A program made the position numbers and the translations under genes. Of a DNA stretch of 43,311 bases, positions 1-43,311 are shown piece by piece. The notes under the pieces are model-generated. The model was not told the DNA's origin. It ran no database searches and saw only the letters and a program-made list of their open reading frames with translations. Source of the stretch: Acidimicrobiia bacterium (GTDB lineage: Bacteria; Actinomycetota; Acidimicrobiia; Spongiisociales; ZC4RG35); assembly GCA_046565785.1 (NCBI GenBank), contig JBKHXZ010000200.1, positions 1-43,311 on the forward strand. Direction: 5' to 3'. Within the stretch, counting starts at the first letter, position 1, and each line of letters opens with the position of its first letter.

Positions 1-1
1 C

Positions 2-697
2 CTGGCCCGCACCGTGGATGGCTCCCGCTTCGAGGAGTACAAGGCGCTGTACGGGACATCGTTGCTCACCGGATGGGGCTCGATCCACGGATTTCCGGTG
101 GGAATGATCGCCAATCAGCGCGGTGTGATCTTCTCCGACGAGGCGAAGAAAGCGACCGAATTCATCCAACTGTGCAACCGCTACGACACCCCGCTCGTGT
201 TCGTGCACAACACCACCGGATACATGGTCGGCAAGCAGTACGAGCAGGGCGGGATCATCAAGGACGGAGCCAAGATGATCAACGCCATCTCCAACTCCAC
301 CGTACCTCATATCGCATTGATGGCAGGGGTGTCGTACGGGGCAGGGAATTATGGGATGTCGGGACGAGCGTACGACCCGCGATTCGTATTCGGATGGCCC
401 AATCACAAGGTGGCCGTCATGGGTCCGAAACAGCTGGCCGGCGTGATGTCGATCATCGCCCGAGACGCAGCCGAGGCCCGCGGTATTCCGTTCGACGAAG
501 AGGCCGATGAGCAGCGCAAAGCACTGATCGAATCCCAGATCTCATACGAGGAACAGGCCTTCCATTCCACCGGAAGGGTGCGTGACGACGGGCTTTTCGA
601 CCCTCGCGACACCCGGACGGTTCTCGGAATGGCACTGTCCGCCACACACTCGGGCGAAGTCAAAGGCACCACCGAATTCGGCGTCTTCCGGATGTGA
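2..697 (+). CDS. Acyl-CoA carboxylase carboxyltransferase (beta) subunit, methylcrotonyl-CoA carboxylase type; 5' end outside window
   Basis: Frame is open to the window edge. Carboxyltransferase motifs are present ([35 protein letters not shown]). The C-terminus TEFGVFRM is typical of MCCase beta subunits. Confidence 0.85.
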
Positions 698-833
698 AAT
701 CCCGAGCGATCAAACGTTCCACATCGTGGGACGATTTGACGTTCGCCTGAACCCCGTTGTTAGGGTCGAACCCAGGTCGCGCCACCGATCCGGTCGGCCG
801 CGGCCTCATCCGTTCTACGGAGGAAGGTATCAA

Positions 834-1814
834 ATGAAACCCAATGCACTGCGCCGATTCACTGTGCTGTTGGGGGTTCTCGCCCTCGTTCTGGCCGCCT
901 GTGGCGGCGGTGACGGTGGCGGCGACGGCGAAGCGGCCGGTGGCGCCGGTCCGCTCGCCGACGTGAGCCTCGACGGCATCGACATCGCAGTCGGTTCGAA
1001 GGACTTCACCGAGCAGCTCGTCCTCGGCCAAATCATGGTCGTCGTATTCGATGCGCTCGGAGCAAATGTCGAAGACAAGGTGAACCTGGGTGGCACCAAT
1101 GTTGCCCGTCAGGCGCTCCTGTCCGGAGAAATCGACACCTACATGGAGTACAACGGCACGGGCTATTCGGTCCACCTCGGAATCGAGGAACCGATCCCGA
1201 ACGATCCGGAGACCCTCACCAGCATCGTGCGTGAACGCGACCTAGCTGAAAACGATCTTCACTGGCTCAGCCGATCGCCGTTCAACGACACCTACGGCTT
1301 CGCCTCCAGTCCCGAGCTGACCGAGGCGAACGGCGGCGCCTTCGACATGCAGTCGATGGCTGACTACCTGGAGGCCCACCCCGACGCCGTGCTGTGCCTC
1401 GAATCCGAGTTCCCGAGCCGTCCGGACGGTCTGGTCCTCTTCGAAGAGGCCACCGGCTACGACGTACCGGAGAACCAGATCGAGATACTCGACACCGGTG
1501 TCATCTACACCGAGACCGCCAACAACAACTGTGACTTCGGTGAGATCTTCACCACCGACGGCCGCATCCCGGCACTCGGACTCACCGTGGTCGAAGATCC
1601 AGGCGTGATGATCCTGTACAACGTCTCGATGGTGATTCGCGACGACAAGTATCAGGAAGCGCCCGAGGCGTTCGATGCGATCGCCGAAGCGATCCTCGCT
1701 CCCCTCGACAACGATCTGATGCAGGAACTGAACCGCCAGGTCAACGAGGACGGCCGTGACCCTGCGGACGTCGCACGCGACTACCTGATCGATCAGGGCC
1801 TCATCGCAGGCTGA
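834..1814 (+). CDS. Osmoprotectant (glycine betaine/choline-type) ABC transporter substrate-binding lipoprotein
   Basis: ATG at 834 is preceded by GGAGGAAGG (818-826). Signal peptide with lipobox LVLAAC followed by a Gly-rich linker. The mature part resembles OpuBC/OpuCC/OsmF-type binding proteins. The upstream part of the ORF (582-833) is Arg/Pro-rich with no RBS. Confidence 0.8.
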   Translation: MKPNALRRFTVLLGVLALVLAACGGGDGGGDGEAAGGAGPLADVSLDGIDIAVGSKDFTEQLVLGQIMVVVFDALGANVEDKVNLGGTNVARQALLSGEIDTYMEYNGTGYSVHLGIEEPIPNDPETLTSIVRERDLAENDLHWLSRSPFNDTYGFASSPELTEANGGAFDMQSMADYLEAHPDAVLCLESEFPSRPDGLVLFEEATGYDVPENQIEILDTGVIYTETANNNCDFGEIFTTDGRIPALGLTVVEDPGVMILYNVSMVIRDDKYQEAPEAFDAIAEAILAPLDNDLMQELNRQVNEDGRDPADVARDYLIDQGLIAG

Positions 1815-1822
1815 AGTCAAAC

Positions 1823-1860
1823 CCAAGAGGGGGCCGGTGAACCCGGCCCCCTCTTGGTTT
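1823..1860 (+). terminator. Perfect 15-bp stem / 5-nt loop hairpin followed by TTT, between the binding-protein and permease genes
   Basis: CCAAGAGGGGGCCGG (1823-1837), loop TGAAC, CCGGCCCCCTCTTGG (1843-1857), then TTT (1858-1860). Confidence 0.5.
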
Positions 1861-1873
1861 CCGAAAGGACCAC

Positions 1874-2530
1874 ATGGACGGCGTCGTCAGCCTCTTCAAC
1901 TACATCGCAGACAACTTCGACGATGTGATCGAGCTCTCGATCGAGCACGCGATCTACATCGTGACGGTGATGGTCGCCGCCACCATCGTCGGGGTCGGCG
2001 TCGGCATCTGGGTCGAAGACCGGCCCATCCAGAAGGAGATCGCTCTCGGAATCGCCGCCGTCTTCATCACCCTCCCCTCCCTTGCGCTTTTCACCATCTT
2101 CATCCCGGTCGTCGGCCTCGGGTTCTGGTCGGCATTCATCGCCCTGTTCATGTATGCCCTGCTGCCGATCCTGCGGAATACCGTGACCGGACTCGCCGAG
2201 GTCAGTCCGGCGGTCCTCGAATCCGCCCGAGGCATGGGCCTCACCCGTCGCGAGCGGCTGTGGAAGGTCAAGATGCCGCTGGCGTGGCCCGTCATCATCA
2301 CCGGCATTCGGGTTGCGTCCCTCCTCACCGCCGGCATCGCTGCCATCGCCACCCTCATCGCCGGGGGCGGACTGGGCGACTTCATCAAGGACGGATTCGT
2401 CAACTGGGGGTTCCGTCTCGCCGCCGAGAAGATCTGGACCGGCACCCTCTTCATCATCATCCTCGCCCTGATCTTCGACGGGATCCTGGGCCTCATCCGC
2501 AAGTACACGACCTCACCGGGAATCCGCTGA
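1874..2530 (+). CDS. Osmoprotectant ABC transporter permease
   Basis: Multi-TM protein of the BPD-transporter type with an EAA-like loop (LESARGMGLTRRERLWKVKMPLAWP). Flanked by binding-protein and ATPase genes. Confidence 0.85.
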   Translation: MDGVVSLFNYIADNFDDVIELSIEHAIYIVTVMVAATIVGVGVGIWVEDRPIQKEIALGIAAVFITLPSLALFTIFIPVVGLGFWSAFIALFMYALLPILRNTVTGLAEVSPAVLESARGMGLTRRERLWKVKMPLAWPVIITGIRVASLLTAGIAAIATLIAGGGLGDFIKDGFVNWGFRLAAEKIWTGTLFIIILALIFDGILGLIRKYTTSPGIR

Positions 2531-2539
2531 AGGAGCCTC

Positions 2540-3694
2540 ATGACAAACGAAGCATTCATCCGACTCGAGAACGTCACGAAGGTGTATCCCGGCACCGACG
2601 TCCCTGCTGTGGCGGAACTCGACCTGGAGATCCCCGAGGGCGAAATTCTGGTGCTGGTCGGCCCGTCCGGATGCGGGAAGTCGACCACTCTCCGACTGAT
2701 CAACCGGATGATCGAACCCACCGGTGGACGCATCATCTTCGACGGCGAGGACGTCACCACCGTCGACGCCGACCTCCTTCGGCGCCGGATCGGATACGTC
2801 ATTCAGCAGATCGGCTTGTTCCCCCATCGCACCATCGCCGAGAACATCGCCACCGTTCCGACGTTGCTGGGATGGGACGCCGCCCGCATCGACGCCCGAG
2901 TGGACGAACTGCTCGAGATGGTGGGGATGGACCCCAAGATCTACCGCACGCGCTATCCGAAGGAACTGTCCGGAGGGCAGGCGCAGCGGGTCGGCGTCGC
3001 ACGTGCCCTGGGTGCCGATCCTGAGGTGCTGCTGATGGACGAACCGTTCGGAGCGATCGACCCCATCACCCGGGACCGACTCCAGAACGAATTCCTCCGC
3101 CTGCAACAAGATCTGCAGAAGACCATCGTCTTCGTCACCCACGACATCGACGAAGCGATCAAGATGGGCGACCGCATCGCCATCCTGCGGGAGCAGTCGA
3201 AGATCGCCCAGTACGACACCCCGGAGGCGATCCTCGCCCACCCGGCGAACGCTTTCGTCGAAGACTTCCTCGGTTCCGGAGCGATCCTCAAGGGTCTCAA
3301 CCTGAAGCGGATCCGCGACCTCGACCTGTCCGAGGTGCCGACCGTCACCGAAGGTGCCGGCCGGGAGGAGGTCCTACGTGCGATCGAAAAGTCGGTGGAC
3401 GGCTGGGCGCTGATGCTCGACTCGGAGCGGCGCCCCGCCCGATGGCTCGACCGCACTGCCTTGGATCGGTCCGAGGGCCTCGACCAGGCCGGTCAACGCG
3501 TGCGAGTGACGGTGGAACCAGAGGACACCCTGCGCGACGCGTTGGAGAAAATGCTCCTGTCCGTCACCGGTTGTGCCGCCTGTGTCGACCCTCAGGGGCG
3601 CTACATGGGCGGAGTACGCATCGAACTCCTCACCACGTTCCTGCAGGAGCTGCAACAGGCTGAGCGGGACCGTCAGGCGGAGATGTCCCGATGA
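2540..3694 (+). CDS. Osmoprotectant ABC transporter ATP-binding protein with C-terminal CBS-type regulatory region
   Basis: AAGGAG RBS before the ATG. Walker A GPSGCGKST, signature LSGGQAQRV, Walker B LLMDEPF. A roughly 130-aa C-terminal extension as in OpuCA/ProV/OsmV. Confidence 0.9.
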   Translation: MTNEAFIRLENVTKVYPGTDVPAVAELDLEIPEGEILVLVGPSGCGKSTTLRLINRMIEPTGGRIIFDGEDVTTVDADLLRRRIGYVIQQIGLFPHRTIAENIATVPTLLGWDAARIDARVDELLEMVGMDPKIYRTRYPKELSGGQAQRVGVARALGADPEVLLMDEPFGAIDPITRDRLQNEFLRLQQDLQKTIVFVTHDIDEAIKMGDRIAILREQSKIAQYDTPEAILAHPANAFVEDFLGSGAILKGLNLKRIRDLDLSEVPTVTEGAGREEVLRAIEKSVDGWALMLDSERRPARWLDRTALDRSEGLDQAGQRVRVTVEPEDTLRDALEKMLLSVTGCAACVDPQGRYMGGVRIELLTTFLQELQQAERDRQAEMSR

Positions 3695-4464
3695 ACGGCA
3701 AGGTTCTCGAGGTCGAAAAGACCGACGACGAACTCCGACGGATCCGAGCCCGGATCCAGCTGATCATCCCCCCGGCGATGTTCGTGTTCCTCCTGCTGGT
3801 CGTGGGTGCGGTCTACATCTACAGCGAGTTCGATTCGACGACCGCCGACATCCTGTCGACCGACAAGCTGATCCCACAGTTCCGAGATCACATCAACGTG
3901 ACGTTCTGGTCGACGCTGCTGGTGGTCTCCATCGCCATCCCGCTCGGGATCGCCCTCACCCGGGACCGTCTCAGGAAGTACGCCCCCACCGTGGTGGCGT
4001 TCGCCAACTCAGGACAAGCGATCCCCGCCTACGGGTTGATCATCATCTTCTTCACATTCATGGGCCGGGGAACCGTCACCGCCATCATCGCCCTCACCGT
4101 CTTCGCCATCATCCCGGTGTTGCGCAACACCATGGTCGGGCTCGATCAGGTGGACCGGGCGACGATCGAAGCCGCCCGCGGCATGGGCATGTCGAAACGC
4201 CAGACGCTGCGCCGAATCGAACTGCCGCTGGCGGTGCCGGTCATCCTGGCGGGCGTACGCACCGCGCTGGTCATCAACGTAGGCATGGCTGCCCTGGTGT
4301 TCTTGATCGGGGCCGGCGGTCTCGGAGAAACGATCAACTCGGGGCTGAAGCTGCAACGGAACACTGCCATTTTCGTAGGGGCATCGCTCGTCGCCCTGCT
4401 CGCACTCGCCATCGACTTCCTCGCATCCCTCGCCGAGCGCTACCTCAAGCCGAAGGGGATCTGA
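3691..4464 (+). CDS. Osmoprotectant ABC transporter permease (second)
   Basis: ATGA overlap with the ATPase stop. Multi-TM protein with EAA loop (IEAARGMGMSKRQTLRRIELPLAVP). Confidence 0.85.
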   Translation: MNGKVLEVEKTDDELRRIRARIQLIIPPAMFVFLLLVVGAVYIYSEFDSTTADILSTDKLIPQFRDHINVTFWSTLLVVSIAIPLGIALTRDRLRKYAPTVVAFANSGQAIPAYGLIIIFFTFMGRGTVTAIIALTVFAIIPVLRNTMVGLDQVDRATIEAARGMGMSKRQTLRRIELPLAVPVILAGVRTALVINVGMAALVFLIGAGGLGETINSGLKLQRNTAIFVGASLVALLALAIDFLASLAERYLKPKGI

Positions 4465-4492
4465 CCAGTCCGGCTGGTAGCTTCCCCAACCG

Positions 4493-6457
4493 ATGATCAC
4501 CACCGTTCTGGTCGCCAATCGCGGGGAGATCGCTCGCCGGGTCTTCCGCACGTGTCGGACGATGGGTCTGCGCACCGTGGCAGTGTTCAGCGACCCCGAT
4601 CGTGACGCTCCGTTCGTCCGAGAAGCCGACGAGGCGCATGCGTTGGGCGGGTCGACCGCAGCCGAGTCGTACCTGCGAATCGACCGGATCCTGGAGATCG
4701 CAAGACGGGCAAACGTCGACGCCGTCCATCCCGGGTACGGGTTCTTGTCCGAGAACGCCGAGTTCGCCCGGGCGGTGACCGACGCGGGATTCACCTGGAT
4801 CGGACCGTCGTCGGAGGCCATCGCCCGAATGGGCTCCAAGCTGGAGTCGAAGCAGCTGATCTCCGGCGCAGGCGTGCCGACGCTGCCATCGATCGACCTC
4901 ACCGGCCTCGACGAGTCGGCGCTCGGTGCAGCCGCGGACGAGATCGGATTCCCGGTACTGGTCAAGGCTTCCACCGGTGGTGGCGGCAAGGGAATGCGCA
5001 TCGTCGCCGACCCTGACGAGCTTGCCGGGGCGGTGGCGGGAGCACGGCGAGAAGCGGAGGCCGCGTTCGGCGACGGCACGGTCTTCTTGGAGAAGTGTCT
5101 GGTGGATCCACGCCACGTCGAGATCCAGGTGTTCGGGGACACCCACGGCAACCTGGTGTCGCTGCACGAGCGGGAATGCTCCATCCAACGACGCCATCAG
5201 AAGATCGTCGAAGAGGCCCCTTCACCCGCAGTCGATGCCGACCTCCGACGACAGATGGGGGAGGCTGCCGTCGCCGTTGCCCGTGCAGTGGACTACGTCG
5301 GGGCAGGGACGGTCGAGTTCCTGCTGGCCGGAAACGACTTCTACTTCCTCGAGATGAACACCCGTCTGCAAGTCGAACATCCGGTGACCGAGGCGATCAC
5401 CGGCCTCGACCTGGTCCGGCTTCAGTTCCTCGTGGCGATGGGTGAGCCTCTTCCGCCCGAAGCACTCACCCCCCGGCTCGATGGACACGCCATCGAGGTG
5501 CGGTTGTACGCCGAGGACGCGCGCAACGGATTCCTCCCGGCCGCCGGTCGCCTGTCGACCTTCGACATCGCCCTGATGCCGGGAGTGCGAGTCGACAGTG
5601 GTGTCGAATCCGGTTCGAACATCCCGGTGTTCTACGACCCGATGTTGGCCAAGATCATCGTGCATGCGCCGACACGGACCGAGGCAGCCCGAATGCTGGC
5701 GACCGCACTCCAGCGGTCGCGCATCCATGGATCGATCACCAACCGTGACCTGTTGGTTCGCATACTGCGACATCCCGAGTTCGGCGCAGGGACCACCGAT
5801 ACAGGGTTCCTGATCCGGCACGATCCTGCCCTGCTGGCGCATCCGCTGGTCGGTCGCGACGAACTGCGCCGTATGGCCCTAGCTGCCGCACTCTTCGACC
5901 ACGACAATCGTCGCCGCTCGGCCAGCGTCCTGACCACTGTCCCATCCGGATGGCGCAACAACCCCTCAGCCCCGCAGACCGTCGCCTTTCGGGATGCCGA
6001 CGGGGAGGTCACCGTGCGATATCGCATGGATCGCTCGACTGTGTCCTTCGACGACGACGCTGACCGCCCCTTCACCTACGCCGCCCATGACGGGCACCTC
6101 GCGGTGGAGATGGACGGGGTCCGACGGTTCTACCGGGTCGAGCAACACGGCACGACGTTTGCCGTCGATGGACCAGACGGCGGTATCGACCTGACCGAGA
6201 TCGATCGTCATCCCGCTGCCGGCCCGCCGACCGAACCTGGTTCACTTCATGCGCCGATGCCGGGCAAGGTTCTCAAAGTGCTGGTCTCCGAAGGTGACGC
6301 CGTGCAGGCCGGCGCCGTTCTGTTGGTCATGGAGGCGATGAAGATGGAGCACACCTTGCGTGCCCCTGTGTCCGGAGTCGTGGCAGCCGTCCGGGCCTCC
6401 GAGGGAGATCAGGTCGAGGCCGAAGCGCCGCTCATCGTCATCGGAGAGGAGAGCTGA
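4493..6457 (+). CDS. Acyl-CoA carboxylase alpha subunit (biotin carboxylase + biotin carboxyl carrier domain), methylcrotonyl-CoA carboxylase type
   Basis: Motifs VANRGEIA, GGGGKGMR and EMNTRLQVEHPVTE, plus a C-terminal biotinyl-lysine motif EAMKMEH. Confidence 0.9.
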   Translation: MITTVLVANRGEIARRVFRTCRTMGLRTVAVFSDPDRDAPFVREADEAHALGGSTAAESYLRIDRILEIARRANVDAVHPGYGFLSENAEFARAVTDAGFTWIGPSSEAIARMGSKLESKQLISGAGVPTLPSIDLTGLDESALGAAADEIGFPVLVKASTGGGGKGMRIVADPDELAGAVAGARREAEAAFGDGTVFLEKCLVDPRHVEIQVFGDTHGNLVSLHERECSIQRRHQKIVEEAPSPAVDADLRRQMGEAAVAVARAVDYVGAGTVEFLLAGNDFYFLEMNTRLQVEHPVTEAITGLDLVRLQFLVAMGEPLPPEALTPRLDGHAIEVRLYAEDARNGFLPAAGRLSTFDIALMPGVRVDSGVESGSNIPVFYDPMLAKIIVHAPTRTEAARMLATALQRSRIHGSITNRDLLVRILRHPEFGAGTTDTGFLIRHDPALLAHPLVGRDELRRMALAAALFDHDNRRRSASVLTTVPSGWRNNPSAPQTVAFRDADGEVTVRYRMDRSTVSFDDDADRPFTYAAHDGHLAVEMDGVRRFYRVEQHGTTFAVDGPDGGIDLTEIDRHPAAGPPTEPGSLHAPMPGKVLKVLVSEGDAVQAGAVLLVMEAMKMEHTLRAPVSGVVAAVRASEGDQVEAEAPLIVIGEES

Positions 6458-7344
6458 TGGAACCGGTCGGGTTCATCGGAATCGGGATCATGGGTGGCGG
6501 CATGGCGAACAACCTGGTGAAGGCCGGGTTCGATGTCGTCGTCTGGAACCGCACCCGGTCCAAAGCCGAGGCTATCGCCGGTGCAACGGTGGCGGACTCC
6601 CCGGCCGATGTGGCACGTCGATGCCGGATCGTGTTGATCTGCGTCTCGGACACGCCTGACGTGGTGGCCGTCGTCGAAGGCTCCGACGGGCTGGCCGCTG
6701 GCATACGACCGGGGACCCTCGTGGTGGACCACAGCACCATCAGCCCGTCGACCACCCGCGAACTGGCGGAGCGGGTGGCCGCTGCCGGCGGGGCCTGGGT
6801 GGATGCGCCGGTGTCCGGAGGCTCGGAAGGTGCGGTCAACGGAACCCTGTCGATCATGGTCGGGGGCGCCGAGGCCGACGTGGCCAGAGCCATGCCGTAC
6901 TTCGAGGCGATGGGCTCGACCATCACCCACGTCGGCGGGGTGGGTTCCGGACAACTGGTCAAGCTCGTCAACCAGATGCTGGTGGTGATCAACCAGTTGG
7001 CGGCCTCGGAGGCGCTCCTGTTCGCTGAGGCCGCCGGGCTCGACCTCGACGCCACCTTGCGGGCGGTCAGTGGTGGGGCGGCCGGCTCGTGGATGTTGGC
7101 CAACCGCGGCCCGCAGATGATCGCTCGCGACTGGCGGCCCGGGTTCACCATCGACCTGCAGCAGAAGGATCTTCGGCTGGTGCTGGAAGCAGCCGACGAG
7201 CTGGGGGTGCCGGCGCTCGGAACCTCGTTGGCGTTCCAGCTCTATCGCACGTTGCAGACCCGGGGTCTGGGTTCGGAAGGCAATCACGCCATGGTCAAGG
7301 CATTGGAAGGGATGACGGGCATCGAAGTGGGCGGCGACCGGTGA
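6457..7344 (+). CDS. 3-hydroxyisobutyrate dehydrogenase family NAD(P)-dependent oxidoreductase
   Basis: 1-nt overlap with the upstream stop (TGATG). N-terminal Rossmann motif GFIGIGIMGGGMANNL. Conserved DAPVSGG and KLVNQ blocks of the HIBADH/GarR family. Confidence 0.8.
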   Translation: MEPVGFIGIGIMGGGMANNLVKAGFDVVVWNRTRSKAEAIAGATVADSPADVARRCRIVLICVSDTPDVVAVVEGSDGLAAGIRPGTLVVDHSTISPSTTRELAERVAAAGGAWVDAPVSGGSEGAVNGTLSIMVGGAEADVARAMPYFEAMGSTITHVGGVGSGQLVKLVNQMLVVINQLAASEALLFAEAAGLDLDATLRAVSGGAAGSWMLANRGPQMIARDWRPGFTIDLQQKDLRLVLEAADELGVPALGTSLAFQLYRTLQTRGLGSEGNHAMVKALEGMTGIEVGGDR

Positions 7345-7360
7345 GCTGGGAGGGTGACCG

Positions 7361-8167
7361 GTGAGTTGGAGCGGCGACCCGATCCTCGACGACCTGGCGG
7401 CCGAAACCGAGTCGCTGCTCTCCCTGGTGGACGGGCTCGACGAGGGTCCGGCGGGAATCGACCGGATCACCCCCGCCGCACCGTGGACGATTCGGGACCA
7501 GATCTCGCATCTGGCTGGCTTCGACGAGAAGGCTCGCATCGCCGCGACCGATCCTGATCGGTTCTTGGCTGAACTGACCGACGACTTCGCCGACGGCGGC
7601 GATGCTCTGATGCAGCGTCAGTTCGAAGTCGGCCAGGCGATGACACCGGTTGCGGTGGTCGACTGGCTGCGTCGCGAGCGGGCAGCGCTGATCGAAGCGT
7701 TCGCCCGTTTGGACCCCGAAGCACGGATTCCGTGGTACGGGCCACCGATGAAGACTCGCTCGTCGGCAGTCGCCCGACTCATGGAAACGTGGGCACACGG
7801 GGTGGACGTCGCCGACGCGCTCGGCGTCGTGCGGGACCCGACCGACCGACTGTTCCACGTGGCCGAGTTGGGGGTCAAGACGTTCCGGTTCTCGTTCCAG
7901 AATCGGGGACTGGACGTGCCGCACGAACGGGTTCGGGTGAGTTTGACCGGGCCATCGGGCGTGGTGCGGACATGGAACGACGAGGCGACGGACTCGGTGA
8001 CTGGCCCGGTGGAGGATTTCTGTCTGGTCGTCGCCCAACGTCGGAATGTGGCCGACACCGGATTGGAGGTCACCGGTGGAGTCGCAGAGTCGTGGATGCA
8101 CCACGCCCAGGTCTTCGCCGGACCCCCCGGCCCGGGCCGCCCCCCTACAGGGAGCCGGGGTCGGTGA
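7361..8167 (+). CDS. DinB-like / mycothiol-dependent maleylpyruvate-isomerase N-terminal domain family protein
   Basis: GTG start. N-terminal PWTIRDQISHL-type helix-bundle motif followed by a conserved actinobacterial C-terminal domain. Call made by recollection of the family only. Confidence 0.55.
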   Translation: MSWSGDPILDDLAAETESLLSLVDGLDEGPAGIDRITPAAPWTIRDQISHLAGFDEKARIAATDPDRFLAELTDDFADGGDALMQRQFEVGQAMTPVAVVDWLRRERAALIEAFARLDPEARIPWYGPPMKTRSSAVARLMETWAHGVDVADALGVVRDPTDRLFHVAELGVKTFRFSFQNRGLDVPHERVRVSLTGPSGVVRTWNDEATDSVTGPVEDFCLVVAQRRNVADTGLEVTGGVAESWMHHAQVFAGPPGPGRPPTGSRGR

Positions 8168-9338
8168 CGGTGAGGTCGTGCCAGCCGGCCAGGACGTCCT
8201 GCAAGAGCGCCTCGTAGAGGTGTGGCTCGGTGAGGAACGAGTCGTGGCCCTTGTCCGAGTGGAGTGTGAAACGCCTCGCCGGCACCCCAGCCTCCACAAG
8301 CAGCTGGTACATCTCGGTCTGTTCCTCGGGGTAGAAACACACATCCGAGTCCACCGTGAACACCTGCCAGCGCTGATACCGACACCGTCGCAGGGCTTCG
8401 ACGATCGAAGAAGCACCCACCTGCTCGGCCAGATCGAAGTGCTGCCAGATCCGCATGACGATCAGATAGGTGTTGGCGTCGAACCGCTCCACGAACTTCT
8501 CCGAATGGTGGAGCATGTATGACTCGAGCGAGGTGGTGATCTGGTACCCCCCGAGATCGACCTTCTGCACCACCTGGGCTTTGGCCCGCTCGTTGAGCGC
8601 CGAGAGCGACACGAACATCTTGTGACCGATGGTGCGAGCGATCGACAGCCCCGTGCGCGGCGGTTCGGTTTCGTAGTAGTCGCCGCCCCGATAGTTGGGA
8701 TCACGAACGATTGCCATGATCTGTTCGAAGTTGATCAGCGCATGCAGGGTTGTGGTCCGCAGTCCGGAAGCGATCGGTACGACGACCTCGACCCGCTCCG
8801 GATATCGAGTGGCGAACACGGCTGCCATCATCCCGCCCACCGAACCGCCGATGACAGCATGCACCCGCTCGATACCGAGTTCGTCGAGGAGGCGAGCCTG
8901 CGAATCGACGATGTCGGTGAGGGTCACATCCGGGAAGGCCGAACCGTATCGCCGCCCCGTCGCCGGATTCACCGACGAAGGCCCGGTCGATCCGTAACAG
9001 CCACCGAGATAGTTCACGCAGAGCACGGCGTAGCGGTCGGTGTCGATGGCCCGACCCGACCCGATGAACCCGTCCCACCATCCTCGATGGATCTCCTCGG
9101 TCCACCGACCGTCGATGCCGTCGACCCGTCGATTGATGCCCGCCGCGTGCTGGCTGCCGGTGATGGCGTGGAAAACCACCACCACGTTGTCGCGAGCCTC
9201 GGAGATCTCTCCGTACAACTCGTAGGCCAACGTGACCTCGTCCAGCGTCTCTCCACCCTGGGTCGTGAAGGACCCGTCCAGTGTGTGGAAGCGGGTGCTC
9301 ACCTCCCCCACCGGTCGACCGGGATCAGTCATGTTCAT
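8145..9338 (-). CDS. metX: Homoserine O-acetyltransferase
   Basis: Start MNMTDPG at 9338 with GAAGGAG/GAGG upstream. Motifs VVVFHAITGSQHAAG and nucleophile elbow GGSVGGMMA. Preceded by a SAM riboswitch. The ORF track extension to 9401 lies inside the riboswitch expression platform. Confidence 0.9.
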   Translation of the reverse strand: MNMTDPGRPVGEVSTRFHTLDGSFTTQGGETLDEVTLAYELYGEISEARDNVVVVFHAITGSQHAAGINRRVDGIDGRWTEEIHRGWWDGFIGSGRAIDTDRYAVLCVNYLGGCYGSTGPSSVNPATGRRYGSAFPDVTLTDIVDSQARLLDELGIERVHAVIGGSVGGMMAAVFATRYPERVEVVVPIASGLRTTTLHALINFEQIMAIVRDPNYRGGDYYETEPPRTGLSIARTIGHKMFVSLSALNERAKAQVVQKVDLGGYQITTSLESYMLHHSEKFVERFDANTYLIVMRIWQHFDLAEQVGASSIVEALRRCRYQRWQVFTVDSDVCFYPEEQTEMYQLLVEAGVPARRFTLHSDKGHDSFLTEPHLYEALLQDVLAGWHDLTVTDPGSL

Positions 9339-9376
9339 CTCGGAAACCTCAACTCCTTCGGCGCCCCTGGGCCTCG

Positions 9377-9480
9377 GGCGGGTTCCCGCCGTCGGTCTCA
9401 TCGATCAGGCATTGGCACCGTTGCACGGTTGCCGCGGCATCGTCGGGCCTGTCCCTCCGCCGCTCTGGATGAGCGCCCGG
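9377..9480 (-). promoter_or_regulatory. SAM riboswitch of the SAM-I clan (S-box-like core) in the metX leader
   Basis: Minus-strand RNA reads GCUCAUCCAGAGCGGCGGAGGGACAGGCCCGACGAUGCCGCGGCAACCGUGCAACGGUGCCAAUGCCUGAUCGAUGAGACC. This matches the S-box consensus blocks (P1 CUCAUC/GAUGAG, GGAGGGA...GGCCCGA, GCAACC, GGUGCCAAU). A GGCGGGAACCCGCC hairpin and the metX RBS follow. Confidence 0.8.
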
Positions 9481-9521
9481 CGAGTGTCGCATCCTGGGCG
9501 GAAACGGTCAATCGCAGCCGG

Positions 9522-10310
9522 TCATTCCGCCCCCAGCCAGTCGATCAGCGGGTCGATCACTTCCTGGGGATGGTCGTACAACGAGGCGTGGGAGCCGTTC
9601 TTCACTTCGACGAACCTCGCGCCGACCATCTCGGCCAACCTCCTCCCCGCCCGGGATGGTGTCATGCGGTCCCCGCTTCCGGCGATCACCAGCGTCGGCT
9701 TGCCGGCGGCAGCAAAAGCCGAAGCACCCTCCCACATCACGCACGCCGCCAGATCCGCACCGAGTGCCTCCGCGTTGCGTTCCAACAGTCGCCGGTTCAC
9801 TCCCGGCATCCACATCCCCGCCGAGTCGTGATGGCCGAACCGCGACCGGCCGCTGTGGGTCCAGCCGACGATCAGGTCCGCGGCCAGGGGGTCGACGCGG
9901 TCGGCCGCCGCTTGAAGGTCCGGATGGACGAACATCCGGTCGGCGGTAGCGATCAACGCCAGTCGACCGACCCTGCCGGGAGCCTGGGCAGCCATGTCCA
10001 TCGCGATCAACGACCCCATCGAATGCCCGATCGGAACCACAGCCCGATACCCGAGCGCATCGGCCAACGCCAGAGTCCACGATGCCATCTCTCTGATCGC
10101 TTCCAGCGGGACGCCGGCTGACTTCCCATGACCCGGCAGGTCGGGCGCGACGACGGCCAGACCCGCGCCCGCCATGCGGCGCGTGGCGAACCGCCACACG
10201 CTGTGGTCGTTCCCTGCCCCGTGGATGAGCAGAACGAGTTCGTTTCCGCCGCTGAGACCTCCCCCGCCGGTGTGGACGAAGGCGTCGACACCGCCCACCG
10301 CAACCCGCAT
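9522..10310 (-). CDS. Alpha/beta hydrolase
   Basis: Motifs HGAGNDHSVW and LPGHGKS, nucleophile elbow GHSMGS. The start shares 1 nt with the metY stop (TGATG). Confidence 0.8.
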   Translation of the reverse strand: MRVAVGGVDAFVHTGGGGLSGGNELVLLIHGAGNDHSVWRFATRRMAGAGLAVVAPDLPGHGKSAGVPLEAIREMASWTLALADALGYRAVVPIGHSMGSLIAMDMAAQAPGRVGRLALIATADRMFVHPDLQAAADRVDPLAADLIVGWTHSGRSRFGHHDSAGMWMPGVNRRLLERNAEALGADLAACVMWEGASAFAAAGKPTLVIAGSGDRMTPSRAGRRLAEMVGARFVEVKNGSHASLYDHPQEVIDPLIDWLGAE

Positions 10311-11605
10311 CAGACTGTCCCGGCAGCTTTCAGCGCGCGGGCCAGATCGGAGATCAGGTCGTCAGGGTCCTCGAGACCGACCGAGACTCGGATCAGGTCC
10401 TCTCCGACGCCGGCGGCATCCAGTTGTTCGGCGGTCATCTGCTGATGGGTGGTCGAGGCCGGGTGGATGACCAACGAGCGCAGGTCACCGACATTCGCCA
10501 GATGGCTGAACACCTCGACCGATTCGATGAACCGGGCACCGGCAGTCCGTCCACCTTCGATCCCGAAGGCAAGGATGGCACCGGCGCCCCTGGGTAGCAG
10601 CCGGGCGGCCAGCTCATGATCAGGATGGTCGACCAACCCCGGATAGGCCACCCATCGCACCATGTCGTGCTGGGCGAGGTATTCGGCGACCCGTTGGGCG
10701 TTGGCGACGTGACGTTCCATCCGCACCGGTAACGTCTCGCAGCCCTGGATGAGATGGAATGCGGTGTCGGGGCTCATGGCCGCCCCGAAGTCGCGCAGCC
10801 CTTCGGCTCGTGCCCTGGCGATGAACGCGGCTGGTCCGAACTCGTCGGCGAAGTCGATCCCGTGGTAACCGGCATACGGTTCGGTGAGCGTGGGATAGCG
10901 GCCCGACGTCTCCCAGTCGAACGTTCCGCCGTCGACCAGCACACCACCGATCACGATCCCATGGCCACCGATGAACTTGGTGGCCGAGTGGTAGACGAGA
11001 TCCGCCCCCCATTCGAAAGGGCGGCACAGGTATGGGGTGGCAAACGTGTTGTCGATCAGCAACGGAACACCTGCCCCGTGGGCGATCTCGGCCACGGCCG
11101 GAAGGTCGAGCACCGTCATCACCGGGTTCCCGATCGTCTCGGCGATCACCAGCCGCGTGTCGTCGGTGATTGCCGAACGGAGAGCGGCGTGGTCCCGTGG
11201 ATCGACGAAGGTGGTCGTGATCCCAAACCGGGGCAGGGTGTTGTCCAACAGATTGACGGTCCCCCCGTACACCTGGGAGGAACACACGATGTGTCCCCCC
11301 TGTCCCATCAGGGTGGTGACGGCGATGTGCAGCGCCGCCTGACCGGACGCGGTCGCCACCGCCCCGACTCCGCCTTCCAGCGCGGCGATCCGCTGTTCGA
11401 ACACCGACACCGTCGGGTTGGAGATGCGGGAGTAGATGTGACCCGGCACTTCCAGGTTGAAGAGCGACGCCGCATGGGCGGTGTCTTCGAACACGAACGA
11501 GGTCGAGTGGTAGATGGGTGTGGTACGGGCTCCCGTCACCGGATCGGGTCTGGCTCCCGCGTGTATCGAGAGAGTGTCGAATCCGGTGCTGTCGGGCGTG
11601 ACCAT
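10310..11605 (-). CDS. metY: O-acetylhomoserine sulfhydrylase (aminocarboxypropyltransferase)
   Basis: Motifs DTLSIHAG, SRISNPTV and PLP-lysine block HSATKFIGGHG. Full-length Cys/Met-metabolism PLP enzyme adjacent to metX. Confidence 0.9.
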   Translation of the reverse strand: MVTPDSTGFDTLSIHAGARPDPVTGARTTPIYHSTSFVFEDTAHAASLFNLEVPGHIYSRISNPTVSVFEQRIAALEGGVGAVATASGQAALHIAVTTLMGQGGHIVCSSQVYGGTVNLLDNTLPRFGITTTFVDPRDHAALRSAITDDTRLVIAETIGNPVMTVLDLPAVAEIAHGAGVPLLIDNTFATPYLCRPFEWGADLVYHSATKFIGGHGIVIGGVLVDGGTFDWETSGRYPTLTEPYAGYHGIDFADEFGPAAFIARARAEGLRDFGAAMSPDTAFHLIQGCETLPVRMERHVANAQRVAEYLAQHDMVRWVAYPGLVDHPDHELAARLLPRGAGAILAFGIEGGRTAGARFIESVEVFSHLANVGDLRSLVIHPASTTHQQMTAEQLDAAGVGEDLIRVSVGLEDPDDLISDLARALKAAGTV

Positions 11606-11629
11606 GTGGCCACGATATCCGGCGACCGT

Positions 11630-13837
11630 TCAGCCGGCCGAAACTTCCACGGGGATGCCGTTCAACACGGCGTTGCCGGAGACGGGGTCGAAGAGCGCCG
11701 GGTCGGTGAGCAGGTTGGCGTTCACCCCGGGATGTTTCGTCGCGGTGTCCAGTTGAACGCCCTCGACGTCGTGACCCCAGCCGTACGGCAGGCTGACCAC
11801 GCCCTGCCGAACCGAGGTGGTGACTTCTGCGGGAGCGGTCAGCGTGCCTACTCGGGAACGGACCACGACCGCATCGCCGTCGTCGACCCCGATCGCCCGG
11901 GCGTCGGCCGGATGGATGTGCAGCGTGCAGCGCTCCTTGCCACGAACCAGCACCTCCACGTTGTGCAGCCATGAGTTGTTCGAACGCAGATCGCGTCTGC
12001 CGACCAGCACCATGCCCTCCTCGTACGAGGCCACCGCATCGGAGAGCCGAGCAAGGTCAGCCAACACCGGCTCGACGGCCAACTCGACCGCTCCAGATGG
12101 AGTAGTGACAGCATCGGCGAAACGAGGCTGCAGGGGGCCGAAGTCCACCCCATGGGGGGCGGCGGCCAGCCGTTCCAACGTCCAGCCGTCGGGGTCGACG
12201 CCGAAACCGTCCCCCCGGTGCCCGGTGCGGATCAGCAGGTCGAGGAAGCGTTCGGCCAGCGGCCACGCCGCCAGCTCCTTGATGATCTCGTCTGGATCCC
12301 GGCCGTGGATCGGTGATTCCGGGTTCGCTACCGCTTCGGCGACCTGGGATGCCAATGCCGCTTCTGTCAGCCCCGCGGCGTCGATGTCGGAGCCGAGTCC
12401 TGCGGCGATACCGGTCAGCGCCGCGAAGACTTCGAGATCGTCGGGGCCGTCGTGTTCGAAGACCGCCGGTGAATACATGGCGTACTCACGGAGGGAGAAC
12501 GCAGTAAACGCCAGGTCGTAGTGGGACTTTTCGAGTGCGGAACGCGCCGGAAGGATCACATCCGCCCGGCTGGTGGTTTCGTTGACGTAGACGTCGATCG
12601 AGACCATGAAGTCGAGCTGGTCGAGTGCCGTGGCGAGGCGTCCCGCGTCCGGAGTGGTGAGGGCAGGGTTCCCGGCCACGGTGAACAGCGCCCGTACCTG
12701 TCCCTCGCCCGGAGTGAGGATCTCGTCGGCGAGAGTGACTACCGGAAGCTCACCCATCGTCTCGGGAAGGTGACGGACCCGACTGTGGAAGCGTCCCTGC
12801 CGGAACGGTCTCGTGGCGCGACGGGCAGGCTGATGCAATCCGATGGGGAACATCGCCCCTCCCGGTTGATCCAGGTGCCCGGTCACGGTGTTCAGCGCAT
12901 CGACCGCCCAGGCGGCCACCGTGCCGAACGCCACGGTGTGAGTGCCAAGCCGGCCATACACCACGGCTTTCGGTGTGGTGGCCAGTTCACGGGCGATACG
13001 GCGCGTGGTGTCCGGGTCGATGCCCGTGTAGGACGCGATCGATTCAGGAGTGAAAGACGCCACGGCTCGACGCACTTCGTCCAGGCCCTCGGCCGGAACC
13101 ATGTCGTCGGCCTCGAGCCCTTCTTCGAAGACGACCTGCAGCAGCGACACCAGCCAGGCGGCGTCAGCCCCCGGTCTGATCGCCAGATGCTCGTCCGCCA
13201 GTTCGGCGGTCTTGGTGCGCCGTGGGTCGACGACGACGAACCGGCCTCCCCGATCCTGCAGCGACTTCAGACGGCCGGGCCAGTCGGGAGCGGTGGCCAG
13301 GCTCCCATTGGACTCCAGCGGGTTCGCACCCAGCATCAGCAGAAAGTCGGTGCGATCGACATCCGGCACCGGAATGGCGCCCGGATGTCCGAACAGGTAG
13401 CCGCAGGCCACGTGTTTCGGCATCTGGTCGACCGTCGCCGCCGTGTAGACGTTGCGAGTTCGGAGGGCACGCACGAAGGGGCGCAGCGCCAGGAGGTCGC
13501 GAAGCCCGTGCACACTGGGGTTGCCGATGTAGATGGCGACCGAGTCGTTGCCGTATGTGTTTCGGACCTCTGCCAGTCGGCGGTCGATCTCGGCAAAGGC
13601 CTCCTCCCACGATGCCTCGACGAAGCGACCGTCTCGTTTGATCAGCGGAGTCCGCACCCGATCGGGATCCTCGTGCAGTCTCCCGAGCGTTGTCCCCTTC
13701 GGGCAGATGAAGCCTTTCGAGAAGGGATTGTCCCGATCGCCGCGGATCACCTTGACGGTGTCGTCTTCCAAGGTGATCTCGAGGCCACACGTCGCTTCGC
13801 AGAGGGGGCAGGTCCGGAAGACGGTGCGGGAACTCAT
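11630..13837 (-). CDS. Molybdopterin (bis-MGD) oxidoreductase family protein, cytoplasmic, substrate unknown
   Basis: N-terminal 4Fe-4S motif CPLCEATCG...CPKG. A 735-aa protein with FdhF/BisC-like architecture. No twin-arginine signal. Confidence 0.85.
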   Translation of the reverse strand: MSSRTVFRTCPLCEATCGLEITLEDDTVKVIRGDRDNPFSKGFICPKGTTLGRLHEDPDRVRTPLIKRDGRFVEASWEEAFAEIDRRLAEVRNTYGNDSVAIYIGNPSVHGLRDLLALRPFVRALRTRNVYTAATVDQMPKHVACGYLFGHPGAIPVPDVDRTDFLLMLGANPLESNGSLATAPDWPGRLKSLQDRGGRFVVVDPRRTKTAELADEHLAIRPGADAAWLVSLLQVVFEEGLEADDMVPAEGLDEVRRAVASFTPESIASYTGIDPDTTRRIARELATTPKAVVYGRLGTHTVAFGTVAAWAVDALNTVTGHLDQPGGAMFPIGLHQPARRATRPFRQGRFHSRVRHLPETMGELPVVTLADEILTPGEGQVRALFTVAGNPALTTPDAGRLATALDQLDFMVSIDVYVNETTSRADVILPARSALEKSHYDLAFTAFSLREYAMYSPAVFEHDGPDDLEVFAALTGIAAGLGSDIDAAGLTEAALASQVAEAVANPESPIHGRDPDEIIKELAAWPLAERFLDLLIRTGHRGDGFGVDPDGWTLERLAAAPHGVDFGPLQPRFADAVTTPSGAVELAVEPVLADLARLSDAVASYEEGMVLVGRRDLRSNNSWLHNVEVLVRGKERCTLHIHPADARAIGVDDGDAVVVRSRVGTLTAPAEVTTSVRQGVVSLPYGWGHDVEGVQLDTATKHPGVNANLLTDPALFDPVSGNAVLNGIPVEVSAG

Positions 13838-13893
13838 CGGACTCTCCTGCTGAAGGAAGCGGTGCGCCGGAATCTACCGGTACATTCGCTCGG

Positions 13894-14649
13894 ATGGAGA
13901 TACTCGTAACCGGGGCATCAGGGGTGCTCGGGACGGGGGTGACGCGTATCGCCTCCGAGCGTGGGCACACCGTTCGCAGACTGACGCGCCGGCAACGGGG
14001 TGACGGATGGCTGGTGGGTGACGTCGTCAGCGGTGACGGTCTGGAAGAAGCGGCGACCGGCGTCGACGTGATCGTGCACTGTGCGTCCGACCCGCGTCGG
14101 CACAAGCAGACCGACGTGACCGGCACTCGGCGACTGGTAGCGGCGGCCCGCAACGCCGGTGGCGTCCATGTCGTCTTCCCCGGCATCGTCGGTTCCGACG
14201 TCATCCCGCTCGGCTATTACCGCTCGAAGACCGCCGCCGAAGAGATCCTGACCGAATCCCGTCTGCCGGTTTCCATCCAGCGCTACACCCAGTTCCACGA
14301 ACTGCTGTGGATGGCGCTGTCGATGCTGACCAAGTTCCCACTCACCGTCGTCCCCAACGACACCCGATTCCAGGTTCTCGACTCCCGGACCGCCGCCCGA
14401 CATCTGGTCGAGGCAGCCGAACGTGGTCCTGAGGGTCGGCTCCCCGACCTGGGCGGTCCGACCGCCTACGACGCCAAAGACCTCGCCCGGTCGGTCGCCA
14501 CCGCGCTCGGGCGAAAGCGAAAGGTGGTCGGCTTGAACCTGCCGGGTCTCGTCGGTGCCGCCCTACGGGCCGGTGGGAACCTGACCCCGAACCGCGACGA
14601 CACCGGTGCCACCTGGAACGACTTCGTCGCCCACAAGATCGGAACCTGA
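13894..14649 (+). CDS. NAD(P)H-binding atypical SDR / NmrA-like protein
   Basis: N-terminal ILVTGASGVLG Rossmann motif; about 250 aa. Confidence 0.75.
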   Translation: MEILVTGASGVLGTGVTRIASERGHTVRRLTRRQRGDGWLVGDVVSGDGLEEAATGVDVIVHCASDPRRHKQTDVTGTRRLVAAARNAGGVHVVFPGIVGSDVIPLGYYRSKTAAEEILTESRLPVSIQRYTQFHELLWMALSMLTKFPLTVVPNDTRFQVLDSRTAARHLVEAAERGPEGRLPDLGGPTAYDAKDLARSVATALGRKRKVVGLNLPGLVGAALRAGGNLTPNRDDTGATWNDFVAHKIGT

Positions 14650-14651
14650 TC

Positions 14652-14704
14652 CCGGAGGCCGCCGATGGTTCGAACGCCGGCGGCCGTCACTCCGGAGGTT
14701 TTGT
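14652..14704. terminator. GC-rich hairpin followed by GGTTTTG between convergent genes
   Basis: CCGGAGGCCGCCG ... CGGCGGCC GTCA CTCCGG, then AGGTTTTG. It lies between the stop of the SDR gene and the stop of the HisA-like gene. Confidence 0.4.
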
Positions 14705-15708
14705 CAGGCCTGTGCCCGGTCGGCGTGTTCTGCGGCGATCTCGTCGAGGATCTCCTGGGCACGGACCAGATGGCCTCGCACTGCGAATCCGTGCGCAGCG
14801 TCCCGAGGCTGGTTCCCTTCCTTGATTCGCTTCGCCGCCGTCCGGGCGTGCGAGGCGCCCTTCTCCAGTTCGGCGGCCAGCAGCCGGTAGCGCTCGATCT
14901 GGCTCGCCTCCGCCGGGGACGGCTCGGGTTCGACCACCGGTTTGGTAGCGGGTTCGGTCGGCTTGGGAATCGGACCCGCCTCCAGCACTTCCTTCGCCTC
15001 GGCCAGGGTGAATCGGCCGTGGGTCACCTCCCGCCCCACGACGACGCCGCTCAGTCGTCGTCCGTTCTCCTCGATCGAGATGATCTCTCGGAGGTCTTCG
15101 AGATGGCGGACCCCACCAGAAGCGATCACCTGTTCGTCGACGGTACGCAGCGCCGTCGCCAGGATCTTCTTGTCCGGCGGTTCGATCAGCGCGTCCCGCC
15201 CGGCCTCGGCGATCAGGAAGGACACCGCGCCCGCCGAACTCATCTCCAAGAGGACTTCCTCCAGGAACCGGCCCGAGTTCTTCGTCCATCCGCGGGTGGC
15301 GATCTCCTCGTTGGGACGCACGTCCAACGACACGACGATCTTCTCGGGATGGTCCCTGCAGAGATCCCACACCATGTTCTGGTCTTCGATGGCGGCAGTC
15401 CCCATCACGACCCGCCACGCACCGGACTCGATGAGCCGACCCGCCTCGATGTGTGATCGGATACCACCCGCCACCTGCACCGGGCCGTCCACCGCCGCGA
15501 TCAAGCGGTCGATCAGCGGGCGGTTGCGATAGTCCCGGTTGGCGGCGGCATCGAGGTCCACGACATGGATGGCGTCAGCACCCTGCTCACGCCAGTTCCT
15601 CGCCCGTGAGATCGGGTCGTTGTCGAGGGTGATCGCATTGTCCAGATTGCCTCGCGGTAATCGGACAGACCGGCCGTCGAGGATGTTGACCCGGGCGTAG
15701 AGATCCAC
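14704..15708 (-). CDS. HisA/PriA-fold (beta/alpha)8 protein with Pro-rich linker and C-terminal helical domain; atypical paralogue
   Basis: GTG at 15708 is preceded by GGAAAGGA (an alternative GTG lies at 15732). HisA blocks are present: HVVDLDAA, QVAGGIRS, VVSLDV...TRGW, ASGGVRHLEDL. A linker PIPKPTEPATKPVVEPEPSP is followed by about 70 aa of helical sequence. Confidence 0.75.
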   Translation of the reverse strand: MDLYARVNILDGRSVRLPRGNLDNAITLDNDPISRARNWREQGADAIHVVDLDAAANRDYRNRPLIDRLIAAVDGPVQVAGGIRSHIEAGRLIESGAWRVVMGTAAIEDQNMVWDLCRDHPEKIVVSLDVRPNEEIATRGWTKNSGRFLEEVLLEMSSAGAVSFLIAEAGRDALIEPPDKKILATALRTVDEQVIASGGVRHLEDLREIISIEENGRRLSGVVVGREVTHGRFTLAEAKEVLEAGPIPKPTEPATKPVVEPEPSPAEASQIERYRLLAAELEKGASHARTAAKRIKEGNQPRDAAHGFAVRGHLVRAQEILDEIAAEHADRAQA

Positions 15709-15768
15709 TGTGTCCTTTCCGCTGACAGGCACCCGAGCCTACGCGCCAGGCCTCGTTCGCGTCGGACG

Positions 15769-17652
15769 TCACTCGATTCCGAGGAGTTCCTCGGCGGCAT
15801 CGAGGGTCTGTGGATTCTCCAGTACCGCGGCGAAGAGGTCGCCGGATGTCCGCAAACGATCCCACACGTTGTCGATCGTGAAGTCCCCGTTGCGAATCTT
15901 TCCGACCTCTTCCCATCGCAAGGGGAGCGAAATCGGGGCACGGGGGCGCGGACGCACCGAATACACAGAGGCGATGGTCTGACCGAAGGCGTTCCGGTTG
16001 TGATCGACGAAAACCTTGCCGCGTCGTTTCGGAATGTCCCACGCCATCGTCACGTCGTCGGGGTTGGCGGCAGCCAGCAACTCGCCGACCGCCCCCACGA
16101 ACCTGCGCACCCGTTCGTGGGTGTGGACGGGAGCGAGCGGAACGTAGACGTGCATGCCCTTCGATCCCGAGAGCTTGGGCACACCGATCAGCCCGAGCTG
16201 CCCGAGGACCGTGCGGATCATCCCGGCCGTTGTCACCACCTGGTCCCAGCTCGCCCCTTCGGCGGGGTCGAGGTCGAAGATCGCCAGATCGGGATATTCC
16301 AGGGTCCCCACCCGAGAGTGGAACGGGTGGATCTCGATACAGCCCATGTTGGCGAACCACATGAGGGATTGGCGAGAGTCGGCGAGGAGGAACTCGATGT
16401 CCCCGCCCATCGAATCCGAATGCACCGTCCCAGTCGCCATCCACTCCGGTTGGTGCCCAGGGGCCCGCTTTTCGTAGAACGACTGGCCCTCGATGCCGTC
16501 GGGGTATCGAGACATCGACAGAGGCCGACCGTCGAGATGGGGCAGGATCAGGTCGGCCACCGACGCGTAGTACTGGATGAGATCGCCCTTGGTGATTCCG
16601 TCGGGAAAGAGCGGCTTGTCGATGTTGGAAAAAGTGAGAGGGCGGGAGGTTCCCAGCAGCTTCCAACGCTGGCCCAGTTTCTCGACCCGCACCAGGTTGG
16701 GAGCGTTCACCAACCGGGACGAGATCGGCGTGCCCGACGCCGGCGCTCCCGACGCCAGCGCCTGACGCAACTCGTCCCAGATCGCCTGGTGGCTTGCTTC
16801 GTCGCGTGACTCGGAAATCACCACGAGCGACACGTCGGCTTCGAGCGCCGCCTGGATCAGCGGTGTGATCCGCAGCGTTCCTTCCCCGTAGGTGGTGTGC
16901 CGGATCTCGCCGTGTGGGCCGAACAGATTGTCGCTGAACTGGCATTGGAGCGGGGTGACCTTCACCGCCTCGAACGATTCCTGCACGAAGCCGAGCACGG
17001 CGGCGAAAGCCTCAGTGGTGGTGAGCCCACCACCGGTCATGGCGTGGAGATGGGCCCAGTCGACGATCGGCCGCACGAACGGGTATTCGGCGGCGAGAAC
17101 AGCGATGTCTCCCAGCGTCCCGAACCCACGATCGTTGCCTGCGGTCTCCAGACCCAACGACACCCCGAGCCCTGCCACCTTCGAACCGATCCAGTCCAGC
17201 CGTGACCTGATCGAGGCGAACAGCTCCTCGGATGTGAATTCCCCTTTCGCGCCAGGGTGGGCACAGATGATGTCGGCGCCGAGAGCCGCCCCCAGTTTCA
17301 TTGTGTGTTCGATCGCGGCAACGGTCTGCTTCGATCGGTCCTCGTCGGCGACGGTCAGCGACCCGAAGTAGGGGGCGTGTGCCGACAGACGGATTCCCCG
17401 GTCGCGTGCAAGCTCCCCGAACCGGGCACAGTCTTTCTCTTTCCAGTGAAATCCGCCTGTGAAACCGAGCTCGAAGGCACCATGCCCCTGTTCGACCAGC
17501 GAGTCGAGAAACGCCTCGTGGCTCATCCCCTCCGGTGGCATTCCGGAGATCCCGTAGGTGATCACACCTGCGATTGTGCCCGGTGAGCGCCCGACCGATG
17601 CAGAAAGATGCAGAAATCCGCCGTAAACGACGGATCTCATTCTGAGTTCCAT
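15769..17652 (-). CDS. Fusion protein: endonuclease IV-like AP_endonuc_2 TIM barrel (N-terminal) + LigD-type primase-polymerase domain (C-terminal)
   Basis: N-terminal half: SAHAPYF, ICAHPGAK, LGLETAGN, IVDWAHLHA, IRHTTYGEG, VVISES. C-terminal half: FSNIDKPLFP, KGDLIQYY, SMSRYPDG, FYEKRAP, IFDLDP, SGSKGMHVYVPL, VFVDHNRN. The start codon choice (17652 vs 17640) is uncertain. Confidence 0.85.
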   Translation of the reverse strand: MELRMRSVVYGGFLHLSASVGRSPGTIAGVITYGISGMPPEGMSHEAFLDSLVEQGHGAFELGFTGGFHWKEKDCARFGELARDRGIRLSAHAPYFGSLTVADEDRSKQTVAAIEHTMKLGAALGADIICAHPGAKGEFTSEELFASIRSRLDWIGSKVAGLGVSLGLETAGNDRGFGTLGDIAVLAAEYPFVRPIVDWAHLHAMTGGGLTTTEAFAAVLGFVQESFEAVKVTPLQCQFSDNLFGPHGEIRHTTYGEGTLRITPLIQAALEADVSLVVISESRDEASHQAIWDELRQALASGAPASGTPISSRLVNAPNLVRVEKLGQRWKLLGTSRPLTFSNIDKPLFPDGITKGDLIQYYASVADLILPHLDGRPLSMSRYPDGIEGQSFYEKRAPGHQPEWMATGTVHSDSMGGDIEFLLADSRQSLMWFANMGCIEIHPFHSRVGTLEYPDLAIFDLDPAEGASWDQVVTTAGMIRTVLGQLGLIGVPKLSGSKGMHVYVPLAPVHTHERVRRFVGAVGELLAAANPDDVTMAWDIPKRRGKVFVDHNRNAFGQTIASVYSVRPRPRAPISLPLRWEEVGKIRNGDFTIDNVWDRLRTSGDLFAAVLENPQTLDAAEELLGIE

Positions 17653-17702
17653 CCGCCGTCCCGACTACGGGTCGGGTCGGGAGCGGGGTACGTTCCTCGG
17701 CC

Positions 17703-18737
17703 ATGGCCGAAGTACCTGCATCCCCGATCGGTGTCCTCCTGCTCCAGTTGGGCACCCCGGACTCGACCGAGATCCCCGACGTCCGCAAGTACTTGCGCGA
17801 ATTCCTGTCCGACCCGCGGGTGCTCGACATCCCGGCCCCCGCCCGGTGGCTGCTCCTGAACGCGGTCATCCTCCCCTTTCGCCCCAAGCGGTCCGCCGAG
17901 GCGTACGAGAAGGTGTGGACCGACCAGGGGTCACCGCTCATCATTCACACCGAGGAACTCGCCACCAGGCTGCAGGCGGTCCTCGGCGACGGGTACGTGG
18001 TGGCCTACGGCATGCGGTACCAGTCGCCTTCGATCGCTTCGGCGATCGAGCGCCTCGCCCAGGCCGGATGTCGCCAGATCGTCCTCCTCCCTCAATTCCC
18101 GCAGTACGCCTCGGCCAGCGGCGGATCTGCCGTGCAAATGGCCTTGGAGGTGATCGGTTCACGGTGGAACGTGCCGGAGGTGCGAACGGTCGGTTCGTTC
18201 TTCGACCATCCAGGATTTCTCGACGCGGCCGCCGAAATCGCCCGCCCGCTGCTTGCCGAGTTCGCACCCGACCACGTCGTGTTCAGCTACCACGGGCTGC
18301 CGGAGAAGCAGATCAGAAAGAGCGACGTCTCGGGCGACTGGTGTCTGGAGAACTCGTGGTGTTGCGATTCGATGAACGAGAAGAACGCCTTCTGTTACCG
18401 GGCGCAGTGTTTCGCCACCACCCGGGGACTGGTCTCCCGACTCGGGCTCGACGGCGACACCACATCCACCACCTTTCAGTCGCGCCTGGCAGGCCAGAAG
18501 TGGATCGAGCCGTACACCGACAAGATGCTTCCCAAGCTGTTCGACGCCGGAGTACGACGGTTGGCGGTACTCACCCCGTCGTTCACCGCCGACTGCCTGG
18601 AGACGATCGAAGAGATTGGCATCCGGGGGCGCAAGCAGTGGGAAGAGCTGGGCGGTGAGGCGTTCCTGCTGGTCCCGTGCGTCAACGCAGACGACCGTTG
18701 GGTGCACGCCGTAGCGGAGATGGCGCGTGGTGCCTGA
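17703..18737 (+). CDS. hemH: Ferrochelatase
   Basis: Motifs LLLQLGTPDS, MRYQSPSI and LPQFPQYASASGGS. Contains a five-Cys internal segment. Confidence 0.9.
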   Translation: MAEVPASPIGVLLLQLGTPDSTEIPDVRKYLREFLSDPRVLDIPAPARWLLLNAVILPFRPKRSAEAYEKVWTDQGSPLIIHTEELATRLQAVLGDGYVVAYGMRYQSPSIASAIERLAQAGCRQIVLLPQFPQYASASGGSAVQMALEVIGSRWNVPEVRTVGSFFDHPGFLDAAAEIARPLLAEFAPDHVVFSYHGLPEKQIRKSDVSGDWCLENSWCCDSMNEKNAFCYRAQCFATTRGLVSRLGLDGDTTSTTFQSRLAGQKWIEPYTDKMLPKLFDAGVRRLAVLTPSFTADCLETIEEIGIRGRKQWEELGGEAFLLVPCVNADDRWVHAVAEMARGA

Positions 18738-18738
18738 T

Positions 18739-19122
18739 TCAGGCTCGACCCAGGATCCGATCGACCTGGAACCGGATCACGACTCGCTTGGGATTCTCGC
18801 TGACCGGTCGGTACCTGCGTTCGAACAGGCGCTCGCCGAGGGCGACGCCGGCCGGGTCACGAACCACCTCCGCGTCCCCTTCGAGCGCGAGCCATCGTCG
18901 ACCGTCCACCTGGCAGACCACCGCCCGGCCCCGTTCGGAGACGTTCACCACCTTCTGGGTCCGGTCCGAGGAGATGATCGAAACGGCACCGTCGTCGTAG
19001 GTGAAGGCGATGGCGACGACATGCGGCGTGCCGTCCGCCCGCATCGTGGTCAGCGTTCCCAGGTGCCGTTCGGCGAGGAACTCCAGCTCGGACGCAGAGA
19101 GCTCGTCGGGAGTGCGGGCCAT
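18739..19122 (-). CDS. Pyridoxamine 5'-phosphate oxidase-like split-barrel protein, probably F420- or flavin-dependent
   Basis: ELEFLAERHLGTLTTMRADGTPHVVAIAF... is typical of the actinobacterial PPOX-class family. Start taken at MARTPDE (19122); an alternative ATG lies at 19161. Confidence 0.7.
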   Translation of the reverse strand: MARTPDELSASELEFLAERHLGTLTTMRADGTPHVVAIAFTYDDGAVSIISSDRTQKVVNVSERGRAVVCQVDGRRWLALEGDAEVVRDPAGVALGERLFERRYRPVSENPKRVVIRFQVDRILGRA

Positions 19123-20026
19123 GACGGCGGAGGCTATCGACGTGACTGAAAGAACCGACATCGAGGACTTCTATCGGGATGTTCAGGCTCGCTTCTGTGC
19201 CGGAATCGAGTCGGTGGACGGCACCGGCCGGTTCGTTTCCGACGTCTGGGAGCGCCCGGGAGGTGGAGGCGGCGACACGCGGATCCTCGCCGGGGGTTCG
19301 CACATCGAAAAGGCGGCGGTGAACTTCTCCGCCGTAGAAGGGGAGACCCCGGCCAAGCTGTCCGAACGTATGGCGGCGATGGGCGAACGCTTCTACGCCA
19401 CTGGCGTGTCCATCATCGTCCACCCCGCCAACCCCTACGCCCCCACCTTCCACGCCAACGTCCGCTACTTCGAGACCGACGACGGCCGCGCCTGGTTCGG
19501 CGGGGGTGCCGACCTCACCCCCTACTACTTGTTCGGAGACGACGCCCGCCATTTCCATCGGATTCTGCAGAGCGTCTGTGACCGCCATCCGGTAGCCGAT
19601 CACCCGGGTTGGAAGCGTGCCTGTGACGAGTATTTCCACCTGCCTCATCGGGGAGAGGCTCGCGGGGTCGGCGGCCTCTTCTTCGACCATCTCACCGAGC
19701 ATCTGTCCGAGGTGTGGGCGTTTCAACAGGATTTGGCCAACCATCTGCTCGACGCCTACGTCCCGGTCCTCGAGCGACGCATCGGCATGCCATTCGGGGA
19801 CCGGGAACGGGACTGGCATCGGATCCGTCGAGGACGCTATGTCGAGTTCAACCTGGTCTGGGACCGAGGCACCAAGTTCGGACTGGAAACCGGTGGGCGC
19901 ACCGAGTCGATACTCGGGTCGCTTCCCCCGCATGCCTCGTGGGTGTACGAAAACGAACCGGAGCCCGACTCGCCCGAGGCCGAACTGCTGGCGTTCGTTC
20001 GAGGGGCGCCCCGTGATTGGGTCTGA
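19121..20026 (+). CDS. hemF: Oxygen-dependent coproporphyrinogen III oxidase
   Basis: Start MTAEAID at 19121. HemF blocks: DVWERPGGGGGDTRIL, IEKAAVNFS, SIIVHPANPYAPTFHANVRYFE, WFGGGADLTPYY, RGRYVEFNLVWDRGTKFGL. Confidence 0.85.
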   Translation: MTAEAIDVTERTDIEDFYRDVQARFCAGIESVDGTGRFVSDVWERPGGGGGDTRILAGGSHIEKAAVNFSAVEGETPAKLSERMAAMGERFYATGVSIIVHPANPYAPTFHANVRYFETDDGRAWFGGGADLTPYYLFGDDARHFHRILQSVCDRHPVADHPGWKRACDEYFHLPHRGEARGVGGLFFDHLTEHLSEVWAFQQDLANHLLDAYVPVLERRIGMPFGDRERDWHRIRRGRYVEFNLVWDRGTKFGLETGGRTESILGSLPPHASWVYENEPEPDSPEAELLAFVRGAPRDWV

Positions 20027-20081
20027 TCCGGGGTTGTCGACTCGCCGTTGGAACCGTCTCCGGTAGGTTTTCCCGCGCTTC

Positions 20082-21242
20082 ATGAGCATTTCGACCCACA
20101 TCACCTCCGCCTCGTTCGCCTACCCGGCGGTCGACAGCGCCATCCGGGCGCGTCTGGCGCAGGCTCTTGGATCGGTGGAACCCGACGGAGGAACCTTCTT
20201 GCTCAACACCTGCCTCCGTACCGAGGTGGTGGTGGCGGGAGACGGCGAGACCCTCCGGCGCCGTCTGGAGGCGATGTTCGGCCACGACGTCGACCTGGGA
20301 ATCGCCAAGATCCGATCGGATCTGGATGCGGTGGAACACCTCTACCGGGTGGCCGCCGGGCTGGAGTCGCCGGTGCGGGGCGAACAAGAGATCCTCACCC
20401 AGTTTCGCCAGACCGTGTCGGACGCGAACGAGCGGGGAGCGATCCGGGGGATCTTCGCCAAGCTGCTGGAAACGGCGGTGGCGACGGGGCGGCTGGCCCG
20501 GGAGTCGATCCCCGAATCCCCCCACGACTCGATGGCTGCGGTCGCCGCCCAAGCGGTGGGCAATGTCGACCGTGTGGCGGTCCTCGGCTCTGGTGTGATG
20601 GCCACTTCAGTGACACGGGCGCTGCTCGGACTTCCCGCTCCTCCTGCCGTGACGGTGGTGGCACGAACTCCGGAGCGAGTGACCAACGCCGACGTCACCG
20701 TCTGGCCGTTCGATCGTGCACTGCAGGTGCTGGAGGATTTCCCGGCTGTGATCTCGGCCACCTCCGCCAAGCGACGACTGGTCGATGCCAGCGAGCTCGA
20801 GCAGGCGATCCGCAACCGGATTGCTCCTCTCACCGTGGTCGACATGGCGATGCCTCCGGATTTCTCAGTCGAGTCCTCCCCGCAGGTGACCTACCTCGAC
20901 ATCGACGACCTCGCCCGGATGGCGGAACGCCGCCCACGCAAAGACGACGCCGACACGGTCGTACGTTCCGCCGCCGTCGACGCCTACCAGGCCTACGTCG
21001 ATCATCATCAGGTCGGACCGGTCATCGGTGGCCTGACCCGCCACGCCGACGCTGTCGTCGATCAAATGGTGGAGCGGTTCGGGAACAAGCTCTCCGACCC
21101 GAGGGACGTTGCGGTGCTCCGACAGACCGCACATACCGTGGCCCGTACCCTCATCGCCGGCCCCATCGCCTACCTGCGGGATCCCGAAAGGGCACCGGAT
21201 GCGGTGGACGTGGTGGCCGACGCTTTCGGTGTCGATGAATGA
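20082..21242 (+). CDS. hemA: Glutamyl-tRNA reductase
   Basis: Catalytic-Cys block LNTCLRTEVV, plus HLYRVAAGLESPVRGEQEILTQ. Confidence 0.9.
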   Translation: MSISTHITSASFAYPAVDSAIRARLAQALGSVEPDGGTFLLNTCLRTEVVVAGDGETLRRRLEAMFGHDVDLGIAKIRSDLDAVEHLYRVAAGLESPVRGEQEILTQFRQTVSDANERGAIRGIFAKLLETAVATGRLARESIPESPHDSMAAVAAQAVGNVDRVAVLGSGVMATSVTRALLGLPAPPAVTVVARTPERVTNADVTVWPFDRALQVLEDFPAVISATSAKRRLVDASELEQAIRNRIAPLTVVDMAMPPDFSVESSPQVTYLDIDDLARMAERRPRKDDADTVVRSAAVDAYQAYVDHHQVGPVIGGLTRHADAVVDQMVERFGNKLSDPRDVAVLRQTAHTVARTLIAGPIAYLRDPERAPDAVDVVADAFGVDE

Positions 21243-22096
21243 CTCGCCTCCGGCTCGCCACGCGGGCGTCGACGCTCGCCCTCGCCCAGACCCGATGGGT
21301 CGCTGAACGCCTGCAATCCGCCCATCCGGAGCTCGAAGTCGAGCTGGTGGAGATCACGACCACCGGAGACACCGACCGGACTTCACCGGTGACCACCCTG
21401 AGCGAAGTCGGAGCATTCGTACGGGCAGTGCAGATCGCAGTCCTCGACGGGGTGGCGGACGCCGCCGTGCATTCGTGCAAGGACCTGCCCGTCGCCGGTC
21501 CTGTCGAACTCGGCTGCGTTTTCCCAGAGCGTGAAGCGCCGTGGGATGTGTTGTGTGGCGCCGTCCTGGACGAACTCCCACCCGGTGCCCGGGTCGGCAC
21601 CGGCAGCCCGCGTCGCACCGCCCAGCTTGCCGTTCTCCGCCCCGACCTGGCGATCGACGGCATCCGCGGCAATGTCGAAACCCGGCTGGGGAAGGTGGCC
21701 TCGGGCGAGTACGACGCGGTGGTGCTGGCCGAGGCCGGTCTGCGTCGCATCGGACTCGACCAACACATACGAACTCGATTCTCCGTGACCGACATGGTGC
21801 CCGCCCCGGCACAGGGTGCGCTCGCCGTCGAAGCTCCCCACAACTCGGAAGCCATGATGCTCCTCGCGGCCCTCGACCATCCCGCTACCCGCGTTGCTGT
21901 CGAGGCCGAGCGATCACTGTTGGCCCGCACCGGCGCCGGCTGTCGCGCAGCCCTCGGCGCGTTGGCAGTCGTTACCGAGGACGGGGTGGAGATGCACGGG
22001 TTCGTCGAAGACGAAGACGGATGGCGCCGTGCCGCGATCCAGCACACCGACGGTCACGCTGCCAGTCTTGCCCTGCAGAAGGAGCTCTCGCTGTGA
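21239..22096 (+). CDS. hemC: Hydroxymethylbilane synthase (porphobilinogen deaminase)
   Basis: ATGA overlap with hemA. Motifs RLATRASTLALAQT and RGNVETRL; cofactor-Cys block GAGCRAALGA. Confidence 0.9.
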   Translation: MTRLRLATRASTLALAQTRWVAERLQSAHPELEVELVEITTTGDTDRTSPVTTLSEVGAFVRAVQIAVLDGVADAAVHSCKDLPVAGPVELGCVFPEREAPWDVLCGAVLDELPPGARVGTGSPRRTAQLAVLRPDLAIDGIRGNVETRLGKVASGEYDAVVLAEAGLRRIGLDQHIRTRFSVTDMVPAPAQGALAVEAPHNSEAMMLLAALDHPATRVAVEAERSLLARTGAGCRAALGALAVVTEDGVEMHGFVEDEDGWRRAAIQHTDGHAASLALQKELSL

Positions 22097-22767
22097 CCAG
22101 GGTTGCCGTGACCACCACCGCCGACAACGCCCCCCGAGTGGGCGACGCCCTGGTGGCGGTGGGACTCGTGCCGGTGATGCTGCCTTGCATCTCGATCAGC
22201 CCGTCACCTCCGGCGATTCTCGACGAGCTGCGGCAACGGGCGGCATCCGCAGACCTCATCCTGGTCACGTCTGCTCGGGCGGTGCGGGTGACCTGGCCCG
22301 ACCGTGACATGCCGCCGGTGCCGGTGGCGGCGGTGGGCGAAGCCACCGCCGACGCGGTGCGGGACGCCCGTGGGCTGATCGAGGTCGTGGGTTCGGGTGG
22401 TGCCGCGGAATTGATCTCCGAACTCGACGTCGAGGGGCGCAGCATCGTGTTCCCTCACGCTCGGGCGGCGGATCCGGCCACCGCCGTCGAACTCGAAAAG
22501 CGCGGCGCGGCCATGTTCGCTGCCGCCGCCTACGACACCATTCCCATCGCTCCCGGCGACGAAAAGGTCGATGCCGCCGTCTTCGGGTCGCCGTCGGCGG
22601 TGGATGGGTGGCTGCTACGGCGCCACCTCGACGGGATGACCATCGCCGCCATGGGCGACACGACCGCCTCGGCGTTGCGTGTTCGTGGGGTGGCCGACCC
22701 GGTGGTTCCCGACCGTCCCGACCTCGTCACCCTGGCACACGCTTTGGCAGAAAGGATCGACGCATGA
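22093..22767 (+). CDS. hemD: Uroporphyrinogen-III synthase
   Basis: GTG start overlapping the hemC stop (GTGA). About 224 aa of low-conservation HemD-like sequence ([26 protein letters not shown]). Position between hemC and hemB. Confidence 0.75.
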
Positions 22768-23744
22768 GTGAGTTCCCGACCGTGCGATCTCGACGGCTGC
22801 GCCGCTCTCCTGCGCTCCGCCGTCAGGTCGCCGAGACCAGACTTCACCCGGCCGGCTTCGTCCTGCCCCTGTTCGCCGTCCCCGGTCGCGACGTCGACAG
22901 GCCGATCTCGTCGATGCCCGGACATTCCCAACTGTCCGTCGATCGGCTCCTGGCAGTGGTGAAGGAAGCCGCGGCGGCCGGCGTTGGTGGAGTGATCCTG
23001 TTCGGGATTCCCGAATCAAAAGACGAGACCGGGTCCCAGGCGTGGAACCCGGGCGGTCCGGTGCCGGAAGCGATCCGTGCGATCAAAGACGAAGTTCCCG
23101 AGATGGTCGTATGGGCGGACGTCTGTCTGTGCGAGTACACCTCCCACGGCCATTGCGGCGTGCTGAGGGGCGAGGCGGTGGACAACGACGCCACCCTGCC
23201 GCTGCTCAGTCAGGCCGCCGTCGCGTACGCGGATGCCGGAGCCGATGTGGTGGCCCCGTCGGACATGATGGACGGTCGGGTGACGGCGATTCGCTCGGCA
23301 CTCGATTCGGCCGGACATGCCGAACTGGCGATCTGTTCGTATTCCGCAAAGTACGCCAGCGCCTACTACGGCCCGTTCCGTGAAGCTGCCGAATCGACTC
23401 CTGCCTTCGGGGACCGTCGCACCCACCAGATGGACCCTTCCAACATCCGCGAGGCGATCGCCGAGGTCCATCTCGACTTGGCCGAAGGAGCCGACATGGT
23501 GATGGTCAAGCCCGCCGGGCCGTACCTGGACGTGATTTCCGCGGTCCGTCAGTCGGTCGACGTTCCCGTGGCCGCATATCAGGTGTCCGGCGAGTTCTCG
23601 ATGATCGAGGCGGCAGCCCGCAACGATTGGATCGACGGTGAACGGGTCATGCTCGAATCCCTCACCGGTATCGCCCGAGCCGGAGCAGGAATCATCCTGA
23701 CGTACTTCGCCACCCGCGCCGCCCGCGCGTTGGAGTCGGCATGA
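22764..23744 (+). CDS. hemB: Porphobilinogen synthase (delta-aminolevulinate dehydratase), Zn-type
   Basis: ATGA overlap with hemD. Motif [10 protein letters not shown], Cys-rich Zn motif [14 protein letters not shown], Schiff-base lysine block MVMVKPA. Confidence 0.9.
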
Positions 23745-25015
23745 GCGAGTCTGCCGAACTGTTCCGGCGGGCCTCCGACGTGATGCCCGGCGGGGTGAAC
23801 TCGCCGGTCAGGGCGTTCCGTGCCGTCGGCGGGCACCCTCCCTTCATCACCTCCGGACAGGGGCCTCACCTCTACACCGAAGACGGCCGGCAGCTCATCG
23901 ACTTCATCGCCTCCTGGGGGGCGTTGCTGTTCGGCCACGCCGACCCGACGATCGTCGAAGCGGTGACCGCAGCAGCCCGCAAGGGCACTTCTTTCGGCGT
24001 GTCCACCCGGTTGGAGGTGGAACTGGCCGAGCTGATCACCGCCCTGATCCCTTCCATCGAAGTCGTACGGATGGTCAACTCCGGGACCGAAGCCACCGCT
24101 TCGGCCATCCGCCTCGCCAGGGCCGCCACCGGTAAGTCGGGCATCGTGAAATTCGAGGGCTGCTACCACGGCCATGCCGACCCCTTCTTGGTCAAGGCCG
24201 GGTCGGGACTAGCCACATTGGGTGAACCCGACAGCCCCGGAGTACCCGCCGCCACCGTCACCGATACCCGTTCGGCTCGCTTCAACGATCTCGGTTCGGT
24301 CGAGCATGCATTCGCAGCCGGGGACATCGCCGCGGTCATCGTCGAACCGGTCGCCGGGAACATGGGTGTGGTGGCACCGGTCGACGGGTTCCTCCCCGGC
24401 CTGCGCGAGCTGTGCGACCGTCACGGGGCGCTGCTGATCTTCGACGAGGTGATGACCGGGTTCCGGGTGGCGCGAGGCGGTGCGCAGGAACGTTACGGGG
24501 TCACTCCGGACCTGACCTGTCTCGGCAAGGTGGTGGCGGGTGGTACGCCGGCGGCGGTCTACGGCGGACGTTCGGACCTGATGCGACAGATCGCCCCGGA
24601 CGGACCCGTTTATCAGGCGGGCACACTGGCGGGAAACCCGTTGGCGACCGCAGCCGGACTCGCCTGCCTGCAACAGATCCACGACGACCCGACGATCTAC
24701 GACCGTCTCGAAACCCTCGGCAGCAGGCTCGAAGCTGCACTCATCACCGCGCTCGCCGACCACGGGGTCGATGGATGCGTCCAACGGGTGGGCGCCATGC
24801 TCACCGTGTTCTTCGGTCCGGACCAGGTGACATCTTGGGACGACGCAGCCACCGTCGATCGGGCCCGTTTCGCCTCCTTCTTCCGGGCGGCATATGCCGG
24901 GGGAGTGCTGTTGCCGCCTTCACAGTTCGAAGCGTTGTTCATGATGACGGCACATGAACCGGTGCTGGACGCCGTCATCGACACTTTGAGCCAGGCGATC
25001 GGAGCGGCGGCGTGA
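23741..25015 (+). CDS. hemL: Glutamate-1-semialdehyde 2,1-aminomutase
   Basis: ATGA overlap. Motifs [21 protein letters not shown] and PLP-lysine block LGKVVAGG. Confidence 0.9.
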
Positions 25016-26001
25016 CCAAGCCCCTGGTGGAGGCCCTCCACCGGCGGCCAGTCGATCGAACCCCCGTGTGGATCATGCGCCAGGCGGGCCGGTATCTGCC
25101 CGAGTACCGCGATCTGCGAGCCTCCTATTCGTTCCAAGAGGCGGTCTCCAACCCGGATGTGGCAGCCGAGATCACCTTGCAGCCGATCCGCCGGTTCGGA
25201 ATGGACGGTGCGGTGATCTTCGCCGACATCATGACCCCGTTGGAGGCGATGGGGGTCGACTTGACGTTCGATCCCGGTCCGCGGCTACGGCCCCACACCC
25301 TGGCCGAGATCGCCGACCTTCCCGAATTGGACGCCGATCGGGCGGGGTTCGTCGCCGAGACGATCCGGCGGGTCAAGAGGAACGTACCGGAGGAGGTGGC
25401 GGTCATCGGATTCGCCGGCGCTCCCACCACCCTGCTCGCCTATCTCGTCGAAGGCGGCGGTTCGAAAGAGTTCATGGAGATGCGTTCGGCAGTACGGGCG
25501 GACCCCGCCGCGGCCGCCGCCGCCCTCGAGGGTTTGGCGACGGCGATGAACCGCTACCTGATGCTCCAGATCGATGCGGGGGTGGATGCCGTGCAACTGT
25601 TCGACACTTGGGCGGGCGTGTTCGACCGCGAGACCTACCGCACCGTCTGTCTTCCCGCCGCCCGGTCTGCCCTGGTTGGTCTCGGCGCCCCCACCATCTA
25701 CTTCGCGCCCGGCGGGGTCCACACTCTCGACCTGCAACCCGAGGTGGGCGCGACGGGGTACGGGGTGGACTGGCGTGTTCCATTGGACGAAGCATGGAAC
25801 ATGCTGGGAGACGTTGCCATCCAAGGCAACGTAGACCCGGCGGTGTTACGGACCGACCCCGACACGATCCGGGCCGCAGTCGATGACGTGCTGACCCGAG
25901 CCGGCGGTCGCCCCGGTCACATCATGAACCTGGGACATGGCATCGACCGCCACACACCGACCGAACATGTCGCCGCTTTCGTCGAGGCGGTACGACGATG
26001 A
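25012..26001 (+). CDS. hemE: Uroporphyrinogen decarboxylase
   Basis: GTGA overlap. Signature PVWIMRQAGRYLPEY. Confidence 0.9.
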   Translation: MTKPLVEALHRRPVDRTPVWIMRQAGRYLPEYRDLRASYSFQEAVSNPDVAAEITLQPIRRFGMDGAVIFADIMTPLEAMGVDLTFDPGPRLRPHTLAEIADLPELDADRAGFVAETIRRVKRNVPEEVAVIGFAGAPTTLLAYLVEGGGSKEFMEMRSAVRADPAAAAAALEGLATAMNRYLMLQIDAGVDAVQLFDTWAGVFDRETYRTVCLPAARSALVGLGAPTIYFAPGGVHTLDLQPEVGATGYGVDWRVPLDEAWNMLGDVAIQGNVDPAVLRTDPDTIRAAVDDVLTRAGGRPGHIMNLGHGIDRHTPTEHVAAFVEAVRR

Positions 26002-27269
26002 GAGTGGTGGTCGTCGGAGGCGGATGGGCCGGGCTTCTCACCGCAGTCAATCTTCGGGCGCGTGGCGTCGAAGACCTCGTCGTCCTCGAACGTTCCGCAT
26101 GGCCCGGAGGGGTGGCTCGGTCGACGGTCGTCGACGGGTACACCCTGGAACCGGCCGCCGGCAGCTTCCTTCTCCCCCAGCCCGGGCTGACGCCGTTCGT
26201 CACCGGGGCGGTGGTTCCGACCGCGACGGACCAACGACACGTGTGGGACGGGAAGCGACTCGTGACCGTCCCTTCGGGTCCGAAGGCCATGCTGGCGCCG
26301 CTCGCTTCGACGCCGGCCAAGCTTCGGGCGGTGATGGAAGTCGCCTTCCCGGAACGGTTTTCGGAAGCCGACGAGTCGCTCGACCGGTTCCTTCGTCGAC
26401 GGTTCGGCGACGAGGTGGGCCGCACCGCCGCCTGGCTGGCCGCCTCCGGGGTGTTCGCAGGCGACCCGGCCCTGCTGTCGGCAGGAGCGTCCTTTCCCCA
26501 ACTGACCGCATTGGTCGAAACCCACGGGTCGGTAATCCGTGGCGTCTTCGGCTCTCGACGGCCGCGGAGAAAGAGCTTCGTTCCTGCCACCACCATGTCG
26601 GACCTCGCCGAAATGGTTGCCCGACCGTTGGGAGATCGTTTCCGGCCGGGGATGACGGTCGACGCCGTACGTCGGGACGCCAACCAGTGGGTGGTCGACG
26701 GCAGTGAACGCTTCACCGCCGAACATGTGGTGGTCGCCATCGACCCAGCGATCGCGGCGAGGCTGGTCGGCGGAGAACTCGGTGCAGCCCTGCGTGGTCC
26801 TGTGCATGCCCCGGTCGTCGTGGTCGGGCTGGGTGGACGGTGGATGGAGCTCCCGGAGGGTTTCGGTGTCCTCACCGGACCTGACGCCGGAACCGCCACC
26901 CGAGGGGTGCTGCTCGAGTCGTCGTATGCCCCTCACCGGGCACCGCACGGGGCCGGCTTGATGAAGGTGATCGCCGGAGGTGCCGTGCGGCCGGACATCG
27001 TCGAACTCGACGACGATGACGTGGTCGATTCGGTCGGCAACGAGGTCGCACGGATCCTGGGCCACGACCTGGACGTGTCGTTCGTGCGGGTGGTTCGTCA
27101 CCGCCCGGGAATCCCGCAGTACGTGTTGGGTCATCGGGAGTGGATGGCGGGGATCGATGCTGCCACCCCGAACTCGCTCCACCTGACCGGATGGGGATAC
27201 CGTGGGGTCGGCCTCAGCCATCTGGCTGCCGACGCTGCCCGTATCGCCGACCGCATCGCTGCTGCATGA
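25998..27269 (+). CDS. hemY: FAD-dependent protoporphyrinogen/coproporphyrinogen oxidase (HemY family)
   Basis: ATGA overlap. N-terminal VVVVGGGWAGL dinucleotide fold; about 420 aa with HemY-like length and C-terminal GWGYRGVGL block. Confidence 0.8.
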   Translation: MRVVVVGGGWAGLLTAVNLRARGVEDLVVLERSAWPGGVARSTVVDGYTLEPAAGSFLLPQPGLTPFVTGAVVPTATDQRHVWDGKRLVTVPSGPKAMLAPLASTPAKLRAVMEVAFPERFSEADESLDRFLRRRFGDEVGRTAAWLAASGVFAGDPALLSAGASFPQLTALVETHGSVIRGVFGSRRPRRKSFVPATTMSDLAEMVARPLGDRFRPGMTVDAVRRDANQWVVDGSERFTAEHVVVAIDPAIAARLVGGELGAALRGPVHAPVVVVGLGGRWMELPEGFGVLTGPDAGTATRGVLLESSYAPHRAPHGAGLMKVIAGGAVRPDIVELDDDDVVDSVGNEVARILGHDLDVSFVRVVRHRPGIPQYVLGHREWMAGIDAATPNSLHLTGWGYRGVGLSHLAADAARIADRIAAA

Positions 27270-28426
27270 CCACACGCCAACCTATTCCTCGCGGCTTCTG
27301 GCCGGTGTGGACCGCGGTCGCGGTCGACCTGCTCGGTTTTGGGATCATCATCCCGCTGCTCCCCTTGTACGCCGAACGGTTCGGAGCGAGCCCGTTCACC
27401 ATCGGACTTCTGTTCGCCAGCTACTCGCTGGCTCAGTTCGTGTTCTCGCCGATCTGGGGGAGGATTTCGGATCGGGTGGGTCGGCGACCCATCTTGTTGG
27501 TGACGATCACCGGGTCGGCGATCGGAAGCCTGATCCTGGGTCTGGCTGGGTCGCTTCCGCTCCTGTTCCTCGGTCGGATCCTCGACGGTGCCTCCGGTGC
27601 CAGCGTGGCCGTGGCGCGGGCCACTGTCTCGGACGTGGCGACCGCCGACCAGCGCGCCCGGCTCATGGGACTGTTGGGAGCCGCGTTCGGTCTCGGGTTC
27701 GTCGTCGGCCCCTCGCTCGGTGCCTTGGCTTCGCTCGGTTCTCCGTCGCTGCCGTTCTTCGTGGCGGCCGGGATCTCGGTGCTCAACTTGGTGGCAGGGT
27801 TCGTCCGCATCCCCGAAACGCTCCGCGAACCTGCCATGCCGGCCACCGGCGGCGGCATCCGTTCACTGCCCAACCCGGTACTCCGCATCGTCCTGCTGAC
27901 GTTCGTCGGTATCACCGCCTTCAGCGCCTTCGAGGACACCTTCTCCCTCTTGGGGAGTGCTCGGCTGGCGATGACCGAGCCGACGGTCGCGCTGGTCTTC
28001 GCCGGGGTGGGCCTGGTTCTCGTCGTCACGCAGGGCGCCATGGTCGGTCCCATCAACAAGACGCTCGGCGAGGCGGCCACGATTCGGCTGGGCCTCGTAC
28101 TGAACATCGTCGGCTTCGGGCTGCTGTCGGTCGCCGACCGGTGGGCCTTCCTGGTTCCGGGCCTCGTCCTGCTCGCCGTCGGTCAGGGTCTGTTGACCCC
28201 GACGTTGTCTTCGGCGGTTGCTGGACTGGCCCCCGAACGGGCGGGCGCGGCTCTGGGCGTGCAACAGTCTGCCGGAGGTCTCGCTCGTGTCGCCGGGCCG
28301 GCACTCGGTGGTGCGCTCTTCGCCTGGGCGATCCCCCTGCCGTATGTGGTGGCGGCCGGACTCACCCTGGCGGCACTTCCGATCGTTCCCACCGTCCGCC
28401 AACCGGTACACGAAGTCTCCGGATAG
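27266..28426 (+). CDS. MFS transporter (DHA1/Tet-like efflux family)
   Basis: ATG at 27266 overlaps the hemY stop (ATGA). About 12 TM segments. MFS motif A: GRISDRVGRRPILL. Confidence 0.85.
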   Translation: MTTRQPIPRGFWPVWTAVAVDLLGFGIIIPLLPLYAERFGASPFTIGLLFASYSLAQFVFSPIWGRISDRVGRRPILLVTITGSAIGSLILGLAGSLPLLFLGRILDGASGASVAVARATVSDVATADQRARLMGLLGAAFGLGFVVGPSLGALASLGSPSLPFFVAAGISVLNLVAGFVRIPETLREPAMPATGGGIRSLPNPVLRIVLLTFVGITAFSAFEDTFSLLGSARLAMTEPTVALVFAGVGLVLVVTQGAMVGPINKTLGEAATIRLGLVLNIVGFGLLSVADRWAFLVPGLVLLAVGQGLLTPTLSSAVAGLAPERAGAALGVQQSAGGLARVAGPALGGALFAWAIPLPYVVAAGLTLAALPIVPTVRQPVHEVSG

Positions 28427-28458
28427 GTTGGGTACCAGGCGACCGAAGGGGGGCGGCC

Positions 28459-28613
28459 ATGGCCGACTCGTACGACGCCCAGCCGACCTGGGACTTTTCC
28501 GATCTGCGGGCGATGTTCATCAACTGCATCCTGAAACCGTCTCCGCAGCTTTCCCACAGGGGTTGATGGACATCTCGATGGAGATGATGCGGCGGCACGG
28601 AGCTGACCGCATT
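28459..28613 (+). pseudogene. Frameshifted and 3'-truncated remnant of a flavodoxin-like NAD(P)H-dependent FMN reductase gene
   Basis: Frame 1 gives MADSYDAQPTWDFSDLRAMFINCILKPSPQLSHRG*. A shifted frame continues QGLMDISMEMMRRHGA. Together these resemble the N-terminus of actinobacterial FMN reductases. The rest of the gene is absent because the TetR gene 3' end starts at 28614. Confidence 0.5.
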
Positions 28614-29168
28614 TCATCGACTGATGCCCCGTCGGATCATGCCGACCATCCAGTCGAAACTGGCGTCGAGATCGACGTCCAGCCCGAAACCGTCGCCGGC
28701 TTCGAGCACGGCGAACCCGTGCAGGGCGGAGCGCAACGAACGGACCGCATGGATGAGTTCCTCGCCCTCGTAGCCCATTCCGGAGAGCACCGCCGTCACC
28801 GATCCGAGCACCCGTCCGGCCGCTTCCTCGTACTCCGCGTCACCGGGCCGGGCGATCTGAGTGAGGGGATAGATCCCCGGATGCCGGCGGGCGAAGCCCC
28901 GATAGGCGACGGCGAGATGCCGGATCGCCTCCTCCCCCGACCGACCCATCACCGCACTTCGACACGTTTCTCCGAGCTCGGCGATCCCTGCCAGGGCCAC
29001 TGCCCGTTCCAGACCTTCGAGTCCTTCGACGTGGTTGTAGAGGGACGGCGAACGGACCCCGAGCGTCTCTGCAATCCGGGCGAGCGTGAGCGCCTGCAGT
29101 CCTTCCCGGTCGACGAGCTCGGTCGCCGCACGCACGACCACGTCCGGGGTGAGTCCAGCGCGGGGCAT
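28614..29168 (-). CDS. TetR family transcriptional regulator
   Basis: Start MPRAGLTPD at 29168, 1-nt overlap with the upstream stop. HTH block LTLARIAETLGVRSPSLYNHV. Confidence 0.85.
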   Translation of the reverse strand: MPRAGLTPDVVVRAATELVDREGLQALTLARIAETLGVRSPSLYNHVEGLEGLERAVALAGIAELGETCRSAVMGRSGEEAIRHLAVAYRGFARRHPGIYPLTQIARPGDAEYEEAAGRVLGSVTAVLSGMGYEGEELIHAVRSLRSALHGFAVLEAGDGFGLDVDLDASFDWMVGMIRRGISR

Positions 29169-29941
29169 CAGCGGTCGAGGAAGGATCGGATGGCGTCGGC
29201 GACGACCTGCGGTTGTTCGACATGCGGGTAGTGACCGGCCCCTTTCACCACCAGATGTTCCCCGCCTAGACGCCCGGCCACCTCCGCCGCTTCGGCGACC
29301 GGATCGGCAAAGTGGTCGTCGGCGGATCCGAACACGGTCAGGGTGGGGACGGCGAGCCGTTCCATCTGCGCGGCTACTCCGTCGCGTGCGGCGGTGAGGG
29401 TGTCCCGGACCGCCTTGCGGCGGGCTGGGTCGGCGAGCATCACCCGCATGCGTTCGATCTCGGTCTCCAGGTCGGACGGCGGGTTGGTCTTGTACCAGGC
29501 GGCGTACAACTTGGCCCACAGCCCGCCCGCCCAGGGCCCCCGAAGCATCCCTCGGATGGCCAGGTTCATCATGCGGCCTTTCGTCGATTCGTCGGCGTCG
29601 AAGTGCGGACTGAGCGCCACGATCCCGGCGATGAGTTCAGGGCGTATGGTTGCCGCCCAAACCGCCGCGGTGGGGGCGAACGAGCACGCCACGACCACGG
29701 CAGGACCGGCGTCGAGGATGTCCACCAGATCCACCAACGCCCGCCCGGTCGACTCGACCGTGTATTCGGATGCCAACGGTGAGTCACCATGGCCGGGAAG
29801 GTCGGCGGTCACGATCCGGTAGCCGTCCGCAGCAAGGGTTGCCGCAAGGAATCGGTATTCCGAACGGACGTCGCCCGCCCCGGGCAGAAGAACCAGAAGC
29901 GGACCGGAACCCCCGGTGTCGTCGAAAGCAAGTGTGGTCAT
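29168..29941 (-). CDS. Alpha/beta hydrolase
   Basis: Start MTTLAFDDTG at 29941 with an AGAGG RBS. Motifs LLPGAGDVRSEY and LPGHGDS. Co-transcribed with the TetR gene. Confidence 0.8.
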   Translation of the reverse strand: MTTLAFDDTGGSGPLLVLLPGAGDVRSEYRFLAATLAADGYRIVTADLPGHGDSPLASEYTVESTGRALVDLVDILDAGPAVVVACSFAPTAAVWAATIRPELIAGIVALSPHFDADESTKGRMMNLAIRGMLRGPWAGGLWAKLYAAWYKTNPPSDLETEIERMRVMLADPARRKAVRDTLTAARDGVAAQMERLAVPTLTVFGSADDHFADPVAEAAEVAGRLGGEHLVVKGAGHYPHVEQPQVVADAIRSFLDR

Positions 29942-29968
29942 ACGAACCTCTAGGCTAGTCATGTTCAT

Positions 29969-29997
29969 AATATAACTAATACTCTTAGTTGTGTCAA
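29969..29997 (-). promoter_or_regulatory. Near-consensus sigma70-type promoter (TTGACA-17 nt-TATATT) with a 6-5-6 palindrome in the spacer; probable TetR operator
   Basis: On the minus strand: TTGACA (29997-29992), TATATT (29974-29969). Inverted repeat AACTAA-TACTC-TTAGTT at 29974-29990. It is an AT-rich island in otherwise GC-rich DNA, about 28 nt upstream of the hydrolase ATG. Confidence 0.55.
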
Positions 29998-30064
29998 GTG
30001 GGGACAAAAGACCCTGGTTCCAACCGGGTTACGAGAACAACCTGGGACGGGAGGAGGTGCTCAC

Positions 30065-30595
30065 GTGTCGCAATACGGATACCGATTCGGATCGGTATGG
30101 CGTCCGCCGCGTACGGTGGCGTGGCTCGCCGGCCTGCTTCCCACCCTCGGCATCGTGGCAATGCAAGGAGGGATCGCCCTGCTCCTCGACCCGGACGAAC
30201 CGATGGGCATGTCCGCAGACCTCCTCCGCCGCACCCCGATCGACAGCTATCTCCTCCCCGGGATCTTCTTGGTTTCGATCTCACTGGCCTCGCTCACCAC
30301 CACCGTCGGGATCATCTTCGGCTGGCGCTGGCAGTGGGCAGAAGGCATCGAGCGCCGCCTCGGTAAACGATGGCCGTGGGTGGGATCGGTCAGCGTCGCA
30401 GTGGTGCTGCTGGTCTTCGAACTGGTCGAGGTGTACCTCTTCCCGTTTCATCCGGTCCTGCACCCGTTGCTGATCGCGTGGACGGTGGCGATCCTGGCAC
30501 TGGCCTACTCCCAACCGACCCAGGACCACTTCTGGACACCCCCCGTTCCCGGCAAGGTCGGGCCGGCACGAGAGCACCTGCACGACCGTCGCTGA
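30065..30595 (+). CDS. Hypothetical membrane protein (about 4 TM)
   Basis: GTG start preceded by GGGAGGAGG. Hydrophobic segments are present. No family recognised. Confidence 0.55.
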   Translation: MSQYGYRFGSVWRPPRTVAWLAGLLPTLGIVAMQGGIALLLDPDEPMGMSADLLRRTPIDSYLLPGIFLVSISLASLTTTVGIIFGWRWQWAEGIERRLGKRWPWVGSVSVAVVLLVFELVEVYLFPFHPVLHPLLIAWTVAILALAYSQPTQDHFWTPPVPGKVGPAREHLHDRR

Positions 30596-30616
30596 CCCCG
30601 GCTACGTTCCGGGTGC

Positions 30617-31444
30617 ATGCGCCTCGACCTGTCCCTCAGCCCGTTCGGAGCCCAGCTCGCCGACCTGGTCGAAGCCGCCCGCCGTGCCGAGGCCGCCGGA
30701 TTCGACGGCATCTGGACCTACGACCATCTATCAGGATCGGTGGCGGGAGCGACGCACAGTCACGACCCGTGGGTGGTCTTGACCGCCATTGCCTCGGCAA
30801 CCGACCGCATCCACCTCGGCCCTCTCGTGCTCAACGCCACCGCCCGCCATCCCGCCCACATCGCCGTCGCCGCGGCGTCCCTGCAGGAATATTCGGGCGG
30901 ACGCTTCATGCTCGGGATCGGCGCCGGTGGCGGCACCGACCACTACGGAGCCGAACTCGGCATGGTCGGACTTCCCCGACGTCCCTCTCCGGAACGCCGA
31001 CATCGAACGGCGGAGGCGGTGCGCATGATCCGAGCGCTGTGGACCGGCACCGGACACCTCGACGGAGAGTTCCATCCGATCACCGACGCCACCGGGTTTC
31101 TCCGCCCCGATCACCCGCCGCCGATCGTTGTCGGGGTGACCGGGCCGAAGATGGCGGCGGTCGCCGGCGAAGTGGCCGACGCGGTCGCAGTCCACGCCTG
31201 GGAAAACCCTGCCGCCCTGGCCGCCGCCGCTCGACACGCTGCGGCTGATCCTCGGTTCCCGGTGTGGGTCGAGGCCCGGCCCACCCCCGAATGGCTCCAC
31301 GGATCGGGACGGCAGACCCTGGAAGACATCCGGGCAGAGCGGGTCAGCTATCTGTGGAACGTGCGGGCCGGGTTCGAGGCGATCGACGCCATCGCTGCAG
31401 CCTTGGAACTCCGGCCACCGAACCGCGGCGACCTGTCAGACTGA
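30617..31444 (+). CDS. Luciferase-like monooxygenase (LLM) family oxidoreductase, probably F420-dependent
   Basis: GFDGIWTYDHL, LGPLVLNATARHPAHIAVAAASLQEYSGGRFMLGIGAGG: typical LLM-class blocks. Confidence 0.8.
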   Translation: MRLDLSLSPFGAQLADLVEAARRAEAAGFDGIWTYDHLSGSVAGATHSHDPWVVLTAIASATDRIHLGPLVLNATARHPAHIAVAAASLQEYSGGRFMLGIGAGGGTDHYGAELGMVGLPRRPSPERRHRTAEAVRMIRALWTGTGHLDGEFHPITDATGFLRPDHPPPIVVGVTGPKMAAVAGEVADAVAVHAWENPAALAAAARHAAADPRFPVWVEARPTPEWLHGSGRQTLEDIRAERVSYLWNVRAGFEAIDAIAAALELRPPNRGDLSD

Positions 31445-31449
31445 CCCGT

Positions 31450-32673
31450 ATGACGACCGCAACCGACCGCTACTCCTTCGTTCCCGGTGCCGCTTCGGTG
31501 CCCACCATCGTCGGTGGAACCGGCAGCTGGCTACACACCGCCGACGGTGGCCGCATCCTCGACGCCGCCGGCGGAGCCATCGTCGGCAACATCGGATGGG
31601 GCCGGGACGAGGTACGCGATGCCGTCGCCGCCGGCATGGACCACGCCGCCTACTCGATCCCGCTGTGGCCCACCCCGCATCGGATGGCGCTCCTCGACGA
31701 GATGATCGAACACTGGTTGCCGGACGGTTTCGACCGGGTCTTCCTCACCAGCGGCGGAAGCGAGAGCACCGACTCGGCACTCAGGCTGGCACGCGCCTAT
31801 CAGGTGGCCAACGGACGTCCCGAACGGTGGAAGATCGTGGGCCGGCATCCCAGCTACCACGGGATGACCCTCGCCACGATGGCCGCCGCCAGCCACACCG
31901 GACGACAGAAGGGGTTCGAACCGATGCTCCTCACCTTTCCCAAGGTGGCGTGGGACGATCCGGCCGATGTCGTGGCGGTGATCGAACGAGAAGACCCGGA
32001 CACGATCGCCGGATTCATCGCCGAACCCATGACCGGTGCGGCCGGGGCCTGCCTGACGGCCGACGACGAGTACTGGCGGACGGTGACCGAGATCTGCAAG
32101 GCCCACGACATCCTGCTGATCGCCGACGAGGTGATGACCGGCTACGGACGAACCGGACTCACCTGGGGGCATCAGCACTTTCCCTTCGAACCCGACGTCG
32201 TGGTGGGAGGTAAAGGCCTCGGAGGGGGATACGTCCCCATCGGTGCGGTCGCCACCCGCAGCGATATCGCCGAGGTCCTCCGTCACGCCGGGTTCATGTT
32301 CTTCACTTTCACCGGCAACGACACCGCCTCGATCGCGGCGCTCGAAGTGCTTCGTATCATGCGACGGGAATCGTTGGTTGACCGGTCGGCACAGATGGGC
32401 AAGGTGCTGGGCGACAAGCTGCACGGTGCCTTCGATGCCCACCCCGCAGTGGTCGAGGTCCGGGGCCGCGGCCTGTTCTACGGAATCGAACTGGCCGTCA
32501 GCAAGGAGCGGGTCGTGGCAGAGGCGCTCGCCCGCGGAGTATGGGTCTATCCGGCCGGGTCGGGACCCGTCTCCGATGCCGTAATCATCGCCCCGCCGTT
32601 CGTCGTCACCGACTCGGAGATCGACCGCATCGTCGAGGAGGTCGGCGAAGCGATTTCGGCCGTCTCCAGCTGA
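31450..32673 (+). CDS. Class III (omega) aminotransferase
   Basis: Start MTTATDRY at 31450. Motifs SGGSESTDSALRLAR and LIADEVMTGYGRTG. The ORF extension 31264-31449 overlaps the LLM gene. Confidence 0.85.
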   Translation: MTTATDRYSFVPGAASVPTIVGGTGSWLHTADGGRILDAAGGAIVGNIGWGRDEVRDAVAAGMDHAAYSIPLWPTPHRMALLDEMIEHWLPDGFDRVFLTSGGSESTDSALRLARAYQVANGRPERWKIVGRHPSYHGMTLATMAAASHTGRQKGFEPMLLTFPKVAWDDPADVVAVIEREDPDTIAGFIAEPMTGAAGACLTADDEYWRTVTEICKAHDILLIADEVMTGYGRTGLTWGHQHFPFEPDVVVGGKGLGGGYVPIGAVATRSDIAEVLRHAGFMFFTFTGNDTASIAALEVLRIMRRESLVDRSAQMGKVLGDKLHGAFDAHPAVVEVRGRGLFYGIELAVSKERVVAEALARGVWVYPAGSGPVSDAVIIAPPFVVTDSEIDRIVEEVGEAISAVSS

Positions 32674-32675
32674 AC

Positions 32676-32707
32676 GGGGGAACCGGTCTGGGCAGGCCGG
32701 CTCCCCC
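32676..32707. terminator. Imperfect hairpin between convergent genes
   Basis: GGGGGAACCGG (32676-32686), 10-nt loop, CCGGCTCCCCC (32697-32707), one mismatch. No clear U-tract. Confidence 0.35.
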
Positions 32708-32721
32708 GCTATTGCACTTCG

Positions 32722-33810
32722 TCAGCCGGCGTCGACCGCCGCCGCGGCTGCGGCAACGATCTCGACGTATTCGTCCAGCCCCCACGTCAACGAGAGGGCA
32801 GTGGGAGGAGACACCGATGCGATGAACTCCTGGCCGACGACGGCAGCCACCCCACCGGACGCCACCTGCGGCATGAGGGCGGCCGCGTCCGAAGCGAGGA
32901 ACTCGTCGATACCTGCCTGGGTGTCGGCGTACACCACAAGGACATCACTGGTGAGCTGGTCGAGCTGTTCGAGGCTGAGGGTGAAGTAGAAGGTCTCTCC
33001 TCCTTCGCCCAGCTGGGTGACGCTCGCCGCCGACTCGAAGCCCAGGTCTTCGATGAACTGCACCCGGGGATCGGCTGGCTTGTAGACGTAGAACGTGTCC
33101 GGGGTGGGCCATACGACCGCCACGGTCTTTCCAGCGATCTCGGGATGGGCCGCACCCGCGGCCGCTACCCGGGCATCGATGTCAGCCAGCAAGGCCTCGG
33201 CTTCGGCGGTCTTGCCGACTGCAGTGGCGACGATACGGATAGTCTCTCGCCACGGTGTTGCCCACGGCTGCTCCGGATAGGCGACCGTCGGAGCGATCTC
33301 GGACAACAAGGCGTAATCCTGCTCGGTGATGCCGGAATACGGGGCGAGGATCAGGTCCGGCGCAGCTGCCGCGATCGCCTCGAACGGAGGCTCGGCGCTG
33401 TCAGGGAGCACGGTGGGAATCTCGTGGCCTCCTTGTTCCAACGCCTCCCGAATCCACGGCAGGACGCCGTCGGCATCCCCTCCATAGGCCTGGAACGGAA
33501 TGGCGACCGGGATCACATCCAGGGCTACGAGCGCGTCGGCTGTCGCCCATCCCCACGCCACCACCCGGGTGGGGGGAGCGTCGATGGTGGTCTCGCCGAA
33601 CGCATGGGGGACCGTCACCGGAAAGGCACCGTCGACTGGCTCGGTCGTGTCAGGGACCTGCGTGGTTGGAGGCGCTTCGGTGGTAGTCGTGGACGGAGCC
33701 GTCGTGGTCGTGCTCTGTTCGGCGGCACCTTCGCCTCCGCCACATGCCGCCACCACCAGGGCAGCGGCGACCACCGGGAAAATCCGACGGAATCTCTGCT
33801 TGTTTCTCAT
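32722..33810 (-). CDS. Iron-siderophore ABC transporter substrate-binding lipoprotein
   Basis: Start MRNKQRF at 33810 with a GAGGAGAG RBS. Lipobox VVAAC and a Thr/Pro-rich linker. FhuD/FepB-like periplasmic binding fold blocks. Confidence 0.85.
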   Translation of the reverse strand: MRNKQRFRRIFPVVAAALVVAACGGGEGAAEQSTTTTAPSTTTTEAPPTTQVPDTTEPVDGAFPVTVPHAFGETTIDAPPTRVVAWGWATADALVALDVIPVAIPFQAYGGDADGVLPWIREALEQGGHEIPTVLPDSAEPPFEAIAAAAPDLILAPYSGITEQDYALLSEIAPTVAYPEQPWATPWRETIRIVATAVGKTAEAEALLADIDARVAAAGAAHPEIAGKTVAVVWPTPDTFYVYKPADPRVQFIEDLGFESAASVTQLGEGGETFYFTLSLEQLDQLTSDVLVVYADTQAGIDEFLASDAAALMPQVASGGVAAVVGQEFIASVSPPTALSLTWGLDEYVEIVAAAAAAVDAG

Positions 33811-33823
33811 GTTCTCTCCTCTT

Positions 33824-34804
33824 TCATCGATCAGCCGGCCGGCTGGCACGCCAGTAGCCGGTCATCTGTACGTGGGTCCGCTCCATCCCCACCTGGCGAC
33901 GCAGGTACGAGCGGACCCGGGTGATCTGGCGGGATTCGGCTCCACCGAAGGCGTAGGTCCGGATCGGGTCGAACTCGAGCCGCGCCACCCGGTCGACCAG
34001 TTCGCCGTCTGTGCGGGGGATCCACTCGATCGAGTCGTCCTCGCCGATCTCCAGGTCCACCCGGTCGGCGAAGTCGTCGACCTGGACGAACACCGAGGCA
34101 CGCTGGTCGGCGTCCCGCTGTTCGAGGATGGCCGCCACCGCCGGGAGGCCCGTTTCGTCTGCCACCAACAGCAGATGATCGATCCCGGCCGGGGGCCGAT
34201 ACGACCGGCGCGGACCCCACAGGTTCGCCCGGGATCCGACCTGTGCCTGCATCGCCCACTCCGCCACGGTGGCCGGGTGGTCGTGACGAAGGAACCACAC
34301 ATCGATTTCGCCTGGCCGCCAACGTCGGACGGTGTAATAGGCGGACGGCGGGGCGATGATGTCGGGGGTGACCAGCAGGAACTGGTCGGGGCCGAGCGGC
34401 GTGAACGTCTCGACGGCGAAGGTCAACTGGCGAAATCGTCGGTTCACGGCGGTGGCGGCCACCACGGTCCCGCTGACGGTCGGCAATTCGGTGGCTTCGG
34501 CGATCTCCACTTCAACGCTGGTGAGCGGTTCGTCGGGCCCTGCGACAGCCCGGGCCTGGGTGACCAATCCGTACAACGCAGACCGTCGTTCCTCGACACT
34601 GGTTCCGGTGAGCGGAACCACCGCCGTCATCCACCCCGTACGGTCCTTCACCTGCAGACGAAGCCCGTCGAGCGTCACCGCCTCGATCCATGCCGAGGTC
34701 ACCTCCGAAGCCGGAATCAGATGGCGAGCGACGAAGGTGACAGTGTCGGGATGCTGGTCGTTGAGGCGGGCGATGTCCTCATCGAGGAGCGTGTCGGTGC
34801 TCAT
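33824..34804 (-). CDS. DUF2470-like N-terminal domain fused to siderophore-interacting (FAD-binding, ViuB/SIP-type) reductase
   Basis: Start MSTDTLL at 34804, ATGA overlap with the ATPase stop. N-terminal LNDQHPDTVTFVARHL...VTLDGLRLQV resembles DUF2470. C-terminal YYTVRRW, LLVADETGLPAV, GGAESRQITRVRSYLR and GYWRA are SIP blocks. Confidence 0.8.
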   Translation of the reverse strand: MSTDTLLDEDIARLNDQHPDTVTFVARHLIPASEVTSAWIEAVTLDGLRLQVKDRTGWMTAVVPLTGTSVEERRSALYGLVTQARAVAGPDEPLTSVEVEIAEATELPTVSGTVVAATAVNRRFRQLTFAVETFTPLGPDQFLLVTPDIIAPPSAYYTVRRWRPGEIDVWFLRHDHPATVAEWAMQAQVGSRANLWGPRRSYRPPAGIDHLLLVADETGLPAVAAILEQRDADQRASVFVQVDDFADRVDLEIGEDDSIEWIPRTDGELVDRVARLEFDPIRTYAFGGAESRQITRVRSYLRRQVGMERTHVQMTGYWRASRPADR

Positions 34805-35592
34805 ACCTCCCCCAGCCGTCCCGGCACCACCATCGGCGTGGCCGTCACCGGGTCGGGGACGACCACACACTCCACTCCGAAGACGCTCGCCACGAGTTCG
34901 GTGGTGAGTATCTCGGAGGGCGAGCCGGTGGCGACGACGCGACCGCCGGCCATCGCCACCATGTGCTGGGCGTGGCGTGCGGCGAGGTTCAGGTCGTGCA
35001 GGACGACCACCACCGTTCTCCCCCGGTCTCGATTGAGCCGTCGGACCAGGTCGAGCACTTCGATCTGATGTGCCAGGTCGAGGAACGTCGTGGGCTCGTC
35101 GAGGAGCAGCAGATCGGTGTCCTGGGCGAGGGCCATGGCGATCCACACCCGCTGGCGTTGTCCGCCGGACAGTTCGTCGACCCGCCGTTCGGCCAGGTCG
35201 GCGGTTCCGGTGGCCGCCATGGCTCCCTCCACGCTCTCCTGGTCACTGGCCGACCACTGCTGGAGAAACGACTGATGGGGACTGCGCCCCCGCGAGACGA
35301 GGTCGCGCACGGTGATTCCCGCCGGGGCGACCGGGGATTGCGGCAGGAGACCGAGGCGACGGGCCACCTCTTTGGTGGGAAGGGCGTGGATGTCCTGGCC
35401 GTCCAGCACCACATGCCCGCCGTCGGGCCGAAGAACTCGGCCGAGGGACCGTAGCAAGGTGGACTTCCCGCTGGCGTTGGGTCCGACGATTGCCGTCACC
35501 TTCCCGTCGGGAATGTCGAGGTCGAGTTCGTGCAGCACCCGGAACCCGTCGTATCCGAAGGAGAGCCCGGAGGCCGACAGCCGGGGTTTCAC
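34801..35592 (-). CDS. Iron-siderophore ABC transporter ATP-binding protein (FepC/FecE type)
   Basis: GTG start overlapping the permease stop (GTGA). Motifs GPNASGKST, LSGGQRQRV and LLLDEPT. Confidence 0.9.
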   Translation of the reverse strand: MKPRLSASGLSFGYDGFRVLHELDLDIPDGKVTAIVGPNASGKSTLLRSLGRVLRPDGGHVVLDGQDIHALPTKEVARRLGLLPQSPVAPAGITVRDLVSRGRSPHQSFLQQWSASDQESVEGAMAATGTADLAERRVDELSGGQRQRVWIAMALAQDTDLLLLDEPTTFLDLAHQIEVLDLVRRLNRDRGRTVVVVLHDLNLAARHAQHMVAMAGGRVVATGSPSEILTTELVASVFGVECVVVPDPVTATPMVVPGRLGEV

Positions 35593-36614
35593 AGCACTCC
35601 CGCCTTCACCTGGCGGGCGAGGATCCACAGCAGGTAGGGCGCGCCGATCAGGGACGTGGCGATCCCCACCGGCAGTTCGACCGACGCCGGGAACGAGCGA
35701 GCGGCGACATCGGCTCCCACGGTGACCACTGCCCCGACGAGCGCCGCCGGTACCAGACAGGCGCCGGGGCTGAACGCCAGACGCCGGGCGATGGGGCCGG
35801 ACACGAAGGCGACGAACGCCACCGGACCCGCCGCCGCCACGGCAAGTGCCGCAAGGGTGACGGCGAGCAACACCACCAGCAGCTTGGCTCGCTCCACCCC
35901 GATGCCGAGGCCGACCGCGGTGTCGTCCCCGAGGGCGAGACGGTCGAGCGATCGCTGCATCCCCACGATGGCCGGGGCGAGCACCGCCAGCCCGACGGCG
36001 AGCATGCTCACCTGCTGCCAGGTGCGACCGTTGAGCGACCCGGTGATCCACACCGTGGCCTGTTCGACCTGGTTGATGTCGGCACGGGTGAGCAGGAAGT
36101 CGACGAGGGCGGTGGCGGTGAATCCCACGCCGATGCCCACCAGCACCAGGCGATACGAGCGGACGCCGCGCTGCCACGCGAACACATACACCAACCCGGC
36201 GGTGATCATCCCTCCGGCGACCGCGCCGACCGCCACCGGGACGGCAGGGAACATCGTCAGGGCGACGATCGCTCCGACGGCGGCACCTCGGTCGAAGCCG
36301 ATGATGTCGGGCGATCCGAGCGGGTTCTGCGCCAGGGACTGGAAGGCGGCACCGGACATGCCCAGCGCCATTCCCACCAGGGCGCCGGTGAGAATGCGCG
36401 GCAGCCGCAGGGTTCGAACCACGAAGTCGGCTCCGGCCTCTCCGGACCCGGCCATCGCCGACCACACTTGCGAAGGGGTGAGCGGGTAGTCGCCGGCCAG
36501 CACCGACCACAACGACACCAGCGCCAGGGCGACCGCCAGCAAACCTGCCACGAAGATCGAACGCCACGGAAGGCGGAACGACACGTGTCGTGTGCGGACC
36601 GCGAGTTCGGTCAC
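35589..36614 (-). CDS. Iron-siderophore ABC transporter permease (FecCD family)
   Basis: Multi-TM FecCD-type sequence ending in the typical GAPYLLWIL block. Confidence 0.9.
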   Translation of the reverse strand: MTELAVRTRHVSFRLPWRSIFVAGLLAVALALVSLWSVLAGDYPLTPSQVWSAMAGSGEAGADFVVRTLRLPRILTGALVGMALGMSGAAFQSLAQNPLGSPDIIGFDRGAAVGAIVALTMFPAVPVAVGAVAGGMITAGLVYVFAWQRGVRSYRLVLVGIGVGFTATALVDFLLTRADINQVEQATVWITGSLNGRTWQQVSMLAVGLAVLAPAIVGMQRSLDRLALGDDTAVGLGIGVERAKLLVVLLAVTLAALAVAAAGPVAFVAFVSGPIARRLAFSPGACLVPAALVGAVVTVGADVAARSFPASVELPVGIATSLIGAPYLLWILARQVKAGVL

Positions 36615-37657
36615 AGCTCCGCCCCCCGCATACGGCGCACCACCGCCACGAACGCCGGGCCTCCGACGGCGGCCATCACGATCCCCGCCTGCAGCTCTCC
36701 GGGCGCCAGCACCAGCCGACCGGCGGTGTCACACAGGAGGAGAAGGGCCGCCCCGGTGACGGCCGAGAGCGGTATCGCCCAGCGATGGTCGGGACCGACC
36801 AGCCTACGGACGAGGTGGGGTACGACGAGCCCGACGAACACGATCGGGCCGACGGCGGCGACGGCAGCGCCGGCGAGCAGCATCACCGCCAGGCCGGCGG
36901 TGGCTCGCGCCGCTCCCACCCTGACCCCGAGCGCCTTCGCCGTGTCGTCGCCCAACGCCAATGAGTTGAGGGTGGCCGAAATCCCCAAAGCCGCAACCAT
37001 GCCGACCGTGATGAATGGCAGCACCGTCCACACCACGTCCATGTCTCGACCGATGAGGGATCCGACCACCCAGAAGCGGTACTGCTCGAGGCTGGCCTGG
37101 TCGATCAGGGTGATCGCTCGAGTGAGGGAGAACATCAGGGCGCTGGTGGCGGCTCCGGCCAGCACCAAACGGACAGGACTCGGCCGGCCCTTACCGACCG
37201 TGCCGAGCCCGTAAACGACCACTGCGGCGACGAGTGCGCCGGCCAACGCCAGCCACACCCGGGTGACGGGCCCAGCCCCGAGCGTGGAAGCTCCCAGTAC
37301 CACCGCGAAGGCTGCACCGGCGTTGACCCCCAGCAGACCTGGATCGGCCAACGGGTTGCGAGTGACCGCCTGCATGAGTGTCCCGGCGACCGCGAGGGAC
37401 GCCCCGGCGATGATCGCCAGGATCGTGCGCGGGATCCGGAGCTGACGGATCACCACGTGATCGGCGATCCCGGCATCGAAGCCGGTGAGGGCGTCGACCA
37501 CGGTGCCGAGGTCGACGGTTCGGCTGCCCAGGGCCACCGACGCCCCGATCGCACCGAACAGAACGACGACGGCACCGAGTGCGCGGAGCACTTTGGCCGA
37601 CGCCGGTCGGCGTTGTGGATGGCTGAGCGCCCGAGGGCGGGTCCGGGTGATGGTCAT
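36611..37657 (-). CDS. Iron-siderophore ABC transporter permease (FecCD family)
   Basis: Multi-TM FecCD-type sequence (LRIPRTILAIIAGASLAVAGTLMQ, GGPAFVAVV). 4-nt overlap with the next permease gene. Confidence 0.9.
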   Translation of the reverse strand: MTITRTRPRALSHPQRRPASAKVLRALGAVVVLFGAIGASVALGSRTVDLGTVVDALTGFDAGIADHVVIRQLRIPRTILAIIAGASLAVAGTLMQAVTRNPLADPGLLGVNAGAAFAVVLGASTLGAGPVTRVWLALAGALVAAVVVYGLGTVGKGRPSPVRLVLAGAATSALMFSLTRAITLIDQASLEQYRFWVVGSLIGRDMDVVWTVLPFITVGMVAALGISATLNSLALGDDTAKALGVRVGAARATAGLAVMLLAGAAVAAVGPIVFVGLVVPHLVRRLVGPDHRWAIPLSAVTGAALLLLCDTAGRLVLAPGELQAGIVMAAVGGPAFVAVVRRMRGAEL

Positions 37658-37696
37658 GGGAGGTCAGGGGTTGTTGCGGTTGCCCTACCATCACTC

Positions 37697-37740
37697 GGTA
37701 GGTGCCCCTAACCTATTTGCACTACCCGGACAGTGCAAAT
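37697..37740 (-). promoter_or_regulatory. Putative promoter of the siderophore-uptake operon with an IdeR/DtxR-like iron box and an overlapping perfect 10-bp inverted repeat
   Basis: On the minus strand: TTGCAC (37737-37732), 17 nt, TAGGTT (37714-37709). The 19-mer ATAGGTTAGGGGCACCTAC (37715-37697) matches 14/19 of TTAGGTTAGGCTAACCTAA. Inverted repeat TATTTGCACT (37713-37722) / AGTGCAAATA (37731-37740). Confidence 0.5.
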
Positions 37741-37778
37741 AGAGAGCGCGGCCCCAGCCACACTCCGCAATCGACTGT

Positions 37779-37811
37779 CTGCGGGTCGAAGAGGCTGTCT
37801 CCGACCCGCAG
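37779..37811 (-). terminator. Hairpin downstream of the small secreted-protein gene
   Basis: CTGCGGGTCG (37779-37788) / CGACCCGCAG (37802-37811), 13-nt loop, 17 nt past the stop at 37828. No U-tract. Confidence 0.35.
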
Positions 37812-37827
37812 CTACCAGATCAGACGA

Positions 37828-38112
37828 TCATGGCTGTCCGTGGACGCATCCCGAAAAGTACGGGGGAGCAAGGATCACCACCGCCGACGAGTTCTCCAGG
37901 GTGCGCTGACACGCCTCCACGAGTCCGCTGGCGTGCGAGGGTGGGAGCATCCCGACCGGTGATTCCACCAGCCCCTGACCCTGTCCGGGCACCGGACCTC
38001 CCCCCACCCACACGCCGTCGTGACCGGGCGCTACCACCACATGGGCCGAAGCCGGAAGTGCTGTCAGCACCATCAGTGAGGCACCCACCACCCCTGCAAT
38101 CAGCTTCCTCAT
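37828..38112 (-). CDS. Small secreted protein (94 aa), unknown function
   Basis: ATG at 38112 with an AAGGAGAG RBS and ATGA overlap with the upstream gene. Signal peptide MRKLIAGVVGASLMVLTALPASA, then HVVVAPGHDG. Two Cys in the mature part. Confidence 0.55.
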   Translation of the reverse strand: MRKLIAGVVGASLMVLTALPASAHVVVAPGHDGVWVGGGPVPGQGQGLVESPVGMLPPSHASGLVEACQRTLENSSAVVILAPPYFSGCVHGQP

Positions 38113-38729
38113 CGCTTCTCTCCTTTCCGGCGGACACCGTCGGTCCGCACATCCTCCATGAGCTCGCGACGGGTACGGGCGGCCCACAGGCAGAAGGCCA
38201 CCACCGCCACCGAACCTGCCGAGTAGATGACGATCTGACGAAAGCCGGTCAGAGGCTCGCCGATCCCTGCCACCACGTACGCCACCGCAGTGACGAGCGC
38301 GGTGGTGTGCCAGCGACGTGAGAAGCGACCGCCCTCCCGGCGCACCGTCGCCAGCAACCATCCACCGAACGCCGCCATCGACAGGAACTGGACGGTGAGG
38401 AACGCCCTCCCGCCTTCGATCTGCAAGGTGTCCGAGACGATCAGCCCCAGTGACGAGGTGATCATCCCTGCGGCGGCCGCCAGTCCGGTGGCGGCCACCC
38501 CGTCGACGCCGGAACGTCCGCCACGCCGATGCAGATGCAGCACCACAGGCATCAGTCCCACCCCGATGACACCGGCGGCCAGATCGCTGAGTGGGGCGAA
38601 GATCCCGCCGACGGTGAAGTACCCCACCCCCAGAACCGCGCCGGCCACCGTCCCCCACAGTGCGACCCGCGCCCCACGGGCTGCGGCAGCCGCGTCCGGC
38701 CGAACCTCTGTCGAAAGCGAAGTGGTCAT
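38109..38729 (-). CDS. Hypothetical integral membrane protein (206 aa)
   Basis: ATGA overlaps at both ends. About 6 hydrophobic segments. No family recognised. Confidence 0.6.
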   Translation of the reverse strand: MTTSLSTEVRPDAAAAARGARVALWGTVAGAVLGVGYFTVGGIFAPLSDLAAGVIGVGLMPVVLHLHRRGGRSGVDGVAATGLAAAAGMITSSLGLIVSDTLQIEGGRAFLTVQFLSMAAFGGWLLATVRREGGRFSRRWHTTALVTAVAYVVAGIGEPLTGFRQIVIYSAGSVAVVAFCLWAARTRRELMEDVRTDGVRRKGEKR

Positions 38730-39160
38730 GCCGCCACCGCCGTGCGATGCCGGTTCACCAGGATCAGGTGGCGTGCCACCAGGAGGCCGGCGATCAGCAT
38801 GGTGAGGTGGAAGCCGTATTCGATGGCGGCCAGACCCGCCCAATTGTCGTGGGCAGTGGACTGGTGGAACGCCCCGTGCGGGAACCAACTCACCAGCGCC
38901 CAGCCGACCGCCAGATGCGCAGCGATCGCCCCGGGACCTCGCAGCACATCCCGACCGAAGATCAGCCACACCAGGCCGATCCCGAACACGACCGCCTCGA
39001 TCACCGAGTAGAGGATCAAGGCCCCCAACACTCCACCTTCGAGTCCCGGCGCCGGTTCCACCCCCCAGAACCCGCCCAGCGGACCGTTGGGTCCGGCGAG
39101 GCCGGCGATCAGCGTTCCTGCCACTGCCACTGCGATGCGTGTACCTCGTGTGCCTGTCAT
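38726..39160 (-). CDS. Hypothetical integral membrane protein (144 aa) with a His/Trp-rich loop
   Basis: ATG at 39160 preceded by GAGGAGGAG. About 4 TM segments. Loop SWFPHGAFHQSTAHDNW...EYGFH. Confidence 0.6.
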   Translation of the reverse strand: MTGTRGTRIAVAVAGTLIAGLAGPNGPLGGFWGVEPAPGLEGGVLGALILYSVIEAVVFGIGLVWLIFGRDVLRGPGAIAAHLAVGWALVSWFPHGAFHQSTAHDNWAGLAAIEYGFHLTMLIAGLLVARHLILVNRHRTAVAA

Positions 39161-39173
39161 TGCGTTCTCCTCC

Positions 39174-40172
39174 TCATCGGGACCGCGCACCGGATGACAT
39201 CCAGTGCGCGATCGTTTCGTCGTCTTCGCCGTCCAGGTAGCGCCGGGTGGCTTCCCCGACGAGATCCGGGAAGTCGAGCCCAGGCAGGTGTCCGGCGTTC
39301 GGGATGTCGAGCTGGCGGGCGTCGCCCATGGCAGCGACGATCCGGCGGCCGACGGCGGGGCCGCCGAACCGGTCGTCGGCTCCCCACAGGAAAAGGGTCG
39401 GCGCCTGCACCTGGGCGAACAGGTCAGCGTTCAGTAGTACCGGCGGTCCCGAATCCGCCCCGCGGATGACACTGCCCAGCATCTCGGTTTCGAACCGCAT
39501 CGTGTCGGTGTTCGCGCCAAGGGCCTCCGACCACTCCCAGAACCCGGCCGGCAGGCCATGGCTGTCGAGCGTGGCGCCGTGGCCCATCTGCCGGAAGATG
39601 ACCCGCCCAACCCTCCGATTCGGGGGCAGCGCCGAAACGAGCCATCGGATCGGGCGATAGCGAAACCCACGGATGAACGGCGGCAGCGTCTCCCCCGGCA
39701 CCAGTGCCGGACAGGACAGCAACACCATGCGGTCGACACGGCGCGGCTCGGCGGCAGCGGACCGCAGCGCCAGGTGACCGCCGAACGACGAGGCCACCAC
39801 GTGCGCCCGGTCGATGCCCAGCCCGTCGAGCACGTCACCGACGAAGCGTGCTCCGAACTCCGGTAGACCGGCCGCATCCAGCCGGTAGGGAGCGCTCAAC
39901 CCGACACCGGGGCGGTCGACGAGAAGGCAGCGGTAGCCAAGAAAGTCCGCCAGCATCGGCACGAAGGTGGCTCCGGCGTTGGTTCCGCCGTGGATGAAGA
40001 CCACGGGTTCTCCCTCGCCCACCTCCTGCACGCGGACGTCGGTCCCGATCCGAGGAAGTCGGATGTAGGACTCGGTCGGCTTCCGATCGATCGTCGCCCA
40101 CAGGCCCGCCTCCGCACTTCGATAGGCCGTCTCGTTCAATGCGCACCTCCTGGATGGCAACGTACGAGGCAC
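39174..40172 (-). CDS. Alpha/beta hydrolase
   Basis: Motifs VVFIHGGTNAG and DRPGVGLS, nucleophile region VVASSFGGHLAL, C-terminal NAGHLP. Start codon uncertain. Confidence 0.75.
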   Translation of the reverse strand: MPRTLPSRRCALNETAYRSAEAGLWATIDRKPTESYIRLPRIGTDVRVQEVGEGEPVVFIHGGTNAGATFVPMLADFLGYRCLLVDRPGVGLSAPYRLDAAGLPEFGARFVGDVLDGLGIDRAHVVASSFGGHLALRSAAAEPRRVDRMVLLSCPALVPGETLPPFIRGFRYRPIRWLVSALPPNRRVGRVIFRQMGHGATLDSHGLPAGFWEWSEALGANTDTMRFETEMLGSVIRGADSGPPVLLNADLFAQVQAPTLFLWGADDRFGGPAVGRRIVAAMGDARQLDIPNAGHLPGLDFPDLVGEATRRYLDGEDDETIAHWMSSGARSR

Positions 40173-40295
40173 CCGGAGGCGACAGAACCGTGGTCACTTC
40201 AGTCCTGTGGTGGTGTCTACCGCACCACCGCTGGCACTGAGGAGTGCAGCAAGCCGCAATGGACACCCGACCGACCCACCGTCGACAATGCCGGT

Positions 40296-40715
40296 GTGCA
40301 GCGAATCATCTGGGTCGTGGCCGTCGTGGGATGGGGAGTCATCGGCGCCGCGCTGTGGGTCGCGTCTGCGGCGTTCGGAACCTCGCTGCTGGGTGAGGCC
40401 TCCGTGCAATACCTGTTCCTGATTCCAATGCCCTTCCTGGCCGCCGGGACATGGCTCCTGGCGCGGCGGCCGGATCACCGCATCGGCTGGCTGCTGATCG
40501 TCGGAACGGTCGGAACGATGGTCTTCAGCGCCTTCGGTGAACAGGCGGTCCGCTACCACCTCGCCACCAGCGACACCATCCCCGTCTGGATACGACACAC
40601 GCTCGCGCTCGAGACCCTCGTGAGCATGGTCGGCCTGGCAAGCCTCAGCATGCTCATCGCCCTCTTCCCCACCGGACGGCCCCGGGTCCAACGAGAGCAG
40701 AGGTTCTCCCGCTGA
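40296..40715 (+). CDS. Four-TM membrane segment that reads as the N-terminal sensor module of the downstream histidine kinase, ended by an in-frame TGA
   Basis: GTG start at 40296. Same frame as 40716-42293, with only the TGA at 40713-40715 between them. Confidence 0.5.
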   Translation: MQRIIWVVAVVGWGVIGAALWVASAAFGTSLLGEASVQYLFLIPMPFLAAGTWLLARRPDHRIGWLLIVGTVGTMVFSAFGEQAVRYHLATSDTIPVWIRHTLALETLVSMVGLASLSMLIALFPTGRPRVQREQRFSR

Positions 40716-42293
40716 GTGTGGTGGCTTCCACTGCCGATGGCAGTGGGACTGGTCTCCAACCCCGACCTGCCGCTCGACAGCGTGGTGTACGGGGACCTCC
40801 GCCTGGCCAACCCCTACCACCTCCCGGCTTTCTCGCCCCTGGGCCCCGCCACCGCCTCGATCCGCTACCTGCTGGCAATGGTGCTGGTGGTGGCGTTGGT
40901 GATGCTGCTGCTCCGCTATCGGGAGGCCTCCGCCGGGGAACGACGCCAGATCCGATGGGTGCTGTTCGGGACGTCTGCCGCTGTCGCCCTCGGCATCATG
41001 CCGTTCGTCATCGCACCGATCCTGTGGCCCGGCTCGTTGGGTCACGGCGGATGGCTGTTCGTCAGCACCGGAGCACTGCTGCTCATCCCGGCGTCGGTCG
41101 TCATCGCAGTCGAACAGCCCCGCTGGCTGGACACCGACGCCGTCATTCGCAAGTCCCTGGTCTACGGAGCGCTCACGGTGGGGATCTTCGGCATCTACGC
41201 CGCCGTCGCCGCCGGGCTCGGCCTGGCGGCCGGGGCCCGGCTTCCGGTGGAACTCGCCATCGTCCTGACTGCCGTGCTCGCCATCGCCTTCCAGCCCACC
41301 CGCTCGCGCATGCAGTTGGTGGCCGATCGCATGGTGTTCGGATCTCGACCGAGTGCGATCGAGGCCGTCGCCGGGTTCGAGGAAGCAGTGCGGATGGCTC
41401 AAGATCCGGGCGAGATCGGCTCGCAACTCGCCGAGCTGGTGCGAACGGCCGCACGGCTGCATTGGGTCACGGTCGAGATCCCGCCCGCTGAGCCGCGAAC
41501 GGTCGGAAACCCGGTTGGCGAACCTGCGCACATCGAGGCAATCACCCGCAACGACGACGAGTTCGGACGGATCCTGTGTGGACCACGCATCGCCGGGCCG
41601 TTCGGCGATCGGGAGCGCGACCTGGTACGTGCCCTCGCCGGCCAGGCCGGACTGATCCTCGCCAATCTGCGACTGGCCGGACGGCTGGTCCACGCTCAGG
41701 AATCCGAGCGGCGACGGATCGAACGGGACATCCACGACGGAGCCCAGCAGGAGTTGGTGGCGCTGGTGGCGAAGCTCGGTCTGGCCCGGTCGAGAGTGCG
41801 GGACGGTTCACTCGACGAGGCGTCGCTGGTCGATCTGCAACGAGACGCCCAGGCGATCCTCCGTGACCTGCGGGAGTTCGCCCAGGGCATCCACCCGTCG
41901 GTTCTCACCGACGGAGGCTTGGTCGAGGCGATCCAAGACCGGTGCGCCAGGCTGCCCCTGGAGGTGACGTTCGACACCAACATCGGTCGTGCCCGGTTCG
42001 CCGACGACGTGGAAGGGGCGGCCTATTTCTTCGCCTCGGAGGGGTTGACCAACGTGCTCAAACACAGCGAAGCCACCCGGGCCGCCGTCCGCTTGCACCT
42101 CGCCGACGGCTGGCTCGGCATCGAAGTGCAAGACGACGGACGGGGACTGGTCCCGGGACCGACCGGTAGTGGCCTGACCGGCCTGGCCGACCGGTTCGAG
42201 GCGCTGGGCGGGTCGGTTTCGGCCGATAGCCGTGGCGGGCAGGGAACAACGCTCACCGGGCGGCTTCCCCTCCACCGGAAGGCCGACACATGA
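40716..42293 (+). CDS. Sensor histidine kinase, NarL/DesK type (HisKA_3 + HATPase_c) with multi-TM N-terminal region
   Basis: H-box ERRRIERDIHDGAQQELVAL, N-box EGLTNVLKHS, G-box VQDDGRGL...GSGLTGLADR. Five predicted TM segments before the cytoplasmic part. Confidence 0.85.
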   Translation: MWWLPLPMAVGLVSNPDLPLDSVVYGDLRLANPYHLPAFSPLGPATASIRYLLAMVLVVALVMLLLRYREASAGERRQIRWVLFGTSAAVALGIMPFVIAPILWPGSLGHGGWLFVSTGALLLIPASVVIAVEQPRWLDTDAVIRKSLVYGALTVGIFGIYAAVAAGLGLAAGARLPVELAIVLTAVLAIAFQPTRSRMQLVADRMVFGSRPSAIEAVAGFEEAVRMAQDPGEIGSQLAELVRTAARLHWVTVEIPPAEPRTVGNPVGEPAHIEAITRNDDEFGRILCGPRIAGPFGDRERDLVRALAGQAGLILANLRLAGRLVHAQESERRRIERDIHDGAQQELVALVAKLGLARSRVRDGSLDEASLVDLQRDAQAILRDLREFAQGIHPSVLTDGGLVEAIQDRCARLPLEVTFDTNIGRARFADDVEGAAYFFASEGLTNVLKHSEATRAAVRLHLADGWLGIEVQDDGRGLVPGPTGSGLTGLADRFEALGGSVSADSRGGQGTTLTGRLPLHRKADT

Positions 42294-42961
42294 ACGTGGT
42301 GATCGCCGACGATCACTATCTGGTGCGGGAGGGAACCAGACGCCTGCTGGAGTCTTCCGGGGCGGTGACCGTGGTCGCCGCAGTCGAGAACGCCGACCAG
42401 TTGGTCGAGTCGGTGGATCGCCTGGCACCGGATGCGGTGATCGCCGACATCCGCATGCCTCCAAATCATCAGATGGAGGGCATCGAGGCGGCGCACCGGT
42501 TGCGGGCCGGCCACCCCGACCTCGGCATCGTGATCCTGTCCCAGCACGCCAACCCGATGTACGCCTTCGAGCTGTTTCGGGATGGCACTGCCGGTCTCGC
42601 CTACCTGCTCAAGGATCGGGTGGGCGATCTCGACGAACTACTGCGAGCGCTACGCGAAGTGACCAGCGGAGGATCGGTGATCGATCCGACGGTGGTGGAG
42701 GGCCTCCTCGGGCGAGAACGACACGCCGGTCGTCGCCTGTTGGACACTCTCACCGACCGAGAAACCGAAGTGCTGGCGGCGATGGCGGAGGGACGCTCCA
42801 ACTCGGCGATCGGTGAGGCGCTGTTCATCTCCCAGTCGGCGGTGGAGAAGCACATCAACTCGATCTTCGCCAAGCTCGGCCTCTCCCCCGACGCTTCCGA
42901 GACCCACCGCCGGGTCGCTGCGGTGCTGGCGTTCCTCCGCCAAGCCGACCCTGCCCCCTGA
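42290..42961 (+). CDS. Response regulator, NarL/LuxR family
   Basis: ATGA overlap with the kinase. Receiver domain (VVIADDH...DAVIADIRMP). LuxR HTH block LTDRETEVLAAMAEGRSNSAIGEALFISQSAVEKHINSIFAKLG. Confidence 0.9.
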   Translation: MNVVIADDHYLVREGTRRLLESSGAVTVVAAVENADQLVESVDRLAPDAVIADIRMPPNHQMEGIEAAHRLRAGHPDLGIVILSQHANPMYAFELFRDGTAGLAYLLKDRVGDLDELLRALREVTSGGSVIDPTVVEGLLGRERHAGRRLLDTLTDRETEVLAAMAEGRSNSAIGEALFISQSAVEKHINSIFAKLGLSPDASETHRRVAAVLAFLRQADPAP

Positions 42962-42994
42962 CGCTTTGCACAGTCACGCCGGTAGCGTCGGACG

Positions 42995-43311
42995 ATGCCT
43001 CGCCTGGCTATCGCTCTCCTCCTCGTCCTCACGGCGTGCTCTCCCGGCGTCACCGCAGAGGTCCGGCCCTTCTCGGAGATCGCCGACGGCGAACCGCAGA
43101 TCAGCTTCGATGCGTCCGGCACGGTGGCGACGCTCACCATCCGCACCACCGTGGATGCGGTGTGTGCGGTGGTGTACGGCGAAGACGAACCGTCGGGAGG
43201 AATCGCCACCGACCGGGACATGGGAGGCGGAGCCCACTCCGATCACCAGGCGGTGATGACAGGTCTGCGTCCCGAGACGACCTATCAGTACCGCCTGCAG
43301 GGCGTCGCCGC
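42995..43311 (+). CDS. Lipoprotein, N-terminal part (3' end outside window); FN3 / purple-acid-phosphatase-N-like beta domain
   Basis: ATG at 42995, MPRLAIALLLVLTAC lipobox. The frame is open to the window end, which is why it is absent from the ORF track. TGLRPETTYQYRLQG resembles PAP N-terminal/FN3 strands. Confidence 0.55.
   Translation, partial: MPRLAIALLLVLTACSPGVTAEVRPFSEIADGEPQISFDASGTVATLTIRTTVDAVCAVVYGEDEPSGGIATDRDMGGGAHSDHQAVMTGLRPETTYQYRLQGVA

What the first reader, a model, noticed from the sequence alone, without database searches (positions are those of the whole stretch)
15769..17652. Single ORF fusing an endonuclease-IV-like TIM barrel to a LigD-type primase-polymerase
Seen in the sequence: residues about 30-300 follow the Nfo/AP_endonuc_2 pattern (SAHAPYF, ICAHPGAK, LGLETAGN, IVDWAHLHA, IRHTTYGEG, VVISES). 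Two positions that are metal ligands in E. coli Nfo look substituted (CQFSDN instead of HLND, and no Asp before RH). Residues about 330-627 are an unmistakable NHEJ polymerase/PrimPol domain (SMSRYPDG, FYEKRAP, IFDLDP, SGSKGMHVYVPL, VFVDHNRN). No Ku, ATP-dependent ligase or LigD phosphoesterase domain is nearby. Established knowledge: the LigD phosphoesterase module heals 3' ends. Endonuclease IV is an AP endonuclease with 3'-phosphatase/diesterase activity. As I recall, mycobacterial Prim-PolC/LigC has been reported to act in base excision repair together with BER nucleases. Inference: this fusion would hard-wire AP-site incision or 3'-end cleaning to short-gap filling, a Rosetta-stone type link. 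It is the strongest candidate in this window for an undescribed repair module.
Basis: partly seen in the sequence, partly recalled or inferred. Interest (0 to 1): 0.7.

Follow-up and report, generated by a model that had tools for sequence, protein, structure and literature searches.

The report
Endonuclease-IV-like barrel fused to repair polymerase
One gene of an uncultured Acidimicrobiia bacterium joins an endonuclease-IV-like DNA-end-cleaning domain to a LigD-type repair polymerase; the fusion is real and conserved in many related species but undescribed in the literature searched, and it probably does two steps of single-strand-break or base-excision repair in one protein.

Summary
The ORF at 15769..17652(-) encodes an AP_endonuc_2 TIM barrel (6.5e-25) followed by a LigD Prim-Pol domain (2.7e-89). 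The likely true start is the GTG at 17565, giving 598 aa.

It is not an assembly artefact. 79 of 80 GTDB species loci, all uncultured Acidimicrobiia MAGs, carry both domains in one ORF. A rare family has the opposite domain order.

The barrel sides with endonuclease IV rather than sugar isomerases, although Foldseek E-values do not separate the two. Seven of nine Nfo metal ligands are identical, D229 is Glu with a one-residue offset, and the Tyr72/Leu73 wedge is kept. H216 is Gln, conserved within this clade.

The polymerase keeps its catalytic Asp residues and its 5'-phosphate pocket, but lacks Prim-PolC Loop 3. Both domains are under purifying selection. AlphaFold2 predicts one compact unit (pTM 0.92).

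No Ku, ATP-dependent ligase or phosphoesterase lies within 10 kb in any of the 94 sources searched.

A divergent HisA-like gene follows the fusion in 67 of 80 species. Its catalytic Asp is replaced by Asn in 72 of 72 copies. Its role is unexplained.

Best reading: 3'-end cleaning or AP incision coupled to short-gap filling. This function is inferred, not shown.

The parts
15769..17565 (-). Coding sequence of the fusion protein. The probable start is the GTG at 17565, giving 598 aa plus the stop at 15769-15771. The longest possible ORF extends to the ATG at 17652.
   Evidence: ORF list. The start is inferred from the alignment of 19 homologues and the DNA read. The same architecture is found in 237 protein clusters at 90% identity.
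16753..17565 (-). Endonuclease-IV-like TIM barrel (ORF residues 30-300). Candidate metal ligands are H92, H132, E169, D198, H201, Q236/Q238, E249, H252 and E281. Y95/F96 correspond to the Nfo Tyr72/Leu73 wedge.
   Evidence: Pfam PF01261. Profile search against PDB. hhalign to E. coli Nfo. AF2 model with pLDDT 94.2 and Foldseek TM 0.78-0.82 to EndoIV structures. Invariant columns in 106 sequences.
16639..16752 (-). Inter-domain segment (ORF residues 301-338). Its sequence is poorly conserved, but it is modelled with high confidence and contains short strands.
   Evidence: omega 0.28-0.98, against about 0.1 for the two domains. No block with pLDDT below 84 in the full-length model.
15772..16638 (-). 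LigD-type primase-polymerase domain (ORF residues 339-627). Catalytic residues D460, D462 and D550; the SGSKGMH motif; 5'-phosphate pocket N343, K346 and K355. There is no Prim-PolC Loop 3.
   Evidence: PF21686 2.7e-89 and TIGR02778 above its cut-off. PDB 5dmu 2.2e-52, 5op0 1.8e-51, 2iru 6.5e-43. Foldseek TMt 0.91 and 0.90. Pocket residues mapped through the alignment and PMC5663958.
14704..15732 (-). Conserved downstream partner gene. It encodes a divergent HisA/PriA-like TIM barrel (342 aa) with Asn in place of the first catalytic Asp and a C-terminal tail. The tail is helical in this window and is a glyoxalase/VOC domain in most orthologues. The gene begins 36 bp after the fusion stop codon, on the same strand.
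   Evidence: PF00977 6.2e-50; TIGR00007 173 bits, below its cut-off of 229. Same-strand downstream neighbour in 67 of 80 GTDB loci, against 3-13 of 80 for other window neighbours. Asn in 72 of 72 copies. Asn aligned to the catalytic Asp of 4x2r. VOC domain PF00903.

Best explanation
The gene encodes a two-domain DNA repair enzyme that does not depend on a fused or neighbouring ligase or Ku.

The N-terminal domain is a multi-metal TIM barrel of the endonuclease IV lineage. It is inferred to incise at abasic sites and/or remove 3'-blocking groups (3'-phosphate, 3'-phosphoglycolate, 3'-unsaturated aldehyde), leaving a 3'-OH. The C-terminal domain is a LigD-type primase-polymerase. It is inferred to anchor on the 5'-phosphate of the same nick or short gap through its N343/K346/K355 pocket, and to fill the gap using the D460/D462/D550 centre, with ribonucleotides or deoxyribonucleotides. 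An unlinked ligase would seal the nick.

Functionally, the barrel takes the place of the 3'-phosphoesterase module of LigD. This hard-wires the EndoIV-plus-Prim-Pol cooperation that has been shown in trans for mycobacterial Prim-PolC/LigC.

The clade-specific His-to-Gln change at the Nfo H216 position, and Glu at the D229 position, suggest a changed metal preference rather than loss of activity.

Shown here: the domain identities, the reality and conservation of the fusion, intact active-site residues, purifying selection, and a predicted compact architecture. Inferred: both catalytic activities, the substrates, and the coupling between the two steps.
For: Domain calls: Pfam, NCBIfam and PDB.

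The fusion is real and widespread. More than 120 full-length homologues at 62-85% identity were found. 549 GTDB species genomes carry a relative of the barrel, and 79 of the best 80 loci have both domains in one ORF.

Both domain orders exist: P0162 and P0303-P0305 are Prim-Pol followed by the barrel.

The barrel profile hits MJ1311 at 3.9e-13, then EndoIV structures at 2e-9 to 3e-6, then APN1 and UVDE. The best sugar enzyme, an L-ribulose 3-epimerase, reaches only 0.006. The best TM-scores are to EndoIV: 4hno 0.82, 2x7v 0.80, E. coli Nfo 0.79.

Ligand mapping onto E. coli Nfo matches residues that are invariant in 106 sequences. The motif HAPYF, corresponding to H69/Y72/L73, is present in 89 of 90 fusion ORFs.

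omega is 0.09-0.13 for the barrel and 0.09-0.11 for the polymerase against the closest relatives.

The full-length AF2 model has pLDDT 94.4 and pTM 0.92, with no disordered linker.

The polymerase pocket residues align with Prim-PolC N20/K23/K35.

Published support: EndoIV was the best 3'-end processing enzyme for Prim-PolC/LigC excision repair in vitro, and LigC co-purified with tagged EndoIV in vivo (PMC5663958). B. subtilis ligD and nfo mutations are non-additive for spore resistance (PMC4770248).
Against: There is no biochemical evidence for either activity.

The barrel scores far below the curated nfo cut-off (26.7 against 129.65 bits).

Foldseek E-values rank sugar epimerases level with EndoIV.

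The closest solved relative, MJ1311, was deposited as a 'D-tagatose 3-epimerase-like protein' with no assigned function.

One metal ligand is Gln in 84 of 89 clade members.

No ligase to complete repair lies within 10 kb in any source.

AP incision would leave a 5'-dRP. The only known LigD dRP lyase activity sits in the ligase domain, which this protein lacks (PMC4770248).

The conserved neighbour looks like a small-molecule enzyme (HisA-like plus VOC), and this model does not explain it.
Confidence: 0.6

Rival explanations
1. The protein is a split-LigD component of Ku-dependent non-homologous end joining. It would supply the polymerase and end-cleaning functions, while Ku and a stand-alone ATP-dependent ligase are encoded elsewhere in the genome. 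The EndoIV-like domain would replace the phosphoesterase at double-strand break ends.
For: The closest non-fused relatives of the polymerase domain are N-terminal Pol domains of Pol-PE-Lig LigD proteins, such as P0165 at 50% identity. The polymerase lacks Loop 3, the feature that biases Prim-PolC towards gaps, and it superposes best on NHEJ polymerases (5dmu, 2iru, 2fao; TMt 0.90-0.91). LigD domains are known to occur as separate genes in many species (PMC5663958).
Against: No Ku, ligase or phosphoesterase was found within 10 kb in any of the 94 sources searched, although the separately encoded NHEJ genes are usually operon-linked. The neighbourhoods are housekeeping and variable. Caveat: the Ku query sequence was written from memory, and whole genomes could not be searched.
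Confidence: 0.15
2. The barrel is not a nuclease. It could be a catalytically altered DNA- or lesion-binding module that targets the polymerase. It could also be a sugar or sugar-phosphate enzyme of the xylose-isomerase-like superfamily whose link to the polymerase is not DNA end processing.
For: The H216-equivalent ligand is Gln and the D229 equivalent is shifted. The nfo model score is far below its cut-off. The top Foldseek E-values include psicose and tagatose epimerases and MJ1311. Stand-alone relatives at 34-39% identity sit beside CcmE/CcmF and an adenylate cyclase, not beside repair genes. The conserved partner is a HisA-like plus VOC protein.
Against: The five extra ligands that, from my own knowledge of the D-tagatose and D-psicose 3-epimerase structures, distinguish trinuclear EndoIV from single-metal sugar epimerases are all present and invariant: H92, H132, H201, E249 and H252. 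The one substituted ligand is one that both classes share. The Tyr/hydrophobic wedge is conserved. Gln is itself conserved, and omega is about 0.1, so the site is under selection. The barrel is fused to a DNA polymerase in both domain orders.
Confidence: 0.12
3. The fusion and the HisA-like(+VOC) gene form a two-gene system with a function outside classical BER and NHEJ. One possibility is processing of an unusual sugar or sugar-phosphate lesion or remnant. Another is nucleotide-linked metabolism that uses the Prim-Pol as a nucleotidyltransferase.
For: The HisA-like gene is the same-strand downstream neighbour in 67 of 80 species, while other window neighbours are kept in only 3-13 of 80. Asn replaces the catalytic Asp in 72 of 72 copies, and the protein scores below the HisA equivalog cut-off. 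About 53 of 72 copies carry a VOC domain.
Against: The pairing is absent from the reverse-order fusions, from L012 and L013, and from the clade at about 40% identity, where the downstream gene is a bona fide trpD. The fusion therefore functions without it. No chemistry linking HisA-like enzymes to DNA is established. The adjacency could reflect shared regulation only.
Confidence: 0.1
4. The single ORF is an assembly or frameshift artefact that joins two separate genes.
For: None found.
Against: The same fused ORF occurs in 90 of 94 sources examined (the window plus 89 loci), from many different samples and assemblers, including complete MAG chromosomes. The full-length model is a confident single unit.
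Confidence: 0.01

Closest known systems
Bacterial LigD (Pol-PE-Lig multidomain NHEJ enzyme)
   Same: It has the same LigD-type Prim-Pol domain, with the same catalytic triad and 5'-phosphate pocket. The design logic is also the same: a 3'-end-healing module is fused to the polymerase.
   Different: There is no ATP-dependent ligase domain and no phosphoesterase domain. The healing module is an unrelated fold, an EndoIV-like TIM barrel. There is no Ku linkage. The database names 'NHEJ DNA ligase' and 'LigD' are misnomers.
Mycobacterial Prim-PolC / LigC excision-repair complex working with EndoIV (PMC5663958)
   Same: It involves the same pair of activities: EndoIV-type 3'-end processing followed by Prim-Pol gap filling on 5'-phosphorylated gaps.
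   Different: In mycobacteria the two are separate proteins bridged by LigC; here they are one polypeptide. This polymerase lacks the Prim-PolC-specific helix alpha8 and Loop 3 and has no linked LigC.
Endonuclease IV (Nfo/End/APN1) family
   Same: It has the TIM-barrel fold, seven identical metal ligands, the Tyr/hydrophobic wedge after the first His, and its best TM-scores to this family.
   Different: H216 is replaced by Gln and D229 by Glu with a one-residue offset. Identity is about 15-19%. The score is far below the nfo cut-off. It belongs to a distinct subfamily whose members carry HxHFSD (PLQxQFSDN in this clade) and GEIRH motifs; the fused members and their closest relatives also carry HAPYF, which the stand-alone clade replaces with HAPIA.
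MJ1311 (PDB 3wqo) and archaeal EndoIV-like proteins such as P. furiosus PF0258/PfuAPE
   Same: MJ1311 is the closest solved sequence relative (3.9e-13). It shares the HxH motif at the H216 region and the ExxH/DxH motif. PMC2770678 lists MJ1311 among archaeal EndoIV homologues, a group in which PF0258 is a verified AP endonuclease with 3'-phosphatase activity.
   Different: MJ1311 itself has no demonstrated activity and was deposited as 'D-tagatose 3-epimerase-like'. It is stand-alone. The TM-score to it (0.72) is lower than to bacterial EndoIV.

Membership tests
Endonuclease IV (Nfo) family | Xylose-isomerase-like TIM barrel fold (PF01261) | tested here: met
   Pfam 6.5e-25. AF2 pLDDT 94.2. 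TM 0.78-0.82 to EndoIV structures.
Endonuclease IV (Nfo) family | All nine trinuclear-site ligands (H69, H109, E145, D179, H182, H216, D229, H231, E261 in E. coli numbering) | tested here: not met
   Seven are identical: H92, H132, E169, D198, H201, H252 and E281. H216 is Gln. D229 is Glu249 with a one-residue insertion. His is retained at the H216 position in sister clades.
Endonuclease IV (Nfo) family | DNA-wedge residues Tyr72/Leu73 after the first His | tested here: met
   Y95/F96 align to Y72/L73. S[VIAL]HAPYF is present in 89 of 90 fusion ORFs.
Endonuclease IV (Nfo) family | Score above the curated nfo model cut-off (TIGR00587) | tested here: not met
   26.7 bits against a cut-off of 129.65.
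Endonuclease IV (Nfo) family | AP endonuclease and 3'-repair diesterase activity | not testable with these tools
   This needs enzyme assays.
LigD-type primase-polymerase (PF21686 / TIGR02778) | Model scores above the curated cut-offs | tested here: met
   PF21686 299.5 bits against 27.4. TIGR02778 239.1 against 214.7.
LigD-type primase-polymerase (PF21686 / TIGR02778) | Catalytic DxD...D triad and SGxxGxH motif | tested here: met
   D460, D462, D550, S495, G496 and G499 are invariant in 106 sequences; H501 is invariant in the 20-sequence alignment.
LigD-type primase-polymerase (PF21686 / TIGR02778) | 5'-phosphate pocket (N/K/K) | tested here: met
   N343, K346 and K355 align with Prim-PolC N20, K23 and K35 (alignment; residues named in PMC5663958).
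LigD-type primase-polymerase (PF21686 / TIGR02778) | Fold | tested here: met
   TMt 0.91 to 5dmu and 0.90 to 2fao and 2iru.
Prim-PolC (LigC-associated gap-filling Prim-Pol) | Conserved C-terminal extension (helix alpha8 plus Loop 3, aa 294-336) | tested here: not met
   The alignment to 5op0 ends at chain residue 293, and the query ends 10 residues later. TMt to Prim-PolC is lower, at 0.80-0.85. The feature is defined in PMC5663958.
Prim-PolC (LigC-associated gap-filling Prim-Pol) | Operon link to an ATP-dependent ligase C | tested here: not met
   No ligase-domain hit within 10 kb in any of 94 sources.
LigD proper (the name given by NCBI and JGI) | ATP-dependent ligase domain | tested here: not met
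   TIGR02776 scores 245.6, below its cut-off of 373.2, and only the Pol region 336-609 matches. There are no ligase Pfam hits.
LigD proper (the name given by NCBI and JGI) | Genomic association with Ku | tested here: inconclusive
   No Ku hit within 10 kb of any locus. However, the Ku query was written from memory, and whole genomes were not searchable.
Sugar isomerase/epimerase branch of PF01261 (D-tagatose/D-psicose 3-epimerase, UlaE, xylose isomerase) | Closest sequence and structure relatives are sugar enzymes, with a single-metal E-D-H-E site and no extra His ligands | tested here: not met
   The best sugar enzyme in the profile search has E 0.006, against 2e-9 for EndoIV. TM is 0.63-0.75, against 0.78-0.82. 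The extra ligands H92, H132, H201, E249 and H252 are invariant. Foldseek E-values alone are not discriminating.

The most novel reading that the evidence does not exclude
The fusion and its conserved HisA-like(Asn)+VOC neighbour form a previously unknown excision-repair pathway in Acidimicrobiia that needs no linked Ku or ligase. In it, an enzyme derived from a phosphoribosyl isomerase would process a sugar-phosphate remnant, such as a 5'-dRP or an oxidised abasic residue left after incision. That would supply the step that the ligase domain provides in LigD.
Probability: 0.1. Interest if true: 0.85.

Novelty: new variant of a known kind. Interest (0 to 1): 0.62.

Why it matters
Whether bacterial LigD-type primase-polymerases work mainly in double-strand break joining or also in excision repair is still debated. 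The evidence for excision repair so far rests on pull-downs and in vitro reconstitution in mycobacteria, and on genetics in Bacillus spores. A natural fusion of an EndoIV-like end-processing domain to such a polymerase is independent comparative evidence that the two activities act on the same intermediate. The fusion is kept under purifying selection in at least 79 species, occurs in both domain orders, and has no ligase or Ku nearby.

It also offers a compact single-protein system for studying hand-off between end cleaning and gap filling. It provides a naturally varied trinuclear site (His to Gln) for studying metal use in the EndoIV family. Finally, it corrects a widespread database misnomer, 'NHEJ DNA ligase/LigD', for proteins that have no ligase domain.

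Tried and rejected
- Context of stand-alone relatives of the barrel (P0134, P0150). They sit beside CcmE/CcmF and an adenylate cyclase and have no repair link, so they give no functional clue.
- Origin of the reverse-order fusions. Domain identities to fused and unfused relatives are equal (0.40-0.53), so an independent fusion cannot be told apart from a permutation.
- The idea that the downstream Glycos_transf_3 gene in the clade at about 40% identity is a DNA-binding TrpD2/YbiB-type protein. Rejected: it scores 399 bits on trpD TIGR01245 against a cut-off of 199.
- Promoter and terminator scan of 14400-17900. Nothing was found, so co-transcription with the HisA-like gene is neither supported nor excluded.
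- PADLOC defence models. No hits.
- Foldseek E-value ranking as a discriminator between nuclease and epimerase. It was not informative, so TM-scores and sequence profiles were used instead.
- Looking up the window's own protein in the contig index. It is not on record.
- Literature searches for any description of the fusion, using LigD or Prim-Pol with endonuclease IV, TIM barrel, AP_endonuc_2, xylose isomerase and Acidimicrobiia NHEJ. They returned only the two background papers.
- Genome-wide presence of Ku, a ligase, canonical nfo/xth or a second hisA. This could not be tested because only 10-kb flanks are retrievable.
Full report
**1. The observation**

The minus-strand ORF 15769..17652 (627 aa) is present, and all the quoted motifs are in it. 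Pfam assigns residues 52-297 to AP_endonuc_2 (6.5e-25) and residues 354-607 to LigD_Prim-Pol (2.7e-89). NCBIfam ligD_pol (TIGR02778) passes its cut-off. The full-length LigD models do not pass, and they match only residues 336-625. The nfo model TIGR00587 gives 26.7 bits against a cut-off of 129.65. Homologues are about 600 aa long and begin at 'M..IRFGISxLPP'. In the window this point is a GTG at 17565 (V30), so the product is probably 598 aa.

**2. The fusion is real and conserved**

- A search of 5.8 billion proteins gave at least 120 full-length homologues at 62-85% identity with the same two Pfam domains. They come from NCBI, ENA, JGI and Logan assemblies, and most carry the names 'non-homologous end-joining DNA ligase' or 'LigD'.
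- A scan of GTDB species representatives with a profile of the barrel found 549 genomes with a relative. The best 80 are all uncultured Acidimicrobiia MAGs, though a few carry other bin labels.
- In those 80 loci, 79 have both domains in one ORF. The exception is cut off by a contig end.
- At 50% clustering only a few fusion clusters exist: the main clade, a clade at about 40-43% identity (P0158), and a small family with the opposite order, Prim-Pol followed by the barrel (P0162 and P0303-P0305).
- Against the closest relatives, dN/dS is 0.09-0.13 for the barrel, 0.09-0.11 for the polymerase, and 0.28-0.57 for the 38-residue connector.

An assembly artefact is excluded.

**3. What the barrel is**

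- A profile of the domain (A2) hits MJ1311 (3wqo, 3.9e-13). It then hits endonuclease IV structures from S. aureus, M. tuberculosis, G. kaustophilus, B. anthracis and T. maritima (2e-9 to 3e-6), followed by APN1 and UVDE. The first sugar enzyme appears at 0.006.
- The AF2 model of the domain has pLDDT 94.2. It gives Foldseek E-values that do not separate epimerases from EndoIV. TM-scores, however, are highest for EndoIV (0.78-0.82). They are 0.63-0.75 for sugar enzymes and 0.72 for MJ1311.
- hhalign to E. coli Nfo and HMMER alignments to EndoIV structures give the following map:

| E. coli Nfo | This protein |
|---|---|
| H69 | H92 |
| Y72/L73 | Y95/F96 |
| H109 | H132 |
| E145 | E169 |
| D179 | D198 |
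| H182 | H201 |
| H216 | Q236 (in PLQCQFSDN) |
| D229 | E249, with a one-residue insertion |
| H231 | H252 |
| E261 | E281 |

- Apart from the H216 position, all of these are invariant in 106 fusion proteins.
- The wider subfamily (stand-alone relatives, P0158 and the reverse-order fusions) has His at both positions of the motif, PLHxHFSD. The main Acidimicrobiia clade has Gln at the second position in 84 of 89 members and usually at the first as well.
- The substitution is therefore lineage-specific and conserved. It is not a sign of decay.
- From my own knowledge of the D-tagatose and D-psicose 3-epimerase structures, sugar epimerases of this fold use only the E-D-H-E quartet. The extra His, His, His, Glu and His present here are the EndoIV-specific part of the metal site.
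- MJ1311 is listed among archaeal EndoIV homologues together with PF0258, a verified AP endonuclease with 3'-phosphatase activity (PMC2770678). MJ1311 itself has no assigned activity.

**4. What the polymerase is**

- Its best solved relatives are the Methanocella NHEJ polymerase (2.2e-52), M. smegmatis Prim-PolC (1.8e-51) and M. tuberculosis LigD PolDom (6.5e-43).
- The catalytic residues D460, D462 and D550 and the SGxxGxH motif are conserved.
- N343, K346 and K355 align with the 5'-phosphate pocket residues N20, K23 and K35 of Prim-PolC.
- The protein ends about 10 residues after the common core. It therefore lacks helix alpha8 and Loop 3, which define Prim-PolC. TMt is 0.90-0.91 to NHEJ-type polymerases and 0.80-0.85 to Prim-PolC.
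- It works like a gap- or end-filling Prim-Pol, but it is not a Prim-PolC orthologue.

**5. Architecture**

The full-length AF2 model, built from 106 sequences, has pLDDT 94.4 and pTM 0.92 with no low-confidence segment. This predicts a fixed, compact pairing of the two domains. No PDB entry covers both domains.

**6. Genomic context**

- The window is housekeeping DNA. A haem biosynthesis cluster lies divergently upstream. The window also holds a molybdopterin oxidoreductase, ABC transporters, a siderophore uptake system and a two-component system. There is no Ku, ligase or phosphoesterase.
- Across 94 sources (the window plus 93 loci), phmmer found no ligase, phosphoesterase or Ku within 10 kb of the fusion. 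The Ku query was written from memory.
- Neighbourhoods vary, with one exception.
- That exception is a HisA/PriA-like gene (window 14704..15732, 36 bp downstream on the same strand). It follows the fusion in 67 of 80 GTDB loci, whereas other window neighbours are kept in only 3-13 of 80.
- This protein scores below the HisA equivalog cut-off (173 against 229 bits).
- It has Asn at the first catalytic Asp position in 72 of 72 copies.
- It carries a C-terminal glyoxalase/VOC domain in about 53 copies and a helical tail in about 16, including the window's copy.
- It is absent next to the reverse-order fusions and next to the clade at about 40% identity, where the downstream gene is a genuine trpD.
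- Its role is unexplained.

**7. Mechanism**

The best-supported reading is a two-step repair enzyme.

- The barrel cleans 3'-blocked ends or incises AP sites.
- The Prim-Pol, anchored on the 5'-phosphate, fills the short gap.
- An unlinked ligase seals the nick.

This mirrors the reconstituted FPG, EndoIV, Prim-PolC and LigC pathway, in which EndoIV was the best 3'-processing enzyme (PMC5663958). It also fits the non-additive ligD and nfo phenotypes in B. subtilis spores (PMC4770248). Gaps with a 3'-block and a 5'-phosphate, such as those left by bifunctional glycosylases or oxidative breaks, fit better than AP incision. Incision would leave a 5'-dRP, and the known LigD dRP lyase resides in the ligase domain, which this protein lacks. 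These steps are inference.

**8. Comparison and novelty**

The protein follows the modular logic of LigD, but an unrelated fold takes the place of the phosphoesterase and there is no ligase. It is neither a canonical Nfo, nor a Prim-PolC, nor a LigD. Seven full-text searches found no description of the architecture. I rate it a new variant of a known kind, with interest 0.62.

Noticed in passing
window 14704-15732 (-); orthologues in L014-L093: A divergent HisA/PriA-like gene lies immediately downstream of the fusion in 67 of 80 species. Asn replaces the first catalytic Asp in 72 of 72 copies. The score is below the HisA cut-off. The C-terminal tail is a VOC/glyoxalase domain in about 53 copies and a helical tail in about 16, including the window's copy. 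The function is unknown.
   Followed up: partly
P0162, P0303-P0305; loci L007-L010: A small family has the same two domains in the opposite order, Prim-Pol followed by the barrel. His is retained at the Nfo H216 position. These come from other Actinomycetota MAGs and have no HisA-like neighbour.
   Followed up: partly
L007/L008 11932-12735 (-): A second, stand-alone AP_endonuc_2 gene (267 aa) lies convergent to the reverse-order fusion gene, right next to it.
   Followed up: no
L095 11851-12867; L097 8972-10018: In the fusion clade at about 40% identity, the same-strand downstream gene is a bona fide trpD, followed by a conserved block of a BldD-like_C-domain gene and a DUF3071 gene. Both downstream partners seen, the HisA-like gene and trpD, are enzymes of phosphoribosyl-amine chemistry. 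This may be coincidence.
   Followed up: partly
window 17703-27269 (+): A near-complete haem biosynthesis cluster lies divergent to the fusion gene: ferrochelatase, coproporphyrinogen oxidase, hemA, hemC, hemD, hemB, hemL, hemE and a protoporphyrinogen-oxidase-like gene. An F420-dependent PPOX-class gene sits on the opposite strand at 18739-19161. The cluster is syntenic only in the closest relatives (6 of 80 species).
   Followed up: partly
L030, L032, L035, L063, L067 and others: Several MAGs that carry fusion genes 59-62% identical to the window's barrel domain are labelled Acidobacteriota, Gammaproteobacteria or Boseongicola. This suggests mislabelled or contaminated bins.
   Followed up: no
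and one search hit tables: Public annotation calls these proteins 'non-homologous end-joining DNA ligase' or 'bifunctional NHEJ protein LigD', although they have no ligase domain. It is a systematic misnomer that comes from the ligD_pol model.
   Followed up: yes
L004 10001-10822; L006 5607-6545: Stand-alone relatives of the barrel (about 272 aa, motifs HAPIA and HIHFSD) sit in a conserved position between CcmE/CcmF cytochrome c maturation genes and a large adenylate-cyclase/AAA/TPR gene. JGI names them deoxyribonuclease IV.
   Followed up: no
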